DNA from: an uncultured Verrucomicrobiota bacterium
GTDB taxonomy: Bacteria > Verrucomicrobiota > Kiritimatiellia > RFP12 > UBA1067
DNA length: 60,763 bases
Assembly: GCA_945834475.1 (NCBI GenBank)
Contig: CAMAHK010000004.1
Location: forward strand, 1 to 60,763
Reading direction: 5' to 3'
Numbering within the stretch: the first letter of the stretch is position 1; each line of letters starts with the position of its first letter. A program made the translations under genes and the position numbers. The notes under the pieces are model-generated. The model saw only the letters and a program-made list of their open reading frames with translations. It made no database searches and had not been told where the DNA came from. Shown piece by piece: positions 1-60,763 of the stretch.

Positions 1-1100
1 CTGTTGAACCCTTGCCGGATAGATCGCGCCACAGGCGCACGGGAAGCGGCACAGGAACGCGGGCACGGCGTACCATTGCCGCGACACGTCCGGCGGACGC
101 GGGCGCAAGGGCGGGCGGTTTTGCCGCGTTTCCGTCGAACTGTCGAACGTCCGGCGGCACGGCGGCGAGATCGAGGGCGGGCGCGGTTGCCGGATAGATC
201 GCGGCGAACTGTCGAACCGTTCCGGCGAACTGTCGAACCGTTGCCGCGAGACCGAACCGCGAGACGTTGCCGCCTGTCACCGTGTCACCCGTCGAACGGT
301 TGAACGGTTGCCGGACAAGCCGGAAGCGGGACGCGGGACAATGTGCCGCGAGATCGAACCGCGAGACGTTGAACCGTTCCGGCGAGATCGCGCCACAGGG
401 CGCACGGCAAGCGGCACATGGACGCGGGCACGGCGCACCCTTGCCGCGACACGTCCGGCGGACGCGGACGCAAGGGCGGGCGGTTTTGCCGTGTTTCCGG
501 CGAACTGTTGCCCGTCCGGCTCATGGCGCACCCGTCGAACGGTTGAACGGTTGCCCGTCCGTCCGGCTCATGGCGAGTAGATCGCGGCGAACTGTTGAAC
601 CCTTGCCGCCTGTCGAACTGTCACCCGTCCGGCGGCATGGCGGGCGAGATCGGCACGGCGTACAGATCGAGGGCGCACCGTCGAACCCTTGCCGGATAGA
701 TCGCGCCACAGGTCGAGGGCGGCGAGATCGAACCGCGAGACGTTGCCGCCTGTCGAACTGTCACCCGTCCGGCGGCATGGCGGGCGAGATCGGCGCACAG
801 GGCGCACGGGAAGCGGCACAGGAACGCGGGCACGGCGCACCCTTGCCGTGACACGTCCGGCGGACGCGGACGCGAGGGCGGGCGGTTTTGCCGCGTTTCC
901 GTCGAACTGTCGAACGTCCGGCGGCACGGCGGCGAGATCGAGGGCGGGCGCGGTTGTCGGATAGATCGCGTCGAACTGTCGAACCGTTCCGGCGAGATCG
1001 AGGGCGCGGGCACGGTTGCCCGTCCGTCCGGCTCATGGCGCACAGATCGAACCGCGACGTTGCCGACTGTCGAACGGTTGAACCGTCGCGCCTGTTGAAC

Positions 1101-1174
1101 GGTTGCCGATTGCGGGGACATTGCACGGGGCATTAAAGGCGCGTTAAATGCCATTGCAACGGGCGCACAGATCG
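1101..1174 (+). repeat. Direct repeat copy L (candidate att-like boundary)
   Basis: GGTTGCCGATTGCGGGGACATTGCACGGGGCATTAAAGGCGCGTTAAATGCCATTGCAACGGGCGCACAGATCG. It is nearly identical to 7602-7677 (2 substitutions plus a small indel by eye). It is the only AT-richer non-word island inside the array. Confidence 0.7.
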
Positions 1175-2680
1175 GCGCGGGCACGGTTGCCGGATAGATC
1201 GAGGGCGGGCGAGATCGAACCGCGAGACGTTGCCGCTTGTCACCGTGTCACCCGTCGAACCGTTCCGGCGAGATCGCGCCACAGGGCGCACGGTTGCCGG
1301 ACAAGCCGGAAGCGGGACGCGGGACAATATGCCGCGAGATCGAACCGCGAGACGTGGCGCACGGTTGCCGCCTGTTGAACCCTTGCCGGATAGATCGCGC
1401 CACAGGCGCACGGGAAGCGGCACAGGAACGCGGGCACGTCGAACCCTTGCCGCGCGACACGTCCGGCGGACGCGGACGCAAGGGCGGGCGGTTGCCGCCC
1501 TGTTTCCGGCGAACGGTTGCCCGTCCGGCTCATGGCGCACACGTCGAACGGTTGCCGCCTGTCGAACGTCCGGCTAGATCGAGGGCGCACCCGTCGAACG
1601 GTTGAACGGTTGCCGGACAAGCCGGAAGCGGGACGCGGGACAATGTGCCGCGAGATCGAACCACGAGACGTTGAACCGTTCCGGCGAGATCGGCGCACAG
1701 GGCGCACGGCAAACGGCACAGGGACGCGCACCCGTCGAACCCTTGCCGGATAGATCGCGCAACGGGGCGAGGGCGGCGAGATCGAACCGCGAGACGTTGC
1801 CGCCTGTCGAACGGTTGCCGCCTGTCGAACCCGTGACCGTTGCCGGATAGATCGCGGCGAACTGTCGAACCGTTCCGGCGAGATCGGCGCACAGGGCGCA
1901 CGGCAAACGGCACAGGGACGCGGGCACGGCGCACCCTTGCCGCGACACGTCCGGCGGGCGCGGACGCGACGGCGGGCGGTTGCCGCCCTGTTTCCGGCGA
2001 AACGTCGCGGGCGTGGCGGGCACGGTTGCCCCTGTTGGCGCACGGTTGCCCGTCCGTCCGGCTCATGGCGGGTAGATCGGCGCGGAAGGTTGCGCACAGA
2101 TCGGCACGGGGCACGGTTGCCGGACAAGCCGGAAGCCGGACGCGGGCGAGATCGAACCGCGAGACGTTGCCGCCTGTCACCGTGTCACCCGTCGAACGGT
2201 TGCCCGTCCGGCACAGATCGCGCCACAGGGCGCACGGCAAGCGGCACGGGGACGCGGGCACGGTTTCCCCTTGCCGCGACACGTCCGGCGGACGCGGACG
2301 CAAGGGCGGGCGGTTGCCGCCCTGTTTCCGGCGAACTGTCAAACCGTCCGGCTCATGGCGCACACGTCGAACGGTTGCCGGATAAGCCGGAAGCCGGACG
2401 CGGGCGAGATCGGCACGGGGCACGGTTGCCGCGAGATCGAGGGCGAGACGTGGCGCACCGTCGAACCGTCACCCGTCGAACCCGTGCCCGTTGCCGGATA
2501 GATCGCGCCACAGGGCGCACGGCAAACGGCAAAGGAACGCGGGCACGGTTTCCCCTTGCCGCGACACGTCCGGCGGACGCGGACGCGACGGCGGGCGGTT
2601 GCCGCCCTGTTTCCGTCGAACTGTCGAACGTCCGGCGGCACGGCGGCGAGATCGAGGGCGGGCACGGTTGCCCCTGTTGC

Positions 2681-2710
2681 GCACATAAGCGCACATAAGC
2701 GCACATAAGC
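2681..2710 (+). repeat. 3 x 10-bp perfect tandem repeat (GCACATAAGC)
   Basis: Read directly. It lies at the edge of an AT-richer 150-bp island (2711-2860) that has CGAAAACGAAAA / TTTTCGTTTCGG inverted repeats and a GGCATTT-TGTC-AAATGCC hairpin at 2825-2842. Confidence 0.9.
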
Positions 2711-3479
2711 GGATAAACGAAAACGAAAAGAAAAATACAAATGTAGAACACTACCCGAACCCGAAACGCGCACACGCGCCCGCGCACGTACACGCGAGGG
2801 GCGGCGGGTTTTCGTTTCGGTTTCGGCATTTTGTCAAATGCCTGTTTTCGGTTTCGGTTGCCGCGAGATCGAACCACGAGACGTTGAACCGTTCCGGCGA
2901 GATCGGCACAGGGCGCACGGGAAGCGGCACAGGAACGCGGGCACGTCGAACCGTTGCCGCGACACGTCCGGCGGACGCGGACGCAAGGGCGGGCGGTTTT
3001 GCCGCGTTTCCGTCAAACTGTCGAACCCTTGCAGCCTGTTAAACCCTTGCCGCCCGTCGAACGGTTGCCGGACAAGCCGGAAGCGGGACGCGGGACAATG
3101 TGCCGCGAGATCGAGGGCGAGACGTGGCGCACCGTCGAACGGTTGAACCCTTGCCGACTGTCGAACCCTTGCCGGATAGATCGGCGAGGGCGGTTTACTG
3201 AATAATCAAAACACGCGGCAATAAATACCCGTATGAAACACGTACAGACGCAAAAACGCGACGGCGCAAGCCCGTTTTTAATCCGCGAATCACAAACTAC
3301 TCACAAACTATGGGGGCGGATTTACCCGTATTTGTTAGGGATTGTTTCAGTTTGTCCGCAAACTGCCCGCCCACGGAAATTTTAACTTGCGAAATTTGCG
3401 CTATACTTCCCCACGTTCGCACGGCATAAAAGCATTTATTACAATGCGTGACGGGCGGCGAAAACTTGAAAGGTTAAAA

Positions 3480-3797
3480 ATGAAAGGCAAGAGCAAAGGC
3501 AAGAGCAAGGGCAAGGCGGTAAACGTTCCCGCCGTTGTTTCGGTTGAAATCCCTACACGTGAACAGATAGAGCGGGCGCGGGAAGCGAGGGTAAAGGAAA
3601 TCCGGCGCACCCTTGCGAAATGCGGGGACGAAATGGAGCGCGGGCGCACCCGCTTTGTTTTGGTTTGTGACCCGTCACACATTTACGCGGTACGTCAATA
3701 CCTTGCGCAAGCATGGGGCGAGTACGCGCCGAAGGTTGAAGCGGGTTTGATTGTCACGGCGGCGAAAAAGCCCGTAAACGCGAAAGCGGCGAAATGA
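3480..3797 (+). CDS. Hypothetical small basic protein (first gene of the integrase module)
   Basis: ATG at 3480 follows GAAAGG. The track ORF 3342..3797 starts at TTG and ATG 3444 is also possible, so the start is uncertain. The N-terminus is KGKSKGKSKGK. The stop overlaps the next start (ATGA). No family recognised. Confidence 0.5.
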   Translation: MKGKSKGKSKGKAVNVPAVVSVEIPTREQIERAREARVKEIRRTLAKCGDEMERGRTRFVLVCDPSHIYAVRQYLAQAWGEYAPKVEAGLIVTAAKKPVNAKAAK

Positions 3798-4060
3798 AAG
3801 CGAAAGCGAAAAAGACGGACGGCAAGGCGGAAACGTCGAAGCGGAAGCCGAAAAAGGCGCAAGCCGTCCCCGTCACCTTGCGCGGGCTGTTGCTCGAAGT
3901 GATCGAGGGTGAGCGGCTGATCGCTGATCGCCTTGAATCCGTCCGGCGGACATTGTGGCGCATGAGCGCGGTACGTGAATACAACGGCAAGAGCGGAGCG
4001 GCGGACGGCGCGGACGCGCCGGAAGCCGGAAAGGCGGATGCGAAAGGCGGCGAGGAATGA
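3794..4060 (+). CDS. Hypothetical protein
   Basis: 88-aa ORF, ATGA-coupled to both neighbours, with a Lys-rich N-terminus. No family recognised. Confidence 0.5.
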   Translation: MKAKAKKTDGKAETSKRKPKKAQAVPVTLRGLLLEVIEGERLIADRLESVRRTLWRMSAVREYNGKSGAADGADAPEAGKADAKGGEE

Positions 4061-4293
4061 GCGACACGCGGGCGGTTATGCTTGCGCCGGACGGGCACGG
4101 CGGACTTTACCCCATACAGGAAATGGGCGCGGCGAACGCGCCATATTTGCGGGTATGCGTGGACGCGCACCCGTTCGTAAACGGGCGGGCGAAAACTATC
4201 ATATCAAAGTATTTTCCGAAATACAGGGCGGACGGCGTGGAGTTGCACCTATACGGAAAACTTAAAACCCCGAAAGCGAAAGGCAAAAAATGA
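4057..4293 (+). CDS. Hypothetical protein
   Basis: 78-aa ORF, ATGA-coupled on both sides. No family recognised. Confidence 0.5.
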   Translation: MSDTRAVMLAPDGHGGLYPIQEMGAANAPYLRVCVDAHPFVNGRAKTIISKYFPKYRADGVELHLYGKLKTPKAKGKK

Positions 4294-4604
4294 AACGTGA
4301 AACGGAATCGGTTATCATGTCTATTTGCGCGGCTGATACCACTATCAAAAAGGCGGACATGGCGGCGGCGTTGTCCCTGTTGCGCGGGGATAAGGCGGAC
4401 GCGGAAAAATGCGACGTGCCGCTCACACGGGCGGAAGCCGCTAAAATGTTGCGCGTATCGCGGGCAACCGTGACGGCGTGGGGAAAGCGCGGAATAATCC
4501 GGCGTATGGAGATAGCGGGACGGCGTAAGGCGTTGGGGTTTTCGCGGCGTTCCGTTGTCGAACTTTTGAACGGCACAAAAGCCGGAACGGGCGGCGAGGA
4601 ATGA
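4290..4604 (+). CDS. Excisionase/AlpA-type helix-turn-helix DNA-binding protein
   Basis: LTRAEAAKMLRVSRATVTAWGKRGII matches the excisionase-family HTH pattern. It is ATGA-coupled and sits in an operon ending with an integrase. Confidence 0.65.
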   Translation: MKRETESVIMSICAADTTIKKADMAAALSLLRGDKADAEKCDVPLTRAEAAKMLRVSRATVTAWGKRGIIRRMEIAGRRKALGFSRRSVVELLNGTKAGTGGEE

Positions 4605-5449
4605 GCGGGGCACGTACAGAAAAGCAACCGCCCGCAATACTTGTTTTGACGCAAGTGATACGGGATTATCGGGCGGTAAATGACCCCGCCGGACTTGGCG
4701 CGTTATTGTTTCCGTTGGAGCAATGTTTATCCGGCGAGGAATACACCCCGCCGAAAACGGGCGCGGAATTAAACATTTTCAACCGCCTTTTAGACGCGGC
4801 AAAGCGCGGAATTGAATCTTATGAGAAAATGTCTAAACGCGGACAAGCGGGCGCGGCGGCAAGTAATGCGAAGCGGACGCAAGCGGCGCAACCGTCCGCA
4901 CCCGTCGCGGTAGATCGCGGCACGGGCGGCAAGCCGGACACGTCTAACCGTCACCCGTCGAACGCGCCACAGGGCGCACCCGTCCGGCGAGAGATCGCGC
5001 CGCAGGGCGCGGGCACGTCGAACAAGCCCGCAACCGTTCCGGCGAAGCCGTCCGCACCCGTCGCGCCTGTCCGTCGAATAATCGAATCGGCACTGGACAA
5101 GCGCACGGGCGGGGCGCGGGCGTTAGCCGATTGTATAGGGGACATTGTCGCGAGGTTTGGACGCGACGGCGCGGGCGTAAGTATTGAGGAAAAGATCGCG
5201 GGCGAACCCGTCGCGGCGGCACTTGAAATCTCGGGCGAGACGGGAAACGCGCGGGCGGTAAACACTTTCAAGAAGTTGCTACGCACAAAAGGCGCGGGCG
5301 CGTTTAGTGATCAATTATTCGCTTTTTATTCGGAGTTGAAACAGGGCGAAACGCCGGACAATTACGGGGCGGCGTTGGTTTCGCGCCTGTCGAAGTTGCC
5401 GGACGTTCCGGCACGGGAACGCGGCGCGGAGAAAGGCGCGGCGGAATGA
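4601..5449 (+). CDS. Hypothetical protein with a Pro/Ala-rich centre encoded by array-like words
   Basis: 282-aa ORF, ATGA-coupled. DNA at 4890-5090 reuses array words (GTAGATCG, GTCACCCGTCGAAC, CGCCACAGGGCGCACC, GAGATCG). The C-terminal tail PDVPARERGAEKGAAE resembles the integrase tail. Confidence 0.55.
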   Translation: MSGARTEKQPPAILVLTQVIRDYRAVNDPAGLGALLFPLEQCLSGEEYTPPKTGAELNIFNRLLDAAKRGIESYEKMSKRGQAGAAASNAKRTQAAQPSAPVAVDRGTGGKPDTSNRHPSNAPQGAPVRREIAPQGAGTSNKPATVPAKPSAPVAPVRRIIESALDKRTGGARALADCIGDIVARFGRDGAGVSIEEKIAGEPVAAALEISGETGNARAVNTFKKLLRTKGAGAFSDQLFAFYSELKQGETPDNYGAALVSRLSKLPDVPARERGAEKGAAE

Positions 5450-5769
5450 TACGCGAGTTTTCAAACAGGCGCATAGCGCGGCAATTTAAGCGCGGCAATT
5501 TGCGCGGCGCGGCTGATTTGGGAATGAATCACACGGCGCGGGCAATTCGCTATGATATGCGCTTGCGCGGCGAGACGTGCGCGGGCGCGGTTGCGCCTGT
5601 CGGCGGCGTTTGCTATAATATGCCCCGTTGCGCCGCAATGGGAAGTAGAACACCCGCGACGAAACAAGATAACGGGATAAAAACATTTCCCCGCCCTGTA
5701 AACGGTCTACCGCGTACCGTGGTATGTTCTACCCGTTTACGGGGTGGGGTTTTTTGTGAATGGAAGTAG
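5446..5769 (+). CDS. Doubtful ORF (possibly only a short coupled peptide)
   Basis: The start is ATGA-coupled to the previous gene. However, the ORF runs through a TGcTATAAT box and a terminator-like hairpin, and its composition is poor for coding. Confidence 0.3.
   Translation: MIREFSNRRIARQFKRGNLRGAADLGMNHTARAIRYDMRLRGETCAGAVAPVGGVCYNMPRCAAMGSRTPATKQDNGIKTFPRPVNGLPRTVVCSTRLRGGVFCEWK
5611..5619 (+). promoter_or_regulatory. Extended -10 box TGcTATAAT upstream of the integrase
   Basis: Read directly. It lies about 155 nt upstream of the int ATG. Confidence 0.35.
5689..5755 (+). terminator. Intrinsic-terminator-like hairpin immediately upstream of int
   Basis: CCCCGCCCTGTAAACGG (5689-5705) pairs with CCGTTTACGGGGTGGGG (5733-5749). 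This gives 17 bp including 2 G-U pairs, a 27-nt loop and then TTTTTT (5750-5755). Confidence 0.5.
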
Positions 5770-5775
5770 AACACC

Positions 5776-7221
5776 ATGAGCGAAAAAGAGACACAGGGAC
5801 GCAAGGGCAACGGGCACAAAGGCAAGGAACGGCGCAAGGGCGCGGGCACACTTGAAAAGCGCGGGCGCGTTTATATTGCACGTTGGACGGTGGACGGGAA
5901 AAGGTACTCACAGAGTACGGGCACGGCTGACCGACGGGAAGCGGAGATAAAACTTGCTGAATTTGTCGCGCCGTTTCAGTTGAAGGACAAGGCGGAACGG
6001 TTGGAAGCGTTCGCCGGAAAACTTGGCGGCGTTCAAAGCCGATTGAAAGAGTTTGAGGACACGCGCCCCGCGTTGAAGATCGCGGACGCATGGGAAGCAT
6101 TTGTAAAAAGCCCTAACCGCAAGGACACGGCGGGCGCGGCGCGGTTGCGCATTTGCGAGGGGTGGGCGCGGCGTTTCGTTTCATTCATGGCGGAACGTTT
6201 CGCGGACGTTTCAGAAATGAGGAACGTGACGAAAGAACACGCGCACACGTTCGCGGCGGACGGCTACACGGGCGTTAGTAATTCGGTACGTAATCAAGCA
6301 ATATCGTTTTTTCGCATGATGTGGCGCGTACTGATCGCGGACGGCACGGCGCGAATTACTGAAAACGTATGGGACGGCATACAGAAGAAACACGAAACGC
6401 ACACGCGGCGGCGTGAGTTGACCGTCGAAGAGTTGGCGCGGGTTTACAAAATCTTACAGGGCGAAATGCGGCTATTGTTTTCTGTCGGCATTTACACTGG
6501 GCAACGGTTGGGTGATTGCGCTTGCTTGGATTGGGGACAAGTTGATTTGATACGCGGGCGCATTTCCCTTGTGCCGCGAAAGACGGCGCGGAAAACGGGG
6601 CGCATGGTTGTTATACCGTTGCACGTCAATTTGCTAAATATGCTTTTGGAAATTCCGGCGGCGAACCGTCGCGGGTACGTTATGCCGCAATGCGCGGAAA
6701 TGTATCTAAAACAGGCGGGCGAACTGTCGGCGCGGTTTATGCGCGTTTTCAAGTCGGCGGGAATCGAGACGGCAACCGAAGGACAAGAGGGAAGCCGAAA
6801 ACGATGTCTTGTCGGTTTCCATTCCTTACGGCATACGTTCGTATCACTTGCCGCAAATGCGGGCGTTCCGCTTGCGTTCGTGCAGTCGATAGTGGGACAT
6901 TCAACCGTAGAAATGACGCGGCATTATTTCCATGAATCGGAAGCGGCGTTAAATTCGGCGGTGTCCGCGTTGCCGGACATTGGGGCGGCGGGCGCGACGG
7001 GCGGCGAACTGTCGGCGCGGGTACGGTCTATATGTGCGTTGGTTGCCGAACTGACGGAAGCCGAGCGGGGCGAACTGTTGCGCCACTTGAACGCGGGCGG
7101 CGCGGTTGCGCCCATTCCGGCGGTAGAGGTTGCAACCGTGCCCGCGTTGCCGTGTCCGGCGGCGGACGTTCCGGCACAGGAACGCGGCACGGCAAAAGGC
7201 GCGGCACAGGCGGCGGCGTGA
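5776..7221 (+). CDS. int: Tyrosine-type site-specific integrase
   Basis: 481 aa. The catalytic pattern is R (TGQRLGD), H-x-x-R (HSLRHTF) and H...Y (GHSTVEMTRHY). It has a basic arm-binding-like N-terminus and a low-complexity C-terminal tail. Confidence 0.9.
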   Translation: MSEKETQGRKGNGHKGKERRKGAGTLEKRGRVYIARWTVDGKRYSQSTGTADRREAEIKLAEFVAPFQLKDKAERLEAFAGKLGGVQSRLKEFEDTRPALKIADAWEAFVKSPNRKDTAGAARLRICEGWARRFVSFMAERFADVSEMRNVTKEHAHTFAADGYTGVSNSVRNQAISFFRMMWRVLIADGTARITENVWDGIQKKHETHTRRRELTVEELARVYKILQGEMRLLFSVGIYTGQRLGDCACLDWGQVDLIRGRISLVPRKTARKTGRMVVIPLHVNLLNMLLEIPAANRRGYVMPQCAEMYLKQAGELSARFMRVFKSAGIETATEGQEGSRKRCLVGFHSLRHTFVSLAANAGVPLAFVQSIVGHSTVEMTRHYFHESEAALNSAVSALPDIGAAGATGGELSARVRSICALVAELTEAERGELLRHLNAGGAVAPIPAVEVATVPALPCPAADVPAQERGTAKGAAQAAA

Positions 7222-7293
7222 TATTTCCCGTCCGGCACGTCCCCGCGTTGGGGCGGTTGGACGGGTGGAAAAGACAAGAGGAAACAAAGAACC

Positions 7294-7425
7294 ATGAAAG
7301 CGAAAACAACGGCGAAGAAAACCACAGCGGCGAAGGTTGCGGCGAAGCCCGCGAAGAAGCCCGCGAAGGTTGCGGCGAAGCCCGCCCCCGCGAAAAAGCC
7401 CGCGAAGAAGCCCGCGAAAAAGTAA
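7294..7425 (+). CDS. 43-aa Lys/Ala/Pro-rich histone-H1-like (Hc1/AlgP-like) basic protein
   Basis: Not in the ORF track (under 60 aa). The sequence is MKAKTTAKKTTAAKVAAKPAKKPAKVAAKPAPAKKPAKKPAKK. The ATG is preceded by AAGAGGAAACAAAGAACC and followed by a terminator hairpin. Confidence 0.6.
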   Translation: MKAKTTAKKTTAAKVAAKPAKKPAKVAAKPAPAKKPAKKPAKK

Positions 7426-7447
7426 GCCGGAAAATTTGCGAGACATT

Positions 7448-7486
7448 ACGCCGCGTTCCGTAAATGGGGCGCGGCGTTTTCTTTTC
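7448..7486 (+). terminator. Rho-independent terminator
   Basis: ACGCCGCG (7448-7455) pairs with CGCGGCGT (7470-7477), followed by TTTTCTTTT. Confidence 0.6.
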
Positions 7487-7601
7487 CACGTGACCGTTCC
7501 GGCGGGCGGCGCGAAGGTACTACCCCGCCACGGTTGAAACATTCGGCGCGGGAAGGTGTCGGCGTTATAGGCACACTTTTTTTTAACGGGGTACGGCGCA
7601 C

Positions 7602-7677
7602 GGTTGCCGATTGCGGGGACATTGCACGGGGCGTTAAAGGCGCGTTAAATGCCGTTGCAACGGCTGCGCACAGATCG
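7602..7677 (+). repeat. Direct repeat copy R (candidate att-like boundary)
   Basis: Near-identical to 1101-1174. The array resumes exactly here, 177 bp after the last gene of the integrase module. Confidence 0.7.
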
Positions 7678-8005
7678 AGGGCGTACCATCGAACCCTTGC
7701 CGCCTATCACCCGTCGAACCGTTGCCGGATAAGCCGGAAGCCGGACGCGGGCGAGATCGGCACGGCGCACCGTTGAACGGTTGCCGGATAGGTCGCGCCA
7801 CAGGGCGCACGGCAAGCGGCACAGGAACGCGGGCACGGCGCACCCTTGCCGCGACACGTCCGGCGGACGCGGACGCAAGGCACACGGTTGCCCGTCCGTC
7901 CGGCTCATGGCGGGCGAGATCGAGGGCGGGACGTTTCCGCCTGTCGAACGGTTGCTGGATAGATCGCGGCGAACTGTCGAACCGTTCCGGCGCACCGTCC
8001 GGCGG
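7602..8005 (+). repeat. Mosaic repeat array, right block
   Basis: Same vocabulary and orientation as 1-3190. It includes one copy of the 115-bp module (about 7791) and one of the second module (about 7721). Confidence 0.8.
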
Positions 8006-8239
8006 TGGCGTTTCGGCGCGTGGTTTTTAGTGGTATTTTCAAAAGCCGCAAGGCGGAAAAGCACGGGAAAGTATAGGAAAGACGGCGGGCGGCGTGGCGT
8101 TTCTGTTTTTGTCTTTCAAAAATCGAAGCGAACCGAAAACAAAGGGCGAAACGCCACAAATGCGCGTATTTACGGCGCGAACGTTTGCAAATGCCACAAG
8201 CGCGGGCGAATTATGGTATAACGTACGCCATGAGACCGT

Positions 8240-8413
8240 GGCGCAACTTCAAGACCAACCTGTGCTGTCCCTCGGAGTCCCTCTGTGCTTGATGAACTCC
8301 TCCCTGATAGCGGACGGTGATCTGCCCCGGTCCTCGGCTATCTGATTGGCGGAGCGTCCGCAGGCGGCGAGGAATTCCAGCCGGTTCCTGTCGTCGAATT
8401 TCATGTGTTTCAT
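8240..8413 (-). pseudogene. IS30-like transposase N-terminal HTH fragment (57 codons)
   Basis: My translation is MKHMKFDDRNRLEFLAACGRSANQIAEDRGRSPSAIREEFIKHRGTPRDSTGWS*. This resembles the HTH_38-type N-terminus of IS30 transposases (..GRSPSTISREIKRN..) and no catalytic domain follows. Confidence 0.4.
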
Positions 8414-8650
8414 CGTTCTTTTCCTTGTTCGTTTTGATCGGGCATTCGCGAAGGCTCACGCCCCTCTCCGAAAGCCCTGACACACGGATTCTACCGAATT
8501 CTGAAACTAAACGCGCGTCCCCTCCCCGGGGAGGGTAGTGGAAGAAAGACCACCTCCATCAAGAAGAGGTAATAATTACAGATAGTAAACGCTTCGGAAA
8601 AGAGGGTTTACTTCTGGAAGCCACAGAGCTCGGAATCCTCCGGGCATGAG

Positions 8651-8691
8651 ACAAAAGGGGGATTGCGCCAAGAGGATGATTAGGATAGAAT
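8651..8691 (+). promoter_or_regulatory. Promoter of the GH51 gene (upstream box + N22 + TAGAAT)
   Basis: ACAAAAGGGGGAT (8651-8663), a 22-nt spacer, then TAGAAT (8686-8691) lying in the 12-bp palindrome TAGAATATTCTA (8686-8697). GGAGG at 8709-8713 precedes ATG 8723. Confidence 0.45.
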
Positions 8692-8722
8692 ATTCTAATC
8701 ATAGACTTGGAGGATATACGTT

Positions 8723-10699
8723 ATGCTGACACATGTTCTGGTGGCTGCCTTGCCGTTGCTGACTCTTGCGCCTGATGCGGAGAAGACGTCCTTGGACGTC
8801 CCCGAGACGCTCTACGGCATTTTCTTTGAGGATATCAACTGGGCGGCGGATGGTGGCATCTACGCCGAGATGGTCGCGAACCGCGGGTTCGACTGGCGCA
8901 CGGAGCGTCCCGGCTACTGGGAATACGATTTCCGCGGCGGGGCCGAGGCGCGCGTGACGCAGGAATGGGCGAAGCCGCTCTATCCCGAGAACGCGCAGTA
9001 CCTGCGCATCGAGGCGATCGGCGCGGGCACGGGGTGCGGCGTCAGAAACCGCGGCTTTGCGAACGGTATGGTCGTGAAGGCGGGCGCGAAGTACGACCTC
9101 AAGTTCTACGCGCGCGGCACCGACGGCTACACGGGCAGCCTTCGCGTCGTTCTCGAAAAGCCGGCGGCGGAAAAGGGCAAGGCGCCCGAGCTCCTGGCCG
9201 AATACAAGGTCGCGCCCGGTGAGCTCAAGGTCGGAAAGGCGGGCGCGACGCCGTTTGACCGGGAACTCGCGGACTGGACGAAGTTCACGGCCGTCCTGGA
9301 GCCGACGGCGGACGCGACGAACGCGACGCTCTCGATTCTTCTCGATACGAAGGGCATCGTCGACCTTGAGTTCGTCTCGCTCTTCCCTGAGGAGACGTAC
9401 AAGCGTCAGCCGAACGGGCTGCGTCCCGACCTCGTCGAGAAGCTGGCCGCGCTGCAGCCGAAGCTCATCCGTTTTCCGGGCGGCTGCATCGCCGAGGGCG
9501 ATGACTTCATGAGCTGGTTCGACTGGAAGCGCTCGGTCGGTCCCGTCGAACGCCGCTATCTGAACGAGAACCGCTGGGATACGGAAGGCGGCAAGCGCAA
9601 CCTCGTCTACTGGCAGACGCAGGGTCTCGGCTACTTCGAGTACTTCCGACTTTGCGAGGACCTCGGCGCCGAACCGCTCCCGATCTGTCTCGCGGGGCTC
9701 ACCTGCCAGTATCGCCGGCCGACCCACTACGCGCCGCTCGATTCGCTCGACTATTTCGTGACGAACATCTGCGACCTCATCGAATTTGCGACGGGCAATC
9801 CGGCGACGAATCCGTGGGCGAAGATCCGCGCCGAGATGGGACATCCCGCGCCGTTCGCGCTGCACTATGTCGGCATTGGCAATGAGAACTGGGACAAGCC
9901 GTTCTTCGACCGCTTCCCGCTCATCGCCTCGAAGGTGAAGGCGCTCTATCCGAACGTGACGATCGTGAGCTCGTCGGGTCCGAATGTGGACGAGGGCCGC
10001 TGGGAGCGCGCGTGGGAGTTCATGACGAAGTATGGTGCGGAGATCTTGGACGAGCACTACTACCGTCCGCCGGACTGGTTCCTCAAGAACGCGAACCGCT
10101 ACGACACGTATTCGCGCACGGCCCCGAAGGTCTATGCGGGCGAATACGCCTGTCACGAGAAGGGACGCGAGAACTCGCTTCACTCGGCGATCTGTGAGGC
10201 GGCGATGATGTGTGGCTTCGAGCGCAACTGCGACGTCGTCCGGATGAGCTCGTACGCACCGCTCTTCAACAATCTCGATGCGCCGGGCTACCATTGGCGT
10301 CCCGACATGATCTGGTTCGACAAGACGCGTGTCTTCGGCACGCCCAACTACTACGTGCAGAAGCTCTTCGCGACGAACCGTCCCGACGTAACGGTGCCGG
10401 TGAAGGCGGGGGTGAATTGCGCGACGGCGTTCTGGTCGGTGGGTCAGAAGCTGGACGGGACGACGATCGTGAAGCTCGTCAATGCGGCGGGCGAGGCGCA
10501 GCCGATTGCGCTGGATCTCGCGCTGTCGGCGGGAACACTGACGGTCGAGACCGTGACGGACGCCGATCCGAACGCGGTCAATACGATTGACGATCCCGAA
10601 CGCGTGACGATCAAGACGACGACGGAGGCGTTTGCGGGCGGTTCGCTCACGCGCGAACTCGCGCCGTGGAGCGCGACGGTTCTCAAGCTCGCGAAGTAA
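8723..10699 (+). CDS. GH51 alpha-L-arabinofuranosidase (with N-terminal CBM-like domain)
   Basis: 658 aa with a signal peptide. It carries LYGIFFEDINWAADGGIYAEMVANRGFD, IGNENW (acid/base region) and YAGEYAC, all typical of GH51. Confidence 0.85.
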   Translation: MLTHVLVAALPLLTLAPDAEKTSLDVPETLYGIFFEDINWAADGGIYAEMVANRGFDWRTERPGYWEYDFRGGAEARVTQEWAKPLYPENAQYLRIEAIGAGTGCGVRNRGFANGMVVKAGAKYDLKFYARGTDGYTGSLRVVLEKPAAEKGKAPELLAEYKVAPGELKVGKAGATPFDRELADWTKFTAVLEPTADATNATLSILLDTKGIVDLEFVSLFPEETYKRQPNGLRPDLVEKLAALQPKLIRFPGGCIAEGDDFMSWFDWKRSVGPVERRYLNENRWDTEGGKRNLVYWQTQGLGYFEYFRLCEDLGAEPLPICLAGLTCQYRRPTHYAPLDSLDYFVTNICDLIEFATGNPATNPWAKIRAEMGHPAPFALHYVGIGNENWDKPFFDRFPLIASKVKALYPNVTIVSSSGPNVDEGRWERAWEFMTKYGAEILDEHYYRPPDWFLKNANRYDTYSRTAPKVYAGEYACHEKGRENSLHSAICEAAMMCGFERNCDVVRMSSYAPLFNNLDAPGYHWRPDMIWFDKTRVFGTPNYYVQKLFATNRPDVTVPVKAGVNCATAFWSVGQKLDGTTIVKLVNAAGEAQPIALDLALSAGTLTVETVTDADPNAVNTIDDPERVTIKTTTEAFAGGSLTRELAPWSATVLKLAK

Positions 10700-10702
10700 G
10701 CG

Positions 10703-11940
10703 GTGATGACGCGGTTCGTGCTGATTCTGGCGTTCTTGGCCGCGACGTGTATCGCGGCGGAGCCGCTTCAGCACGGACCGCAGACGCTGTCGGGTACGGT
10801 GACGTTCGCCGAGCCGAAGGGGGCGTTCTTCTTCTTTCGGACGGATGCGGGAGCGTGGTGGCGCGCGGCGTTGAACCACGACCAGCCGGAGACGCGTCCC
10901 GGTGATTACGTGACGTTGCGAGGCGATGTTCTGTACCAAACGGTCAACAATCGCATTGATCATTGTGTCTTGATGTCTGTCGAACATCGTGAGGATTTTG
11001 AGCCGTCTTATGAGAATGTCTCTGTCTCGCAGCTCCATGAACACCCGGTCATGGGTTCGACGGAACCGGATCGTTTTGCGCGGCTTGTGAGCGTGTCGGG
11101 ACGTGTGACGGACATCAACCGGCGCATGACGGCCGTGCAGGTGATGCTTTCGGATGGGCAGAAAAGTCTCACGGTCACGTCCTTCCTGCGGGCAGAGTGT
11201 CCGCTCCCCGAGGAGCCGCCGCTTGCACGGACGCTGGCGGGCGGACTGCTGATGATCCTGCAGGAGGCCGTCGGGAATGCGATTCGTCATGGTCAGGCGC
11301 GGCACGTGGCCGTGCGCGTCAGCTTCGAGGCGCATCGCCTGGTGCTGACGATCGTCGACAACGGGTGTGGCTTTGATTGTGGCGCAACGTCGGCGAAGGA
11401 CCTTGGCCTCGGCTTCTGGACGCGCTGCGGACGATTGCGGCGGGAGGTCCCTTTCAGGAAGAGACGCTGCCGGAGGTGCCGAGCATGCTGACGGCGCGCG
11501 AGATGGACGTTCTCAAGTATCTCGCCCTCGGCAAGACGCGCGAAGAAGTCGGCCTTATCCTCGGCATCGCCCATTCGGCGGTGGCGATGCCCGGCGAGCC
11601 CTATGCCGTGTCGTTCCCGATCAACCCGCTTTCCGATCTTCCCGGCGACAAGATCGTCTCCGTCGACCTGTCGTATTCCGCCGACTTCGGCGAGGAGAAG
11701 TCTGTCCCGATGACGGCTGCGGCGAAGGCCGACGTGGAACGGCACGAAGAACGGACTTTACGCCGAGCTCGACCAGCACAAGGCGCATCCGCTTTTCGGC
11801 GGCCGCCGCATCATCAGTCATGTCGCGAACGGCAATCCGTCCGCGCAGCTCGGCGCGCCGGGGACGCCGAAGGAAGAGACGCCGGGTACTTGGCTTGCGT
11901 GACGCTCGACGACGGCACCAAGCCGACCGTCTGGCGCTGA
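10703..11940 (+). pseudogene. Patchwork of gene fragments: sensor N-terminus, HATPase_c fragment, LuxR-HTH fragment and others
   Basis: A signal peptide and sensor-like N-terminus jump directly to LLMILQEAVGNAIRHG..IVDNGCGFD, with no TM or HisKA domain. Another frame holds LDALRTIAAGGPF..LTAREMDVLKYLALGKTREEVGLILGI, a LuxR C-terminal domain with no receiver domain. Unrelated fragments follow. Compare the intact pair at 41040-43557. Confidence 0.6.
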
Positions 11941-12030
11941 AAATTTCGGGGCCCTCCCCATTCTGGCGCTCCAAGCCGAGTACCCGTTTGTCGTTTTGGT
12001 GTGCCGCGAGATATGATATGATGTCGCACG

Positions 12031-12906
12031 ATGGTTGAGGCATTTAAATTCCAGATTGTTCGTGGCGATGAACTTACGGGCGCGCTCAGCAACGAGCTGG
12101 CGGCTGTTTTTTCGTCGTCTTATGGAAAGTGGAGTGTTGATGTTCCTCCCCCGCGCAAGCCAGGCGGGCAGATTCGCATGAAGGCGGATGTTTATCGCCG
12201 CTGGTATGCTCGGTCCGAATATCGTTTCGCTCTCTGTCGTACAGAGGAAGGGCGACTTATCGGCCAGGCAGTCTACATTGAATTGTCGACATCTCGTGGA
12301 AAGATTGCCTTCGTGGTTCAGCTTGTCGTCGATGAGGGCCATCGTCATCAAGGCATTGCAACTTCGCTTCTTCACTCGATATGGGGGTTCTCCGATTATT
12401 ATGCTTGGGGAATCGTAACTTCTTCGTCATGTACGATAGAGGCCCTAGAAGGCGCAACTTTTCGCCGAGGTGTTCCTGCACGTATTGCCCAAGACGCTGA
12501 TTTTTTACGCACGGAGCTTTTCTCGAAAATCGAATTTCTGAAAAGTGCTGCATGGACGCTTTCGGATGAAGTCTCTTATATCGATACACAATTCTTCACT
12601 GACCGCACGCATGTGATTTCAGGTCGCTCCAATGTCCCCGCTCGATATGGCGCACTTCCATCGGGGCAAGAGTGGCTGTCTGTGATTTTCCGCGATCAGT
12701 CGCCGACGCAACTCGATTCTTTTGCAGGAGTCATCGCACGTTCATCTCAGATCGTAGCTGATGCTTATCGCCGCATGCCGCAATCTTCTCAGCCCTGGTC
12801 GCGGAAGGCAAAGGATGAAATAGACACGATTCTTTCGTTCGCCTACCGGGCATGCGGTTATCACTGTTGCAAACAGTTGCTTCGCCGAAAAAGGATCAAT
12901 TGTTGA
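12031..12906 (+). CDS. GNAT-family N-acetyltransferase-like protein
   Basis: VVQLVVDEGHRHQGIATSLL fits GNAT motif A. It lies in a lower-GC patch. The 3' end overlaps an open frame (from 12824) that continues into 12971..13240. Confidence 0.55.
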   Translation: MVEAFKFQIVRGDELTGALSNELAAVFSSSYGKWSVDVPPPRKPGGQIRMKADVYRRWYARSEYRFALCRTEEGRLIGQAVYIELSTSRGKIAFVVQLVVDEGHRHQGIATSLLHSIWGFSDYYAWGIVTSSSCTIEALEGATFRRGVPARIAQDADFLRTELFSKIEFLKSAAWTLSDEVSYIDTQFFTDRTHVISGRSNVPARYGALPSGQEWLSVIFRDQSPTQLDSFAGVIARSSQIVADAYRRMPQSSQPWSRKAKDEIDTILSFAYRACGYHCCKQLLRRKRINC

Positions 12907-12970
12907 GCTTGCTTCGCCGACACCTGTTGAGCTTCTTGACGCAGTCTTTAAGCTTCGTCCCTCAAACGCC

Positions 12971-13240
12971 ATGGTGTCGTCGGGCGAATTCTTTGAAACG
13001 GAAGGGGTGTGGGATCGTTCGACGGGATTGTTCTATCACAAGGAGCAGTTCTCGGGTGGCGCGTCTGGCCTTGATGCGGAATATCTTGTCGTCGATCGGC
13101 GTTATACAAGAGAAGAAATTGTCGATCTTCTAAATTCTGCCAGACTCAAAGTCTGTACCTCCTGTTTCGTGCGTTCCGGATTCAATAAGCCTTTCTCTGT
13201 CGCTTCCGGAAAGGAGATTCTCGTCCTTGCATCTTTGTAG
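12971..13240 (+). CDS. Hypothetical protein (possibly the frameshifted continuation of the previous gene)
   Basis: 89-aa ORF. The frame is open upstream to 12824 with no ATG. No family recognised with confidence. Confidence 0.3.
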   Translation: MVSSGEFFETEGVWDRSTGLFYHKEQFSGGASGLDAEYLVVDRRYTREEIVDLLNSARLKVCTSCFVRSGFNKPFSVASGKEILVLASL

Positions 13241-13321
13241 TGCGCCCGCTATCGGGTTGGTGCATGCTGACTAGACACATTGACGGTGTCAAACTTACCC
13301 AAAGGTGGTGTTTCCAAGCAG

Positions 13322-13351
13322 AGTACCCGGCGTGACCTCACGCCGGATACT
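13322..13351. repeat. REP element (30-bp imperfect palindrome)
   Basis: AGTACCCGGCGTGACCTCACGCCGGATACT. Confidence 0.8.
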
Positions 13352-13369
13352 CCCCTTTGTGCCTATCCC

Positions 13370-13411
13370 CCTTTAGTGTGATGGCGCGATTTCGCGTTGT
13401 AAGTGTATAAT
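13370..13411 (+). promoter_or_regulatory. Promoter (upstream box + N23 + TATAAT)
   Basis: CCCTTTAGTGTGAT ends at 13382 and TATAAT is at 13406-13411, preceded by TG. Confidence 0.45.
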
Positions 13412-13440
13412 ACATCATAGATAATTTTCAAAAATTGTCA

Positions 13441-13450
13441 GGGGGGGGGG
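13441..13450 (+). repeat. G10 homopolymer in the 5' leader of the PATR surface-protein gene
   Basis: Read directly. It lies between the -10 box (13406-13411) and ATG 13497. Confidence 0.95.
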
Positions 13451-13496
13451 TAAATGGTCTGTTATCTCTCTCCTTGACCTAAGGGGAACTCTGACA

Positions 13497-15746
13497 ATGA
13501 AGAAATCGTTGCTGATTCTGACGGCACTCGCGGCGGGCGGGGCTTTCGCGGCGGATATTCCGTGGGATCCGGAGACGAAGGCGTATGACCTTGGTGCTGA
13601 TGATGTCATCACCTTTTCGGCGAATCAGACGATCAACGGCGACTACACCTTTACGGGTTCGGGCACGATCAAGCAGACGGCCGGCGAGCTGAAGCTCTCT
13701 TATACGCCGCTCACGGCTGGCTATCCGTTCATCAACTTCGCGGGCCGGATTGTCATCGAGAACGCCGTGCTGAACGGCGACTTTGGTCTCCATGGTGAAG
13801 GCAAAAACGGACAGGCGAACCATTCACTGGGCGAGAATTCGACGCTGGTCCTCAAGAACGCGATGTTCAGTCCGCTCGCACGGAACTCGAACAACACGTT
13901 CCTTCCGTCGATCGTCGTCAATCCCGGCGACAACGGCGAGGGTAGCAAGCTCGACAACACCCTCTGCCGCAGCGCAAATGCGGGTGCCCATGTGACGATC
14001 ACCGGAGCGCTTTCCGGTGCCGGCGATCTCATGTTCGAAGGTCGGTCGCGCAAGCTCGAGCTTCAGGGCAACAACGCGGGCTATTCGGGAGCGCTGACGG
14101 TCATTGGACTCGCAGGCGATGGTTTCATCTTCCGGAATGCGAACTCGGGCAGTGCGGACGCCTCTTTCGATCACAACCGTCCCGAGCGCATCTACATCCA
14201 TGCCAAGACGGGCGAGACGATTGCGCTCGGCGCGCTGACGACGGGAGAGAAGACGGATAAGATCGACATCGCCAATCGCGGGCTGATCGTTGAAATCGGT
14301 GCACGTGAAGGGAGGGACAGCACGATCACGGTGCCGTTCTGGACGAATCCGGCGACCATCCGCAAGGTCGGCGACACGACGACCCTCACGTTCACGGAGG
14401 CGGTCACCTTCCCGAACGATACGATTCTCGAAGCCAAGGCCGGTACCGTTCAGGCCGGGGCTTGCAACCTGTCGAACGTCGTCGTCCGTCTCACAGCGGG
14501 CGTGCCGGTGAAGCTCGGCGAGAACGTGACGGTGGCGCTCAATGCGGACGGCGATCCTGCGCTCACCGGTTCGGGAGAAGTGCGCGTCGGCAAGTTCGAA
14601 GCGGACGGCATGTCGAAGATTGTCATCGGCGAGGGCGTTACGCTCCTCCTCGGTTGCTCGCAGACGATTACGCGGACGATGGTCGAAGGCGAAGGTGACT
14701 TTGGGTTCTGTGGTGGCAGGATGACGCTGGACGTGCAGAGCGATTACTTCACGATGGACGGCCCAAAGAAGCTGGTCCTTGCCGGCGTCGAGGTCTATGC
14801 CGGCACGTCGAACGGCGCCAACATCGACATTCCCCTTGAGATTGCCGCTGGCACGACGAACAAGGTGCACGCGACGAACGCGAACCTCACGATCCGCGAT
14901 CTGACGGGTAGCGGTTATCTCGACTACTACAGCGATGAGAAGCGTGGCCCGCAGGTGAAAGGCGATTGCTCGGGCTTCGCCGGTACGCTGCGCCTCTGGG
15001 GTGGATGGGGGAAATTCGCACCGCCGACCGGCTGGTACGGTAACGCTGCTGGTTCGGCGAACGCGGTCTGGATTCTCAATCAGGATTGGTATGTGGGCCG
15101 CGACGGCGACATGTCGTATACCTTCTTTGATCAGGATCTGAAGGGCGAGGCGCTCAAGTTCGGCGCAATGATCCAGGAAGCGCCCGACTGTCGTCTCCGC
15201 GCGGGATCGACGAGACAGGACCGTCATGGCATGAAGATCGAAGTCGGTGCGCGTGAGGATGTCGATTCGGTCATCAACGGCAAGTTTACCTGTTCGCGTG
15301 TGGCGCTCAAGAAGGTCGGTGCGGGGAGCTGCCTCACGCTCGGCACGGGGTTTGGTGCGGTGGCCAATTCGACGCTCGACATTGCCGAAGGCACGCTTGG
15401 TTTCAATCTGCCGGGTGAGGATGGCGCGGTGACGACGCTCACGGATTACAGCGTGACGATCGCCGAGGGCGTGAAGGTGCGCGTCGCGATGACAGCCGAG
15501 CAGTTTTCGGCGCTGAAGAGGAATGCTGGATACGAAGTCGCGAAGCTGCCGTCGAATCCGGGTTTCAAGCCGGAGACGGAACTTTACGTCGATGGCGTGG
15601 CCGCCGAGCAGTTGGAAGGGGTGGATTGGAAGGTCGCGTCGTGGAAGGTTCGCTTTGAGAGCCGTGCTGCCACGGAAACGGCGGCGGCTTATACGGCGGC
15701 AGTTCTCCGTTACAGACCGTCCAGCATCACGATCATCGTCCGTTAA
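13497..15746 (+). CDS. Secreted PATR-repeat (autotransporter-associated beta-strand repeat-like) surface protein
   Basis: 749 aa. The signal peptide is MKKSLLILTALAAGGAFA. Repeats of the K(K)VG.G..TL..... type are present, and the C-terminus is PSSITIIVR. Confidence 0.65.
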   Translation: MKKSLLILTALAAGGAFAADIPWDPETKAYDLGADDVITFSANQTINGDYTFTGSGTIKQTAGELKLSYTPLTAGYPFINFAGRIVIENAVLNGDFGLHGEGKNGQANHSLGENSTLVLKNAMFSPLARNSNNTFLPSIVVNPGDNGEGSKLDNTLCRSANAGAHVTITGALSGAGDLMFEGRSRKLELQGNNAGYSGALTVIGLAGDGFIFRNANSGSADASFDHNRPERIYIHAKTGETIALGALTTGEKTDKIDIANRGLIVEIGAREGRDSTITVPFWTNPATIRKVGDTTTLTFTEAVTFPNDTILEAKAGTVQAGACNLSNVVVRLTAGVPVKLGENVTVALNADGDPALTGSGEVRVGKFEADGMSKIVIGEGVTLLLGCSQTITRTMVEGEGDFGFCGGRMTLDVQSDYFTMDGPKKLVLAGVEVYAGTSNGANIDIPLEIAAGTTNKVHATNANLTIRDLTGSGYLDYYSDEKRGPQVKGDCSGFAGTLRLWGGWGKFAPPTGWYGNAAGSANAVWILNQDWYVGRDGDMSYTFFDQDLKGEALKFGAMIQEAPDCRLRAGSTRQDRHGMKIEVGAREDVDSVINGKFTCSRVALKKVGAGSCLTLGTGFGAVANSTLDIAEGTLGFNLPGEDGAVTTLTDYSVTIAEGVKVRVAMTAEQFSALKRNAGYEVAKLPSNPGFKPETELYVDGVAAEQLEGVDWKVASWKVRFESRAATETAAAYTAAVLRYRPSSITIIVR

Positions 15747-15755
15747 GGAGATGTG

Positions 15756-17918
15756 ATGACACTTGTCAGTGCGCTGTTGGCGTCCGTGCTCCTCGTTGAG
15801 CCGGGCGCCAATCGTTTCGGCCAGACGTCCGTCGGGGAGACGCATGGTGGCTCCTGGACGTCCGAGACTGAATTCGCCATATCTGGGGCGTTGTCCGAAG
15901 CCGTGCGCATCGACTTTGCGCTCGATTTCGACGAGCTGTCCGGCGATTCGCCGGAGGGGCCTTGTCCGGGAGCGGGGGCTTTGGTGCCGGCGCAGTTCGA
16001 GGACGGAACGTATGGTTGCTGGTGCTGGGGCGACGGGCGATGGCTTGCCTTGCCGTGTCCCGCGGTTGAGAAGATGCGCCACCTTGACGGGCGTATCGAG
16101 TTACGGGATCTCGGGGATGATACGTTCGTCTCGTACGCCGTCAAAACGGGCGAGGTGTCTGTGACGCTTGAACTGATGGGGCGGCGTTGGTTTCGTGGCG
16201 CGGCGACGAGCGGGGTGCATTGGGTGCGGAAAGAAGGTGAAGGTGAGCTTGCGTCGTTCACCGGATTCGATGCGCCGATTTCGTCCGATGACTACACGCT
16301 TGCAACGTATCCCGGTACGGCTGAAACGACGATTGGCGGCGAGACGGCGCTGACGACGGATTTGACGGTATTGGCGGAGATGGGGACAGACCCGGTCGTG
16401 ATCGGCGGCTTGGTACGTCCGTGCATTGCGCTTGATACGGATCGTCCTTGCGTCGGCAAAGCACTGACGGCGAAGACATCGTCCTTCCTCGGACTCGACC
16501 TCGTCGCGACGTGCGTTTGGGAGGCTTTCGATCCCGATGGCGCGAATGGACATCTCGTTGCCACGGGCGACAGGATGACGCCGACATCCGAATTTTACGA
16601 GCATTGGCTACGCTTTCAGGCTGAGGATGCATATGGTGTCGTTGCCGAAAAGAAGTTCTATTTCTCCCGTCTTCCAGTTGCCTACATGACGACCGATGAC
16701 GGTGGTGATCCGACGGCGGAGAAGGAAGTGCACACCGGGAATCTGCGCGTCCAGGGTAATGACGCGTGGGCGATGCAGTATGACGGTGCGTATGAGATCA
16801 AGGTGCGTGGCAATTCGTCCGCCGGTAAGGCGAAGAAGCCGTACAAGGTGAAGCTTGATAAGAAGACGAAGATGTTCGGATTCCCGAAGAACAAGCACTG
16901 GGTGATGCTCGCGAATTACACGGACGATATCCAGATGCGGAACAAGCTCGCTTATGATTTCGCGAACGATATCGGGAGCCTTGGTATGAAGTCCACCTGG
17001 GTGGTCGGAATCTTGAACGGACGCTACGACGGACTCTACCAGTTCTGTGAGCATATCCGCGCCGATCCCGATCGCGTCCCGATTCACAATTGGGAGGATG
17101 ATGTTGCTGATGAGACGGACCTGTCGACGATTAATCCGTCGTCAGCCGATATCACCGGTGGCTATCTTGTCGAGTTCTCGATGGAGATGGATTCCGTTTC
17201 GCAATTCACGACGGCCGCTGGGAAACTGCGGATGCAGACGATGGTCGGTTCGCCCGAGTATCTGAAGACGAATCCTGCAATGTACAATTGGCTGAGGGGG
17301 TATCTGCAGAATTATTGGGACGCATGCGTCTCGCCCGATCGCAAGTCGAAGGAAGGTTTCCATTATCGCCAGTATGCGGACGTCAAGTCAATGGCCGATT
17401 ATCTGCTCGTCTACGAAATCTTCGCCAATTACGACGGCGCGCGCAAGAGTCGTTACGCGTACAAGGCCCACGGCGAGAAGCTGAAGTTCGGCCCCGTCTG
17501 GGATTTCGATCACTGCAGCGGCGATCCGGAAGGCTGGCAGACGATGTGGTCCGAGCATTCGATGTTTATGGAATGGGCGAGTGACCAGTATTTCTGCAAG
17601 GTGCTCCGTGGCCGCTATTGGGCGGTCCGTCCGCAGATACTCGCGCTGATCGCCGAGGGAGGTCCTGTCGATACGCACGCCGCTCTGATCGTCGAGGCGA
17701 TCGCCGCTGATGTGCGTCGCTGGGGTGGAACGCCGAACTTCGTGGAGGATATTGCGAATTATAAGCGCTTCATCTCGAGTCGCGTCGCGTGGTTCGACCG
17801 CCAGTTCGCAACCGTCGAATCGACGATCTCCTCGCTTTATAACGAAGCCCAGACGATTCCCGGCGTCTACAATCCCGAATATGTTTATCCCGGAGAATTC
17901 ACGATTTCCATTAAGTGA
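15756..17918 (+). CDS. CotH-family (kinase-like) protein
   Basis: AAGGAG lies 5 nt before ATG 15756 (the track starts at GTG 15753). NYTDDIQMRNKLAYDFANDIG and KLKFGPVWDFDHCSG match CotH signatures. Confidence 0.65.
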   Translation: MTLVSALLASVLLVEPGANRFGQTSVGETHGGSWTSETEFAISGALSEAVRIDFALDFDELSGDSPEGPCPGAGALVPAQFEDGTYGCWCWGDGRWLALPCPAVEKMRHLDGRIELRDLGDDTFVSYAVKTGEVSVTLELMGRRWFRGAATSGVHWVRKEGEGELASFTGFDAPISSDDYTLATYPGTAETTIGGETALTTDLTVLAEMGTDPVVIGGLVRPCIALDTDRPCVGKALTAKTSSFLGLDLVATCVWEAFDPDGANGHLVATGDRMTPTSEFYEHWLRFQAEDAYGVVAEKKFYFSRLPVAYMTTDDGGDPTAEKEVHTGNLRVQGNDAWAMQYDGAYEIKVRGNSSAGKAKKPYKVKLDKKTKMFGFPKNKHWVMLANYTDDIQMRNKLAYDFANDIGSLGMKSTWVVGILNGRYDGLYQFCEHIRADPDRVPIHNWEDDVADETDLSTINPSSADITGGYLVEFSMEMDSVSQFTTAAGKLRMQTMVGSPEYLKTNPAMYNWLRGYLQNYWDACVSPDRKSKEGFHYRQYADVKSMADYLLVYEIFANYDGARKSRYAYKAHGEKLKFGPVWDFDHCSGDPEGWQTMWSEHSMFMEWASDQYFCKVLRGRYWAVRPQILALIAEGGPVDTHAALIVEAIAADVRRWGGTPNFVEDIANYKRFISSRVAWFDRQFATVESTISSLYNEAQTIPGVYNPEYVYPGEFTISIK

Positions 17919-17926
17919 GGCACCCA

Positions 17927-17949
17927 GCCGCGAGGTCACTGCGGGTACT
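17927..17949. repeat. Degenerate REP copy
   Basis: GCCGCGAGGTCACTGCGGGTACT, compared with the consensus CGGCGTGAGGTCACGCCGGGTACT. Confidence 0.5.
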
Positions 17950-17955
17950 CTTTGT

Positions 17956-17990
17956 GGGCTTGAAATCATGAAATCTGTGATTTCAAGCCC
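17956..17990 (+). terminator. 13-bp perfect hairpin after the CotH gene
   Basis: GGGCTTGAAATCA (17956-17968), a 9-nt loop, then TGATTTCAAGCCC (17978-17990). There is no clear U-tract. Confidence 0.55.
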
Positions 17991-17998
17991 GATTATTA

Positions 17999-18028
17999 TT
18001 GACATCATGTTCGTGTTTGTGCGATAAT
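17999..18028 (+). promoter_or_regulatory. Canonical sigma70-like promoter (TTGACA-N18-GATAAT)
   Basis: TTGACA at 17999-18004 and TGcGATAAT ending at 18028. It lies in a lower-GC island. Confidence 0.5.
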
Positions 18029-18061
18029 ACATACGAATTCTATCAAATGAAGGAATATTGT

Positions 18062-19495
18062 ATGTTTATTGGCCGCGAGGGAGAACTTGCAGATTTGGCG
18101 CAGCTTTGGAAGAAGAAGACATCTTCTTTTGTGACCTGCCGAGGCCGTCGGCGTATCGGCAAAAGCAGTCTCGTTGAAGAGTTTGCGCGGCGCAGTGACT
18201 GCCGGTTTATCGAGATTGCCGGCACGGCTCCGCAGCCGAAGATGACGAATGCCGATCAGCTTGCGAATTTCGTTGCCCAGCTGGCACTGCAGTCGGATCT
18301 GCCGCGAAATCTGTCCGCTTCAAATTGGCTTGAGGCGTTCTCGCTTCTCGACATGACGATTCGTGATCGCGAGCGGACGGTGGTCCTGTTGGATGAGGTC
18401 TCGTGGATGGGCCGCTATGATGCGAATTTTGCCGGAATGCTCAAGACGGCGTGGGATACACGGCTCAAGAAGCATGATCGGCTGATTGTTGTCGTCTGTG
18501 GTTCGGTTTCAACCTGGATCTCGCAAAATATCCTCGAGAGCTCGGCTTTTGCAGGGCGGCTTTCGCTCAATCTCACGTTGGAGGAGTTGCCGTTGAATCT
18601 TTGCGTGCGCTTTTGGGGAGAGAAGCGCTCGCGACTCGCAGTCAAGGATATACTCGACGTCCTGGCGGTAACCGGCGGCGTGCCGAAGTATCTGGAAGAA
18701 ATTGACAGCTCGGTCTCGGCGGACGAAAACATTCGTCGTCTTTGCTTTACCCCCGAGGGGGCCCTGGTCGAAGAGTTCGAACAAATCTTCAGCGAAGTCT
18801 TCGAGGAAAGCGCATCGATCAAGAAGTCGATTCTTCGGTCCTTGAGTGAAGGACCTCTTGCGGCAGGTGAAATCGCGGAAAGATTGGGTACGGAACGGAA
18901 CGGCCATCTGACGCGTCACTTGCGAGACCTTGAAGCGGGCGGATTTGTAGCGCGAGAAGGGGGGCTCAATCCCGAAACCGACAAGCCGCTCAAGGTCGAG
19001 ACCTATCGGATTAAGGATAATTACACGCGGTTCTATCTCCATCATATCGAACCGCGGATCGCGGCGATCAAGTCCGGCACTTTCATGTTTGCGTCATTGG
19101 GCGAGCTGCAGGGCTGGTCGACGATCGTGGCCCTTCAGTTTGAGAATCTGGTCGTCAGTCACTATCGCGAGTTGTTGCCGTTCCTGCATATCGGGAGGCA
19201 GCTCATCCTTTCGGCGGCACCATATTCAAGGCGGGGAACGAAGACGCGGGAGGGCGTGCAGGTTGACTTGCTCCTTCAGATGAAGAGCGCGGTGTATGTC
19301 ATCGAAGTCAAGCACCAGACGCGAATCGACTCTTCGATTGAAAGGGAGATGCGGGAGAAAATCTCTCGGATTTCATTCGCCGGCGAGAAGAGCAAACGCG
19401 TCGTGCTGGTGCATGCCGGCGAAATCGATGCGAAGATAGCCGAGGACGGTTACTTCGATGCCATCGTCTCAGACCGAGAGCTTCTGGGGCTTTAG
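18062..19495 (+). CDS. AAA ATPase (Arch_ATPase/DUF234-type) with C-terminal PD-(D/E)xK-like motif
   Basis: MFIGREGELADL..CRGRRRIGKSSLVEEF (Walker A), LLDEVSWM (Walker B-like) and C-terminal VDLLL..YVIEVKH. The start was chosen by alignment to the paralogue MKFYGREAEL; ATG 18047 is also possible. Confidence 0.75.
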   Translation: MFIGREGELADLAQLWKKKTSSFVTCRGRRRIGKSSLVEEFARRSDCRFIEIAGTAPQPKMTNADQLANFVAQLALQSDLPRNLSASNWLEAFSLLDMTIRDRERTVVLLDEVSWMGRYDANFAGMLKTAWDTRLKKHDRLIVVVCGSVSTWISQNILESSAFAGRLSLNLTLEELPLNLCVRFWGEKRSRLAVKDILDVLAVTGGVPKYLEEIDSSVSADENIRRLCFTPEGALVEEFEQIFSEVFEESASIKKSILRSLSEGPLAAGEIAERLGTERNGHLTRHLRDLEAGGFVAREGGLNPETDKPLKVETYRIKDNYTRFYLHHIEPRIAAIKSGTFMFASLGELQGWSTIVALQFENLVVSHYRELLPFLHIGRQLILSAAPYSRRGTKTREGVQVDLLLQMKSAVYVIEVKHQTRIDSSIEREMREKISRISFAGEKSKRVVLVHAGEIDAKIAEDGYFDAIVSDRELLGL

Positions 19496-19498
19496 ATT

Positions 19499-19542
19499 CC
19501 CCCTTTGGGACGATGGAGCGGGCGGGAAAGGTTTGATAGAAT
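19499..19542 (+). promoter_or_regulatory. Promoter (box + N22 + TAGAAT)
   Basis: CCCCCTTTGGGACGAT ends at 19514 and TGaTAGAAT ends at 19542. The ATG lies 7 nt downstream. Confidence 0.45.
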
Positions 19543-19549
19543 CTCCGGT

Positions 19550-19663
19550 ATGATGAAATGGAGATTTGCGGTTGGTAAACTGGTGTGGGGGCTGCTTCTT
19601 CCCTATACGCTGTCGGCGGCGCCGGCGGCGGTTGATCCGCGCTCGCCGCTGAAGTTCGAATAG
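19550..19663 (+). pseudogene. Remnant mini-ORF: signal peptide fused to the last residues of a lyase-like paralogue
   Basis: MMKWRFAVGKLVWGLLLPYTLSAAPAAVDPRSPLKFE*. Compare the start of 32564..34318 (..ILGAAPVDPRTPR) and its end (..VGLKFN*). Confidence 0.45.
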
Positions 19664-19672
19664 GCAGCATCC

Positions 19673-19717
19673 GTGTACCCGGCGTGAGCGGAGTACCCGG
19701 CGTGACCTAGAGTACCC
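19673..19717. repeat. Cluster of partial REP copies
   Basis: GTGTACCCGGCGTGA, GAGTACCCGGCGTGACCT, AGAGTACCC. Confidence 0.6.
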
Positions 19718-19898
19718 CTGAGTCGCGTTCTCGGTCTTCTTTACTGCTTGTTGCAGGTTCGTCCCTTTTCGGAGCCGAATCGGTTGCCGGCGGCTTTACC
19801 AATGTCACGTGGGTGACGGAGCAGGGAAGTGTCGTCTGGGTGGGGAAGTGTCGTGCCCGCACGTTAGATCTCGGCGCTGGATTTGCAGGGGACTGTTT

Positions 19899-19939
19899 TG
19901 ATATAATACAACTGTTTGGCAAACAGCCGTTTGCCAAAC
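19899..19939 (+). promoter_or_regulatory. TGaTATAAT box followed by an 11-bp hairpin/operator-like inverted repeat
   Basis: TGATATAAT at 19899-19907. GTTTGGCAAAC (19914-19924), loop AGCC, then GTTTGCCAAAC (19929-19939). AAAGGAG precedes GTG 19965. Confidence 0.45.
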
Positions 19940-19964
19940 GTGCGTTTGTCGAAAGGAGTTTCCT

Positions 19965-21290
19965 GTGAAGTTTTATGGTCGTGAAGCGGAATTGGACGAG
20001 TTGGCGACGATTCGTCGGTTTTCCTTTGAGTCGTCACGGTTCACTGTCGTGACCGGGCGGCGGCGTGTCGGGAAAACGGAGCTTGTTGAGAAGGCTTTTC
20101 GCGATGGAAAGACGCCTTATCTGTATCTTTTGATTTCGCAGCGCGCCGAGAAAGACTTGTGTGTGATTCTTCAGGAAGACATATCGCGCGTTCTCTCGCG
20201 TCCTCTTCTTGGCCAGGCCGAGCGGTTCGGACAGCTTTTCAGGGCTGTTCTCGAATACTCGATTGAAACGCCCTTGACGCTTGTCATTGACGAGTTTCAG
20301 GAATTCGACCGCATCGATCCGGCGATCTTCACGGATATTCAAGGCGTTTGGGACGAGTTGCATCGCAAGGCGCGGGTCAATCTGGTCGTCTGTAGCAGCG
20401 TAAACCGCTTGATGAACAAGATCTTCTTCGATGATTCGCAGCCGCTTTACGGACGCAACACCGGAAAGATCCATCTTGATCCGTTTCCTGTTGATCTTGT
20501 GAAGACGATTCTCGCGGAGCATGCGCCGAAATACACGCCGCGCGACCTGTTGGCACTCTGGACGATGACCGGTGGGGTCGCACGTTATGTCGAACTTCTG
20601 ATGGATGCCAAGGCGACCACGCGAAAGAAGATGATTGAAACTGTCTTCGGTCTGAGTTCGGCGTATGTCGATGAGGGACGTATCATCCTCGGACAGGAAT
20701 TCGGTCGGGAAAGCGGAGTCTATTTTTCAATCCTTTCGGCGATTGCCTCGGGGCGGACCTCCTATGCTGAAATCAGGAATGTCATCGGAGCCGAAATCGG
20801 AGGACAGCTGACCAAATTGGAGACCGTCTACTCGCTCATTGAGAAGGTACAACCTGCCTATGAGACGCCGACGTCCCGCAATTGCCAATATCGGATCAAC
20901 GACTGCTTCTTCCGATTCTGGTTTCGCTTTGTCTACAAATACCTGCATCTGCTTGAGCAAAAGCAGTATGCCGAGCTTCGTACGCTCGTGGAGCGGGATT
21001 TAGATCAGTTCTCAGGCTTTGCACTGGAACGGTATTTTCGTGCGAAGTTTCTTGAAGCGCATCGCTACACGCGTGTCGCGGGCTGGTGGGACCGCAAGGG
21101 CGAGAACGAGATTGACCTTGTCTGTGAGAACGAAGTGGCGGACGCCCTTGACTTCTTTGAGGTCAAGTGCGACAAGACACGTCTTCGCCAACTCGATTTG
21201 CAGTTGAAAGTCGCCGCCTTTTTCCGCAAGCATCCCGATCTGCAACGGGACAATGTCCGAATCGACGGCCTTTCGCTGGCTGACATGTAA
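19965..21290 (+). CDS. AAA ATPase (Arch_ATPase/DUF234-type) with C-terminal PD-(D/E)xK-like motif, paralogue 2
   Basis: MKFYGREAELDEL..TGRRRVGKTELVEKAF, LVIDEFQEF and C-terminal EIDLVCEN..FFEVKCDK. Confidence 0.75.
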   Translation: MKFYGREAELDELATIRRFSFESSRFTVVTGRRRVGKTELVEKAFRDGKTPYLYLLISQRAEKDLCVILQEDISRVLSRPLLGQAERFGQLFRAVLEYSIETPLTLVIDEFQEFDRIDPAIFTDIQGVWDELHRKARVNLVVCSSVNRLMNKIFFDDSQPLYGRNTGKIHLDPFPVDLVKTILAEHAPKYTPRDLLALWTMTGGVARYVELLMDAKATTRKKMIETVFGLSSAYVDEGRIILGQEFGRESGVYFSILSAIASGRTSYAEIRNVIGAEIGGQLTKLETVYSLIEKVQPAYETPTSRNCQYRINDCFFRFWFRFVYKYLHLLEQKQYAELRTLVERDLDQFSGFALERYFRAKFLEAHRYTRVAGWWDRKGENEIDLVCENEVADALDFFEVKCDKTRLRQLDLQLKVAAFFRKHPDLQRDNVRIDGLSLADM

Positions 21291-21368
21291 CAGTGTGTCC
21301 TTCGCTCTCGCGCCTTTCGACTTATCCACCGGTATCAAGCGGTAGCCCGTGCAAGTTCTGCCGCGGGA

Positions 21369-22388
21369 CTATCGAGTCGATGCGCGGATTGTCAGCGTCG
21401 TCGGAATGACCTTGGTGACGCGTGTCTTCGCGGGTTTGCTGACGAGGCGGCGGTAGAGAAGGCGTGCGGCTTCGCGTCCGAGAGCCGTCGCGTCCTGACG
21501 GGCGGTTGTGATGGGGACGGCGGCGAGTTCTGTCATCAGCGTGTCGGAGAATCCCGTCAGGAGACAGTCATTGGGAATCTTGATCTTGTGCGAGAGAAGT
21601 TCCTTCTCGACACCGAGCGCGAGCGGATCGTTGTAGCAGCAGATGGCGTCCGGACGTTTTGCGCCATCCAGCAGCTCGCAAGCTCCGCGAATGCCCGAGG
21701 CGATGTCCGAGCCGACGTTGCGGACGAGCGTTTCGTCGGGGGTGAGACGGGCGGCCGAGAGAGCGGCGAGAAAACCGGCCTTGCGTTCGCGGGCCGTCCA
21801 GGAACGGTCGGATGCCGCGCCGAGATAGGCGATGCGGCCGGCACCGCGCGAGAGGACATGTTCGACGAGCCGCTGCATGGCGGCACGGTCGTCGACGATT
21901 ACGGCATCGGCCGCGAAGCCGGGAACGCGGCGGTCGACGAAGACGAGCGGCTTGTGGCTTTGCGTCAGGAGCTCGCGCAAATGCGTGTAGCCATCCATCG
22001 CGACCGGGCACCAGAGAAGTCCGTCCACGCCGAGTTGCAAAAGCGAGGAAATGACGCGGTATTCGGAGATCGTCGAGTTGTGCGAGCAGCACATCATCAC
22101 GCGCCAGCCGCGCTCCGCGAAGAAACTCTCGATGGCCTCGAACATCGCGGGAAAGATCGTGTCCGCGAGATGCGGAATGACGAAACCGATCGTCATCGTC
22201 GGCTTGGCGTCCGAAAGCTGGTAAAGGTCGCGCGAGGGAATGTAGCCCATCTCCTCGGCACAGGCGACGATCTTGCGCTGGACGTCGGGACTGACGCCGA
22301 ACTTCCCGTGAATGGCGCGGGAGACGGTCATCAGCGACACGCCGCAGGCGTCCGCAATATCCTGAAGAGAAACCGGTTTGCGTTTCAT
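21369..22388 (-). CDS. LacI-family transcriptional regulator
   Basis: N-terminal HTH VSLQDIADACGVSLMTVSRAIHGK plus a periplasmic-binding-fold body. 339 aa. Confidence 0.9.
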   Translation of the reverse strand: MKRKPVSLQDIADACGVSLMTVSRAIHGKFGVSPDVQRKIVACAEEMGYIPSRDLYQLSDAKPTMTIGFVIPHLADTIFPAMFEAIESFFAERGWRVMMCCSHNSTISEYRVISSLLQLGVDGLLWCPVAMDGYTHLRELLTQSHKPLVFVDRRVPGFAADAVIVDDRAAMQRLVEHVLSRGAGRIAYLGAASDRSWTARERKAGFLAALSAARLTPDETLVRNVGSDIASGIRGACELLDGAKRPDAICCYNDPLALGVEKELLSHKIKIPNDCLLTGFSDTLMTELAAVPITTARQDATALGREAARLLYRRLVSKPAKTRVTKVIPTTLTIRASTR

Positions 22389-22408
22389 GGACGCAAATTA
22401 TACGTTAA

Positions 22409-22420
22409 TTTAACGTTAAA
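22409..22420. promoter_or_regulatory. 12-bp perfect palindrome TTTAACGTTAAA (candidate LacI-family operator)
   Basis: It has a central CG with A/T-rich arms and lies in the divergent intergenic region between the LacI gene and the sugar-oxidation operon. Confidence 0.5.
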
Positions 22421-22453
22421 GACAAGCCGGGCGTCTCTTCCTGTTCGATCTGG

Positions 22454-22461
22454 TGTATAAT
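22454..22461 (+). promoter_or_regulatory. TGTATAAT -10 box
   Basis: TATAAT at 22456-22461. ATG 22469 lies 7 nt downstream, so the transcript may be leaderless. Confidence 0.5.
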
Positions 22462-22468
22462 GCGCGGC

Positions 22469-23440
22469 ATGACTGAACTGACTGCACCCATCATCTTCGG
22501 CACGAGCTGCCTTGGCAATCTCTATCGGGCGATTCCGATGGAGACGAAGACGGCGATTGCCGCCGAATGGTTCAAGGCGTATCCGAAACCCGTCATCGAT
22601 TCCGCCGGCAAGTACGGCGCGGGGCTCTCGCTCGAGTGCATCGGCAAGGCGCTCCGGGCGCTCGGCAAGAAGCTGGGCGACATCACCATTTCCGTGAAGC
22701 TCGGCTGGCGGCGGAAGCCGCTGACGACACCCGAGCCGACCTTCGAGCCCGGCGCGTGGGCCGATCTCGACTGGGATGCGCAACAGGACATTTCGTATGA
22801 CGGCATCCTGCGCTGCTACGAAGAGGCGAAGGAGCTTCTCGGCGGCTATCCGATCGACCTCGTTTCCGTTCACGATCCCGACGAATACCTCGCAGGAGTA
22901 GGGCGGCCCGTCTCGGGCCGCCGCGCGGATATCCTGGGGGCGTATGAGGCGCTGTTCGAACTCAAGGCGAAGGGCGAGGTGAAGGGCGTCGGCGTCGGGT
23001 CGAAGGATTGGACGGTCATTCGGGATCTCGCGGCGGACGTGCCGTTTGACTGGACGATGTTCGCGTGCGCGCCGACGATCCTGCGGCATCCGCCGGAGCT
23101 TCTCGCGTTCATCGCCGACCTCGCGGCGAAGGGCGTGACGGTCATTGATTCGGCGGTCTTCAACGGCGGCTTCCTGACCGGCGGGGATCTGCTCGATTAC
23201 CGTCCTGCCGATCCGGTCTCCGACGCACGGCTCTTTGCCGTCCGTGACGCGTACCTGAAGCTGTGTGCGAAATACGCGCTCGACCCGGCGGCCGTGGCAG
23301 TGGAGTACGCGCTGCGGCTGCCGGGCGTCAAGCATGTCGCGCTCAACACCTCGAAGCCCGAGCGGGTGGCGGTCAATGCCGCGTACGGTGCGCATCGGGC
23401 GCCTGAAACATTTTGGAACGAACTCAAGGAGATTCTATGA
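22469..23440 (+). CDS. Aldo/keto reductase (aldose 1-dehydrogenase-like)
   Basis: IFGTSCLGNLY and the overall AKR pattern. ATG 22460 is an alternative start. Confidence 0.75.
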   Translation: MTELTAPIIFGTSCLGNLYRAIPMETKTAIAAEWFKAYPKPVIDSAGKYGAGLSLECIGKALRALGKKLGDITISVKLGWRRKPLTTPEPTFEPGAWADLDWDAQQDISYDGILRCYEEAKELLGGYPIDLVSVHDPDEYLAGVGRPVSGRRADILGAYEALFELKAKGEVKGVGVGSKDWTVIRDLAADVPFDWTMFACAPTILRHPPELLAFIADLAAKGVTVIDSAVFNGGFLTGGDLLDYRPADPVSDARLFAVRDAYLKLCAKYALDPAAVAVEYALRLPGVKHVALNTSKPERVAVNAAYGAHRAPETFWNELKEIL

Positions 23441-24456
23441 AAGCGTTTGCGATTGCGGGAGTGAAGGAAACGTCCTTTGTCGACATTGCCGAACCCGAAC
23501 TCAAGTCGGGCGAGGTGAAGCTCGAGATCAAGTACATCGGCTATTGCGGGAGCGACCTCAACACGTACCGCGGCTTCAATCCGCTGGTGAAGCTGCCGCG
23601 GATTCCGGGACACGAGATTTCGGCTGTCATCGTCGATAAGGGTGCGGGTGTTCCGGACGCGTGGCGAATCGGACAGGCGGTGACGGTGTCGCCGTACACG
23701 AACTGCGGACTTTGCTCGAGTTGCCTCAAGGGTCGTCCCAACTGCTGCCGTTACAACGAGACGCTGGGCGTTCAGCGTGACGGCGCGCTCACGAAGTTCA
23801 TCACGGTGCCGTGGACGAAGCTTTACGACGCCGAAGGCGTTGCGCTCGAGCACATCGGACTCATCGAGCCGCTGACGGTCGGCGGACACGCGGCGGACCG
23901 GTCGGCGGCGATGGAAGACGATGTCACGGCCGTGATCGGTTGCGGGGCGGTGGGGCTTGGCGCGGTGCTCGGCCTCGCGCAGAAGAACGCGCGGAAGGTG
24001 ATTGCGATCGACGTCGATGACGCGAAGCTTGCGCTTGCGAGGGAGTTCGGCGCGACAGACGTCGTCAATAGCGCGACGACCGACCTGCACGCGGCGCTCG
24101 AGGAGTTGTCGGGTGGACACGGGCCGAATTGCATCATCGAGGCGGTGGGGCTTCCCGCGACATTCCGTGCGGCGGTCGATGAGGTCGCGTTTGCGGGTTC
24201 GGTGACGTACATCGGCTATGCGAAGGCGCCGGTCGAGTATCAGACGAAGCTCTTCGTGCAGAAGGAACTCGACATTCGCGGCAGTCGCAATGCGACGCCG
24301 GCGAATTTCCGCCGCGTCATCGACTTCGCACGGCGCGGACTTTTTCCGATTGCGAAGATGCTGACGAAGGCGTATGATTTTGCGGACGCGGGACAAGCTC
24401 TCGCCGACTGGGACGCGGCGCCGGGCAAGGTCTGCAGACTGGCGGTGAAACTGTGA
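23437..24456 (+). CDS. Zn-dependent MDR-family sugar/polyol dehydrogenase
   Basis: GYCGSDLNTYRG, PGHEISAVI and GCGAVGLG (Rossmann). The start MKAFAIAG is ATGA-coupled. Confidence 0.85.
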   Translation: MKAFAIAGVKETSFVDIAEPELKSGEVKLEIKYIGYCGSDLNTYRGFNPLVKLPRIPGHEISAVIVDKGAGVPDAWRIGQAVTVSPYTNCGLCSSCLKGRPNCCRYNETLGVQRDGALTKFITVPWTKLYDAEGVALEHIGLIEPLTVGGHAADRSAAMEDDVTAVIGCGAVGLGAVLGLAQKNARKVIAIDVDDAKLALAREFGATDVVNSATTDLHAALEELSGGHGPNCIIEAVGLPATFRAAVDEVAFAGSVTYIGYAKAPVEYQTKLFVQKELDIRGSRNATPANFRRVIDFARRGLFPIAKMLTKAYDFADAGQALADWDAAPGKVCRLAVKL

Positions 24457-25232
24457 TCGTCGACGCGCATCATCATTTCTGGCGGTACACGCTGGAGGAA
24501 TTCGGCTGGATCGCGTCCGATGCCTTGCGGCGCGATTTCGGTCCGAAGGAGCTTGAGGCAACGATTCGGGGGACGGTCGACCGTGTGGTCTCGGTCGAGG
24601 CGCGGCAGTGCGTCGCCGAGACGGAGCAGCTTCTCGGCTACGCGGCGAAATATGAGTTCATCGCCGGCGTGACGGGGTGGCTGCCGATTGCCGATGCGGT
24701 GCGCTTCCCTGCGCTTCTGGAACGCTTTGCGGCGGAGCCGAAGCTCAAGGCGCTGCGGCATGTCGTGCAGGACGAGCCGGACGAGGCGTTCATCCTGCGG
24801 GAGGATTTCAACGCCGGGATCTCGCGACTGGAGGGGACGTCGCTCGCATACGAGATCCTCGTCTTTCAGCGGCAACTTGCGAATGCGATTCGTTTCGCGG
24901 ACAAGCATCCGAACCTGCGGCTCGTGTTGGATCATATGGGCAAGCCCGCTGGAGAATACAATCCCGAGTGGGTGCGATTCATTCGCGAGATGGCGAAGCG
25001 GGAGAACGTGTGGTGCAAGGTTTCGGGACTCGTCACCGAAGTCGGGCGCGTCGATTTCCGTCCGTACGTCGAGACGGTGCTCGAGGCCTTTGGTCCGAGC
25101 CGCGTCATGTGGGGCAGCGACTGGCCGGTCGTGACGGCTGATCTTGCCTACGCCGACTGGCTCGCGGACTGTCGAGAAATGCTTCCCGAAGAATGTTTCT
25201 CTCAGGTCGCAGAACGATTCTACAATTTATGA
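24453..25232 (+). CDS. Amidohydrolase_2-family lactonase-like protein (L-fuconolactonase-like)
   Basis: It starts MIVDAHHHFW and has ..WGSDWPV. It is ATGA-coupled on both sides. Confidence 0.7.
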   Translation: MIVDAHHHFWRYTLEEFGWIASDALRRDFGPKELEATIRGTVDRVVSVEARQCVAETEQLLGYAAKYEFIAGVTGWLPIADAVRFPALLERFAAEPKLKALRHVVQDEPDEAFILREDFNAGISRLEGTSLAYEILVFQRQLANAIRFADKHPNLRLVLDHMGKPAGEYNPEWVRFIREMAKRENVWCKVSGLVTEVGRVDFRPYVETVLEAFGPSRVMWGSDWPVVTADLAYADWLADCREMLPEECFSQVAERFYNL

Positions 25233-26674
25233 AATCAATCCTCAACTATTCACTATTCACTATCTCCTGTTCACTTCTACCGCTTGCGCATGCGCAGTCG
25301 GTAGACCGTCCGCGTCCGGCGGGCTGGGAGCGGCTGGTGCCGGGCGGACGGTTTATGGACCGCTTTGAAGAGTCCCGGCCGATCGGGGCACTCACGTCCG
25401 ACTGCTGGGGCGGGGACAACGTGAAGCCGCGTGATGTCCGCAATGGCATGGAGTCGAAGGACTATTCCTACTGGGGCGGAAACATCGTCTATGTGGACGG
25501 ACAGTACCATCTCTTTGTTGCGCGGTGGAAGGAGAGCGAAACTAAGGGGCATATGTTCTGGCCTAAGAGCGAGATTGCGCATTGCGTCTCGTCGCGGTCG
25601 GACGGCAACTTCAAGGTCGTCGGCGTGATTGGCAAGGGTCACAACCCCGAACTCTTTCGTTGCAAGGACGGTTCGTTCGCCGTCTACTGCATCAACGATC
25701 AGGGTAAGGCGCATGTCTACCGCGCGCCGACGGTGGGTGGTCCGTGGACTTATTCGCGGCTCGCTCTCGACCTCAACGGGCGCAAGCTCATCGAGGGCGA
25801 ATCGAACTTCTCGTTTACGCGGCGTCCCGACGGATCGGTGCTGGCGGTCTGCCGCGGCGGGGCGATCTGGCTGAGTCCCGACGGACTCCAGCCGTTCAAG
25901 ATGATGACGGGCCGTGTCTATCCCGATGTGGCGGGGCGCTTTGAGGATCCCGTCCTCTGGCGCGACGAGGTGCAGTATCATCTTATCGTCAATGACTGGC
26001 TGGGGCGGGTTGCGTGGTATCTCACCTCGCCGGACGGCTTTACTTGGACAACCCAGCCGGGCGAGGCGTACAGGCCAGGCATCGCAAAGGTGATGGGCTG
26101 TATTTCGAACGACTGGTTTAAGTATGAGCGCATGCGGGTGACGACCGACAATTACGGCCGCGTCTTCCAGGCGAACTTCGCAGTCATTGACTGCGTGAAG
26201 AAGGAGGATGTCGGCGGAGACAAACATTCGTCGAAGAACATCACGATTCCGGTGAATCCGGGCCGTCGTGTGCAGAGCTTCAAGAAGACGCGCAAGGGAT
26301 GGGAGATGCGCATCGCAAAGGAGCGCGACTTCAATCCGCTTACCGACATTGACGTCGAGAGTGTCGTCTTCGGTCCGCAGTCCTTCGTTGCCTACGGCCA
26401 AGGCGTAAAGCCGATCGGAACGGCCGAGGCGAACGGCGACCTTGTTCTCATCTTCCCGCTTGTTGAACTCGACACACCGGTCGTGAAGGCTCTCGGGCGC
26501 GAGAAGTCGGGACGGCTCTTCTTTGCGACCTGCCGGACGGATGGTACCAAGCTTGCGGGCGACTGCCGCTTTGGTACGGGGACAGTCCCCCAATCGCCTG
26601 ACGTCGCCCCGGGGGGGGGCTGGGGTCTGACACCGTTGGTGGGGTTGTCAGGGGTGGGGTTCGTTCCTCTTTGA
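25229..26674 (+). CDS. Secreted beta-propeller-type glycoside-hydrolase-like protein (family not resolved)
   Basis: The signal peptide MKSILNYSLFTISCSLLPLAHA begins at an ATGA-coupled ATG. Repeated W..DG.YHL/F motifs are present. The 3' end contains a G9 tract and an odd tail. Confidence 0.55.
   Translation: MKSILNYSLFTISCSLLPLAHAQSVDRPRPAGWERLVPGGRFMDRFEESRPIGALTSDCWGGDNVKPRDVRNGMESKDYSYWGGNIVYVDGQYHLFVARWKESETKGHMFWPKSEIAHCVSSRSDGNFKVVGVIGKGHNPELFRCKDGSFAVYCINDQGKAHVYRAPTVGGPWTYSRLALDLNGRKLIEGESNFSFTRRPDGSVLAVCRGGAIWLSPDGLQPFKMMTGRVYPDVAGRFEDPVLWRDEVQYHLIVNDWLGRVAWYLTSPDGFTWTTQPGEAYRPGIAKVMGCISNDWFKYERMRVTTDNYGRVFQANFAVIDCVKKEDVGGDKHSSKNITIPVNPGRRVQSFKKTRKGWEMRIAKERDFNPLTDIDVESVVFGPQSFVAYGQGVKPIGTAEANGDLVLIFPLVELDTPVVKALGREKSGRLFFATCRTDGTKLAGDCRFGTGTVPQSPDVAPGGGWGLTPLVGLSGVGFVPL
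26611..26619 (+). repeat. G9 homopolymer inside the 3' end of the CDS
   Basis: Read directly. Confidence 0.95.
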
Positions 26675-26687
26675 TATACTATGCCGT

Positions 26688-26973
26688 ATGTGGGACGCGA
26701 GCGAGTTCATGAAGACGCAGAAGCAGTACGCGACGGTTTCCTTCAACGGACGACGCATGACACCGGCACGATGTGGGAGTCGCGCTTCCGCGTACGGGAG
26801 TATGCGCTGGACGAGTTCTGGACGAAGACTGGCACCTACCTTGGTCAGGGAAGGTCGAGCACGCGAAGGGCGTGGACGATCTCTGGAACGACTACATCGT
26901 TCCGCGCTGTCGCCATCTTTTCGAGACGTACTCGATCCACAACACCGCGAAGGGCATCGGCTACCCGGCGTAA
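26688..26973 (+). pseudogene. Fragmented small gene spread over three frames
   Basis: Plausible coding pieces lie in different frames: MWDASEFMKTQKQYATVSF.. / ..MWESRFRVREYALDEFWTKTGTYLG.. / ..KVEHAKGVDDLWNDYIVPRCRHLFETYSIHNTAKGIGYPA*. Confidence 0.3.
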
Positions 26974-26977
26974 ACAA

Positions 26978-27130
26978 AGTACCCGGCGTGACCTCACGCC
27001 GAGGCGCGGTAAAAGCAAGCGGACGCGCCGCCTGCGGCGCCCGCGATGGTTTTGCGCGTTCCGCCTCGCTACGCGAAGGCGAAACGCTTACGGCTTGGTC
27101 CTGCCACGGCGTGAGGTCACGCCGGGTACT
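26978..27130. mobile_element. MITE-like composite REP element (~153 bp)
   Basis: The left end is AGTACCCGGCGTGACCTCACGCCGAGGCGCGGTAA and the right end is GGTCCTGCCACGGCGTGAGGTCACGCCGGGTACT, in inverted orientation. The internal segment is homologous to 30834-31018. Confidence 0.7.
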
Positions 27131-27138
27131 CTGAATCC

Positions 27139-27180
27139 CCCAATGGTATGATGGGCAGTGGGGGGCGGATATGGTAGAAT
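27139..27180 (+). promoter_or_regulatory. Promoter (box + N22 + TGgTAGAAT)
   Basis: CCCAATGGTATGAT ends at 27152 and TAGAAT is at 27175-27180. ATG 27187 follows after 6 nt. Confidence 0.5.
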
Positions 27181-27186
27181 GTGCTT

Positions 27187-29103
27187 ATGAAACGAATTCT
27201 TTCTATTGTCGGGGCGATTCTTTCGACGGGGGTGTTGGCCGGAACGGTGACGGGACCGGACGGGCGGCTCGCGGTGTCGGTTGAGACGGATTCGGACGGC
27301 GTACCGCGCTGGCAGGTTTTGGCGAACGGACAGGCGGTGACCGAGAAAGCTGCGCTCGGCCTTTTGCTTGATTGCGGGGATTTCACGCAGAATCTCAAGA
27401 TCGTCGATGAGAAGCCTGGCGAATTCCGCGATCACTATTCGCTCAAGACCATCAAGACGTCGTCCGTCGAAGTCGAGATGAACACGCTGACAGTAGCGTT
27501 CGCCGCGCCTTCGGGTGAGAAGCTGGGCGTCGAGTTCCGCGTCGGCAACCGCGACGTCGCGTTCCGCTATGCCGTGCCGCGACAACGCAAGGGCGGGACG
27601 GGCTGCGTGCGCGTGATGGACGAGCGGACGACCTTTGCGTTCCCGGAGGGGACGACGCAGTTTACGTGTCCGCAGTCAAACGCGATGATCGGCTGGAAGC
27701 GCTCCAAGCCGAGCTACGAGGAGGAATACGTTGTCGATGCGCCGGTCGGCGTCAAAGGACGCTACGGGAAGGGGTGGACGTTTCCGTGTCTCTTCCGCAC
27801 GGGTGAGACGTGGCTTCTCGTGAGCGAGACGGGCACGGATTCCAACTACTGCGGCTGTCGCCTCGGGGAGTCGAAGGATCGCGCGTTCAAGGTCGAGTTC
27901 CCGATGCCGGAGGAAAACAACGGCAACGGCACGGTCGAGCCTGCGTTCGCGCTCCCGGGCGTGACGCCGTGGCGCACGCTCACCGTCGGGTCGCTCAAGG
28001 ACATCGTCGAGACGACCGTCGCCTGGGACGTTGTGAAGCCCAAGTACGAGACGACGCACGACTACGTCTACGGTCCCTCGAGCTGGAGCTGGATCGTCTG
28101 GGACGACGCCTCGATGAACTGGAACGACCAGGTTGCGTTCGTCGATCTCGCCGCGGCGATGGGGTGGAAGTACATCCTCGTCGATGCCGGTTGGGACAAG
28201 AACCTGGGGAAGAGAGAAAATGAAAAATGGAAAATGGAGAATGGAGAATGTAAGGGGGAGGACCATTCTGTCGAGGCCTTGATTGAGTATGCGCGGTCGA
28301 AGGGGATCGGGGTTTTCCTTTGGTACAGTTCGAGCGGCTGGTGGAATGACATCGTGCAGAGCCCGATTAACGTGATGAGCGATCCCATCGCCCGCAAGCG
28401 CGAGATGCGCTGGATGGAGAAGCTGGGCGTCAAGGGCATCAAGGTCGACTTCTGGGGTGGCGACAAGCAGGAGACGTTCCGCCTCTACGAGCAGGTTCTC
28501 TCGGATGCCGATGACCACGGGCTGATGACGATCTTCCACGGCTGCACGATTCCCCGCGGCTGGGAGCGGATGTATCCGAACTACGTTGGCAGCGAGGCTG
28601 TGCTCGCGAGCGAGAACCACCACTTCAGCCAGTATCACCGCGACCGGGCCGCGCTGAATGCGACGCTCCATCCGTTCATCCGCAACGCGCTCGGCTGCAT
28701 GGAGTTCGGTGGCACGTTCCTCAACAAGAGCCTGGAGAAGACGAACAAGGGTAACCGGAGGCGCCGCACGAGCGACTGGGCCGAATGCGCGACGGCGGTC
28801 CTCTTCCAGAATCCAATCCAGAACTTCGCGATCACGCCGAACAACCTGACGGATGCGCCGGCGGACTGCATCGCGTTCATGAAGACCGTCCCGACGACGT
28901 GGGACGAGACCCGCTTCCTGGCGGGCTATCCCGGCCGGTACGTCGTCCTCGCGCGCCGCCACGGCACGACGTGGTACGTCGCCGGCATTGCCAACGAGGA
29001 CGTCACCTGCGAGGTCGATCTCGCCTTCGCCGGCGGCGCGAAGGAGACGATCGCGATCCGCCGGAATGACGGCTTTGTGCGGGTGATGGGGAGGGGCGAA
29101 TGA
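27187..29103 (+). CDS. GH97 glycoside hydrolase (alpha-glucosidase/alpha-galactosidase family)
   Basis: KGIKVDFWGGDKQETFRLYEQVL..HGLMTIFHGCTIPRGWERMYPNYVGSEAV is the GH97 catalytic-domain signature, preceded by a GH97_N-like N-terminus. Confidence 0.85.
   Translation: MKRILSIVGAILSTGVLAGTVTGPDGRLAVSVETDSDGVPRWQVLANGQAVTEKAALGLLLDCGDFTQNLKIVDEKPGEFRDHYSLKTIKTSSVEVEMNTLTVAFAAPSGEKLGVEFRVGNRDVAFRYAVPRQRKGGTGCVRVMDERTTFAFPEGTTQFTCPQSNAMIGWKRSKPSYEEEYVVDAPVGVKGRYGKGWTFPCLFRTGETWLLVSETGTDSNYCGCRLGESKDRAFKVEFPMPEENNGNGTVEPAFALPGVTPWRTLTVGSLKDIVETTVAWDVVKPKYETTHDYVYGPSSWSWIVWDDASMNWNDQVAFVDLAAAMGWKYILVDAGWDKNLGKRENEKWKMENGECKGEDHSVEALIEYARSKGIGVFLWYSSSGWWNDIVQSPINVMSDPIARKREMRWMEKLGVKGIKVDFWGGDKQETFRLYEQVLSDADDHGLMTIFHGCTIPRGWERMYPNYVGSEAVLASENHHFSQYHRDRAALNATLHPFIRNALGCMEFGGTFLNKSLEKTNKGNRRRRTSDWAECATAVLFQNPIQNFAITPNNLTDAPADCIAFMKTVPTTWDETRFLAGYPGRYVVLARRHGTTWYVAGIANEDVTCEVDLAFAGGAKETIAIRRNDGFVRVMGRGE
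28216..28250 (+). repeat. 5 x 7-bp imperfect tandem repeat (GARAATG) inside the GH97 CDS
   Basis: GAAAATG AAAAATG GAAAATG GAGAATG GAGAATG, within a purine-rich low-GC stretch (28206-28262) that encodes ..KRENEKWKMENGECKGE.. Confidence 0.8.
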
Positions 29104-29132
29104 CGATGGGGTGGCTGCGCCGGGGGTGGCTG

Positions 29133-29202
29133 GGTCCTGCCTCGGCGTGAGGTCACGCCGGGTACTTTGTCAGCGCCACGGCGTGAGGTCACGCCGGGTA
29201 CT
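29133..29202. repeat. Two tandem REP copies
   Basis: GGTCCTGCCTCGGCGTGAGGTCACGCCGGGTACT followed by CAGCGCCACGGCGTGAGGTCACGCCGGGTACT. Confidence 0.85.
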
Positions 29203-29263
29203 TTTTATGGCGCTTGTTCCGCTTGCGGTTTACTCCGCGGAGGTTGATCCGCGGGCGCCGCGG

Positions 29264-29389
29264 ATTTCGTTTGCAGGAGAGAAGAGCAGGCGCGTTGTGC
29301 TGGTGCATGCCGGCGAAGTCGATGCGCAGGTCGCCGAGGACGGATACTTCGATGCCATCGTTTCGGCCCGTGAGCTACTGGGGCTTTGA
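29264..29389 (+). pseudogene. 3'-terminal fragment of an ATPase paralogue (duplicate of the end of 18062..19495)
   Basis: ISFAGEKSRRVVLVHAGEVDAQVAEDGYFDAIVSARELLGL* against ISFAGEKSKRVVLVHAGEIDAKIAEDGYFDAIVSDRELLGL*. The downstream promoter region is duplicated as well. Confidence 0.7.
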
Positions 29390-29396
29390 GATCCCT

Positions 29397-29441
29397 CCCC
29401 TTTTGGGGTGATAGCAAGAAAGGGGGGTGGGTTGGTAGAAT
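29397..29441 (+). promoter_or_regulatory. Promoter (box + N23 + TGgTAGAAT)
   Basis: CCCCTTTTGGGGTGAT ends at 29412 and TAGAAT is at 29436-29441. ATG 29449 follows after 7 nt. Confidence 0.5.
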
Positions 29442-29448
29442 TTTAATC

Positions 29449-30693
29449 ATGAAAAAGATTGAACTGTTTGTCTAGGGAATGATCTTCTGCTCGTTTGGCG
29501 CACAGGCGTCGGACGTCGAGTCGAATCTTCTCGCGAATGGCGGTTTCGAGTCCAAGAAGGTGCCTTCAGGGGTACAATTCGAGGGCGGCGTCGTGTATGT
29601 GGAGCCATGGGTGAAATCGTCGCTTGCGGCCGAAAATGGAGGTGTTGGAATCAGCCTGAGCAATTCCAGCCCTTGGCTGGGTGCTCCAAATGATGGCGTC
29701 TCGGCTGCTTCGGGGTGTCCCGAAGGAAGTCAGTTCGCCTATCTTCAGGTTTACAATGACGCACCGAAGTGCGGCATTTCACAAGATTTTGAGGCGACTG
29801 AGAGTGGTGTCTATCGCTTCTCGGCCCAGGGGCGTTGCCGATACCGCTACAATGATATTCGGAGTTCCGGTGTCGTCGTTTCTGTCTATGTCGATGATAC
29901 GCTCTTGATGCGTCGCCAGTTCGGGCCACGCGGCAAGCATGCGCCTAAATCGTCTTTTCCGAAGTGGAAGGATGCGCTCAACTTCCAGCCGTTTGCGGTC
30001 GAGTTTCCTGTGCAAAGGGGTAAGCATACGATCCATGTGTTGGCGGAACTGCCTCCGAATACTGCGTCAAACCAGCGTGACCGCGCGCTTTGTCTGGACG
30101 ATGTCAAGCTTGAGTTCGTCAAGAGTGGCCGTTTCATCCAGGTGGACAATCCTGGGTTCGATACCTATAATGCCGCGTCGATAGAGTATGTGGCTAATAC
30201 CGGTTACTTCGTCACGGGTGATGCGACAACGTAGGCGGCGGAGTCAACCTGGAGTTTTACTGGCTCCGCTGGCTTGACGCGCCGCGACAGCACATGGTTC
30301 TGGGCGAATGAGGAGGATGAAACCGGACGTACGGACGCACTTGCGTACATTCAGGGGGAGGGCACAATTTCCAGGACAATCGATTTTCCTTACGCGGGCA
30401 AGTATATGATGCTGCGTCTGCGTTATGCGAATCGCGCCAATTCGAATTGGGACGAGACGCCACGCGTGTCGGGACAGAAGCTTAAGGTAACTTTCGACAA
30501 TGCCGTTATCGCACAACCGACCATTGAGAACGCGGCAATGCGTGAACTTGAAGTGTCGGTCGAGGTCAAGGCTGGAGCGCATGTGCTCTCGCTGGCCAAC
30601 GAAGTGCCGGGAACGGGCGACTTCGCGACACTCATCGATGACCTGACGGTCGAGTTTGTTCGCCCGAATGGGCTCGTGATCTTTCTCTACTAG
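29449..30693 (+). pseudogene. Secreted two-domain CBM/DUF642-like protein interrupted by two in-frame TAG codons
   Basis: A single frame runs 29449-30693: MKKIELFV-TAG(29473-29475)-GMIFCSFGAQA..NLLANGGFE..GDATT-TAG(30232-30234)-AAESTWSF..PNGLVIFLY*. The promoter is positioned for ATG 29449. Confidence 0.6.
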
Positions 30694-30833
30694 CAGTTCT
30701 GTTTCGCCACAAGAAGGGCGCGTAACCTAATTCCCGTTCCCCTTTAGTGCGATTCCCCCGAATGGGCCGAGAGTGAAGATTCCCGCCGGCGGCTTCACGC
30801 CCATGGGGCTGAAGTTCGAATAGGCAGCATCCG

Positions 30834-31018
30834 AGTACCCGGCGTGACCTCACGCCGAGGCGCGGTAACAGGAAGCAGACGCGACGCTTCGCGTCCGCGA
30901 TGGTTTTGCGCGTTCCGCCTCGCTACGTGCAGGCGAAACACTTACGGCTTGGTCCTGCCACGGCGTGGGGTCACGCCGGGTACTTTGTCAGCGCCACGGC
31001 GTGGGGTCACGCCGGGTG
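30834..31018. mobile_element. MITE-like composite REP element (~185 bp, with an extra REP copy at the right end)
   Basis: Same ends and internal segment (GCGATGGTTTTGCGCGTTCCGCCTCGCTACG..GGCGAAAC.CTTACGGCTTGGTCCTGCCACGGCGTG) as 26978-27130. Confidence 0.7.
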
Positions 31019-31068
31019 ACCCTGCGTCTCAACGGCTACTCGTTCACGGTCGAATGAGCGGCTTGCTT

Positions 31069-31109
31069 CCAAATGGGTGATGCACGCGGAATGGGGTTTG
31101 TGCTAAAAT
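31069..31109 (+). promoter_or_regulatory. Promoter (box + N22 + TGcTAAAAT)
   Basis: CCAAATGGGTGAT (31069-31081) and TAAAAT (31104-31109). ATG 31119 follows after 9 nt. Confidence 0.5.
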
Positions 31110-31118
31110 GACGCCATC

Positions 31119-32567
31119 ATGAATACGATCCTCATTGCCGCACTTTCCGCCTACACGACCACCGCGAATTCCCTTTGGGGACCCGGCAAGGCCGAGCTTT
31201 CCGCCACACCCGCCGATCCCGGATCCGCTGTCGTCTGCGCGGCGTCGGGGCCGGTCTTCAAGGCGTGGGGCACGACCTTCAACGAGCGCGACCTCGATGC
31301 GCTCAGGATGGTCTCCGACACGGACCGCGAGGAGATTCTCGACCGCGCGTTTGCGCCGGACGGCGACCTGCGCTTCACCAAGGGGCGCCTGACGATGAAC
31401 GCGAACGACTATTCGCGCGCGTGGTATTCGTGCAGCGAGGTCGACGGCGATTTCGAGAACAGGTTCTTCAACATCGAGCACGACAAGACGAACGCGCTCG
31501 TCTACGTGAAGTGGGCCTTGCGGCGCAATCCGAAGATGACGTTCTTCGTGAGTCCCTGGTCGCCACCGGCGTGGCTGAAGATCAACAAGGAGTACTGTGT
31601 CGTCGCCTCCAGGTTCAACACTCAGGATCCGGCGAAGAACGCATTGCTCTACTCCGGCGAGTCGGACGCGGTCGATCCGAACGAGATGTGGCTGCAGGGG
31701 CAGCGCGGCAAGCCGTTTCCGCGGCGTCTGGCGACCCAGAGCTACGTCATTCAGGAGCCCGAATACCTGCAGTGCTATGCGGACCAGTTCGTGAAGTTCA
31801 TCGACCTCTACGCGAAGGAGGGCGTGACGATCGACCGCGTGATGTACCAGAACGAGGCCTACAGCTATACGCCGTATCCGGGCTGTCCGTGGACGGCCGA
31901 GGGAACGGTCCGTTTCAACGCCGAGTACCTGGCGCCCGCCCTGAAGGCGGCGCATCCCGAGGTCTCGCTCTGGCTCGGCACCATCAACTCGAACCGCCGC
32001 AGCTACATTGCGCAGATCATCGGGGCGAAGGGGATGGCGGACGTCATCGACGGCTTCGGCTTCCAGTGGGAGGGCCTCGACATCGCCGAGTCGCTTTGCG
32101 ACGAATTCAAGAAGCCGTTCATCTGCACCGAGGCGGAGTGCGGCAACGGACGCATGGACTGGGCCGCGGGCGAGCACACGTTCTGGCTCATCTGCAAGAA
32201 CCTGCGCTACGGGGCGGAAGAGTGGTACAACTGGAACTACGTCCTCGAGGACGACGGACGCTCCGCCTGGGGCTGGAGGCAGAATGCGCTCGTGCAGGTC
32301 GATTCCAAGACCGGCAAGGCGCGCTACACGCACGAGTATTACGCGGTCAAACACTATGCGTGTTACATCCAACCGGGAGCGGTGCGGCTGGCGAAGTTCC
32401 TCAACATCCGCGCGACGGACGGCGTCGTCTATCGGAATCCTGACGGCACGCACGTCATCGTCGCCGGCAACTTCGGCAAGGTCGAGCAGACGATCAGTGT
32501 CAAGGTCGGCGAGAAGTACGTCAATCTCACGATGCCCGGCAAGTCCTTCAACACGGTGGTGCTGTGA
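31119..32567 (+). CDS. GH30-family glycoside hydrolase (glucosylceramidase/xylanase-like)
   Basis: SPWSPPAWLKIN, MYQNEAY and ICTEAECG fit the GH30 pattern. Confidence 0.7.
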   Translation: MNTILIAALSAYTTTANSLWGPGKAELSATPADPGSAVVCAASGPVFKAWGTTFNERDLDALRMVSDTDREEILDRAFAPDGDLRFTKGRLTMNANDYSRAWYSCSEVDGDFENRFFNIEHDKTNALVYVKWALRRNPKMTFFVSPWSPPAWLKINKEYCVVASRFNTQDPAKNALLYSGESDAVDPNEMWLQGQRGKPFPRRLATQSYVIQEPEYLQCYADQFVKFIDLYAKEGVTIDRVMYQNEAYSYTPYPGCPWTAEGTVRFNAEYLAPALKAAHPEVSLWLGTINSNRRSYIAQIIGAKGMADVIDGFGFQWEGLDIAESLCDEFKKPFICTEAECGNGRMDWAAGEHTFWLICKNLRYGAEEWYNWNYVLEDDGRSAWGWRQNALVQVDSKTGKARYTHEYYAVKHYACYIQPGAVRLAKFLNIRATDGVVYRNPDGTHVIVAGNFGKVEQTISVKVGEKYVNLTMPGKSFNTVVL

Positions 32568-34318
32568 AGATGGGCGGGGTACTCTGGTGCTTGCTGTTCC
32601 TCCTGATGCCTGCCATCCTCGGCGCAGCTCCTGTTGATCCGCGCACGCCGCGGAACTCGGACGGCAAGGTCTTCGTGCACCCCGGCATCAGCTACACGCA
32701 GGGTGACCTCGACCGGATGAAGGCGATGGTCGAGGCTGGTCGAGAACCGTGGAAGCGTTGCTTTGATGGACTTCGATTCTCGCGTTGGGCGAGTCCCGGC
32801 GTCTTCGCACGCGGCCGCGGCGCTGGACTCGGAAGCTTCAACAACACGATCGGCTTCGACGGACGCCATGCGCACGACCAGGCGCTCATGTACAGGCTCA
32901 CGGGCGACGAGGGCTATGCCCGCCGGGCGCGCGACCTCGTCAACTCATCCGTCAACTACCGTGACGTCTGGGCGACGGGGACGCCGGCCCTCGACAACGG
33001 CAAGATCTTCCTGCTCGTGGAGGCCGCCGAGCTCATCCGCGATTTCCCCGAGTGGGCCGAGGCGGACAAGGAGAAGTTCCGCAAGGTCCTGCGTGACGTC
33101 TTCTATCCCGTCATCAAGAACGGCGACTCGAACCGCTGGGGCAATCAGGGCCTGAGCGCCTTCAAGGGGTGTCTCGCGATTGCGATCTTCCTTGACGACG
33201 CGAAGATGTACGACCGCGTGTGGAACTACCTGACGGGTCGGCGGCACCGGCCCGACGACGAGCCGTATCCGGGCGGCGGCGTCTGGGTGCCGGGCTGGCC
33301 GGCGCAGTTCTGCGATTGGCTGATCACGCGGACGGGACGCCGCGGCTTCGGCAACGAGGAGGACTGGATGTACGACGAGGTCCTGCCGTTCTACATCTAT
33401 AAGAACGGGCAATGTCAGGAATCCTGCCGCGACCAGGCGCATGCGACCTACGGACTCTTCAACTACGTGGCCATCGCGGACATCTTCTGGAGTCAGGGCG
33501 ACGACCTCTACGGGGCGCTCGACAACCGCATCCTGACGGGCATCGAGTGGACGCTCCGCTACAACAAAAGCGACTGGATGCCGAAGGGCTACACCAATGA
33601 CGAGTCGGTCGTCACATTCGACAACGAACTGTTCTATCAGGCGGAAACCCGTTCGAAGCGCTGGGTGGCGCTGAAGCCCTCGCCGCACGCGCGCGGGGCG
33701 GACGGCGGACCTGCCGCGCCGCGGACGGCCGCTCTGATGCATTATTCGATCGTGAAGGGGGTTCCTGACGAGCAGTGCCGCTGGCTTCGGCAGACGGTCG
33801 ATGCGGTCCTCGAGAACAACGGCTTCGAGACATGGGGCTTCGGTGCGAACTGGTACTACGAATTCTGCGGCTGGGGCACGCTCACGAAGACGCGCACGAA
33901 GTGGATGCGCGGCGATCCCGTCACGTGGAAGAACGGCAAGCGAATCTCGGGCGCACATGCGCTTCCGGGCGTCATTCGCTTCACCGACTGGGACTACTAT
34001 CCGATCGACGACCATCCGCGCACGCACCGCCAGAAGTACCGCGGGCGCTGGGTGAAGGGCGACTGGACGCTCTACACCGTGACGTCGAAGGAGACGAAGA
34101 AGATGAAGGTCTCGCTCGCCTACACGTCGGGCGGTTCGACGCAGGTGACGATCATTTCCGAAGGCGGAAAGCCTGTGACGCGCGATCTGCCACCCTCGAA
34201 AGAGAAGAAGCTTGCTTATCTGGCGACGCTCGAGATCCCAGCCGGTGCGAGCGTGATCCGCTTCGCGATCCGCAAGACCGCCCCCAATTTCAAGCCCGTC
34301 GGTCTCAAGTTCAACTAA
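32564..34318 (+). CDS. Secreted polysaccharide-lyase-like protein (alginate_lyase-type domain) with C-terminal CBM-like domain
   Basis: HPGISYTQGDLDRMKAMVEAGREPW is typical of the alginate-lyase-type (alpha/alpha)-toroid domain. The C-terminus is a beta-sandwich-like region. The GTG start overlaps the previous stop, and ATG 32570 is an alternative. Confidence 0.5.
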   Translation: MKMGGVLWCLLFLLMPAILGAAPVDPRTPRNSDGKVFVHPGISYTQGDLDRMKAMVEAGREPWKRCFDGLRFSRWASPGVFARGRGAGLGSFNNTIGFDGRHAHDQALMYRLTGDEGYARRARDLVNSSVNYRDVWATGTPALDNGKIFLLVEAAELIRDFPEWAEADKEKFRKVLRDVFYPVIKNGDSNRWGNQGLSAFKGCLAIAIFLDDAKMYDRVWNYLTGRRHRPDDEPYPGGGVWVPGWPAQFCDWLITRTGRRGFGNEEDWMYDEVLPFYIYKNGQCQESCRDQAHATYGLFNYVAIADIFWSQGDDLYGALDNRILTGIEWTLRYNKSDWMPKGYTNDESVVTFDNELFYQAETRSKRWVALKPSPHARGADGGPAAPRTAALMHYSIVKGVPDEQCRWLRQTVDAVLENNGFETWGFGANWYYEFCGWGTLTKTRTKWMRGDPVTWKNGKRISGAHALPGVIRFTDWDYYPIDDHPRTHRQKYRGRWVKGDWTLYTVTSKETKKMKVSLAYTSGGSTQVTIISEGGKPVTRDLPPSKEKKLAYLATLEIPAGASVIRFAIRKTAPNFKPVGLKFN

Positions 34319-34320
34319 TT

Positions 34321-34343
34321 CCCCGGCGTGACCTCACGCCGTG
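34321..34343. repeat. REP element
   Basis: CCCCGGCGTGACCTCACGCCGTG. Confidence 0.7.
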
Positions 34344-35413
34344 ACGTCGTCAAGCCAAGTTCGAAAAAGAAGTTCTATGTTACATCGCCTCAGCCGTACA
34401 CTTTCTCTTGTCTGCCTGTTCGCTTCCTTCGTCATGCGTGGCGAATCGGCCGTCTGGCTGACGCCGTCCCAGCCGGGCAACCGCCATTTCACGACCGCCG
34501 CCTTCCTGAAGAGCGAAGTCAATGACCGCGCCGTGCGACGGGCCGTCTGGCGGACGACGGCGGGCGGCGTTTACGAGGGATACGTGAACGGAAGTCCGGT
34601 CGGCGGCGGGGTGTTGAAGCCCGGTTTCACCAATTTGTGGAAGACGCGTCAGGAAACTTCTGTCGACGTGACGGATCTTCTCGACCGTTCGGCGGGCACT
34701 GGGCGAGTGCGAAGGCCTTTATGGCGCTCCTGCGCCGAACGCGCTATGCCACCCCCGAGAACGGCTGGCAGTATGCGGACTGGCTGAGCCTGGAGGAACT
34801 TGGCAGCTGGGAAACCGGTTGGTTTCGCGATTTTCATGGCCGTCGCGCCGACTATTGGACGTACTGGAATTATCTCGGGGGCGCGTATTGGCTCTGGGAT
34901 GCGCGGATGATGCGCGAAATGGCCGTGGCGTTGGGCGAGACTGCCGATGCCGCGCAGTTTGCCGCAGACGAGCGGACGGCGTTCGCCTATCTGCACGAAA
35001 ACTTCTTTGGGGATGATGGTACGCTTGAGGCACCTCTGGCAAACTTGCAGACGGCAATGCTCTTGGCGTTGAGACTCGGACTTGTCGAAGGCGAGGCCCA
35101 TGCCGCGACCAAGGCGGCGCTCCTCGCCAACTTCGCCGCCAACGGCAATCGCCTTAAAACTGGTTTTCTCGGCACTTCGATTCTAATGGATACGCTTACT
35201 CAGATTGGCGCTGGCGACCTGGCTTGGCAAATTGTGACGAGTCACGCTTATCCCGGCTGGCTCTATTCCGTCGACCAAGGCGCAACCACGGTCTGGGAGC
35301 GCTGGAACAGCTACACGAAGGACCGGGGTTTCGGCGACGTTTCGATGAACAGCTTCAATCACTACGCCTATGGCGCGGTGATGCACTGGCTCTGGGAACA
35401 TCACCCGCGCTAA
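34341..35413 (+). pseudogene. GH78 alpha-L-rhamnosidase remnant with a large internal deletion and a frame change
   Basis: The N-terminal domain piece (..VWRTTAGGVYEGYVNGSPVGGGVLKPGFTNLWKTRQETSVDVTDLL) is in frame 0. From about 34690 the C-terminal six-hairpin piece (..TGFLGTSILMDTL..GATTVWERWNSY..SFNHYAYGAV) is in another frame. Confidence 0.7.
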
Positions 35414-35438
35414 ACGCAGGAGAGAGGGACTCCTGCGT
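35414..35438 (+). terminator. 9-bp hairpin after the GH78 remnant
   Basis: ACGCAGGAG, loop AGAGGGA, then CTCCTGCGT. There is no U-tract. Confidence 0.35.
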
Positions 35439-35443
35439 TAAAG

Positions 35444-35474
35444 AGTACCCGTCGTGACCTCACGCCGTGGCGCT
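35444..35474. repeat. REP element
   Basis: AGTACCCGTCGTGACCTCACGCCGTGGCGCT. Confidence 0.75.
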
Positions 35475-35486
35475 GGCTGGCCGCAT

Positions 35487-35531
35487 CCCCAAATGGGTGA
35501 CTGTTCATATCCCCTGTTCGGGTGATATAAT
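35487..35531 (+). promoter_or_regulatory. Promoter (box + N24 + TGaTATAAT)
   Basis: CCCCAAATGGGTGAC (35487-35501) and TATAAT (35526-35531). A 48-nt leader with a purine-rich stretch precedes ATG 35580. Confidence 0.45.
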
Positions 35532-35579
35532 TCTGTACGAATTGTCATCAGTGGTTCCTAACGGGAAGGGGATGTTGTT

Positions 35580-38500
35580 ATGAAGACTCTGTCCATCAAG
35601 CTGTTACTCGGGTCGGCTGCCGTCTTTTGCGCGACGGTGGCCCAGGCCATCAATGGCGAGGACTGGCTGGGCGAGGGCGAGGATACGCTCGCGTCCAACT
35701 CCGCCAACTGGCAGGGCGGCCGCGCGGCCGATTCCACGGCGGCGATGCGCTTTCAGAATCCCCCCGGGCGCACGGTGACTTTCGACAAGCTCTACACGGT
35801 CGGCAATTACCTTTGGGTCGGCGACAACCATGCGGGAACCTGTTTCGTTCCGGCGACGGAGACGACGGAGGAGATCTTCAATCCCGTCATCTGGCAGGCG
35901 ACGGATCCGACCTTCGGCATTCAGCAGACGGGCGGCAATACGCATTTCCGCTTGGGCGACGCCGGCAACCAGAATTCGGCCCTGCAGATCAAGAGCGGCA
36001 CGTATACGACCGATGCCGAGGCGTGGTTCGGTAAGGGCGGCGCCAAGACGAAGGTCGTGATGGACGGCGGCAAGGTTTTCTCCAAGGGCAATTTTCTCGT
36101 GGGCGCGGGCGGCTCGACGACAGTGGTCGAACTTAACGAAGGCGTGCTGGAGACGAGCGGCGACTTCGTCATGTCCGACAACGCCTCCGGTGCTTCCTAC
36201 CTGACCGTCGGCAGCGGCGATCCCACCCGTTCCGCAAAGGTGACGGTGCCGACCTATCGCTGGGCGAAGCTTACAGCGGCAGATTATGGCACGGGCATTC
36301 TGACCTTGAAGACGGGCGGCGAATTTCACTGCGGCTTCCTCCAGATGAACGCGGCCAATTCGCAGGTCATCTTCGACGGCGGTACGTTCGTGAAGGATGG
36401 TGATGTCAGCAACACCACGGGCGCGCTCTTCGGACGCAACCAGAATGATCCATACAAGTTCTGGGTGAATCCAGGCTCGCACCTTCAGGTGACGGAAAAT
36501 GGCGGTACGCTCGACATCGGAACGAGCGCGACGCAGATTGACATGCCGATCATTCTGGCGGCGGGCGCGACATCCGGTACGCTCGTCACGAAGGGTGCGG
36601 CGCGGCTTACGCTCAACGCGGCGGACGGTTTTGATGGTACGCTGCATGTGACGGAGGGCGGCGTCCTTCAGCTCAAGGCGGGCGACACGATTGGTGGGCT
36701 CGAAATCGAGGATGGTGCGTTCGTCTATTTCCCAGCGGTTGAATTTACGGAGGAAACGACGACGGTCACGCTCCTCACGGTCAAGGGCGATGTCTCGGCG
36801 CTCGCGGGCAAAGTCGTGTGCGCGAATGCGGATGTGACGGCTACGGTCAACGACGGCACAACGACGTTCGTCGCGCAGCCGCTCGCGGAGGGAGCGCCGG
36901 CGCGGACATATTGGCTCAGTGGAACGTCGGATAACTGGAATGACGCGGTGCGGTGGTCGAATGGTGCGCCGACGGCGGACATGGAAGCGGTCTTCCTTAA
37001 GTCCGTCCTCATTCGCATGAATGGCGATCGTACGGCGAAGAAGATCACGATCGGCAAGGGCTGCACACTCACATTCCATAAGAGCGGCAGCTGGCCGAAC
37101 GTTCGTGCGGAAGAGATTTCCGGCGAAGGCCGCATGGTCGTCTCCTCCTGCGGCATTGTGCCAATCGCCGAAAAGACGCTAAAGCTGTATGTCAATGTCG
37201 ATACGGATGATACGGTCGCTGGGGCGAATCAGGATTGCTGGATCGAGGGTAATCACGATACGAGTCGCGTCGAACTTTATGGTACGCTCACGGCCGAAAA
37301 GTCCGCGGTTCGTATCAATAAGGCTATGGATGTCTATGGTAAGATTCTTATCAAGATGACGTCCGACGACGACAACTATATTCAGAATTCGTCGATTAAG
37401 GCGGGTGGTAGCCTTGAGGTCGTGGAGGGTGGCAAGGCGGAAATCCGTGGCGGCATGTCGTACGAAGAAGGTTCCGAGGTCTTGGTGAATGGCGCGCTGA
37501 CGCTGACGGCGAACAACACCTTCTCGGGTGCACTTGCGGGTACTGGTACGGTTGAGGTGTTGACACCTTATACGTTCTCGGGTAACAACGAGGCGTTCGC
37601 GGGTACGGTCAACAAACCGTGGAAGGAAGCACTCCGCTTCGACTCCGTAACGTCCGGCTCGCCGTTTGCGACTTGGAACCTCGTGGGTGACCTCCGCACG
37701 TCGATTGTCGAAGGCACGCTCAAGTTCGGCGCGATCAATTACGCGATGAAGGACAACTGGTGCGCCTTCTACGCGGAGAAGGCGACCGATCTGGTCGTTG
37801 AAATCGGTGCGAAGGAAGACGTCAATTCGAATCTCGGTACGGCGAGTCACATTTGTTACATCGGCGACAACAAGAGCGCCGTGACGATCCGCAAGGTCGG
37901 CGCGGGTAACCTCGACATGTGGTTTGACCAGTACAATACCATCGATCTCCATGAAGGTACGGTCAGCTTCCAGAACAACAATGGTCCGTCGTCGACGTAC
38001 ACCTTCACGGGTGGCACGATGAAGCTTCCGTATGTGCCGACCTGGAACTTCCTCGACCGCATCCAGGACTCGACCGGACCCGTCTCGATCGATACGGATG
38101 GCGTGGACATCGGCTTCTGGCAGAAGGGCACGATCAACAGCTCGAACACGGGCGGTTTCACGAAGAAGGGCGAGGGTGTCATGACCTTCTGGGCGGATCT
38201 CGCGTACACGGGTCCGACGACGGTGGAGGGCGGTTCGCTCCTCGTCAAGGGCGGGCTCGAAGGCAATGCGGGCGGTGCGGTCACCGTAGCCGAGGGGGCG
38301 CAACTGAAGCTCTACGTCGACCACATGAGCTTCATCGACGGGATGCCGACGACCGTGTTCAACGGCACGATCGACGAGGAGAGTGTGAAGCGGGTCGTCA
38401 TCACCGGCAAGAACAACGAGTTCGTCGTCTCGGCGGGCGAAGGCGTCGTGCTCGCGACGTCGGCGCCGGCTGACAACACGGTGCCGAACCACTGGGTCGG

Positions 38501-39779
38501 CCTTGGTTCCGACAACTGGACGACAACGGCCAACTGGTCGAAGGGCGTCCCGCAGAACGAGCAGACGATTCAGATCGACTATACGGCCCGCATCGCGAAC
38601 ATCCAGGGGTCGATCAATCTCAAAAAGATCATCGTCGCGGCCGGTGCCGAGGCACAGTTCGTGACACGCAATTACAATACGCATCCGTCGCTCAACGTGA
38701 ATGCGATTGAGATCCTCGGCGAAGGCGAGGCGACGATCGCGCTCGACCACTGCGGCGTTCAGTCGCGCGTCGGACGCTATGACACGCCGGTAAATCTCAA
38801 CTTCCGCATGGTGTCGACGACGACGGACGGCTGGCTCCGCGACCTGAACCTCAAGGGCAAGCTCCTTGGCAACGGCATCTTGCGTCCGTATACGGTCCAT
38901 TTCTACGGTGACAACAGCGAATTCCAGGGCAAGATCACCGTCCTGGATTCGGGCAGCCGCATCTGCGATCCGGCGGCGAGCCTTCCGAACGGAATCCTCG
39001 AGCTTGCGCACGACATCTCGTTTGACATCATGGAGGGAACTTTCAAGATCGGCTCGCTCGATACGCACGAGCAGCGCCTTTGGTATACGAAGGCCGGATC
39101 GACGGCTGTCATCGAAGTCGGTCATCGCAACGAGAACTTCGGCCGGGCCGATTCGAAGTACTTCTTCGGTCCGGAGACCTATAGTGCGATCGACGTTCCC
39201 GAGATCACCTTCAAGAAGGTTGGTACGGGCAAGTGGACGAATTCGATGAAGGGCCTCCGCCACATCATCGTCGAAGAAGGCGAACTTGCGCTCGTCAATT
39301 GCCCGTGTGGGGATCTCATGTTCGACAACAACCATGGCTACGAGATCGAGACGCTCGTCGTGAAGGCGGGCGCGACGCTGAGCGGTTCGGCGGGCGACCA
39401 GCCGATCAAGGCGCTGACGCTCGAAGAGGGCGCGATTCTCAAGACGACGCTTTCGGAAGTGACCGAAGGCGAGGGTGAAGAGGCCGTGACGACCGTTGTT
39501 CAAAGCGCGCAGCCGGTGGTGGACGGCGATGTGACGATCGAAGGCCAGGGCGCGATCGTTCAGGTCGACGGGGCGGAGCTCGTGAAGACCGGCGACAAGC
39601 TGACGCTTCTTTCGGTGACGGGCGAGGGCCATGCGATTACCGGCACCGCCGCGCTCAAGGAGGGGACGGTACTCCCGACGGATCCGTCGAATCCGAACAA
39701 GGTCTGGCGCATCCGGAACAAGGCGACCCGACTCGAGCTCGGCGAAGGGACCAAGGGCTTTGTCGTCATCATCCAGTAA
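35580..39779 (+). CDS. Giant secreted PATR-repeat surface protein (1399 aa)
   Basis: It has a signal peptide. The motifs IRKVGAGNLDMW, FTKKGEGVMTFWADLAYTGPTTVEGGSLLVKG and FKKVGTGKWT match the autotransporter-associated beta-strand repeat. The C-terminus is TKGFVVIIQ. Confidence 0.75.
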   Translation: MKTLSIKLLLGSAAVFCATVAQAINGEDWLGEGEDTLASNSANWQGGRAADSTAAMRFQNPPGRTVTFDKLYTVGNYLWVGDNHAGTCFVPATETTEEIFNPVIWQATDPTFGIQQTGGNTHFRLGDAGNQNSALQIKSGTYTTDAEAWFGKGGAKTKVVMDGGKVFSKGNFLVGAGGSTTVVELNEGVLETSGDFVMSDNASGASYLTVGSGDPTRSAKVTVPTYRWAKLTAADYGTGILTLKTGGEFHCGFLQMNAANSQVIFDGGTFVKDGDVSNTTGALFGRNQNDPYKFWVNPGSHLQVTENGGTLDIGTSATQIDMPIILAAGATSGTLVTKGAARLTLNAADGFDGTLHVTEGGVLQLKAGDTIGGLEIEDGAFVYFPAVEFTEETTTVTLLTVKGDVSALAGKVVCANADVTATVNDGTTTFVAQPLAEGAPARTYWLSGTSDNWNDAVRWSNGAPTADMEAVFLKSVLIRMNGDRTAKKITIGKGCTLTFHKSGSWPNVRAEEISGEGRMVVSSCGIVPIAEKTLKLYVNVDTDDTVAGANQDCWIEGNHDTSRVELYGTLTAEKSAVRINKAMDVYGKILIKMTSDDDNYIQNSSIKAGGSLEVVEGGKAEIRGGMSYEEGSEVLVNGALTLTANNTFSGALAGTGTVEVLTPYTFSGNNEAFAGTVNKPWKEALRFDSVTSGSPFATWNLVGDLRTSIVEGTLKFGAINYAMKDNWCAFYAEKATDLVVEIGAKEDVNSNLGTASHICYIGDNKSAVTIRKVGAGNLDMWFDQYNTIDLHEGTVSFQNNNGPSSTYTFTGGTMKLPYVPTWNFLDRIQDSTGPVSIDTDGVDIGFWQKGTINSSNTGGFTKKGEGVMTFWADLAYTGPTTVEGGSLLVKGGLEGNAGGAVTVAEGAQLKLYVDHMSFIDGMPTTVFNGTIDEESVKRVVITGKNNEFVVSAGEGVVLATSAPADNTVPNHWVGLGSDNWTTTANWSKGVPQNEQTIQIDYTARIANIQGSINLKKIIVAAGAEAQFVTRNYNTHPSLNVNAIEILGEGEATIALDHCGVQSRVGRYDTPVNLNFRMVSTTTDGWLRDLNLKGKLLGNGILRPYTVHFYGDNSEFQGKITVLDSGSRICDPAASLPNGILELAHDISFDIMEGTFKIGSLDTHEQRLWYTKAGSTAVIEVGHRNENFGRADSKYFFGPETYSAIDVPEITFKKVGTGKWTNSMKGLRHIIVEEGELALVNCPCGDLMFDNNHGYEIETLVVKAGATLSGSAGDQPIKALTLEEGAILKTTLSEVTEGEGEEAVTTVVQSAQPVVDGDVTIEGQGAIVQVDGAELVKTGDKLTLLSVTGEGHAITGTAALKEGTVLPTDPSNPNKVWRIRNKATRLELGEGTKGFVVIIQ

Positions 39780-39792
39780 GGCGGGCTGGGAG

Positions 39793-39899
39793 AGCGCCAC
39801 GGCGTGAGGTCACGCCGGGTACTACTTGGTCCTGCCACGGCGTGAGGTCACGCCGGGTACTATTTGGTCCTGCCACGGCGTGAGGTCACGCCGGGTACT
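39793..39899. repeat. Three tandem REP copies
   Basis: (GGTCCT)GCCACGGCGTGAGGTCACGCCGGGTACT occurs three times. Confidence 0.9.
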
Positions 39900-39912
39900 G
39901 TCTGGGGTGATT

Positions 39913-39954
39913 CCCAAAAGGGGTATTCCCCGCGTGCTGTCGATGTTGTAAAAT
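39913..39954 (+). promoter_or_regulatory. Promoter (box + N22 + TAAAAT)
   Basis: CCCAAAAGGGGTAT (39913-39926) and TAAAAT (39949-39954). ATG 39962 follows after 7 nt. Confidence 0.5.
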
Positions 39955-39961
39955 ATGCTTC

Positions 39962-40933
39962 ATGAATCGCATTCCCTTCATTCTTCTGGCGGCTTTCTCG
40001 CTGGCCCTTTCCTCCTTCGCGGAGGAGGCGTATCTCTTTTCGTACTTCAGCAATAAGGATTTCGGGGGGCGACGAGGTGAGGCCGCAGGACTTCACCTCG
40101 CCTATTCCTATGACGGCAAGACATGGACGGCGCTCAACGGGGACGAGCCGCTCCTGGTGCCGGAGGTCGGCAAGGACAGGCTGATGCGCGATCCGTCGAT
40201 CTGCCGGGGCCCGGACGGCGTCTTCCACATGGTCTGGACGTCGAGCTGGCACGACCGGATCATCGGCTATGCGTCCTCGACAAACCTTGTGGACTGGAGC
40301 GAGCAGCGGGCGATTCCCGTGATGACCCACGAGACGACGGCGCGAAACTGCTGGGCCCCGGAGCTGACGTATGATTCCGACAACGGACTTTTCTATATCT
40401 ACTGGGCGACGACCATTCCGGGGCGGCATACGCCGATCGCGGGCATGGAAAAGAAGGAAAACAAGCTCAATCACCGCATCTACCTGACGACGACAAAGGA
40501 CTTCAGGACCTTCTCGCCGACGCGGCTGTGGTTCAATCCGGACTTCAGTGCCATTGACGCCGCCGTCGTGCGCGATCCGGCGGCGAAGGACTGGATCATG
40601 GTCGTCAAGAACGAAAATCACACGCCAGCCGAGAAAAACATCCGCGTGACGCGGACGGCCGATCTCGCGACGGGCTTTCCGACGGAGGTTTCGTCCGCGA
40701 TCACGCCGAACTGGGTCGAGGGACCTTCGCCGCTTTTTGTCGGCGAGAGTCTTTACGTCTATTTCGACTGCTACACGAAAGGGCGCTTCGGCGCCGTGCG
40801 CAGCGACGATCGGGGGCAGACCTGGACGGATGTGAGCGGCGTGGTCTCCTTTCCGAAGGGCGTCCGTCACGGCACGGCCTTCGCCGTCGAGAAGAAGGTC
40901 GTTGACAGGCTCGTGAAGAGACTCGGGAAATAG
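39962..40933 (+). CDS. Secreted GH43-like five-bladed-propeller protein
   Basis: LMRDPSICRGPDG, CWAPELTYD..GLFYIYWA, AIDAAV and WVEGPSP correspond to the GH43 Asp/Asp/Glu-region motifs. It is a paralogue of the N-terminal domain of 41040..42947. Confidence 0.7.
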   Translation: MNRIPFILLAAFSLALSSFAEEAYLFSYFSNKDFGGRRGEAAGLHLAYSYDGKTWTALNGDEPLLVPEVGKDRLMRDPSICRGPDGVFHMVWTSSWHDRIIGYASSTNLVDWSEQRAIPVMTHETTARNCWAPELTYDSDNGLFYIYWATTIPGRHTPIAGMEKKENKLNHRIYLTTTKDFRTFSPTRLWFNPDFSAIDAAVVRDPAAKDWIMVVKNENHTPAEKNIRVTRTADLATGFPTEVSSAITPNWVEGPSPLFVGESLYVYFDCYTKGRFGAVRSDDRGQTWTDVSGVVSFPKGVRHGTAFAVEKKVVDRLVKRLGK

Positions 40934-41013
40934 TACCCGCCGTGACCTCACGGCGAGGCGTGGTAACGGTCGTGGCTGGGAGAGCGCCACGGCGTGAGGT
41001 CACGCCGGGTACT
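40932..41013. repeat. Inverted REP pair (mini-MITE, ~82 bp)
   Basis: AGTACCCGCCGTGACCTCACGGCGAGGCGTGGTAA ... AGCGCCACGGCGTGAGGTCACGCCGGGTACT. The left end overlaps the TAG stop of the previous gene. Confidence 0.85.
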
Positions 41014-41039
41014 AGAAAGAATGGTGGTTGTTGGAAGTG

Positions 41040-42947
41040 ATGCGTAGTTTGCTGATAGTATTGGCGCTGGCGATGGCCCTTTCCGCCTTTGGCGAAAAGG
41101 GATACCTCTTTTCGTATTTCAGCGACAATCCTTCGGGCGGACGGCGCGGCGAGGCCGCGGGGTTGCATCTCGCCTGGTCGTTTGACGGACTCAACTGGAC
41201 GGCGCTCAACAACGACCAGCCGATTCTCGTGCCCGCGTTGGGCCGTGCGCGCCTGATGCGCGACCCGTGCGTCTGCCGGGGACCGGACGAGACCTTTCAT
41301 CTCGTCTGGACGACGGACTGGACGGGCGGGTCCATCGGCTATGCTTCAACGCGTGACTTTGTGAATTGGACGCCGCAACGCGAGCTGCCGGTGATGGCCG
41401 ATGAACCGACGACGCGCAACTGCTGGGCGCCGGAGCTCACGTACGATCCGAAGGACGGACTCTTCTATCTCTACTGGTCCTCGACGATCCCGGACCGCCA
41501 TTCGCCGATTCCCGACATGGACAAGCGCGAAGCGGCGCTCAACCACCGCATCTACCGGGCGACAACACGGGATTTCGAGACCTTTTCGCCGTCGCGGCTC
41601 TGGTTTAATCCGGACTATAGCGCGATTGACGCCTCGCTCTGTTACGTTCCCGCGGCGGACGACTGGCTCTTCTTCGTCAAGAACGAAAACCACACGCCGC
41701 TCCAGAAGAACCTGCGGATGATGCGCGTGAAGTCCCTCGCGGGCGACCTGCCGTCCGCAACCGGCGAGCCGCTGACGGGGGCGTGGACGGAAGGGCCGAG
41801 TGCACTCTGGGTCGACAAGACGCTTTATCTCTACTTCGACCTTTACAAGGCGCATGCCTACGGCGTGTTGCAGAGCCTTGACGGCGGCCGGACCTGGACG
41901 GATGTCTCGGACCGGCTGCGCATGCCGCGCGGCATGCGTCATGGCACGGCGTTCGAGGTTGACCGCAGTCTCATCTATGATCTCCTAAACGTTCGATGGG
42001 AGCCGTCAACGCCGACGGAGACGTCCGCCGCGACGACGGAAACGCACGGCGTGACGCTGGCCGGTCTCACGATGGGTGCCGAAAAGCTCCTTCGATATGG
42101 CGAGAAGGTCCGGATCGAGGGGGAACTTACGTATCTCGTCTCCGACGGTGCCGACTTCCATTTGACAATGGATGCGAATGGCGAGCTGAAGGTTGTTGCC
42201 GTGCCGAGTTGGTGGACGCCCGCTCGTGTGGCGACAGCCCTTGTGCTTGTGCTCCTGCTGATTGCGGCGCTTCTCGGTTGGGCGCTGGTCTTGCGCCACC
42301 AGAAGAAGGCCGAGGCCCGCGTCAACGAGGCCGTTCAGAAGGAGCGCCTGCGTCTGTCGCGCGACCTGCACGACGGCTATCAGCAGCTTCTGGCCGGCTG
42401 TATGTTCCGCCTCACGGCCGCCACGACGCTTGTCGGCAAGAACGCGACCGCCAAGGCGCTCGCCCAGCTCGAGGGCTTGCGCAGTTCGCTGACACACGCC
42501 CAGGCGGAACTCCGTGCGGCGCTGTGGACGATGACCGAAGAGGCCGAAGGCCCGGCGGCCGTGGCGGATCTCTTCCGCTATGCCTCTTCGCGTCTGCCCC
42601 ACTGGGAGGGCATCGTCTCCTTCGAGACGGAAGGCGTGGAAAAGCCGATTACGCGGCGTTATGCGGGCGCGCTCCTGATGATTCTGCAGGAAGCGGTCGG
42701 CAATGCGATCCGTCACGGCGGGGCGACATCCGTGCGCGTCAAAGTCGTCTTTGGACGAAAGGGACTTGCGATGATCGTCAGGGATAACGGCTGTGGCTTC
42801 GATCTCGCGGCGGCGGAGGCGAGGTCCGGCGGACTCAATCTCGGACTTTCCGGCATGCGCAGCCGCGCCGAGAAAATCGGCGGACGTTTCGCGGTGCGGG
42901 CTTGGCCCGGTCGGGGCGCGGAGGTGCGCGTAATTTTGGGGGAATGA
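41040..42947 (+). CDS. Sensor histidine kinase with extracytoplasmic GH43-like domain (GH43-like + TM + HisKA_3 + HATPase_c)
   Basis: The N-terminal 300 aa are homologous to 39962..40933. The TM segment is ATALVLVLLLIAALLGWALVL. LSRDLHDGYQQLL marks the HisKA_3 His, and ILQEAVGNAIRHG..DNGCGFD marks the ATPase. I chose ATG 41040; the track starts at TTG 41028. Confidence 0.8.
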   Translation: MRSLLIVLALAMALSAFGEKGYLFSYFSDNPSGGRRGEAAGLHLAWSFDGLNWTALNNDQPILVPALGRARLMRDPCVCRGPDETFHLVWTTDWTGGSIGYASTRDFVNWTPQRELPVMADEPTTRNCWAPELTYDPKDGLFYLYWSSTIPDRHSPIPDMDKREAALNHRIYRATTRDFETFSPSRLWFNPDYSAIDASLCYVPAADDWLFFVKNENHTPLQKNLRMMRVKSLAGDLPSATGEPLTGAWTEGPSALWVDKTLYLYFDLYKAHAYGVLQSLDGGRTWTDVSDRLRMPRGMRHGTAFEVDRSLIYDLLNVRWEPSTPTETSAATTETHGVTLAGLTMGAEKLLRYGEKVRIEGELTYLVSDGADFHLTMDANGELKVVAVPSWWTPARVATALVLVLLLIAALLGWALVLRHQKKAEARVNEAVQKERLRLSRDLHDGYQQLLAGCMFRLTAATTLVGKNATAKALAQLEGLRSSLTHAQAELRAALWTMTEEAEGPAAVADLFRYASSRLPHWEGIVSFETEGVEKPITRRYAGALLMILQEAVGNAIRHGGATSVRVKVVFGRKGLAMIVRDNGCGFDLAAAEARSGGLNLGLSGMRSRAEKIGGRFAVRAWPGRGAEVRVILGE

Positions 42948-42951
42948 AAAA

Positions 42952-43557
42952 ATGACAGTGAAGATCATGATCGTCGACGACCATCCGGTCGTGAGAAGCG
43001 GGCTTGAGGCGATGCTCTCGGTCGAGGAGAATCTGGAGGTCGTCGCCACGGTCGAAGGCGGTGATGCGGCTTTGGCCTGGTGTCAGCAGCATCGGTCGCG
43101 TCCGGATGTCGTCGTTGCGGACGTTCACATGCCGCACGGGGACGGGTTCGCGATGCTGGGGGCGTTCAAGAACGCCTATCCGGCGGTCAAGGTGCTGCTG
43201 CTCGCGGGCATGCCGCTGAAGGACGAGGAGTCGCGCGCTCACGAGGACGGTGCAGCCGGATATCTGCCGAAGTCCATCGACGGACGTCGGCTCATTCTGG
43301 CCATCAACCGTGTCGCCAAGGGGTGCGCGTTCCTGACCGATGCCTTCACGCAGAATACGGGTGTCTTGAGCGACAAGGAGCTGACGGTCCTGCAGTATGC
43401 GGCCGAAGGCAAGACGCGCGACGAGATCGCGATCATCCTCAACAACAGTTCGGAAACGGTCAAGAGCCACTTGCGGTCCATCATGCACAAACTGGACACG
43501 ACGAACACCACGGCGTCTGTCGCGCGGGCGATAGCCCTCGGCCTCCTTCGTGTCTGA
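42952..43557 (+). CDS. NarL/LuxR-family response regulator
   Basis: The receiver domain is KIMIVDDHPVVRSGL..DVVVADVHMP and the C-terminal LuxR HTH is LSDKELTVLQYAAEGKTRDEIAIILNNSSETVKSHL. Confidence 0.9.
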   Translation: MTVKIMIVDDHPVVRSGLEAMLSVEENLEVVATVEGGDAALAWCQQHRSRPDVVVADVHMPHGDGFAMLGAFKNAYPAVKVLLLAGMPLKDEESRAHEDGAAGYLPKSIDGRRLILAINRVAKGCAFLTDAFTQNTGVLSDKELTVLQYAAEGKTRDEIAIILNNSSETVKSHLRSIMHKLDTTNTTASVARAIALGLLRV

Positions 43558-43571
43558 TTCGCGTTCGAATA

Positions 43572-43613
43572 CCCGATAGGGGGATTTCTGCGATCCTGCG
43601 CGTTTGGTAGAAT
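43572..43613 (+). promoter_or_regulatory. Promoter (box + N22 + TGgTAGAAT)
   Basis: CCCGATAGGGGGAT (43572-43585) and TAGAAT (43608-43613). ATG 43620 follows after 6 nt. Confidence 0.5.
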
Positions 43614-43619
43614 GTCAGT

Positions 43620-46445
43620 ATGAAAATGAAATCAGAGACAGTGAAGGCGCTTGGTGCGCTTTGGGGAATTTGCGTGGCGACGGGCGTGTGGGCGGCGGTC
43701 GCATTCGAGCAGATGCCGACGGGCGTCGTGATTCGGCAGGGCGACATTCGCCGGACGCTTGAATTCTATGGTCCTCAGACGGTTCGCGTGAAGACCGATC
43801 TTGGTCGCGACCACTGGCAGCATCCCTCGTTGGCCGTCATTGCGAAGCCTGAGGTCGTCGCCTATGACGTGAGCGAGACGCCCGAGGCGTTCCTCGTGCG
43901 GGGGCCGGCCTTTACGGTGCGCGTCGACCGTGCGCACGGTTCGCTCAGCTTTGTCTCGGGTGGAAAGACGCTGCTGGCCGAAGCGGCCGAGGCTGTGACG
44001 CTAGCGGAAAAGGACATCGACGGCGCGCCGACGTACGAGGTGACGCAGCGTTGGACGCCGGCCGATGACGAGGGTCTCTACGGTCTCGGCCAGGCGGCCT
44101 CTGGCAAGTTCAATTTGCGAGGCCAGCGCATTCACATCGTCCAGACGAACATTCCCGCGTTCTCGCCCGTGTGGTCGAGTTCAAAGGGCTACATGATTCT
44201 CTGGGACGTCTATTCGCAGTCGGTCTTTCAGGATACGGCGGCCGGCCTCTCGCTTTGGAGCGAGTCCGCGCCCGGCGGCAGCGACTATTACTTCATGTAC
44301 GGCGAAGATCCCGATCGGCGTTTTGCCGAATACCGCAAGCTGACGGGCGCGGCGACGATGTTCCCGAAGGCGACGTTCGGCTTCTTTCAGTCGAAGGAGC
44401 GCTACAAGTCGGCGCAGGAGCTGATCGATATCGTCACACGCTTCCGCAGCGATGGCTTTCCGATCGATTGGATCGTCCAGGACTGGCAGTACTGGGACGC
44501 GCGCCACGAGCGTTGGAACGCGATGCAGTGGGACAAGTCGCGCTATCCCGATCCGAAAGGACTTTGCGACAAGCTTCATAACGACCTGCACGTGAAGCTC
44601 ATCACGTCCATCTGGCCCGATGTCGGCGACGATACGGACGTTGCGCGCGAACTCGACGCGCACAAATTGCGCTATGCGCCCGGCCACTGGATCTCGAAGG
44701 GACGCTCCCATGTCTACGACGCCTACTCGAAACTTGGGCGTGAAATCTACTTCCGTCACCTCAAGAAGGGTCTTATTGATGTCGGCGTGGACGCGATGTG
44801 GATGGACGGGTCGGAGCTAGAGACGCAGGACGCGTGTCACAACGCGAAGAAGATGGTCGAGCAGATCAAGGCCTGCGGACGCAACGAGATGGGGGATTTC
44901 ACGCGCTACCTCAACACCTACGGCCTCGTCACGACGATGGGCAACTACGAAGGCCAGCGCGCGACGAGCGAGAAGCGCACGTTCACGCTGACGCGTACGG
45001 CCTGGGCGGGACTCCAACGCTATGCGGCGATCCCGTGGAGCGGTGACACCGGAGCGAGCTGGGGGCGTCTCAAGGACGAGATCGCGGGCGGTCTTGGCGC
45101 GTCGATGAGCGGACTCGCCTATTGGACGCAGGATACGGGCGGATTCTTCTGCGGACATTACAAGGATGCGATGAACAATCCTGAGTACCTCGAGCTGCTC
45201 GCGCGTTGGAACCAGTTCGCGATCTTCAATCCGATCTATCGCTGGCACGTTTCGAGTCCCGTCGCGAAGGAACCGTTCCGGGCGCGAGAGCGTCATCCCG
45301 AGTACTATGAGTCGTTCCTTGCGGCGGCGAAGTTTCGCTACCGGCTCCTCCCCTACATCTACTCGCTGGCCCGTGACGTCCACGAGACGGGGCGCCCGTT
45401 CGTGCGTCCGGCGTGGATCGACTTCCCGGCGACGCCGGGTGTGACGGATGACCAGACGTCGGTTGTGTTCGGTCCCTCGCTTTTCACATCGGTCATTACG
45501 CGTCCGATCTATACGGCAAACCTGTCGGTGGCGGGCTCCCCCGTGCCTGCGCAGATGCTGACGACGCCGGAGGGTGCGGCGGGCGTGAAGGTCGAGTATT
45601 TCAGGGGACAGGACCTCAAGGACAAGGTCTCCGAGACGGTCGTCGCCCAGGTGAACGACACGTTCCCCGGCCCCCCGCTTGTTGAATGGCCCGAAGGCCT
45701 GACGGGCGGCGACAACTTCTCGGCCCGCTATACGGGAAAGCTGACGATTGCCGACGCCGGCGAGTACGACCTCGGTATCGAGGCGGACGACGGTTTTGCG
45801 CTTTGGCTCGACGGCGAGGAGAAGTTCCGCGACTGGGCGAAGACGGCGGCGCGCAGCAGGGCGACGCGAGTGACGGTTCCGCAAGGGGGCCGGACGCTTG
45901 ACTTCCGCATCGACTACTTCAACGACAAGTTCGCGCGCTCGGTCAAGTTCTGGCTTCGTTCTCCGGAGGATGTCGCCAAGGCCGAACAGGAGAATCGCCT
46001 TGTAGAGGTTCGTCTGCCGGTCGGCGCCGACTGGTACGACTTCCGCACGGGCGAGCGTTTTGCGGGCGGGATGATGCTCAAGCGTGAGTATCTGATCGAC
46101 ACATTCCCGTTGTTCGTGAAGGCGGGCTCGATCCTGCCGCTCGGTCCGGACGTCACCTACGCGACGGAGAAGACGGACGAGCCGACGGAGCTCAGGGTCT
46201 ATCCCGGTGCCGACGCGCACTTCACCCTCTATGCCGACGACAACGAGACCTATGCCTACGAGCGCGGGGAGTTCGAGAAGATTCCGCTGGCCTGGGACGA
46301 TGCGGCGAAGACCCTGACGATCGGGGCGCGCGAAGGCGATTATCCGGGTTGTGAGAAAGTGCGTCAGTTCCGCGTTTCCTGCCAGGGCGTATCCCGCCTC
46401 GTTCGGTACGATGGGACGGCGCAGACGATTCGTTGTAATTTCTGA
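43620..46445 (+). CDS. GH31 glycoside hydrolase (alpha-xylosidase/alpha-glucosidase-like) with PA14 insertion
   Basis: VDAMWMDGSE (nucleophile region), IPWSGDTGASW, and PA14-like GVKVEYFRGQDL..FSARYTGKLTIADAGEYDLGIEADDGFALWLDGEEKF. Confidence 0.85.
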   Translation: MKMKSETVKALGALWGICVATGVWAAVAFEQMPTGVVIRQGDIRRTLEFYGPQTVRVKTDLGRDHWQHPSLAVIAKPEVVAYDVSETPEAFLVRGPAFTVRVDRAHGSLSFVSGGKTLLAEAAEAVTLAEKDIDGAPTYEVTQRWTPADDEGLYGLGQAASGKFNLRGQRIHIVQTNIPAFSPVWSSSKGYMILWDVYSQSVFQDTAAGLSLWSESAPGGSDYYFMYGEDPDRRFAEYRKLTGAATMFPKATFGFFQSKERYKSAQELIDIVTRFRSDGFPIDWIVQDWQYWDARHERWNAMQWDKSRYPDPKGLCDKLHNDLHVKLITSIWPDVGDDTDVARELDAHKLRYAPGHWISKGRSHVYDAYSKLGREIYFRHLKKGLIDVGVDAMWMDGSELETQDACHNAKKMVEQIKACGRNEMGDFTRYLNTYGLVTTMGNYEGQRATSEKRTFTLTRTAWAGLQRYAAIPWSGDTGASWGRLKDEIAGGLGASMSGLAYWTQDTGGFFCGHYKDAMNNPEYLELLARWNQFAIFNPIYRWHVSSPVAKEPFRARERHPEYYESFLAAAKFRYRLLPYIYSLARDVHETGRPFVRPAWIDFPATPGVTDDQTSVVFGPSLFTSVITRPIYTANLSVAGSPVPAQMLTTPEGAAGVKVEYFRGQDLKDKVSETVVAQVNDTFPGPPLVEWPEGLTGGDNFSARYTGKLTIADAGEYDLGIEADDGFALWLDGEEKFRDWAKTAARSRATRVTVPQGGRTLDFRIDYFNDKFARSVKFWLRSPEDVAKAEQENRLVEVRLPVGADWYDFRTGERFAGGMMLKREYLIDTFPLFVKAGSILPLGPDVTYATEKTDEPTELRVYPGADAHFTLYADDNETYAYERGEFEKIPLAWDDAAKTLTIGAREGDYPGCEKVRQFRVSCQGVSRLVRYDGTAQTIRCNF

Positions 46446-46485
46446 CAAAAGGGTGATTCCGTGTTCTTCGCAGATTTGGTAATAT
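46446..46485 (+). promoter_or_regulatory. Promoter (box + N22 + TGgTAATAT)
   Basis: CAAAAGGGTGAT (46446-46457) and TAATAT (46480-46485). ATG 46493 follows after 7 nt. Confidence 0.5.
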
Positions 46486-46492
46486 TTGGAGC

Positions 46493-49400
46493 ATGAGAAC
46501 TTCAATACTGAATCTGGTGGCGGTCCTGGGGGCCTTGGCGGCCTCGGCGGCTGTGACGGAACTCCCCAACGGCGGCGTGTGGAATGATACGGATGGCGTG
46601 ATGATCAACGCCCATGGCGGCGCCCTGATGCGGGACGGCGACACGTGGTACTGGTACGGTGAGCACAAGACGGCCGGCGGCGCGGGCAACAAGGCCTGGG
46701 TCGGCGTCAGCTGCTATTCGTCGACGAATCTCCTCGACTGGGTCAACGAGGGGACGGCCTTCAAGGTTGCGTCGGCGGACGAGGTGAAGGCGAATCCGAA
46801 GCTGGCCGACGTCGAGGCGGGCTGCATCCTGGAACGTCCCAAGGTCGTCAAGGCGCAGGACGGTTCGCGTTATGTCATGTACTTCCATCTTGAACCGAAG
46901 GGACAGGGTTACAGTGGCGCACAGACCGGCATCGCCGAGTCGGCGACGCCGACGGGGCCGTTTACGCTCGTCTGGAACGGACGCCCCAATGCGGGAGAGC
47001 GACCGGTCAACGGTTCCGATGACGATCCGCTTGAGTGGCGCGCTCCATGGGGCGGCATCGCCAAGCAGTGGCGCTTCCATCTGCCGGGCGGACAGATGAG
47101 CCGCGACATGACGCTCTACACCGACCCGAAGGACGGCACGGTCTATCACATTTTCGCGAGCGAGGACAACTCGTGCCTGCATCTCGCCGAGGTTCGTCCC
47201 GACGGCCTCGGCTACACGGGCAAGTGGGCGCGCCTCTCGCACGGCGAGTGGACGGAAGCCCCGGCTGTCGTCAAGCGTGGCGACTGGTACTTTCTTCTTG
47301 GTTCCGGGTGCACGGGATGGCGTCCCAACGCCGCGCGTTACTATCGCGCGAAGTCGATCTGGGGACCGTGGGAGCGGATGGGGAATCCCTGCCGCGGTGG
47401 GGTGAATCCCGAAATCACCTGGGGTGGACAGTCCACCGGCATCTTCGAGGTGAATGGCACGACTTTCGCGATGTTCGACCGGTGGCAGCCGAAGAACGCG
47501 ATCGACGGGCGCTACGTGTGGGTGCCGATCGCCTTCACCGATCGCGGAACGATGACGATTGACTGGCGCGAGACCTTCAAGCCGCAGCTCGCGGAGCCGT
47601 GGGAAGACGAATACGTGAGCGACGTGAACCGCCTCCCCGCCCGCACGCCGATCCATCCCCTTGACCCCCGCCACACTCTCAGCCTCGACGGCGACTGGTC
47701 CTTCCAATTAGTACCCGGCGTGACCTCACGCCGTGGCGCTGACAATCCCGCAGACACGCCCGCCGTCACGCTTCCCGTTCCGAGTTGCTGGCAGGTCGAG
47801 GGCGCGCGTCGCGGCCTCGACTGGGATCCGCCGCTTTACATCAATGTCAAATATCCGATCGCCTACGATCCGCCGCGTGTGACGACCGAGCCGGCGGATA
47901 AGAGCTGGACGAGCTTTAGGTTTCGCAATCCGCGCGGCATCTATCGGCGCCGCGTGACGCTCCCGTCGGATTGGGCGGGGCGCCGCGTGACCTTGCGTCT
48001 GAACGGCTATTCGAGCGCCGTCTACGTGCGCGTCGACGGCCGGACGATTGGCTACGGCGAGGACGGTCGGCTGCCGAACGAGTGGGATCTCACGCCCTCT
48101 CTCTCAACCTCAACCTTCGACCTCGAACTCGAGGTCCTCAAGCACTGCGACGGTACGTATCTCGAAGATCAGGACTTCTGGCGGATGAGCGGACTCTTCC
48201 GCTCGGTCGAGTTGATCAGCGAGGCGACGGCGGGACTCGTCGATTTCAATGTGAAGACGCGGGTTGAAGGCAAGACGGGTGTCGTCGGCATCGCGGCGAA
48301 AGGGGGTTCGCCTGTCTCGTGGAAGCTTTTTGATTTCCGGGGAGACGAACTCGGACGCGGTCTCGCCGGCGACGAGCTGACGGTGCCGAACGTGCAGCTC
48401 TGGAGCCCCGAAAAGCCGACGCTTTATCGCGTTCGCGTCGAGTGCGCGGGCGATGTCTACGAGAAGCGCTTCGGCTTCCGGACGGTGACGATCGAGGACG
48501 GCGTCCTCAAGCTCAACGGCGGACGCGTCGTCATTCACGGCGTCGACCGTCACGAGATGTCGGCCGAAGGCGGTTATGCGATGACGCGCGTGGAGATGAA
48601 GAGGGATGTCGAGCTCCTGAAGAAGTTCAACATCAACGCGGTGCGCACGTCGCATTATCCGAACGATCCGCATTGGTACGATCTCTGCGACGAACAAGGC
48701 ATCCTCGTCGTCGCCGAGGCGAACATCGAGTGCCACGGGTCGGGGCATCCGCTCAAGACGACGGCGCTCTCGCATGTCCCGAGCTGGCGCAAGAGCTTTG
48801 TCGAGCGCAATCTCAATCAGGTCGCCGTGCTTCGGGACCATCCGTCGATCATCACGTGGTCGCTCGGCAACGAAAGCGGGACTGGCGCGAATATGATCGC
48901 CGCGTATGAGGCGGTGAAGCTGGCGGACCCGACGCGTCCCTGCCAGTACGAGGGTGTGTTCAATCCCTATGCCAGGCAGGCGTTCGACGCCTACGGCAGC
49001 GATATCATCTGTCCCATGTACGAGACGCCGGAAAAGGTCGAGCGCGCGATGAAGAAGGGCTTCAAGCGTCCCTACATCCTCTGCGAGTACTCGCACGCGA
49101 TGGGCAACTCGAATGGCAATTTCGACGAGTACATGGCGCTCCTGGACAAGTATCCGTCGTTCCAGGGTGGCTTCATCTGGGACTTCGCCGACCAGGCGCT
49201 CCTCGTCAACGGACAGCTCAGGTACGGCGGAGACTTCGGGGACCGGCCGAACGACGGACACGGTCACTGCAACGGACTCTTCGACGCTCTCCGCAATCCT
49301 CACCCCGGCGCCTACGAAGTCGGCTACTGGTACGGGGGAAGGAAGAAGGTGGAGAAAGTAGGGGAAGGTGGAGATGATGATCAGGCTAATATCCAATGTC

Positions 49401-50110
49401 CACCTCCACCTCTTTCCTCCACCTCAATCCCTCCAACCTTCTCCCTCTCTTTCTGGCGGGCGCCGACGGACAATGATCGCGGGAACAAGTCGCCGCGGCG
49501 ACTGGACGTCTGGAGGAAGGCGACGGAGACGGGTGTGCTGCCCGAGGGCGTGACGACGAATCTTGTGGTGACGACGACCGAGAGGGGCTATGACGTCGAT
49601 TTCACGATGACGGTTCTCGAGGGACTTCCCGAGCTCCCGCGCGTCGGCCTTGTCTTCGAGGTGGCCGGCACGCCGGAGACGGTTGTCAGCTGGCACGGTG
49701 CGGGTCCGCACGAGAACTATTCGGACCGTCGCGCTTCCGCCCCGATCGGCGATTACGCGATGACCGTTGCCGAGCTCAACGATTCGCATTATGTTCGTCC
49801 TCAGGAGTGCGGGCACCGCCCGGCGACGGACCGCCTGCAGATCGGAAATCTCGTCCTTCGTCAACCGCAACCTTCAACCGCATCTCCCTTCGAATGGAAC
49901 GTCCAGCCTTGGACGGTCTTCGATCAGGAGAAGGCGCGTCATGCTGAGGAACTGCCGGCGCCGGATGGAAAGCTCCGCGTCTATGTCGACGCGGCGATGC
50001 GCGGCGTTGGCGGCGACGACAGCTGGGGCGCCGCCGTGCATGCGCCTTATCGCCTGGAGGGCGCGCGGATCTACCGGTTGCAATTCGCTCTGGCGTGTCC
50101 AAATGAGTGA
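46493..50110 (+). CDS. Fusion protein: GH43 (exo-beta-1,3-galactanase-like) N-terminal domain + GH2 beta-galactosidase
   Basis: The N-terminus has DTDGVMINAHGGALMRDGDTWYWYGEHK (GH43_24-like). The GH2 part has WSLGNESG (acid/base) and ILCEYSHAMGNS (nucleophile, compare LacZ ILCEYAHAMGNS). 1205 aa. Confidence 0.85.
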   Translation: MRTSILNLVAVLGALAASAAVTELPNGGVWNDTDGVMINAHGGALMRDGDTWYWYGEHKTAGGAGNKAWVGVSCYSSTNLLDWVNEGTAFKVASADEVKANPKLADVEAGCILERPKVVKAQDGSRYVMYFHLEPKGQGYSGAQTGIAESATPTGPFTLVWNGRPNAGERPVNGSDDDPLEWRAPWGGIAKQWRFHLPGGQMSRDMTLYTDPKDGTVYHIFASEDNSCLHLAEVRPDGLGYTGKWARLSHGEWTEAPAVVKRGDWYFLLGSGCTGWRPNAARYYRAKSIWGPWERMGNPCRGGVNPEITWGGQSTGIFEVNGTTFAMFDRWQPKNAIDGRYVWVPIAFTDRGTMTIDWRETFKPQLAEPWEDEYVSDVNRLPARTPIHPLDPRHTLSLDGDWSFQLVPGVTSRRGADNPADTPAVTLPVPSCWQVEGARRGLDWDPPLYINVKYPIAYDPPRVTTEPADKSWTSFRFRNPRGIYRRRVTLPSDWAGRRVTLRLNGYSSAVYVRVDGRTIGYGEDGRLPNEWDLTPSLSTSTFDLELEVLKHCDGTYLEDQDFWRMSGLFRSVELISEATAGLVDFNVKTRVEGKTGVVGIAAKGGSPVSWKLFDFRGDELGRGLAGDELTVPNVQLWSPEKPTLYRVRVECAGDVYEKRFGFRTVTIEDGVLKLNGGRVVIHGVDRHEMSAEGGYAMTRVEMKRDVELLKKFNINAVRTSHYPNDPHWYDLCDEQGILVVAEANIECHGSGHPLKTTALSHVPSWRKSFVERNLNQVAVLRDHPSIITWSLGNESGTGANMIAAYEAVKLADPTRPCQYEGVFNPYARQAFDAYGSDIICPMYETPEKVERAMKKGFKRPYILCEYSHAMGNSNGNFDEYMALLDKYPSFQGGFIWDFADQALLVNGQLRYGGDFGDRPNDGHGHCNGLFDALRNPHPGAYEVGYWYGGRKKVEKVGEGGDDDQANIQCPPPPLSSTSIPPTFSLSFWRAPTDNDRGNKSPRRLDVWRKATETGVLPEGVTTNLVVTTTERGYDVDFTMTVLEGLPELPRVGLVFEVAGTPETVVSWHGAGPHENYSDRRASAPIGDYAMTVAELNDSHYVRPQECGHRPATDRLQIGNLVLRQPQPSTASPFEWNVQPWTVFDQEKARHAEELPAPDGKLRVYVDAAMRGVGGDDSWGAAVHAPYRLEGARIYRLQFALACPNE
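47710..47740. repeat. REP element embedded in-frame in the GH43-GH2 CDS
   Basis: AGTACCCGGCGTGACCTCACGCCGTGGCGCT is translated as ..VPGVTSRRGA.. between WSFQL and ..LPVPSCWQ. Confidence 0.8.
49334..49453. repeat. Purine-arm / pyrimidine-arm imperfect inverted repeat inside the GH2 CDS
   Basis: GGGGGAAGGAAGAAGGTGGAGAAAGTAGGGGAAGGTGGAG..loop..CCACCTCCACCTCTTTCCTCCACCTCAATCCCTCCAACCTTCTCCCTCTCTTTC. It is lower in GC than its flanks and is translated as ..RKKVEKVGEGGDDDQANIQCPPPPLSSTSIPPTFSLS.. Confidence 0.45.
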
Positions 50111-50128
50111 TGCAGTTCTCGTTTCTTT

Positions 50129-50658
50129 ATGAAAACAGCACTTCTATTCCTTTCTCTTTGCGCCTCTCTTGCGGCAATCGCCGCAGAGCCTTCTCTTGAC
50201 CTGTGCGGACTTGCGCTCAACGGCGCAATGACAACGAATGTCGAGCGGCGCGTCTTCGCTCCGAGGATGCGACCGTGTGGTATTCGCTCGAGGATGCGTG
50301 TTACGAGGGACTCTGGACCGAGAATGTCGTCCGCGAGATTCCCGTCGGCACGCGGATCGGCCTTCCGATCACGGCGAAGCTGAAGGACGGCACGTACCGC
50401 TTCGTCTCCGAGGCGAATGTCGTCGACTACACCGACTCGTCCGTCGTCTATCGGGGCGAGGGACGCTTCGCCGTCCGCTACTACGCCGACGAAAAGGGCT
50501 TCGATCAGGAAGGTGTTGCCCACACGCCGTGGCGCGTCCTGGGCTCTTTTAAGGACTTGAACGCCCTCGCGACGAGCGACATCATCCGTCGGCTCTGTCC
50601 CGAACCTGCGCCTGACGTCGCGGCGCGCGCGGCGAAATTGAGGTTGACGGGAGTTTGA
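50129..50658 (+). pseudogene. GH97 N-terminal-domain remnant with a frameshift
   Basis: The signal peptide MKTALLFLSLCASLAAIAAEP is in one frame. From about 50260 a second frame carries ..ATVWYSLED..ITAKLKDGTYRFVSEANVVDYTDSSVVY..HTPWRVLGSFKDLNALATSDIIRRLCPEP, which is the end of GH97_N. No catalytic domain follows. Confidence 0.55.
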
Positions 50659-50685
50659 CTCTTGCGCCGCTTTCGTTGGCGATCC

Positions 50686-52164
50686 TTATCTTTCCTTGAG
50701 GTAGCGCGGCAGGAGATTCGCCGGAGCTGCTCCCCAGGCGTGGTTCCAGTCTTGGTTGCTTTTGGCTTTGAGCGACCATGCTTCCATTGTTATGGTTGAA
50801 CCCTGATCGATCATGCCGAGCCAGCTGCGCGGCCCGCGATCGGTGAGCAAGCGAATCGCTGCATCGCGACGCCCGTAGCGGAAGAGCGTCTCCAGATAGT
50901 ATTGGGCGAAATAGGGGCTGCAGGCCATGCCTTTCCTTTCAATGAAGCCGACGACCTTCGCTTGATGCTCCGCGGACACGAGATTTGCATAAAGGGCCAT
51001 GACGTTGGCATGCAGCGAATGGTGGGCGGTGCCTATGCCATCGCGATAAAGTCCCGCTTCGGCATCGAAGAAGGTTGTGTTGAAGATTGTTTTGAGTTGC
51101 AGCGCCGCTTCCGTAAAGCGCTTCGTGTCGTCAATCTTGCCGAGCGCCTGTGCGAGATCGGCCATCTGGCAGAGGTTTAAGTAGTAAAACGCGTTGACGA
51201 CGGCGTTAGCGGGCGTGTCCATCGCGTAGCCGTCGCGTTCGCCGAGAGGCCAGTCTACGAGGTCCGCCTTCGGATCGGCGGGAAGAAGCCCGTCCGGACG
51301 CGCGCGGTCCATCATCAGCTTCTCGCGCACCAGCTGGTCGTAGCACTCCGCGGCAAGTACGGTCTCGCCGGTGAAGTGCCAATCTTCCCAAACGCACAGA
51401 ATGGCGTGCTGCTTCCATTCGGTCGGCCAGGTGGGATAGGTGAGGACGTGGCGTATCGATTTGCGTGCGAGCGTCGGATCGCCATCGACGCCGTAGAGCT
51501 GGCCGAGCATATTGATATAGATGTCGCCTTCGTAAGGGATACGCTCACGGTCGCCGTCCACATAGACGCCGGCAAAACTCGTCGCGCGGATGGAATAGGT
51601 TGAGAAGGTGAAGAGTTCGTCGAGTGCCGCGCGCTGATCGGGTGTGAGGCCTGGGACCTTCTGTGCGGACCAATGGATCTTCTGCTCCATCGGCCAGGTG
51701 ATGGCGATGCGGCGGGCGTCGACACCCGCGGGGACCTCCGCATAGCGGAAGGGCAGGATGACGCCGACCTCCTGCGGCAGGCGGATGGCCCTCGCGGCAC
51801 CGTTGCGACCGGCGGTGTTGCGTTTGTCGGGCTTAAGCGGTACGCGCGTCCAGGCGGTTGCCTCCGTACAGGTCGCCTTTGTTGATGTCACGCGAATCGT
51901 TCCGCCCGGCTTGCGGTCGATCCGCCCGTCGCGCGCGAGCTTTTCACCGAGGACCACCTCGACGGTGCCTGTTGCGCCTTGGATCTCCAACCAACCGAAA
52001 GCGGCCAAACCGAAGTCGACGAGACGGGTGCCTGTTGCAAGCTCCGTTGTCTTCACGCACGATTGGATCTCGCCGATGGTGCCGTTGGCGAAGGTGAAGT
52101 CGGGTGCGGCGAAGTTCGCGGTTGCGAACGTGAGTGCGAGTGAGAGTGCAATGGATCGTTTCAT
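50686..52164 (-). CDS. GH78-like alpha-L-rhamnosidase (six-hairpin catalytic domain, short form)
   Basis: 492 aa with a signal peptide. It has ..DGDRERIPYEGD.., ..DLVDWPLGERDGY.. and ..STITMEAWS..DWNHAWGAAPANLL, typical of Bac_rhamnosid6H. Confidence 0.75.
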   Translation of the reverse strand: MKRSIALSLALTFATANFAAPDFTFANGTIGEIQSCVKTTELATGTRLVDFGLAAFGWLEIQGATGTVEVVLGEKLARDGRIDRKPGGTIRVTSTKATCTEATAWTRVPLKPDKRNTAGRNGAARAIRLPQEVGVILPFRYAEVPAGVDARRIAITWPMEQKIHWSAQKVPGLTPDQRAALDELFTFSTYSIRATSFAGVYVDGDRERIPYEGDIYINMLGQLYGVDGDPTLARKSIRHVLTYPTWPTEWKQHAILCVWEDWHFTGETVLAAECYDQLVREKLMMDRARPDGLLPADPKADLVDWPLGERDGYAMDTPANAVVNAFYYLNLCQMADLAQALGKIDDTKRFTEAALQLKTIFNTTFFDAEAGLYRDGIGTAHHSLHANVMALYANLVSAEHQAKVVGFIERKGMACSPYFAQYYLETLFRYGRRDAAIRLLTDRGPRSWLGMIDQGSTITMEAWSLKAKSNQDWNHAWGAAPANLLPRYLKER

Positions 52165-52240
52165 GGTGAATATTCTATCATAACGCGGTGGCGATGGACT
52201 CCAACGAAAGGGTGATGCGCTTACTGGGTCGTGTCTGACC

Positions 52241-52282
52241 CCCGATAGTGTGATTCAGTGTGGGGGCAAAATACTGTATACT
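52241..52282 (+). promoter_or_regulatory. Promoter (box + N22 + TATACT)
   Basis: CCCGATAGTGTGAT (52241-52254) and TATACT (52277-52282). ATG 52290 follows after 7 nt. Confidence 0.5.
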
Positions 52283-52289
52283 ACTCGGT

Positions 52290-53717
52290 ATGACAACGAC
52301 AATCCTTCTTTTGGCGGCGACGCTGACGGGCCCGGACGCGGCCCTGCCGGCGCATCAGACTCCCGAGTGGTACAACAACGCGCGCTTTGGCATTTTCTGC
52401 CATTGGGGTCCGCAATGCGCGGCCGAGGCCGGCGACTGGTATGCGCGCAACATCTACTATCCGTGGACGGGACAGGCCAAGCACCATCAGCGCACGTACG
52501 GCGATCCGAAGACCTTTGGCTTCAAGGACGTGATCAACACCTGGACGGCCGAGAAGTGGGATCCCGAGGCGCTGTGCGCACTCTACAAGCGCATGGGCGC
52601 GACGTACATCCAGGCGATGGCGAACCACCATGACAACTTCGACATGTGGGACTCGACCCATCAGCCCTGGAATTCGGTGAACATGGGTCCGAAGCGCGAC
52701 ATCCTCAAGGGCTGGAGCGACGCGGCGCGGAAGGCGGGACTCCGCTTCGGCATCAGCATGCATGCGGCGCACGCCTGGAGCTGGTACGAGCCGGCGCGGG
52801 ACTTTGACGGACGTCTCACGAAGGACGACGGAAAGGGCACCTGGTGGGAAGGGTTTGATCCGCAGCAACTCTACTGGCAGAACCACGAGCCGGCGGCGAA
52901 TTACCGCGATCAGCGGTCGATTCACGGCCAGTGGGACTGGGGCAACGGCGCCGCAATCCCGAGCGTCGAATTCCAGGAGAACATTCGCCTGCGCACGATG
53001 GAAGCCCTGACGAAGTACAAGGCCGACCTTCTGTACTTCGACGATTCGGTCGTCGCCTTTTGGCCGGTGGCGGACGAAGGCATGCGCATCACCGCCGACT
53101 TCTATGCGATGAATCCCGACGCCGTCGTGCTCGGCAAGTGCCTCAACGAGCAGCAGCGCCAGTGGCTCACGTGGGACGTCGAGCGCGGCACGCCGCCGAC
53201 GCCGATGTATCCGAAGTGGCAGACCGACACCTGTATCGGCGACTGGCACTACAACCGCGACCGTCAGCGCCGCGGCTACCGTGGGGCGCGGGACGTCCTA
53301 TGCACACTCGTCGACGTCGTCTCGAAGAACGGCAACCTCTGCCTGTCGATTCCAATCCGCAGCGACGGCACGATCGACGAGAAGGAGCGCGCGGTGTGCG
53401 AGGATATCGCCGCGTGGATGGACGTCAATCGCGAGGCGATCTTCGATTCCAAGCCGTACGAGATCTGCGGCGAAGGGCCGCAACTCGCGAAGGCGCCGCC
53501 CCTGTACGCGCAGGGTTTCAACGAAGGCAAGATTCCGCGTCCGACGAAGGACGACGTCCGCTATCTGAAGGCGCGGGACGCTGAGGGCGTCTATGCGATC
53601 GAGATCGCGCCCGACGGCGAAGCGCCGAAGTGTCCCGCGCTCGAGGCGAAGGGCCTTAAGCTCGTGAAGTCGTTTGTGCGCGTCAAGGACTTCCCGGCGG
53701 TGTATTTGTTTAGATGA
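52290..53717 (+). CDS. GH29 alpha-L-fucosidase
   Basis: PEWYNNARFGIFCHWGP and HHDNFDMWDS. The signal-like N-terminus MTTTILLLAATLTG begins at ATG 52290; the track starts at GTG 52260. Confidence 0.85.
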   Translation: MTTTILLLAATLTGPDAALPAHQTPEWYNNARFGIFCHWGPQCAAEAGDWYARNIYYPWTGQAKHHQRTYGDPKTFGFKDVINTWTAEKWDPEALCALYKRMGATYIQAMANHHDNFDMWDSTHQPWNSVNMGPKRDILKGWSDAARKAGLRFGISMHAAHAWSWYEPARDFDGRLTKDDGKGTWWEGFDPQQLYWQNHEPAANYRDQRSIHGQWDWGNGAAIPSVEFQENIRLRTMEALTKYKADLLYFDDSVVAFWPVADEGMRITADFYAMNPDAVVLGKCLNEQQRQWLTWDVERGTPPTPMYPKWQTDTCIGDWHYNRDRQRRGYRGARDVLCTLVDVVSKNGNLCLSIPIRSDGTIDEKERAVCEDIAAWMDVNREAIFDSKPYEICGEGPQLAKAPPLYAQGFNEGKIPRPTKDDVRYLKARDAEGVYAIEIAPDGEAPKCPALEAKGLKLVKSFVRVKDFPAVYLFR

Positions 53718-53734
53718 AGCTGGGTGAACAGAAC

Positions 53735-53820
53735 CCTCGGCGTGACGGTCAGCAGAGTACCCACAGCCGAGCGAAGCGAGACAGCCGAAGGCCGCGTGAC
53801 CTCACGCCGAGGCAGGGTAA
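53735..53820. repeat. Degenerate REP cluster
   Basis: CCTCGGCGTGACGGTC .. AGAGTACCC .. GGCCGCGTGACCTCACGCCGAGGCAGGGTAA. Confidence 0.6.
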
Positions 53821-53825
53821 CAGCA

Positions 53826-55367
53826 ATGACCGAAATTCTTCTTCTTGCAACGACGTTTCTGAATCCCATCCTTCCGGCGGATTTCAGCGACATCGACTGC
53901 ATCCGCTACGAAGGGCGTTACTATGCGATCTCTTCGACGCTCCATCTTTGCCCGGGAATGGATGTCCTCGCGTCGGACGACATGGTCGACTGGCAGGTGA
54001 CGGGTCCTGTCGTCAACGACACGTCCGTCTTCGGCGATGCGTGGACCTGGAAGCGGATGCGTCGCTATGGACGCGGTGTGTGGGCCGGATGTCTCCGCAA
54101 GCGGCAGGGAACGTTCTTCTGCTATTTCGGGACACCCGACGAGGGGCTTTTCGTTGCGACGGCCGAGCGTCCGGAAGGTCCGTGGTCATCGCCGCACAAG
54201 ATGTCCGGCTTCGGCGGCGGCTGGGACGATACGGGTGTTCTGTTCGACGGCACGAACGGCTATCTTGTCGCAACACATTTCGCCGACAAGTACAAGACCT
54301 ATGTCTTCAAGCTGACGGACGATGCGCACGAGGTGATTCCTGAAACGAAGACGCTTGTCAACGAAGGGCAGGGACGCGAGGCGAACAAGCTCTACAAGTG
54401 GAACGGCCTGTATTACCACCTCTACAGCGAAGTCGCAAAAGGAGGCCGCCGCCTGATGATGGCGCGTGCGACAAGTCCGTTCGGTCCCTACGCCGAGCGC
54501 CGCGTCCTTTCACATCCGCAGCCCGAGGCCGACGAGCCGAACCAGGGCGGATTCCTGACAGACGATGCGGGCAATTGGTTCTTCTTCACCCATCACGGAC
54601 GCGGGCGGTGGTATGGTCGTGCGGCAAGTCTCCTGCCCGTCACCTGGATCGACGGCTGGCCGATCATCGGCAAGCCCGACAAAGACGGCATCGGCACGAT
54701 GGTCTGGGAGGTGGAGCGGCCGAAGGTGAGTACCCGCCGTGAGAGTACCCGGCGTGACCTCACGCCGAGGCAGGGTAATGGCTCCTTTACCACGCCACGC
54801 CGTGAGGTCACGGCGGGTACTTTTCTCTCCCCTGACTGGGCCTGGAACCATGCGCCGCGCAGGGACCACTTTACAATCGCCGGGAATAGCCTGACGTTGC
54901 GTCCGTTTCGTCCCCTCGACACCAACGACTTCTTCACCGTCGGCAACGTCTACACACGGCGCGCCTTTTGTCCTTCCGCCGACGCCACTTCCGCTTTCGC
55001 CATCGCCCTTGACGCGTCGCATCTGGCGGAAGGCGCACGTGCGGGGATCTGTCATCTCGGCGGCGACACCTGCGAGTTCGGCCTGGCGGTCGAGGACGGG
55101 CGGCGCGTTCTCTATCTGCGGCGCAACAAGAGGGAGCGAACCGTTCTCGCGACGGACATGCCGACGTGCGTCGTGCTGAAGACCGAGTGGAATGCGAAAG
55201 GCGTCGCCCGCTTCGCCTCTTCGACGGACGGAAAGTCGTTCACGGACGCGGGGATCGACTTCACGCTCCGCTGGGGGAACTACCGCGGCGACCGCGTCGG
55301 CGTCTATGCCTACACGCTGGGCGAGGGGACGGGAGAGGTCGGCTTTGGGGAAGTGAAGGTCTACTGA
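53826..55367 (+). CDS. GH43 glycoside hydrolase (beta-xylosidase/alpha-L-arabinofuranosidase type) with C-terminal beta-sandwich domain
   Basis: It starts MTEILLLATTFLNPILPADFSDIDCIRYEGRYYAISSTLHLCPGMDVLASDDMVDW, a classic GH43 N-terminus. The track ORF start at 53724 reads through REP DNA. Confidence 0.85.
   Translation: MTEILLLATTFLNPILPADFSDIDCIRYEGRYYAISSTLHLCPGMDVLASDDMVDWQVTGPVVNDTSVFGDAWTWKRMRRYGRGVWAGCLRKRQGTFFCYFGTPDEGLFVATAERPEGPWSSPHKMSGFGGGWDDTGVLFDGTNGYLVATHFADKYKTYVFKLTDDAHEVIPETKTLVNEGQGREANKLYKWNGLYYHLYSEVAKGGRRLMMARATSPFGPYAERRVLSHPQPEADEPNQGGFLTDDAGNWFFFTHHGRGRWYGRAASLLPVTWIDGWPIIGKPDKDGIGTMVWEVERPKVSTRRESTRRDLTPRQGNGSFTTPRREVTAGTFLSPDWAWNHAPRRDHFTIAGNSLTLRPFRPLDTNDFFTVGNVYTRRAFCPSADATSAFAIALDASHLAEGARAGICHLGGDTCEFGLAVEDGRRVLYLRRNKRERTVLATDMPTCVVLKTEWNAKGVARFASSTDGKSFTDAGIDFTLRWGNYRGDRVGVYAYTLGEGTGEVGFGEVKVY
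54729..54821. repeat. Inverted REP pair (mini-MITE, ~93 nt) embedded in-frame in the GH43 CDS
   Basis: AGTACCCGCCGTGAGAGTACCCGGCGTGACCTCACGCCGAGGCAGGGTAATGG..CCACGCCACGCCGTGAGGTCACGGCGGGTACT is translated as ..STRRESTRRDLTPRQGNGSFTTPRREVTAGT.. at the catalytic/C-terminal domain junction. Confidence 0.85.
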
Positions 55368-55688
55368 AGGTCGGTTTCAACGGCCATCAACCCGATCTCG
55401 CCGAGCGCTATGACGAGCGGCTCGCCTCTGCCCCGATAGACTGGCGCTTACCCATTAATAGCCGATTTAACAGCAGGTCGCTTCGCGACACGCAGATTTG
55501 CGCCCGATTCAAAATGTCGTCGCCCCGAGCACTAAGGTTGGTTGTTGTCCTTTCTGCGTGCGGCGAAGCCGCCTGCGGTTAAAATCAGAAAATGGGTAAT
55601 AGGTGTTGCAACTCAACGGAGCGGGATTTTGGTACAATAACCACTTAAGGTATGTTGTGCAAGTTTCTGGCCTAAGGAGTTTTACCGG

Positions 55689-55913
55689 ATGAAATCATGG
55701 AACGAGATTCGCAAGGCGGCGACGGCCTTCTCGAAGCGGTGGAAGTCGGCCTTTGACGAGAAGTCTCAGGCGCAGTCGTTCCTGAAGGAGTTCTTCGAGG
55801 TTTTCGGCGTCGATACCGTCCAACAGGCGACCTTCGAGCATCGCGTGAAGTTCGCGGACGGCTCGCAGGGTTTTGTCGATTGCTTCTGGCCCGGGACGAT
55901 TCTTAAATCTTAA
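55689..55913 (+). pseudogene. N-terminal fragment of an MmeI-like type IIL/IIG restriction-modification enzyme
   Basis: WNEIRKAATAFSKRWKSAFDEKSQAQSFLKEFFEVFGVDTVQQATFEHRVKFADGSQGFVDCFWPGTIL fits the MmeI-family N-terminal domain and stops after 74 codons. TGgTACAAT (55630-55638) and AAGGAG lie upstream. Confidence 0.7.
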
Positions 55914-55994
55914 AGCTGCGCGAATTTCCTGAGGAGCGATAGCAGTGTTTCGGTCTGAAATGGTATAATGATAGAGTAATTTTTTTGATTTCAT

Positions 55995-56912
55995 ATGAGC
56001 AAGTCTGAAACATCACAAAAAGAAAACAAGTCCCAGAGTGTCCTTGTCGGTACTTATCGTCTAGAGAACAAGGCTTGGATTCAGGAGCGGAAGGTCTATA
56101 ACCTCCCGTTGCCTGACAGTGCCGATGCGAAAGTCTACGAAAAGTTCACGTCGATTGTGCTGTATGCTGGCGACGAACTGCCGCTCGCTTACACGGCTGC
56201 GTTCTCGCAAGTTGTGGAGAAGTCTTGGCTTAAGGAAAATGGTTATTCGATGTCGTCTACGCCGCATAGCAAACGGTATGTGCTTTTCGCGCTGAAAAAG
56301 AAGACCTCGGCTTCGAAGTTGCTCGCCAATCCTTCCTCCGAAGTGTATGTTTGTTCCACGCGCTGGACAGGGAAGATTGACGCTGAGTTTTACGCCAAGC
56401 CGTTGCCGGATTGTGGCGGCAAGTCGATTCCCAATATCTTTGAGAAGATTAAACCCTACTTCAACAAATGGAAGTCGGCGTGTGCGTTCAACCCCGTGCA
56501 GATGGATTTCTTCGGGGTTATCGATAAGGATCTTTCAAAGCTTGATATCGTAAACAAGCGTCCGGCCGACGGCGTTAAGTATGCAATGATCGACCTTTTT
56601 GCGGGCGCGGGCGGGCTTTCAGAGGGACTGGAGGAGGCTGGATTTCACAGCATCTTTGCGTCGGAAATCGTTCCGCAGTATGCCGACACCTACAGGAAGA
56701 ATCATCCGGGTACAACCGTGATGACCCAAGACATTCGCAAACTTGACGCGGAAAGCATTCGCAAGCAACTTGGAATCAGAAAAGGTCAGCTTGCGTTGAT
56801 TGCTGGCGGCCCGCCGTGTCAGGGCTTCTCGATCAACGCTCCGATTCGCAGTACGTTAGACCAGCGCAACCACCTCTTCAAAGAGTATCTCAGGTTTGTC
56901 GATGTTGCTTGA
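55995..56912 (+). pseudogene. Truncated DNA (cytosine-5) methyltransferase with an unknown N-terminal domain
   Basis: Motif I is IDLFAGAGGLSEGL and motif IV is GGPPCQGFS, followed by DQRNHLFKEYLRFVDV. The ORF then ends. Motifs VI (ENV), VIII (QRR), TRD and IX-X are absent. Confidence 0.65.
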
Positions 56913-56931
56913 TTGTGGAAAGGATTAAGAC

Positions 56932-57435
56932 ATGCAATATCAGCAATTCCCGCGCTCACGTGGCATAACCGAAGAGTTGCAAAATATCGTAAAGGCTTTT
57001 CAGAAAGTTGAAGGTGATATATGTTCAGCGACTCACTCGTTGACATCTAATGAGGTGCTCGCGTTCTTATGTCCCCACCTTATGTCCCTTGGTTTTAAAG
57101 TCGAGACGGGGAAATCTGTAGAAAAGAAGATTGACGTGCCAGTTCTGTTTGGGCGCGACAATCATATCGATAAGTCTTTTTTTGCTGACGCTCTAAGTGC
57201 TGATGGGCGGATTGTGATTGAGGTCGAGGCAGGGCAGGCAATTGAAAATCATCGGTTCTTGAAGGATATCTTTGAGGCATCGATGATGTTTGAGGTTGAG
57301 TATTTGGTGCTGGCCGTGCGAAATAAGTATCGTTCGCATCTTGACTTTGACAGGGTGTATCAGTTTCTTGAAACAATGTATATAAGCAATCGAATCATAC
57401 TTCCTTTGAAGGGAATTATGTTAATCGGATACTGA
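56932..57435 (+). CDS. BglII/BamHI-like type II restriction endonuclease-fold protein (putative)
   Basis: D..ADGRIVIEVEAGQAIENHRFLKDIFE resembles the (D)-x-n-(V/I)E(V)(E/Q)xG(N/Q) core of BglII/BamHI-type enzymes. It lies next to the C5-MTase remnant in a low-GC patch. Confidence 0.45.
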   Translation: MQYQQFPRSRGITEELQNIVKAFQKVEGDICSATHSLTSNEVLAFLCPHLMSLGFKVETGKSVEKKIDVPVLFGRDNHIDKSFFADALSADGRIVIEVEAGQAIENHRFLKDIFEASMMFEVEYLVLAVRNKYRSHLDFDRVYQFLETMYISNRIILPLKGIMLIGY

Positions 57436-57448
57436 TGAGGAGTTGCCG

Positions 57449-57691
57449 ATGATGTCGGGTTCATCCGTTATTGTTGTCACTGTTAGCGAACAATTGCCGG
57501 GTCATGGGAATAAAACAGATATTGCCGTGTTCTCAACGCTGGATAAGGCAGAAACGTGGATTGAGCATGAAATATCGTTGATTGTAAAGCGAGAGAATCT
57601 GTCTCCGGATGCCGTTGACGGGTGGTTTGTTGAATTTCCAGACGCCAGCCACACCATCCAGTTCGATGTTTATGAGCGGGATGTGCTTTGA
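57449..57691 (+). CDS. Hypothetical small protein
   Basis: GAGGAG lies 6 nt before ATG 57449. No family recognised. Confidence 0.4.
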   Translation: MMSGSSVIVVTVSEQLPGHGNKTDIAVFSTLDKAETWIEHEISLIVKRENLSPDAVDGWFVEFPDASHTIQFDVYERDVL

Positions 57692-57722
57692 TACTTGTGG
57701 ACATGTACTTAATGGTTTGTCT

Positions 57723-58139
57723 ATGTCATATAAAGTGAAACAAAATTTCGTGGCTGATACGGTTGGGCTCAACTGGGAGAATGTCTCAAAGCGCATCATT
57801 CCGCAGCTCATCTACAAAGGCCAGGTTCTTCAGCGAGAGGAGCTTTGCAAGACGGGGCTTTATTTCGTCTGCCCGCTACCTATCTATAAGCGCGTTCTTA
57901 ACAGATTGGGTGGTAAGGACAAAATTCCGTCATTCCCGACCCAGCCAGCCGCTATACACTTCTTGGCATACGATTACACAAAGGACTTCAAGGATGTCCC
58001 AAAGGGTGAAATCATGCCGCTTGATGTCATCGAGGAACATTGCACGACGGTGTACAAGGTTCAGGAAGCCTTTTCGGCTGTCAGCCTGCCCGAAGGTAAT
58101 GTCTATGGCAATGCGCTGAAGAAGTGTCTTTACGGTTGA
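57723..58139 (+). CDS. Hypothetical protein (possible second nuclease/specificity component)
   Basis: The ORF frame runs 57609..58139 and the start is uncertain (ATG 57681 or 57723). No family recognised. Confidence 0.4.
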   Translation: MSYKVKQNFVADTVGLNWENVSKRIIPQLIYKGQVLQREELCKTGLYFVCPLPIYKRVLNRLGGKDKIPSFPTQPAAIHFLAYDYTKDFKDVPKGEIMPLDVIEEHCTTVYKVQEAFSAVSLPEGNVYGNALKKCLYG

Positions 58140-58170
58140 TGCTAAGCCGGATGTCAGTTGGCAAAGCAAG

Positions 58171-58377
58171 ATGAGAAAGAACTTCTGGCGTTGGTTAGTG
58201 GTTGACGTCCTCGGGCTGGCGATTCTCTACAATCCCGAGACCATGCCGCCCGATCTTCTAAAGGCGCACCAGCATCTTGATGCGCTCGTTGACAAGGCCT
58301 ACGGCAAGAAGTTCGCGAACGACGCCGAGCGCGTCGCCCACCTCTTCGACCTCTACGCGGCAGCTGTGAAAGGGTGA
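58171..58377 (+). pseudogene. C-terminal fragment of the MmeI-like RM enzyme
   Basis: ..LAILYNPETMPPDLLKAHQHLDALVDKAYGKKFANDAERVAHLFDLY.. matches the conserved MmeI-family C-terminus. It is in a different frame from the N-terminal fragment. Confidence 0.7.
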
Positions 58378-58378
58378 C

Positions 58379-58398
58379 AGTCTCATAAATATGAGACT
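58379..58398 (+). terminator. 8-bp hairpin after the MmeI remnant
   Basis: AGTCTCAT, loop AAAT, then ATGAGACT. There is no clear U-tract. Confidence 0.35.
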
Positions 58399-58451
58399 CA
58401 AGGTCAGACCTATAATCTCGGATTTATGAGACTTGCGCGGGGTAGAAAATT

Positions 58452-59039
58452 GTGAAAACAGCGATCATAGAGGTCTTTTGTCTCATTGCTGCTGTATCGG
58501 GTGCGGCGACGGTCGCTGTCGCTCCTTTGTCTGCGCCGGAGTACGCTGATACGGAGGTGTCGACGAATGTCTGTCTTGGTGCGGCGGTTGCGACTGCGGT
58601 GGGTGACGGCCTCGGGTACTTTGACGTCACGCTTTCGCTTCGTGCGACGCCGACGAACAATGTCGAGATCTGCTTCGGCTGTGATGCGAATGGCGACGGG
58701 GCGCTAGGACGATGTGAGCGTGACTTTGTCCTGGGGTGGGACTGCGGCGCGTGGTTTTGGCGCGACCGCCGCACGAATGTCGAGACGCGATTTGGGCAGG
58801 AGATCTGTTCGGCTGATCGCCGGACGCTGCGTTGGCGGGTCGATCTGGACGCCCGCCGCCGTCCGCGTCGCTTTGCCGCGCGGGAGGGCGACAGCGTTCT
58901 CGCCGAGGGACGCGCGACGGATGCGATGTTTGCCGCGCTCTGGACGCACGGGCGGGTCGTGGCGCGTGGCCTTGACGCTCCAGACGAGGCGATTTCCGTT
59001 CAGATGAGTCCCAAGGGCCTGAAGGTCGTCATCGAATGA
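58452..59039 (+). CDS. Secreted hypothetical protein
   Basis: GTG start. The signal peptide is MKTAIIEVFCLIAAVSGAATVAVAP and the C-terminus is PKGLKVVIE. The stop overlaps the next start (ATGA). Confidence 0.55.
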   Translation: MKTAIIEVFCLIAAVSGAATVAVAPLSAPEYADTEVSTNVCLGAAVATAVGDGLGYFDVTLSLRATPTNNVEICFGCDANGDGALGRCERDFVLGWDCGAWFWRDRRTNVETRFGQEICSADRRTLRWRVDLDARRRPRRFAAREGDSVLAEGRATDAMFAALWTHGRVVARGLDAPDEAISVQMSPKGLKVVIE

Positions 59040-60736
59040 AACTGACGAACCTCATAGGACCGGCGTTGTTGGGGACATGCCTTTATGGCGCGGTGATGAA
59101 CTCGTTCCCGACGAACGAGGAGAAGAATGCTGTCGGAGAGATCGATGCGACGAACGAGGTCGAGCGGGCTGCTTGCGCCGAAGTCTTGGGGCTGAAGACG
59201 ACGCTGGGGATGACACAGGGGGAAATTGTTGCGGCGATTCGAGGCGTGGACGGCGAGTGCGCGGATGGCTGTGTAGAGGTGAAGAACGTGGAGAGTGGGC
59301 GAGAGGGCTTGGAGAGTGCCGCGGGCGAGACGCGCCGCGGTACGGTGTTGGGGCGGTCGCAGTGGGGGATTCGCGGGGCTTGGGATGACGATTACTATCA
59401 GGCGTTCGCGGCGGATTGGGTGTTTCCGCTTGGGACGAATCGCCTTTCGGGCGTCGTTGTTTATTCGCAGGGTGGACTTGTGGCGTCGTCTTACGATGTG
59501 CCGTTTGTTTCGTTGCCGGTTTCCGTGGCGATGGTGCCGCGTGAGGGGGCGTTCACGGTTGAGCAGACGTCGAGTAATTCCTACATCTTCGCGTGGTGGA
59601 ATGTTCGGCCGGGAAGGACGGCGACCGAGACTCTGGATGCGCAGATCGAACTCTTTCGCAACGGCGATTATTGCGTTTCGACGAATGGCGTGATCCGAGT
59701 CTCCCTGGCCGAGGGATCTGATAAGGTCACGGTACGACAGTCTGGCTTGGGCAACCACTCCTTCGGCGGCACTCGCGAACACGAAATCGCATTCCCGATT
59801 GATGGAACAACCGTCAGTTCTTCGGTCGGTGATGTCACGATGCTTTGCGAATATCTTGATGCAAACGGAGTTGTTGCCAGTTCTGTTCGCAGCAGTCTCA
59901 CGGTTGTCTCGCCCAAGAGGATATCTGTCAATGATGACGCGGTGCAAGACGTTGCGGTTCTGGTCGGCTCGCCGGTATCTGTTGCTATTGTTGCTGAGCC
60001 GACAGCTTCTGTCATCCCGTCCACCTTGTGGTATGATGCCAAGCTGCGGTCTGATCGAACCTATACGGGCTGGCGGGATTGGTCAGACCTGGGATATGCA
60101 ATCACTCGCACGATGTCCGAGAGCGGAATTTTCATCATCAAGGCGCGAGCCGTGTTCTCTGGTCCGCAGTGGACGGATGTTTTCTATTCGTGGACAGAGG
60201 ATGAAGACTTGCGGATAGGTTTGCACAGCATTGGGGATGCCAATCACATAGGTGTTGCCTCAACGCAAGAGCAGCTCAACATGAGGTCTGCGGCAAGATC
60301 AATGCTGGGGAATGCGATGTATGCAAAAGAGGAATTTCTGCCGACGCGTAACGGGTTTTCGGAAGTTCCAGTAGGTTCATGGAAATGCAATGCCTTTGTG
60401 GCTGATGTCGCCTTGTCTGCAGGGTTGTCAATTCCAGTTCAGCATCACTCCTCCCACGTGTTGTTTGCGGATAGTAGTTATCCTCCAGTGGCTAATGAGT
60501 GGGCGAAAGGAAATGTTCGTATAGCAGGATGGCAATACTTGGGAAGTACTCCTTGGCCCGAGCCTGGCTATATCGTCGGTCACCCCGCCTCCATAGGATC
60601 AGGACATGTTGGAATTGTAGATTATGATGGAGAGGGTATTGGCGCAGGGAAAAAGATCGTTCATCGGAAATATGAAGAATTCCTTGACGGAACGTCAGGC
60701 TTTAATAAGTATTTAGGAGCAAACCCAAATGATTAA
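59036..60736 (+). CDS. Large secreted protein with C-terminal NlpC/P60- or CHAP-like cysteine-peptidase domain
   Basis: 566 aa with a signal-like N-terminus. The C-terminus has GSWKCNAFVADVALSAGL (Cys) ... GYIVGHPASIGSGHVGIVDYDG (His), a papain-like amidase pattern. Confidence 0.6.
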   Translation: MKLTNLIGPALLGTCLYGAVMNSFPTNEEKNAVGEIDATNEVERAACAEVLGLKTTLGMTQGEIVAAIRGVDGECADGCVEVKNVESGREGLESAAGETRRGTVLGRSQWGIRGAWDDDYYQAFAADWVFPLGTNRLSGVVVYSQGGLVASSYDVPFVSLPVSVAMVPREGAFTVEQTSSNSYIFAWWNVRPGRTATETLDAQIELFRNGDYCVSTNGVIRVSLAEGSDKVTVRQSGLGNHSFGGTREHEIAFPIDGTTVSSSVGDVTMLCEYLDANGVVASSVRSSLTVVSPKRISVNDDAVQDVAVLVGSPVSVAIVAEPTASVIPSTLWYDAKLRSDRTYTGWRDWSDLGYAITRTMSESGIFIIKARAVFSGPQWTDVFYSWTEDEDLRIGLHSIGDANHIGVASTQEQLNMRSAARSMLGNAMYAKEEFLPTRNGFSEVPVGSWKCNAFVADVALSAGLSIPVQHHSSHVLFADSSYPPVANEWAKGNVRIAGWQYLGSTPWPEPGYIVGHPASIGSGHVGIVDYDGEGIGAGKKIVHRKYEEFLDGTSGFNKYLGANPND

Positions 60737-60763
60737 TAAATACGGTCTAGGTGTTTTGGTGGT

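Follow-up and report, generated by a model that had tools for sequence, protein, structure and literature searches.

Heterobivalent integrases of the lambda Int type require arm-type sites. The Neisseria NIME/dRS3 arrays form an integration hot spot in host intergenic DNA, and classical iterons are regularly phased. Slippage and unequal recombination produce direct copies only. Here, we describe an array of short DNA words from a 60,763-nt stretch of DNA (the window) of an uncultured bacterium of gut type which, in contrast to the Neisseria arrays, is located within the att boundaries of an integrative element. The array matches no described family, since searches of Rfam, the INPHARED phage collection, PLSDB plasmids, GTDB species genomes, and IMG/VR were all empty, in agreement with the original prediction.

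An att-bounded element with two array blocks

The array is composed of block A (1–3190) and block B (7602–8005), which have a common vocabulary; coordinates refer to the + strand, on which all words of block A lie. The two blocks were initially regarded as one array split by an integrase module. Instead, both blocks and the gene module constitute a single integrative element of 9,079 bp bounded by att sites, and array makes up 47% of it. In the identical longer contig L002, they are enclosed by two copies of GCGAA(A)TTATGGTATAA, with att cores at positions 140 and 9219, the latter corresponding to window position 8211. The right att core (GCGAATTATGGTATAA) spans 8206–8221, and its left copy (GCGAAATTATGGTATAA) is located 9,079 bp upstream in L002. 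The AATTATGSYATAA core also ends the element in the relatives L008, L009, and L013, next to unrelated host DNA. A core-like motif, GGTTTTTAGTGGTATTTTCA, at 8022–8041 has a second copy approximately 45 nt in from the left end, at L002 194–213, is kept in L006, L008, L009, and L013, and is a candidate integrase site. In the excised circle, blocks A and B would flank attP. The expected continuation of the array past the window start amounts to 647 nt in L002, where block A ends at a total length of 3,838 nt.

Array A is identical in three independent assemblies (the window, L001, and L002), and the only two mismatches between the window and L001 are both in the host flank (8321 and 8398). Because these assemblies agree, and because the longest exact internal repeat, at 94 nt, does not reach the k = 141 that the MEGAHIT-style contig names indicate, the array is not an assembly artefact.

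The gene module starts with an AT-richer regulatory region (3191–3479), in which the motif TTTACTGAA...GCGGCAATAAA is conserved across the family and short direct repeats are specific to the element. Next come genes for a 105-aa protein that is rich in Lys at its N-terminus and has no family match (3480–3797), an 88-aa protein (3794–4060), a 78-aa protein (4057–4293), a 104-aa HTH_17 protein of the Xis/AlpA type (4290–4604), and a 282-aa two-domain protein (4601–5449). The 88-aa protein is found in all six relatives and combines basic tails with a single conserved helix, VRRTLWR. The 282-aa protein, a candidate replisome organiser, has a disordered linker made of array words (approximately nt 4890–5100). 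The integrase promoter (5591–5619) consists of TTGCGC, a 17-nt spacer, and TATAAT, with CGGTTGCG, the universal array word, as its −35 region. The integrase-gene leader (5620–5775) is structured (fold z = −5.4; 18 covarying pairs, 8 homologues), and contains a duplicated RBS word (5640–5654 and 5762–5775), an anti-word (5724–5732), and a terminator hairpin (5689–5756). The lambda-type tyrosine integrase (481 aa; 5776–7221) is modelled with an N-terminal module of three β-strands and a helix, which is of the arm-binding type, and with a disordered C-terminal tail composed of array words. Among PDB entries, the model matches full-length lambda Int best (1z1b, E = 2.5e-11, over 404 aligned columns). 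An open reading frame for a 43-aa Lys/Ala-rich, H1-like peptide is located at 7294–7425; a similar tail is present in L006. An intrinsic terminator closes the gene module (7448–7477), and the family-conserved motif GGTACTACC...GGCGCGGGAAGGTGT...GGCACAC with a T-run (7516–7584) stands before an array in the relatives.

Words and modules of the array

The array is a fast-evolving mosaic of short words in direct orientation only. Twelve-mers seen at least three times cover 85% of the array and 0% of an equal length of host DNA, and the reverse complement is also present for only 2 of the 1,894 distinct array 12-mers. The previously reported first-kilobase counts of GTYGAAC (18, all on the + strand) and GATC (14) were reproduced exactly. 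Within 1–3190, GTYGAAC occurs 46 times and never on the minus strand. All 40 GATC sites in the same interval are inside AGATCG, with CGATCT absent, whereas a first-order Markov model predicts approximately 11 GATC and 0.6 AGATCG. CGGTTGC in block A is found 31 times on the + strand and 0 times on the minus strand. Dispersed segments of 80–195 nt inside the array are 93–99% identical to one another. TRF detects periodicity only locally, with 1.9 copies of a 285-nt unit, which rules out a tandem satellite. The array is not a CRISPR either. Array words are absent from the other 52 kb of host DNA in the window, where coverage by array 9-mers is approximately 3% and equal on both strands.

The non-coding status of the array is borne out by its autocorrelation, which lacks period 3 and has its minimum at lag 3, in contrast to the clear period 3 of a host coding sequence. 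Pfam searches with the six longest array open reading frames gave nothing significant, the best E-value of 0.039 being at chance level and below the family cut-off. The six array frames contain 59 stops, fewer than the 134 ± 10 expected from composition, with a longest open run of 314 codons; the earlier description of the array as almost stop-free was nevertheless overstated.

Module D1 is approximately 115–130 nt long. Its eight copies in block A (alignment A3) span 20–149, 385–514, 787–916, 1393–1522, 1881–2010, 2215–2344 (the reference copy), 2500–2629, and 2898–3027, and the copy in block B, with a truncated 3′ part, spans 7790–7919. Nine of the ten copies originally counted are therefore D1 copies, and the tenth, at about 1688, is by direct sequence reading a truncated 5′ half (1681–1730). 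The second module, D5 (GGTTGCCGGAYAAGCCGGAAGCSGGACGCGGG...), has the seven copies reported earlier, at 294–361, 1280, 1596, 2103, 2361, 3051, and 7708. The D17 hairpin module (TTGCAAYGG / GGCATTAAA...TTAAATGCC) is located at 1099–1169 and at the start of block B (7600–7670); D17-equivalent modules in L008, L010, and L013 differ in the palindrome. A conserved unique island interrupts the array at 2679–2857 (alignment A2). Three copies of GCGCACATAA come first in it, and then, in this order, an A-rich stretch, ACTACCCGAACCCGAAACG, a run of alternating purines and pyrimidines, and a hairpin with a T-run after it. The island has a DNA fold z of −3.4, is restricted to elements with the 282-aa gene, and may be an origin or another cis site.

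The folding of D1 is inconsistent between copies (z from −0.2 to −2.2, with differing structures), and covariation was not found in the one conserved helix. Rfam returned no match to the array even at E ≤ 1, and two terminator-like elements lie ahead of block B. These four observations favour a role of the array at the level of DNA over one at the level of RNA.

Conserved components in related elements

Five further elements, all from metagenomes only, share the order of HTH_17 gene, integrase gene, array, and att, which upholds the proposed physical tie of the array to this gene module. The host of the element family is probably related to Kiritimatiellae. Identity among the relatives is 74–80% for the integrase and 73–76% for the HTH_17 protein, and the array vocabularies are nearly disjoint between elements (8-mer Jaccard 0.05–0.18). 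Enrichment of GATC is not a family constant, as GATC lies within CGATCC in L013 and is missing from one L006 array. The relatives occupy unrelated host sites, one of them 17 nt upstream of a tRNA-Lys gene, and bring their own arrays in matching internal positions. Together with the location of both blocks inside the att cores, this excludes a NIME/dRS3-like integration hot spot in host intergenic DNA, as well as a pile of scars left by recurrent integration at a host site. Among the three options of the original prediction, the data fit only that of a cis-acting array owned by the element.

Sequence comparison indicates that two array components are kept family-wide, the word GnACGGTTGC(C) and the D1 module of approximately 125 nt. 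GGTTGC/CGGTTG is present in six of six arrays at 8–14 per kb, with a +/− strand ratio of 15–75. The extended consensus GnACGGTTGC(C), approximately 10 nt long, occurs once per ~70–110 bp (9–14 per kb) in constant orientation. Its density in the arrays of the window exceeds that in host DNA approximately 40-fold, with 49 matches where 14 ± 4 would be expected. In every relative, the word coincides with the integrase promoter's −35 region (GGCGGGCGGTTGCG...TGGTATAAT). The window's own integrase promoter has just a truncated D1-like half upstream, which counts against the binding platform proposed below. Invariant blocks of 10–11 nt, GAC(A/C)CGTCCG and ACGGCGGGCGGTT, are kept in 20 D1 copies from five elements, and the remainder of D1 diverges.

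Array turnover and possible function

The array appears to have arisen from a seed in the integrase-promoter region of the element itself. It may grow, shrink, and homogenise by repeat-mediated duplication and deletion, through slippage or unequal recombination at short direct repeats. The word segment in the linker of the 282-aa protein (4884–5065) is bounded by 26-nt direct repeats, and L012, a relative with 97–99% identity, lacks 156 nt of this segment between the 26-nt repeats. Both this difference and the near-identical dispersed segments inside the array support such turnover.

We tentatively propose, at somewhat less than an even chance, that the array is a DNA-level platform with multiple protein-binding sites, built and turned over by such duplication and deletion. 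The conserved word and D1 would provide multi-copy binding sites for one of three family-wide proteins: the lambda-type integrase (by way of its N-domain of arm-binding type), the Xis/AlpA-like HTH_17 protein, or the 88-aa basic protein. The main rival is a non-adaptive origin of the array as cryptic simplicity, or as stuffer DNA. The variable words, which form most of the array, are unlikely to be sequence-specific sites, because they differ between elements whose proteins are ~75–85% identical. The strict single orientation, put forward earlier as a sign of function, is real but weaker evidence than was assumed, since slippage yields direct copies automatically. Disordered parts of the proteins that the element encodes, both linkers and tails, are likewise written in array words, which points to a mutational process operating wherever sequence is unconstrained and counts against a binding platform. 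So does the irregular spacing of CGGTTGC sites (20–465 bp), unlike the regular phasing of classical iterons, and the absence of CGGTTGC within approximately 200 bp on either side of the att core. Those flanks contain two copies of TAGTGGTATTT and four of ATTATGCSGGA, which are more likely than CGGTTGC to be arm sites of the classical kind.

As a protein-binding platform, the array would surround attP in the excised circle and might act there as a sink. Through it, the amount of the bound protein that is left free would be linked both to integrase expression and to whether the element excises or integrates.

Composition and boundaries of the word array

The array is built from short words reused in a single orientation. 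In block A, the larger array block (window 1-3190), GTYGAAC is present 46 times on the + strand and never on the - strand, the complement GTTCRAC has no site, and AGATCG, which includes 40 of the 40 GATC sites, is present 40 times on the + strand and never on the - strand. A first-order Markov model predicts approximately 0.7 copies of GTCGAAC, 0.4 of GTTGAAC, and 0.6 of AGATCG for the same region. The counts given for the first kilobase in the original prediction (18 GTYGAAC and 14 GATC) were reproduced exactly, and the single orientation that it claimed was borne out by the strand counts and the near absence of inverted word copies. 12-mers seen at least three times cover 85% of the array and 0% of host DNA of equal length, and array words are nearly never found as their own reverse complements in the 12-mer analysis. 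A repeat finder recovered the ~125-nt module D1 at the proposed positions, apart from the tenth copy at ~1688, which is a truncated 5′ half, and all seven copies of the second module, D5. D1 copies are spaced by 285-606 nt. The tandem arrays that Tandem Repeats Finder (TRF) detects are short and local, with 1.9 copies of a 285-nt unit as the largest, and thus, in agreement with the original prediction, the array is not a tandem satellite. The dominant short periods in autocorrelation differ among the arrays of related elements (7-8, 5-6, and 11-12 nt).

It is scarcely credible that the array is a protein-coding repeat or an assembly artifact. Gene callers predict ORFs in it that reach 267-305 aa, and its 59 stop codons over six frames, compared to 134 ± 10 expected from composition, represent an approximately 2.3-fold depletion, which the description "almost stop-free" had overstated. 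However, the period-3 signal is absent, as the autocorrelation has a minimum at lag 3, whereas host coding sequence used as a control shows period 3. Furthermore, the longest array ORFs have no significant Pfam match, and the word lengths are not multiples of three. The array is therefore non-coding, as originally described. Contigs from other samples were recovered by exact-protein look-up of the integrase; ERZ27292453, ERZ11448883, SRR5666092, and ERZ27292444 are samples with the element. Two of them from independent assemblies, L001 and L002, are identical to the window over block A, and the longest exact repeat inside the array is 94 nt, which contradicts an artifact. L001 differs from the window in only two positions, 8321 and 8398, both in the host flank. 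The same array sequence in three independent assemblies means that the array does not hypermutate over short periods. Rfam 15 gave no match at gathering thresholds in the whole window, and a single chance-level hit at E <= 1 in window 1-9000. The array is real and unusual.

With 1,008 nt of sequence beyond the left end of the window, contig L002 enabled the leftward extension that had been proposed. The array ends ~647 nt left of window position 1, and is preceded by ~220 nt of unique sequence and, further left, by GCGAAATTATGGTATAA. The right core, GCGAATTATGGTATAA, is located at window 8206-8221, beyond the smaller array block B (7602-8005). A distance of 9,079 bp separates the two TTATGGTATAA cores. 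A second motif, GGTTTTTAGTGGTATTTTCA, is found internal to both, at ~45 nt from the left core and ~170 nt from the right one. Related elements end in the order array, GGTTTTT(A)GTGGTATTT, ~190 nt, and AATTATGSYATAA, and the host DNA beyond the core is unrelated between them. Because the core copies bound both array blocks and the gene module, and the relatives end likewise, blocks A and B and the module form one integrative element. The arrays constitute 4,242 bp, or 47%, of the element. The claim of an array split by an integrase module was thus mistaken: the array is not host DNA carrying an insertion but that half of a small integrative element which is non-coding. Excision as a circle would place attP between block B and block A. 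No empty site was found, as the flanking 54-aa host gene was found solely on element-carrying contigs, and the case for mobility is therefore built on the att repeats and the differing insertion sites of the relatives.

The att core AATTATGGTATAA (window 8206-8221; L002 135-150) resembles the extended -10 element TGnTATAAT, as well as the -10 in the promoter of the element's integrase. In the related element L013, 17 nt separate the core at ~6988-7003 from a downstream tRNA-Lys(TTT) gene (7021-7096). Given the -10-like core and this position, the family seems to integrate into promoter -10 regions and to leave a -10-like core at attL pointing into the array.

The att boundaries also exclude two host-side readings of the original prediction, an intergenic integration hot spot of the NIME/dRS3 kind and a scar pile of repeated integration and excision. 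Both were suggested by the proximity of the integrase and the mosaic look of the DNA, and both are very improbable, being already contradicted by the position of the two blocks inside the att-bounded element. Moreover, relatives at other host sites carry arrays in the same internal positions with vocabularies of their own, the words are missing from the 52 kb host flank other than at background level, and the att core sequence does not recur inside the array.

The host flank is rich in glycoside hydrolases. Contig L018 from another sample (reverse complement, from 1473) contains the same element and flank and diverges from the window at 8626, which indicates strain variability of the host DNA on the right side as well. 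The divergent sequence holds another TTTTTGGTATAAT motif. Real genes of the host part are overlapped in several places by long antisense ORFs, for example the gene at window 8723-10699 (+) by an ORF at 8699-11335 (-). The + strand ORF of this pair is real and encodes an arabinofuranosidase-like glycoside hydrolase (Pfam ASD1_dom, Alpha-L-AF_C). Such shadow ORFs are typical of ~60% GC DNA, and warn against relying on ORF length in the source genome.

Variable vocabulary and conserved sites of related elements

Relatives of the element are metagenome-derived throughout. The 282-aa protein encoded in the gene module has relatives in 24 clusters and the integrase in dozens of close clusters, nearly all on contigs shorter than 8 kb. 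The five relatives with genomic context (L006, L008, L009, L010, and L013) share the same module order, and all contain word arrays, on the + strand only. With the window included, array length ranges from ~250 nt (L009) to 3.8 kb. The 75-kb contig of L013 begins inside its array, like the window. L013 and a further locus, L014, have large D1-bearing arrays and no homolog of the 282-aa protein. The prophage L016 and the small element L019 from a Kiritimatiellae metagenome-assembled genome, both with integrases of 48% identity, lack a word array, and the trait is therefore confined to a clade with integrases ~60% or more identical. L016 is a true prophage with portal, terminase, and ClpP-type protease genes, and has the same leader before its integrase. 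Beside its module of the HTH_17 and integrase genes, it contains a 2.3-kb gene-free region (7160-9490) with five ATTGTCGCCTGRG direct repeats and many further short direct and inverted repeats, a region that did not qualify as a word array in the scoring. One 48%-identical integrase is labeled Kiritimatiellae by its source; this label and the glycoside hydrolase-rich flank only hint at the host.

Profile searches with the 282-aa family identified no relative in GTDB species genomes and IMG/VR, and two short loci only in JGI metagenome contigs. DNA patterns for the pre-array motif, the island described below, and the D1 core had 0 matches in IMG/VR and GTDB genomes, while the D1 pattern recovered the known copies in the fetched loci. 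Block A had no blastn match among PLSDB plasmids and INPHARED phages, and the 282-aa protein had no tblastn match in phages.

The 8-mer dictionaries of the six arrays overlap with Jaccard indices of only 0.05-0.18, although the HTH_17 proteins of the same relatives are 73-76% and the integrases 74-80% identical. Between the window and L008, the N-domains of the 282-aa protein are ~85% identical (an estimate from reading alignment A1) and the array Jaccard index is 0.10. Since the dictionaries barely overlap despite the similarity of the proteins, the bulk of the words tracks no element protein.

One word class is conserved. GGTTGC/CGGTTG is the sole hexamer class present at 8-14 copies per kb with a 15-75-fold strand bias in six of six arrays. 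Its extended consensus, GnACGGTTGC(C), occurs 29 times in the array blocks of the window, always on the + strand, and 11 times in 52 kb of host DNA. The word also forms the -35 region of the integrase promoter (TTGCGC at 5591-5596, a 17-nt spacer, and TATAAT at 5614-5619), which in the relatives reads GGCGGGCGGTTGCG...TGGTATAAT. The sites are irregularly spaced and are absent from 200 bp on either side of the att core, where other repeats are found. An alignment of 20 D1 copies from five elements contains the invariant blocks GAC(A/C)CGTCCG, ACGC, and GGCGGGCGGTT, and the copies are more similar within one element than between elements.

Several other motifs were set aside. GGGACG, the binding element of Pseudomonas aeruginosa AlpA (PMC9371919), is also a + strand-biased hexamer in six of six arrays. 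The P. aeruginosa protein is larger and different, and we therefore treat the match as a coincidence and not as evidence. On inspection, the conserved motifs did not match sigma-54 or ECF promoters. GATC sites and Dam methylation were dropped as a key feature, as the GATC density of the array is only about twice that of the host, the carrier words differ between relatives, and one array lacks GATC. Helical phasing was also dropped, as the weak 11-12-nt autocorrelation is common to all arrays, but word length alone suffices to explain it.

Two conserved inserts occur in one or two copies. The island is located at window 2679-2857, L008 540-680, L006 3400-3610, and L010 250-480, inside or beside the arrays, and is found only where the 282-aa gene is present. 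It consists, in order, of two to three short repeats (reading GCGCACATAA in the window), a simple A-rich tract with an element-specific repeat unit, ACTACCCGAAMCCGAAACG, an alternating purine-pyrimidine tract of ~30 nt that is Z-DNA-prone, and a hairpin with a T-run, which is missing in L008. The island is a candidate origin, oriT, or small-RNA gene. The hairpin module D17 is positioned at window 1099-1169 and 7600-7670, L008 6020-6075, L010 98-160 and 5614-5650, and L013 1160-1215 and 6690-6740. It is built around TTGCAA...GG and a palindrome that reads GGCATTAAA/TTAAATGCC in some relatives and GCCCTTGCAAGGGC in others; this difference suggests a co-evolving dimer-binding site or hairpin.

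The arrays carry the marks of short direct repeats that undergo slippage, unequal recombination, and gene conversion with one another. Dispersed non-colinear patches of 80-195 nt are 93-99% identical inside the array. The close relative L012, which is 97-99% identical around the linker of the 282-aa protein, lacks 156 nt of word DNA, a segment bounded by a 26-nt direct repeat. The words of each element's own array have two maxima in coding DNA, one where the 282-aa protein's linker is encoded and the other in the part for the disordered integrase C-terminal tail. Repeat-mediated copying, deletion, and shuffling are thereby demonstrated as the mutational engine of the array. Such copying produces direct copies only, and orientation alone is therefore no proof of function.

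Gene module and integrase leader

The first four ORFs of the gene module are small (105, 88, 78, and 104 aa), and the 104-aa product is an HTH_17 protein of the Xis/AlpA type. They are followed by the 282-aa protein, a promoter with a structured leader, a 481-aa integrase, and a 43-aa Lys/Ala-rich ORF. The 88-aa family has no match in Pfam and PDB. The AlphaFold2 model of the integrase begins with a module of three strands (residues 25-29, 32-39, and 42-47) and a helix (53-68) with pLDDT values of 81-90, followed by core-binding and catalytic domains. Its top structural matches in the PDB are full-length lambda Int. Based on this model, the integrase is of the lambda-type, heterobivalent, with a predicted arm-binding N-domain. 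The gene runs in the direction of the array, and block A is 2.6 kb away.

The 282-aa protein has two helical domains separated by a disordered linker. Its model has no significant match among PDB folds, and its sequence none among PDB sequences. An exhaustive profile search yielded 170 representatives, which mostly share the C-domain. One C-domain homolog carries the Pfam Phage_rep_org_N domain at its N-terminus (E = 1.5e-5, above the cut-off), and another remote homolog matches PHROG 2447, annotated as a replication initiation protein. These homologs make a weak to moderate case for the 282-aa protein as a candidate replisome organizer. The 282-aa gene (window 5400-5442) and the integrase gene (7163-7205) share a ~43-nt 3′ end, D18, with 91% identity, and consequently both disordered tails contain a similar C-terminal peptide, DVPAxERG...KGAA.

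The integrase promoter and leader are located at window 5591-5775, with homologs at L009 214-395 and 3810-3990, L006 3834-4018, L013 4632-4808, L016 9842-10010, L008 3955-4135, and L010 3900-4080. Downstream of the TTGCGC-N17-TATAAT promoter, the leader spans ~155 nt, is structured, and ends with a strong terminator. It holds two copies of a ~14-nt word containing the ribosome-binding site (RBS), GGAAGTAGAACACC, each of which can base-pair with an anti-word, ATGTTCTAC. The two RBS words and the anti-word change together in the relatives (GTGAAAAGC, GTCAGAAAC, GTGAAATGC, and GTAAGAAAC). The leader fold has a z-score of -5.4 with 18 covarying pairs, showing that it is a real structured RNA; it has no match in Rfam. 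It looks like an undescribed attenuator or translational switch. A 107-aa ORF proposed by some gene callers (window 5446-5769) is unlikely to be a gene; it overlaps the integrase promoter and leader, and its "homologs" in the relatives coincide with this conserved non-coding region.

Known repeat systems and models of array function

Membership of the array in any known repeat family is not supported. CRISPR arrays have near-identical 24-48-nt repeats at regular spacing with unique spacers, whereas the material between D1 copies, which are irregularly spaced, is itself made of repeated words. REP/BIME sequences are palindromic units, often of alternating orientation, dispersed in host intergenic regions; the array has no inverted word copies and is not dispersed in the host part of the window. 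CRISPR and the REP family seen elsewhere in the window had been rejected in the original prediction, and our analysis agrees. Three tandem ~38-nt REP-like units at window 39797-39900, each with the palindrome CGGCGTGAGGTCACGCCG, directly follow a 1399-aa ORF. They are unrelated to the word array and are probably the REP family of the original prediction. Neisseria NIMEs are integration targets at many loci of the host chromosome. The array resembles them in its mosaic of limited units, short recurrent junction word, and link to mobile-element integration, but it is internal to a mobile element, its words are not above background in the host flank, and it lacks a dRS3-like inverted-repeat junction.

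Integrons have a divergent IntI-type integrase, an attI site beside the array, and mostly ORF-bearing cassettes, and their attC sites are imperfect palindromes with an RYYYAAC inverse core, a GTTRRRY core, and a conserved hairpin. The ~120-nt one-orientation repeat at irregular 290-600-bp spacing beside a tyrosine recombinase is integron-like, and GTTGAAC fits the GTTRRRY core motif. Nevertheless, an integron cassette array was rejected on the features of both the attC sites and the integrase and cassettes. The complementary inverse core is missing, and D1 has no conserved imperfect-palindrome fold, with no conserved outer stem in the alignment fold. The "cassettes" lack ORFs, the DNA between D1 copies has no coding signal, and the lambda-type integrase is co-oriented with the array, whose element has ordinary att ends. 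Known attP arms span ~100-250 bp with two to five arm sites. The predicted lambda-type heterobivalent integrase, the oriented repeats, and the arrays flanking the core in the circle resemble this arrangement; however, the 200 bp nearest the core lack the conserved word, which then recurs over kilobases. Cryptically simple sequences, reportedly described by Tautz, Trick and Dover in 1986, mainly from eukaryotes, are a descriptive class without a functional claim. The array fits this class, as short motifs are reused in scrambled order, far more often than by chance and with no tandem regularity. Borg tandem repeats (Schoelmerich et al. 2023) are said to consist of near-perfect units. As in Borgs, the repeats are present in both non-coding DNA and disordered protein regions of a mobile or extrachromosomal element. 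Unlike both, the array is kilobase-scale, imperfect, and shuffled, occupies nearly half of a 9-kb bacterial element, and contains a family-conserved word and module.

The best-supported model combines the demonstrated mutational engine with selection for copies of binding sites. Selection would keep many copies of the ~10-nt word and of D1 as sites for a family-conserved protein, for which the integrase N-domain, the HTH_17 protein, and the 88-aa protein are candidates. Around attP, they would act as a platform or sink tied to integrase promoter control. We tentatively speculate that the array represents an undescribed class of cis-acting word arrays, restricted to one clade of small integrative elements, a reading that is possible but on the unlikely side, in which kilobase-scale directional decoy or landing sites around attP set a threshold for integrase expression and excision, or maintain the circle, and are continuously rewritten by copying and shuffling that also writes disordered protein segments. 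The main rival is non-adaptive: the array may be cryptically simple or stuffer DNA, a by-product of slippage and unequal recombination in a tolerant element, selected, if at all, for total length alone, for example to fit a helper's capsid, with the conserved word and D1 being merely the most-copied seeds. This is a doubtful reading that nevertheless deserves serious weight, as it accommodates the near-complete turnover of vocabulary, the orientation that slippage predicts, the spread of words to the disordered linkers and tails of element proteins, the 156-nt indel between direct repeats, and the variation in array length, site spacing, and short periods. However, useless DNA is normally lost from bacterial and mobile-element genomes, and all six relatives examined have kept arrays. 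Moreover, GnACGGTTGC and the invariant D1 blocks persist at 74-80% integrase identity while the neighboring sequence has been replaced, and the identity of the array among assemblies speaks against rapid change.

Two other readings are possible but weaker. The array could be a set of copy-control or centromere-like iterons read by the 282-aa protein as a replisome organizer, with the origin in its own gene, as for lambda O and SPP1 G38P. Iteron systems such as P1 incA/incC, F, lambda ori in gene O, and SPP1 oriL in gene 38 (G38P) use one 17-22-bp unit over tens to a few hundred base pairs with regular phasing. Direct-orientation short repeats in a mobile replicon, the AT-rich island nearby, and array words in the linker-coding part of the candidate organizer gene fit this reading, as do the replication-related homologs of the C-domain and the restriction of the island to elements with the gene. 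However, the array extends over 4.2 kb of many different, irregularly spaced words, and its vocabulary does not co-vary with the candidate initiator, as seen in the comparison with L008. Furthermore, L013 and L014 keep large arrays without the gene, the element encodes no ParA-type partition ATPase, and the protein does not match solved initiators in fold or sequence, which together make the origin reading unlikely. Transcription of the array into a long non-coding RNA, for example from the TGnTATAAT-like attL core, that acts as a sponge or scaffold for an RNA-binding factor is still less probable. The words are strictly strand-specific, the + strand is purine-rich like a coding strand, the att core resembles an extended -10 directed into block A, and no intrinsic terminator is predicted in block A before the island hairpin at 2825-2850. 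The sole conserved D1 helix retains a G-U pair in 19 of 20 copies, but it is invariant and thus offers no covariation evidence. The D1 copies fold inconsistently and hardly better than shuffled sequences, Rfam is empty for the array, and upstream of block B are a strong terminator and another hairpin, followed by a T-run. As the structure of the integrase leader was detected, the method picks up RNA structure in the element where it is present, and the results together favor array function at the DNA level.

Bacterial mobile elements are normally gene-dense, and an oriented non-coding mosaic over 47% of 9 kb is unusual; the relatives are built likewise from other vocabularies. The arrays break short-read assemblies, leaving nearly all relatives on contigs shorter than 8 kb and two long contigs that start inside an array. 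Together with the absence from species-representative genomes and IMG/VR, this indicates that elements of this kind are systematically under-sampled. If the conserved word and D1 are binding sites, the array would be a natural case of a lysogeny-type switch controlled by decoy or scaffold DNA on a large scale. If it is purely mutational, it would provide a compact bacterial model of how slippage builds "junk" DNA and new disordered protein segments, which to our knowledge has so far been discussed mainly for eukaryotes and the giant archaeal Borgs.

Follow-up and report, generated by a model that had tools for sequence, protein, structure and literature searches.

The window analyzed here, that is, the whole stretch of 60,763 nucleotides of DNA from an uncultured Kiritimatiellia bacterium of the pig gut, carries on its forward strand (53826-55367) a gene for a GH43 + GH43_C2 glycoside hydrolase of 513 amino acids, an intact ORF in the ORF list. 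The protein consists of a five-bladed propeller (Pfam Glyco_hydro_43, residues 11-279, E = 5e-41) and a C-terminal beta-sandwich (GH43_C2, residues 333-503, E = 1.4e-11), and a relative in the PDB, 6MLY, aligns to residues 12-507 (E = 1e-32). Precisely between these two Pfam domains lies a REP-derived linker of 93 nucleotides (54729-54821, forward strand), 31 codons that specify residues 302-332 (STRRESTRRDLTPRQGNGSFTTPRREVTAGT). The ORF (53724/53826-55367) stays open across it, with the translation ...GTMVWEVERPKV-STRRESTRRDLTPRQGNGSFTTPRREVTAGT-FLSPDWAWNHAP..., and together with the Pfam bounds this bears out the proposal of an earlier sequence-only reading that 93 nucleotides sit between the domains with the frame preserved. 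The AF2 model of the protein has a pLDDT of 91.5 overall, with values below 50 only at residues 306-328, and residues 298-330 are devoid of secondary structure; the model thus predicts that the REP-coded residues form a disordered loop joining two confidently modeled domains. In the alignment with relatives, the catalytic Asp/Asp/Glu columns of GH43 are invariant, and in comparison with relatives that also have REP linkers, the propeller has a dN/dS of 0.11 and the C-terminal domain one of 0.17-0.24, at dS of 0.7-1.0. These dN/dS values argue that the gene is not dead; judged by its sequence, it is not split, and the enzyme is apparently a working one.

The repeat that contributes this linker is abundant in the window, where its 23-nt core, GTACCCGSCGTGACCTCACGSCG, has 20 matches against 0.00 expected, confirming the assignment of 54729-54821 to a REP family. 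This is a short, imperfect, GC-rich palindrome that reaches high copy number in one lineage: the family is about 30-fold denser than chance, exact matches are almost confined to one GTDB species representative, Kiritimatiellia LOHA43, and the metagenomic k-mer depth of the core is about 50-90 times that of single-copy flanks. The copies are predominantly intergenic and often lie directly 3' of genes. All intact copies end in (A)GTAC, and the GTAG terminus that defines the GTAG superfamily of Di Nocera et al. is absent from them. An intergenic inverted pair (40932-41013, forward strand) has the same architecture as the linker element, as had been noticed from the sequence, and folds alike (-57.4 kcal/mol); the gene that precedes it (39962-40933) takes its TAG stop codon from the first bases of the pair. 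Longer inverted versions of about 150 nt are found at 26978-27130 and 30834-30984. In both the intergenic pair and the linker (54744-54821), inverted REPs with a short spacer form one long hairpin, the arrangement characteristic of REPINs, and in its behavior the family is of the REP/REPIN kind. Coding DNA is nearly free of it: among 172 matches in 387 kb (the window and a related MAG), only two loci lie within genuine genes, the GH43 linker and a loop in a GH2 domain. Two apparent in-frame copies in the related MAG (L043 and L045) were dismissed, the long ORFs that span them translating to Arg-rich nonsense, antisense or non-coding, and in the window, the antisense ORFs that run across 26979 and across 40932-41013 are spurious, too.

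The anatomy of the linker is more intricate than the left REP, spacer and inverted right REP that had been described. The inverted pair itself is there: a repeat search recovers 38-nt arms (54744-54781 and 54784-54821) that are 84% complementary, and the RNA of this pair folds at -54.9 kcal/mol (z = -8.3), with the entire element reaching -63.3 kcal/mol (z = -6.7; 0 of 200 shuffles fold as well). It is not, however, a simple pair. On its left side lies an outer half-REP, AGTACCCGCCGTGAG (54729-54743, forward strand, 15 nt), of a rare 'C-type' variant, which is the perfect complement of 54808-54821 (a 14-nt, 100% complementary match in the repeat search), and next to it, an inner left REP with its conserved tail, AGTACCCGGCGTGACCTCACGCCGAGGCAGGGTAA (54744-54778, forward strand), an exact match to the common 'G-type' core. 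The right REP (54784-54821) is inverted, on the reverse strand, with a C-type core (54798-54820), and is followed by TTTTCTCT, part of the conserved FLSP codons. Nor is the supposed spacer, AGGCAGGGTAA, a spacer: it is the conserved REP tail, which recurs at 26979, 30835, 40933 and 53806. Within this structure lies a strain-variable segment of 63 nt (54735-54797, forward strand) bounded by a 9-nt direct repeat, CGCCGTGAG, with copies at 54735-54743 and 54798-54806. What remains without it, 54729-54743 joined to 54807-54821, is the entire linker of a short allele in a nearly identical orthologue (L001). The element, then, is a palindromic REP of 30 nt that encloses a nested 63 nt, more than one simple inverted pair. 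An Rfam search with the hairpin returned a single match, to the miRNA precursor mir-B6, which, at 35 bits against a gathering score of 89, we take as chance.

A MITE is an IS-derived element with terminal inverted repeats and a target-site duplication made by a DDE transposase on insertion. The label 'mini-MITE', originally given to the linker element, does not fit it: we found neither IS-type terminal inverted repeats nor a target-site duplication outside the REP, and CGCCGTGAG lies within the REP arms. Flanking duplications are also lacking at 40932-41013 and at the second coding locus (47710-47745), and the transposase candidates associated with the family are of the Y1/HUH type. To our knowledge, transposition of that type, as in the IS200/IS605 family, is not expected to produce a 9-nt target duplication. 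In the window, a tblastn search with an approximate E. coli RayT query and a motif search recovered no RAYT. In the Kiritimatiellia MAG LOHA43, there is a RAYT-like gene (L047:5901-6656, reverse strand) with arrays of the same REP on both sides, the product of which scores 23.3 bits against Pfam Y1_Tnp (cut-off 23) and 63 bits against NCBIfam REP_Tyr_transpos (cut-off 80), and the same MAG contains a second Y1 gene (L042:3819-4709).

Pig-gut metagenomes show that the 63-nt segment varies within the species. It is present in three of the 11 informative samples (X1, X2 and X9) and precisely absent, with the flanks directly joined, in the other eight (X3-X8, X10 and X12), and the reading frame is kept in either allele; the strains without the inner 63 nt show that these are dispensable. 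Independent Logan assemblies from X1, X2 and X9 support each of the long-form junctions. The unitigs of these samples break inside the high-copy REP core, and the window is the only public contig that spans all 93 nt, so the case for a continuous long allele depends on a 26-nt overlap together with the window assembly. In metatranscriptomes, one contig (X23) spans the short-form linker and another (X22) ends in the long-allele spacer; these are low-depth Logan contigs with very low RNA coverage, where DNA carry-over is possible. Both alleles occur on reference-like as well as on divergent SNP backgrounds, which requires recurrence or recombination.

Comparison of orthologues extends this picture beyond the species. 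Against the 30-nt single REP of L001 (99% identity), the orthologue in L002 (80% identity) has, at the same codon position, 99 nt composed of a half-REP and an inverted pair, and those in L003 and L004 (also 80%) have 78 nt composed of three half-REPs and one REP, all in frame. In relatives with identities of 70% and below, the linker is an unrelated one of about 12 amino acids and lacks a REP, so the insert is not conserved as protein in REP-free relatives. The linker history is drawn from four lineages; a scan of metagenome contigs yielded no further close orthologues above 63% identity besides one partial match at 78%, and the REP is absent from all ten closest loci of that scan (L056-L065). 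The joint CGTGAG|AGTACCC is common to three lineages and occurs nowhere else in 387 kb, which points to a single origin of the linker REP. We also considered GTGAG^AGTAC as a family-wide REP cleavage joint, an idea rejected with its restriction to this locus, and the sequence is retained as an ancestry marker. The leftmost half-REPs of L002 and L003 are decayed, and the L002 inverted pair forms an almost perfect 31-bp stem. The hairpins of the different lineages fold at -33, -55, -85 and -46 kcal/mol. Between lineages, the right-hand REP has 2 differences in 26 nt, both compensatory, compared to a pS of 0.48 at the synonymous sites of the gene, so its evolution has not been purely neutral, and concerted evolution with genomic REPs, re-insertion or a constraint on the hairpin is required.

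A screen for other in-frame REPs, which the sequence-only reading had called for, uncovered one more genuine locus in 387 kb. This is LVPGVTSRRGADN (47710-47745, forward strand), in the GH2_N loop of a 1205-aa GH43-GH2 beta-galactosidase-like gene (46493-50110). Two orthologues at 81-82% identity (L137 and L138) have a REP in the same loop, with central bases that differ between lineages, and in L136 and in sample X3, the loop contains a 42-nt in-frame indel. This locus parallels the pattern of the GH43 linker.

The scenario that we consider probable is that a REP/REPIN-type repeat colonized linker DNA, has been remodeled since, and persists as a tolerated selfish passenger. A Kiritimatiellia REP/REPIN family would have entered the DNA coding for a surface linker between the GH43 propeller and the C-terminal beta-sandwich, the first insertion most likely dating to before the split from the two relatives at 80% identity (dS of about 0.75) and after the split from the one at 70%. 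The resident REP cluster would then have been reshaped via duplication of 15-nt half-REPs and gain or loss of inter-arm segments, the 63 nt between the CGCCGTGAG copies being one such segment, most probably through replication-slippage deletions across the hairpin and possibly through a RAYT-mediated event; slippage explains the presence/absence polymorphisms as well as RAYT mobilization does. The direction of the 63-nt event can be read in two ways: it looks like a nested insertion, given the perfect palindrome that it splits, and the joint common to L002 and L003 argues for a deletion. REP units are 15 or 30 nt long and, whichever way they are oriented, have two reading frames out of three that are free of stop codons, and selection would purge variants that are out of frame or contain stops. 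Unit length, stop-free frames and selection together would account for the observation that the surviving arrangements, of 30, 78, 93 and 99 nt, all read as an Arg/Thr/Pro-rich disordered loop.

Several alternatives have to be weighed against this scenario. One, which we hold to be rather unlikely, treats the linker region, or a REP hairpin residing there, as a hotspot, where the lineage of the window, L002 and L003 gained REPs separately and the long allele arose recently from the short one by nested insertion. The 63 nt indeed split a perfect 14-bp palindrome, made up of the outer half-REP and the last arm, as a nested insertion would, most samples have the short allele, on diverse SNP backgrounds, the near-perfect stem makes the L002 pair look young, and the lineage-specific central bases of the GH2-loop REPs are in line with repeated gain. 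However, a half-REP|REP joint that is unique in 387 kb and yet found at the same codon in all three lineages is hard to reconcile with separate gains, the decayed half-REPs of L002 and L003 imply age, and a 9-nt target duplication is not what Y1/HUH transposition would leave. Alternatively, the gene could be a decaying pseudogene, or the 93-nt structure an artefact of assembly, through collapse or chimerism at a high-copy repeat. The breaks of the X1, X2 and X9 unitigs in the REP core, the very low RNA coverage, and the L002 orthologue, which lacks most of the C-terminal domain, might be taken in this sense, but the possibility appears very remote, considering that both long-form junctions were recovered independently from three DNA samples and one RNA run, that the flanks are joined directly in the eight short-allele samples, that each of the four arrangements keeps the frame and is stop-free, and that low dN/dS and invariant catalytic residues mark the gene.

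The earlier reading had suggested exaptation, or at least tolerance, of the element and a possible effect of the hairpin on translation or mRNA stability. Tolerance stands; exaptation does not agree with the absence of the 63 nt from most strains, nor with the REP-free relatives, which manage with a linker of about 12 amino acids. An exapted hairpin or peptide could serve as an interdomain translational pause aiding co-translational folding, as an attenuator or terminator yielding a propeller-only product, in mRNA stability, or as a linker of tunable length. Speaking for such roles, all of which we regard as improbable, are the palindrome, kept beyond the synonymous-site expectation with compensatory G/C changes, the very stable hairpins in every lineage, the persistence of REP-containing linkers over a dS of about 0.75, and the sequence of hairpin and TTTTCTCT, which was flagged as terminator-like. 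Turnover or gene conversion in an active REP family predicts equal conservation, though, and the T-tract stems from the conserved FLSP codons, which are found in the REP-free relatives, too. As for an effect of the hairpin on transcription, the data do not favor it: the terminator scan found three terminator-like sites, the REP + TTTTC site among them, compared to 2.2 +/- 2.1 in shuffles, and the X23 contig from an RNA run reads through the short form. A more ambitious possibility, which we rate as a long shot, is that REP machinery or hairpin-templated repair actively rebuilds coding REP clusters in 15-nt (5-codon) modules. Within a species, secreted or degradative CAZymes would then vary in the length of their interdomain linkers and surface loops, and the conserved hairpin (plus the U-rich tract) might additionally serve, inside the gene, as a pause site or an attenuator between the domains. 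It is kept in view on account of the palindrome conservation above synonymous sites, the compensatory changes in the arms and the in-frame indel alleles in two genes.

Tolerated passengers of this kind have precedents: repeats within genes have been described before from related bacteria, which makes the GH43 linker a clean new example rather than a new phenomenon or mechanism. As described in the main text of Di Nocera et al. 2013 (BMC Genomics 14:522; PMC3733652), REPs of the GTAG type are mostly intergenic, often directly after genes, and their ends can provide a TAG stop, and a minority of copies, with the largest number in Opitutus terrae, lies entirely within ORFs, as monomers or dimers; the dimers encode 20-30 amino acids, the genes include glycoside hydrolases of families 2 and 20, the hosts include bacteria of the PVC superphylum, and the authors argue that modular proteins tolerate such inserts. 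The repeats described here resemble those of Opitutus terrae, as presented there, in being GC-rich, high-copy and mostly intergenic and in supplying a TAG stop, seen here at 40930. They differ in sequence family, in host, an uncultured Kiritimatiellia bacterium of the pig gut, and in the 5' tag, which is GTAC rather than GTAG; the degenerate termini given in the main text of PMC3733652 are GYAG, GYRG, GTRG, GTMG and GTGG, and GTAC is not among them. Compared to the passages of that paper considered here, what we add are presence/absence alleles within a species, REP linkers in orthologues from three lineages, the nesting of one segment in a REP, and support from dN/dS and a structure model. 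In the REPIN-RAYT systems (Bertels & Rainey 2011, PMC3116915; Nunvar et al. 2010, PMC2817692), inverted REPs with a short spacer likewise form a long hairpin and are lineage-specific, and they accompany a single-copy Y1/HUH gene flanked by the same REPs, to which the RAYT-like gene of L047 is a candidate counterpart. Unlike the elements described here, REPINs are described as extragenic, and the RAYT-like protein that we found, which stems from a related genome rather than the window, does not reach the curated cut-off.

Another parallel is provided by the Rickettsia RPEs, palindromic selfish repeats that, according to the account in PMC10969869, are translated in frame in functional genes at positions compatible with the fold. 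Like these, the linker REP is an in-frame palindromic repeat at a structurally permissive surface site, where intactness of the gene is judged here by sequence and model. RPE-1 is about 100-150 bp long and encodes a conserved peptide, whereas the linker REPs consist of 15- or 30-nt modules; RPE hosts have the reduced genomes of intracellular Rickettsia, and the Kiritimatiellia REPs, unlike RPEs, are largely missing from coding DNA (2 loci for 172 matches). RPEs were originally reported, it is said, by Ogata et al. in 2000 (Science 290:347) and 2002 (Genome Res 12:808), and we know of no claim of their association with a RAYT.

Intragenic REPs are hereby extended to gut Kiritimatiellia, and, with respect to the literature as cited above, two loci with in-frame presence/absence alleles and REP linkers kept in three lineages at a dS of about 0.75 are added. 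The case shows in what way selfish palindromic repeats can persist inside working genes, namely only in disordered linkers and loops, in stop-free frames, and at lengths divisible by three. There are practical consequences as well: gene callers and assemblers tend to break or mis-annotate REP-containing genes, and REP-coded peptides can produce false 'conserved motifs' across unrelated proteins. Directly 5' of the start codon of the GH43 gene lies an interrupted REP remnant (53755-53822, forward strand; AGTACCC, about 30 nt and GCGTGACCTCACGCCGAGGCAGGGTAA), which explains why a REP-like peptide appears when the ORF is extended to GTG-53724.

The 93-nt element at 54729-54821 (AGTACCCGCCGTGAG AGTACCCGGCGTGACCTCACGCCGAGGCAGGGTAATGGCTCCTTTACCACGCCACGCCGTGAGGTCACGGCGGGTACT) is REP DNA read in one open frame as STRRESTRRDLTPRQGNGSFTTPRREVTAGT, within a GH43 gene that is itself a single open frame of 513 aa, from the ATG at 53826 to the stop at 55367. 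Its 31 residues (302-332) lie exactly between the two Pfam domains of the protein, namely, Glyco_hydro_43 (aa 11-279, E = 5e-41) and GH43_C2 (aa 333-503, E = 1.4e-11). A repeat search recovers an inverted pair with 38-nt arms that are 84% complementary; within the element, the left half of the REP recurs as a 15-nt direct duplicate, and CGCCGTGAG is a 9-nt direct repeat with copies 63 nt apart. The architecture is nested, in that 54729-54743 (the first 15 nt) is perfectly complementary to 54808-54821 (the last 14 nt), and the RNA fold reaches -63.3 kcal/mol (z = -6.7). The REP core, GTACCCGSCGTGACCTCACGSCG, has 20 matches in the window against 0 expected, and the intergenic inverted pair at 40932-41013 shares the build and fold of the linker. 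The sequence-only reading, which described an in-frame REP pair between the GH43 domains and likened it to this intergenic element, was correct.

Constraint, catalytic columns and the structural model together predict that the host gene is alive. Against the orthologues in L003 and L002, dN/dS is 0.11 in the propeller and 0.17-0.24 in the C-terminal domain (dS 0.7-1.0), and the candidate catalytic columns D19, D134/D135 and E185 are invariant among 96 homologues. The AlphaFold2 model built on the alignment of these homologues is confident in both domains (mean pLDDT 91.5, pTM 0.89); residues 298-330 have no secondary structure, residues 306-328 are the sole segment with pLDDT < 50, and the nearest solved relative, the GH43-CE protein 6MLY (E = 1e-32 over aa 12-507), also has a loop there. 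Among low-depth metatranscriptome contigs, one crosses a short-form linker and one stops in the long-form spacer, a weak sign of read-through transcription, given possible DNA carry-over. Directly upstream of the ATG, at 53755-53822, lies a REP split by ~30 nt, the tail of which (GGCAGGGTAACAGCAATG) occupies the ribosome-binding-site position; a start at GTG 53724 would give the protein a spurious REP-coded N-terminal extension.

The linker is polymorphic among strains. In another pig-gut sample (P0001/L001), the gene, 99% identical to this one, has just AGTACCCGCCGTGAGGTCACGGCGGGTACT here, a single 30-nt palindromic REP coding for STRREVTAGT, to which the window allele adds the 63 nt lying between the two copies of CGCCGTGAG. 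Pig-gut and faecal metagenomes contain the window sequence, and we placed Logan contigs from 12 such runs (X1-X12) on the locus. The joint that precisely skips the 63 nt is present in X3, X4, X5, X6, X7, X8, X10 and X12; long-form junctions appear in X1, X2 and X9, where unitigs break in the high-copy REP core and continuity depends on overlapping unitigs and the window assembly; X11 is uninformative. X5 carries the short allele, yet differs from the window by 1 SNP in ~840 nt, and X9 appears to be long-form on a divergent SNP background shared with the short-form X8 and X10. Neither allele is therefore confined to a single background, so recurrence or recombination is implied. Exaptation, or at least tolerance, had been proposed for the insert; with the 63 nt absent in 8 runs, tolerance is the supported reading and exaptation is considered unlikely. 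The observation is confirmed and its interpretation supported in part.

Comparison with orthologues extends this history. Two lineages at 80% protein identity carry REP DNA at the corresponding codon: the L002 linker (99 nt, -84.6 kcal/mol) combines a decayed half-REP with a near-perfect inverted pair, and that of L003 and L004 (78 nt) combines three decayed 15-nt half-REPs with one intact palindrome. Relatives at <=70% identity have an unrelated Pro/Lys-rich linker of ~12 aa, and the ten closest metagenome loci (L056-L065) contain no REP at <=4 mismatches. All four REP linker lengths (30, 78, 93 and 99 nt) are stop-free multiples of three. The half-REP|REP joint CGTGAG|AGTACCC is common to all three REP-linker lineages and was not found elsewhere in 387 kb of REP-rich sequence (the window and the related MAG LOHA43), which argues for a single old colonisation of the linker, later remodelled. 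The short allele would then have arisen by loss of the DNA that separates the 9-nt repeats, across the strong hairpin; direct repeats flanking such a hairpin are classically prone to replication slippage. Nested insertion is a second reading, suggested by the split perfect palindrome, and the 63-nt change could have run in either direction. At the 3' end, both 80% orthologues depart from the norm: P0003 (L002:1477-2793) lacks ~85 residues of the beta-sandwich domain, and P0002 (L003:5001-6809) runs ~90 residues beyond the usual stop, into DNA that includes a degenerate REP (L003 6797-6819).

The passenger model, in which the REP is tolerated as selfish DNA, does not fully absorb the conservation of the right-hand REP. 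Between the window and L002/L003, 2/26 of its positions differ, both changes being mirror-image compensatory (G-type to C-type), compared with 48% of the synonymous sites of the same gene. C-type cores are uncommon, with 2 exact copies to 115 of the G-type. Either the genomic family homogenises or overwrites its intragenic members, or the hairpin itself is constrained. The hairpin, with TTTTCTCT after it, fits a simple terminator pattern, but this stretch encodes the conserved residues F-L-S-P, and terminator-like patterns are no more numerous than in shuffles. We consider a functional hairpin improbable.

Among 185,579 species representatives, almost all exact REP-core matches fall in the MAG Kiritimatiellia bacterium LOHA43_bin.016. 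This MAG is a different species from the window, since the two orthologues of the neighbouring GH43-GH2 protein share only 66% identity. Three other loci have exact cores: an 'uncultured Verrucomicrobia' MAG holds two and a Clostridiales MAG the third, a single copy at 1027-1049 of the 5.6-kb contig SFIL01000055.1 (L037), which is probably mis-binned. In LOHA43_bin.016, a 251-aa ORF that encodes an HUH motif (NHLHIL) and a C-terminal Y...NPEKAGL motif has arrays of the same REP on both sides, and scores 23.3 bits with Pfam Y1_Tnp (cut-off 23) and 63 bits with NCBIfam REP_Tyr_transpos (cut-off 80); L042 contains a second Y1 gene. By these sequence features, the family, with the 5' tag GTAC rather than GTAG, behaves as a REP/REPIN system with a candidate RAYT-like partner, a description that fits better than the original label of MITE. 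Two elements of ~150 nt with REP termini and a conserved interior (…GATGGTTTTGCGCGTTCCGCCTCGCTACG…), at 26978-27130 and 30834-30984, are a longer MITE-like or REPIN-like family member. REPs also form tandem arrays on one strand with a period of 36-40 nt, truncated half-units included (window 39800-39898 and 29143-29201; L045:1011-1313; L047:5690-5890); these allow spurious long ORFs to stay open and could pass for genes or CRISPR-like arrays.

REP hits are strongly depleted from coding DNA, as expected for REPs: a screen of 172 hits for in-frame copies left two loci in genuine genes, the linker and one other. The latter, at 47710-47745 and read as LVPGVTSRRGADN, lies in a variable loop of GH2_N, between 'LDGxWxF' and 'VPSCWQ', inside a 1205-aa GH43-GH2 protein (46493-50110), a fusion architecture kept in a dozen relatives. 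Orthologues at 81-82% identity have a REP with different central bases in the same loop (STSRREVTPGT in L137, VPGVFSRRG in L138); at 63-70% identity, the loop is short in 7/9 relatives, and P0125 and P0127 have 8-11 extra residues and no recognisable REP peptide. Within the REP tail, 42 nt are added in frame in L136, a strain at 98% identity, and in sample X3. This is the same phenomenon as in the GH43 linker, again with in-frame alleles.

In-frame REPs are already known as a kind, and the GH43 linker is a further example. In Di Nocera et al. 2013 (PMC3733652), REPs inside genes are catalogued in several species, with GTAG-type copies most numerous in Opitutus terrae, of the PVC superphylum; over half of the insertions consist of dimers or groups that code for 20-30 aa, genes of glycoside hydrolase families 2 and 20 are among the hosts (supplementary table), and REP ends often supply TAG stops, as a REP end does at 40930 in the window. 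Rickettsia RPEs are the classic in-frame palindromes (PMC10969869). The literature searched held no paper joining Kiritimatiellia with REPINs; the new information, which is modest, consists of within-species alleles and long-term retention of an intragenic REP.

Elsewhere in the window, the ORF at 41028-42947 joins a GH43-like domain (aa 77-269) to HisKA_3 and HATPase_c domains, and may encode a histidine kinase that senses glycans through a domain of glycoside-hydrolase fold. GC content falls at once from ~0.62 to 0.44-0.52 downstream of the GH43 gene, across 55400-58400, where the ORF 55995-56912 retains no more than the N-terminal third of a C-5 cytosine DNA methylase domain; this region is possibly a restriction-modification island that was acquired horizontally or has degraded.
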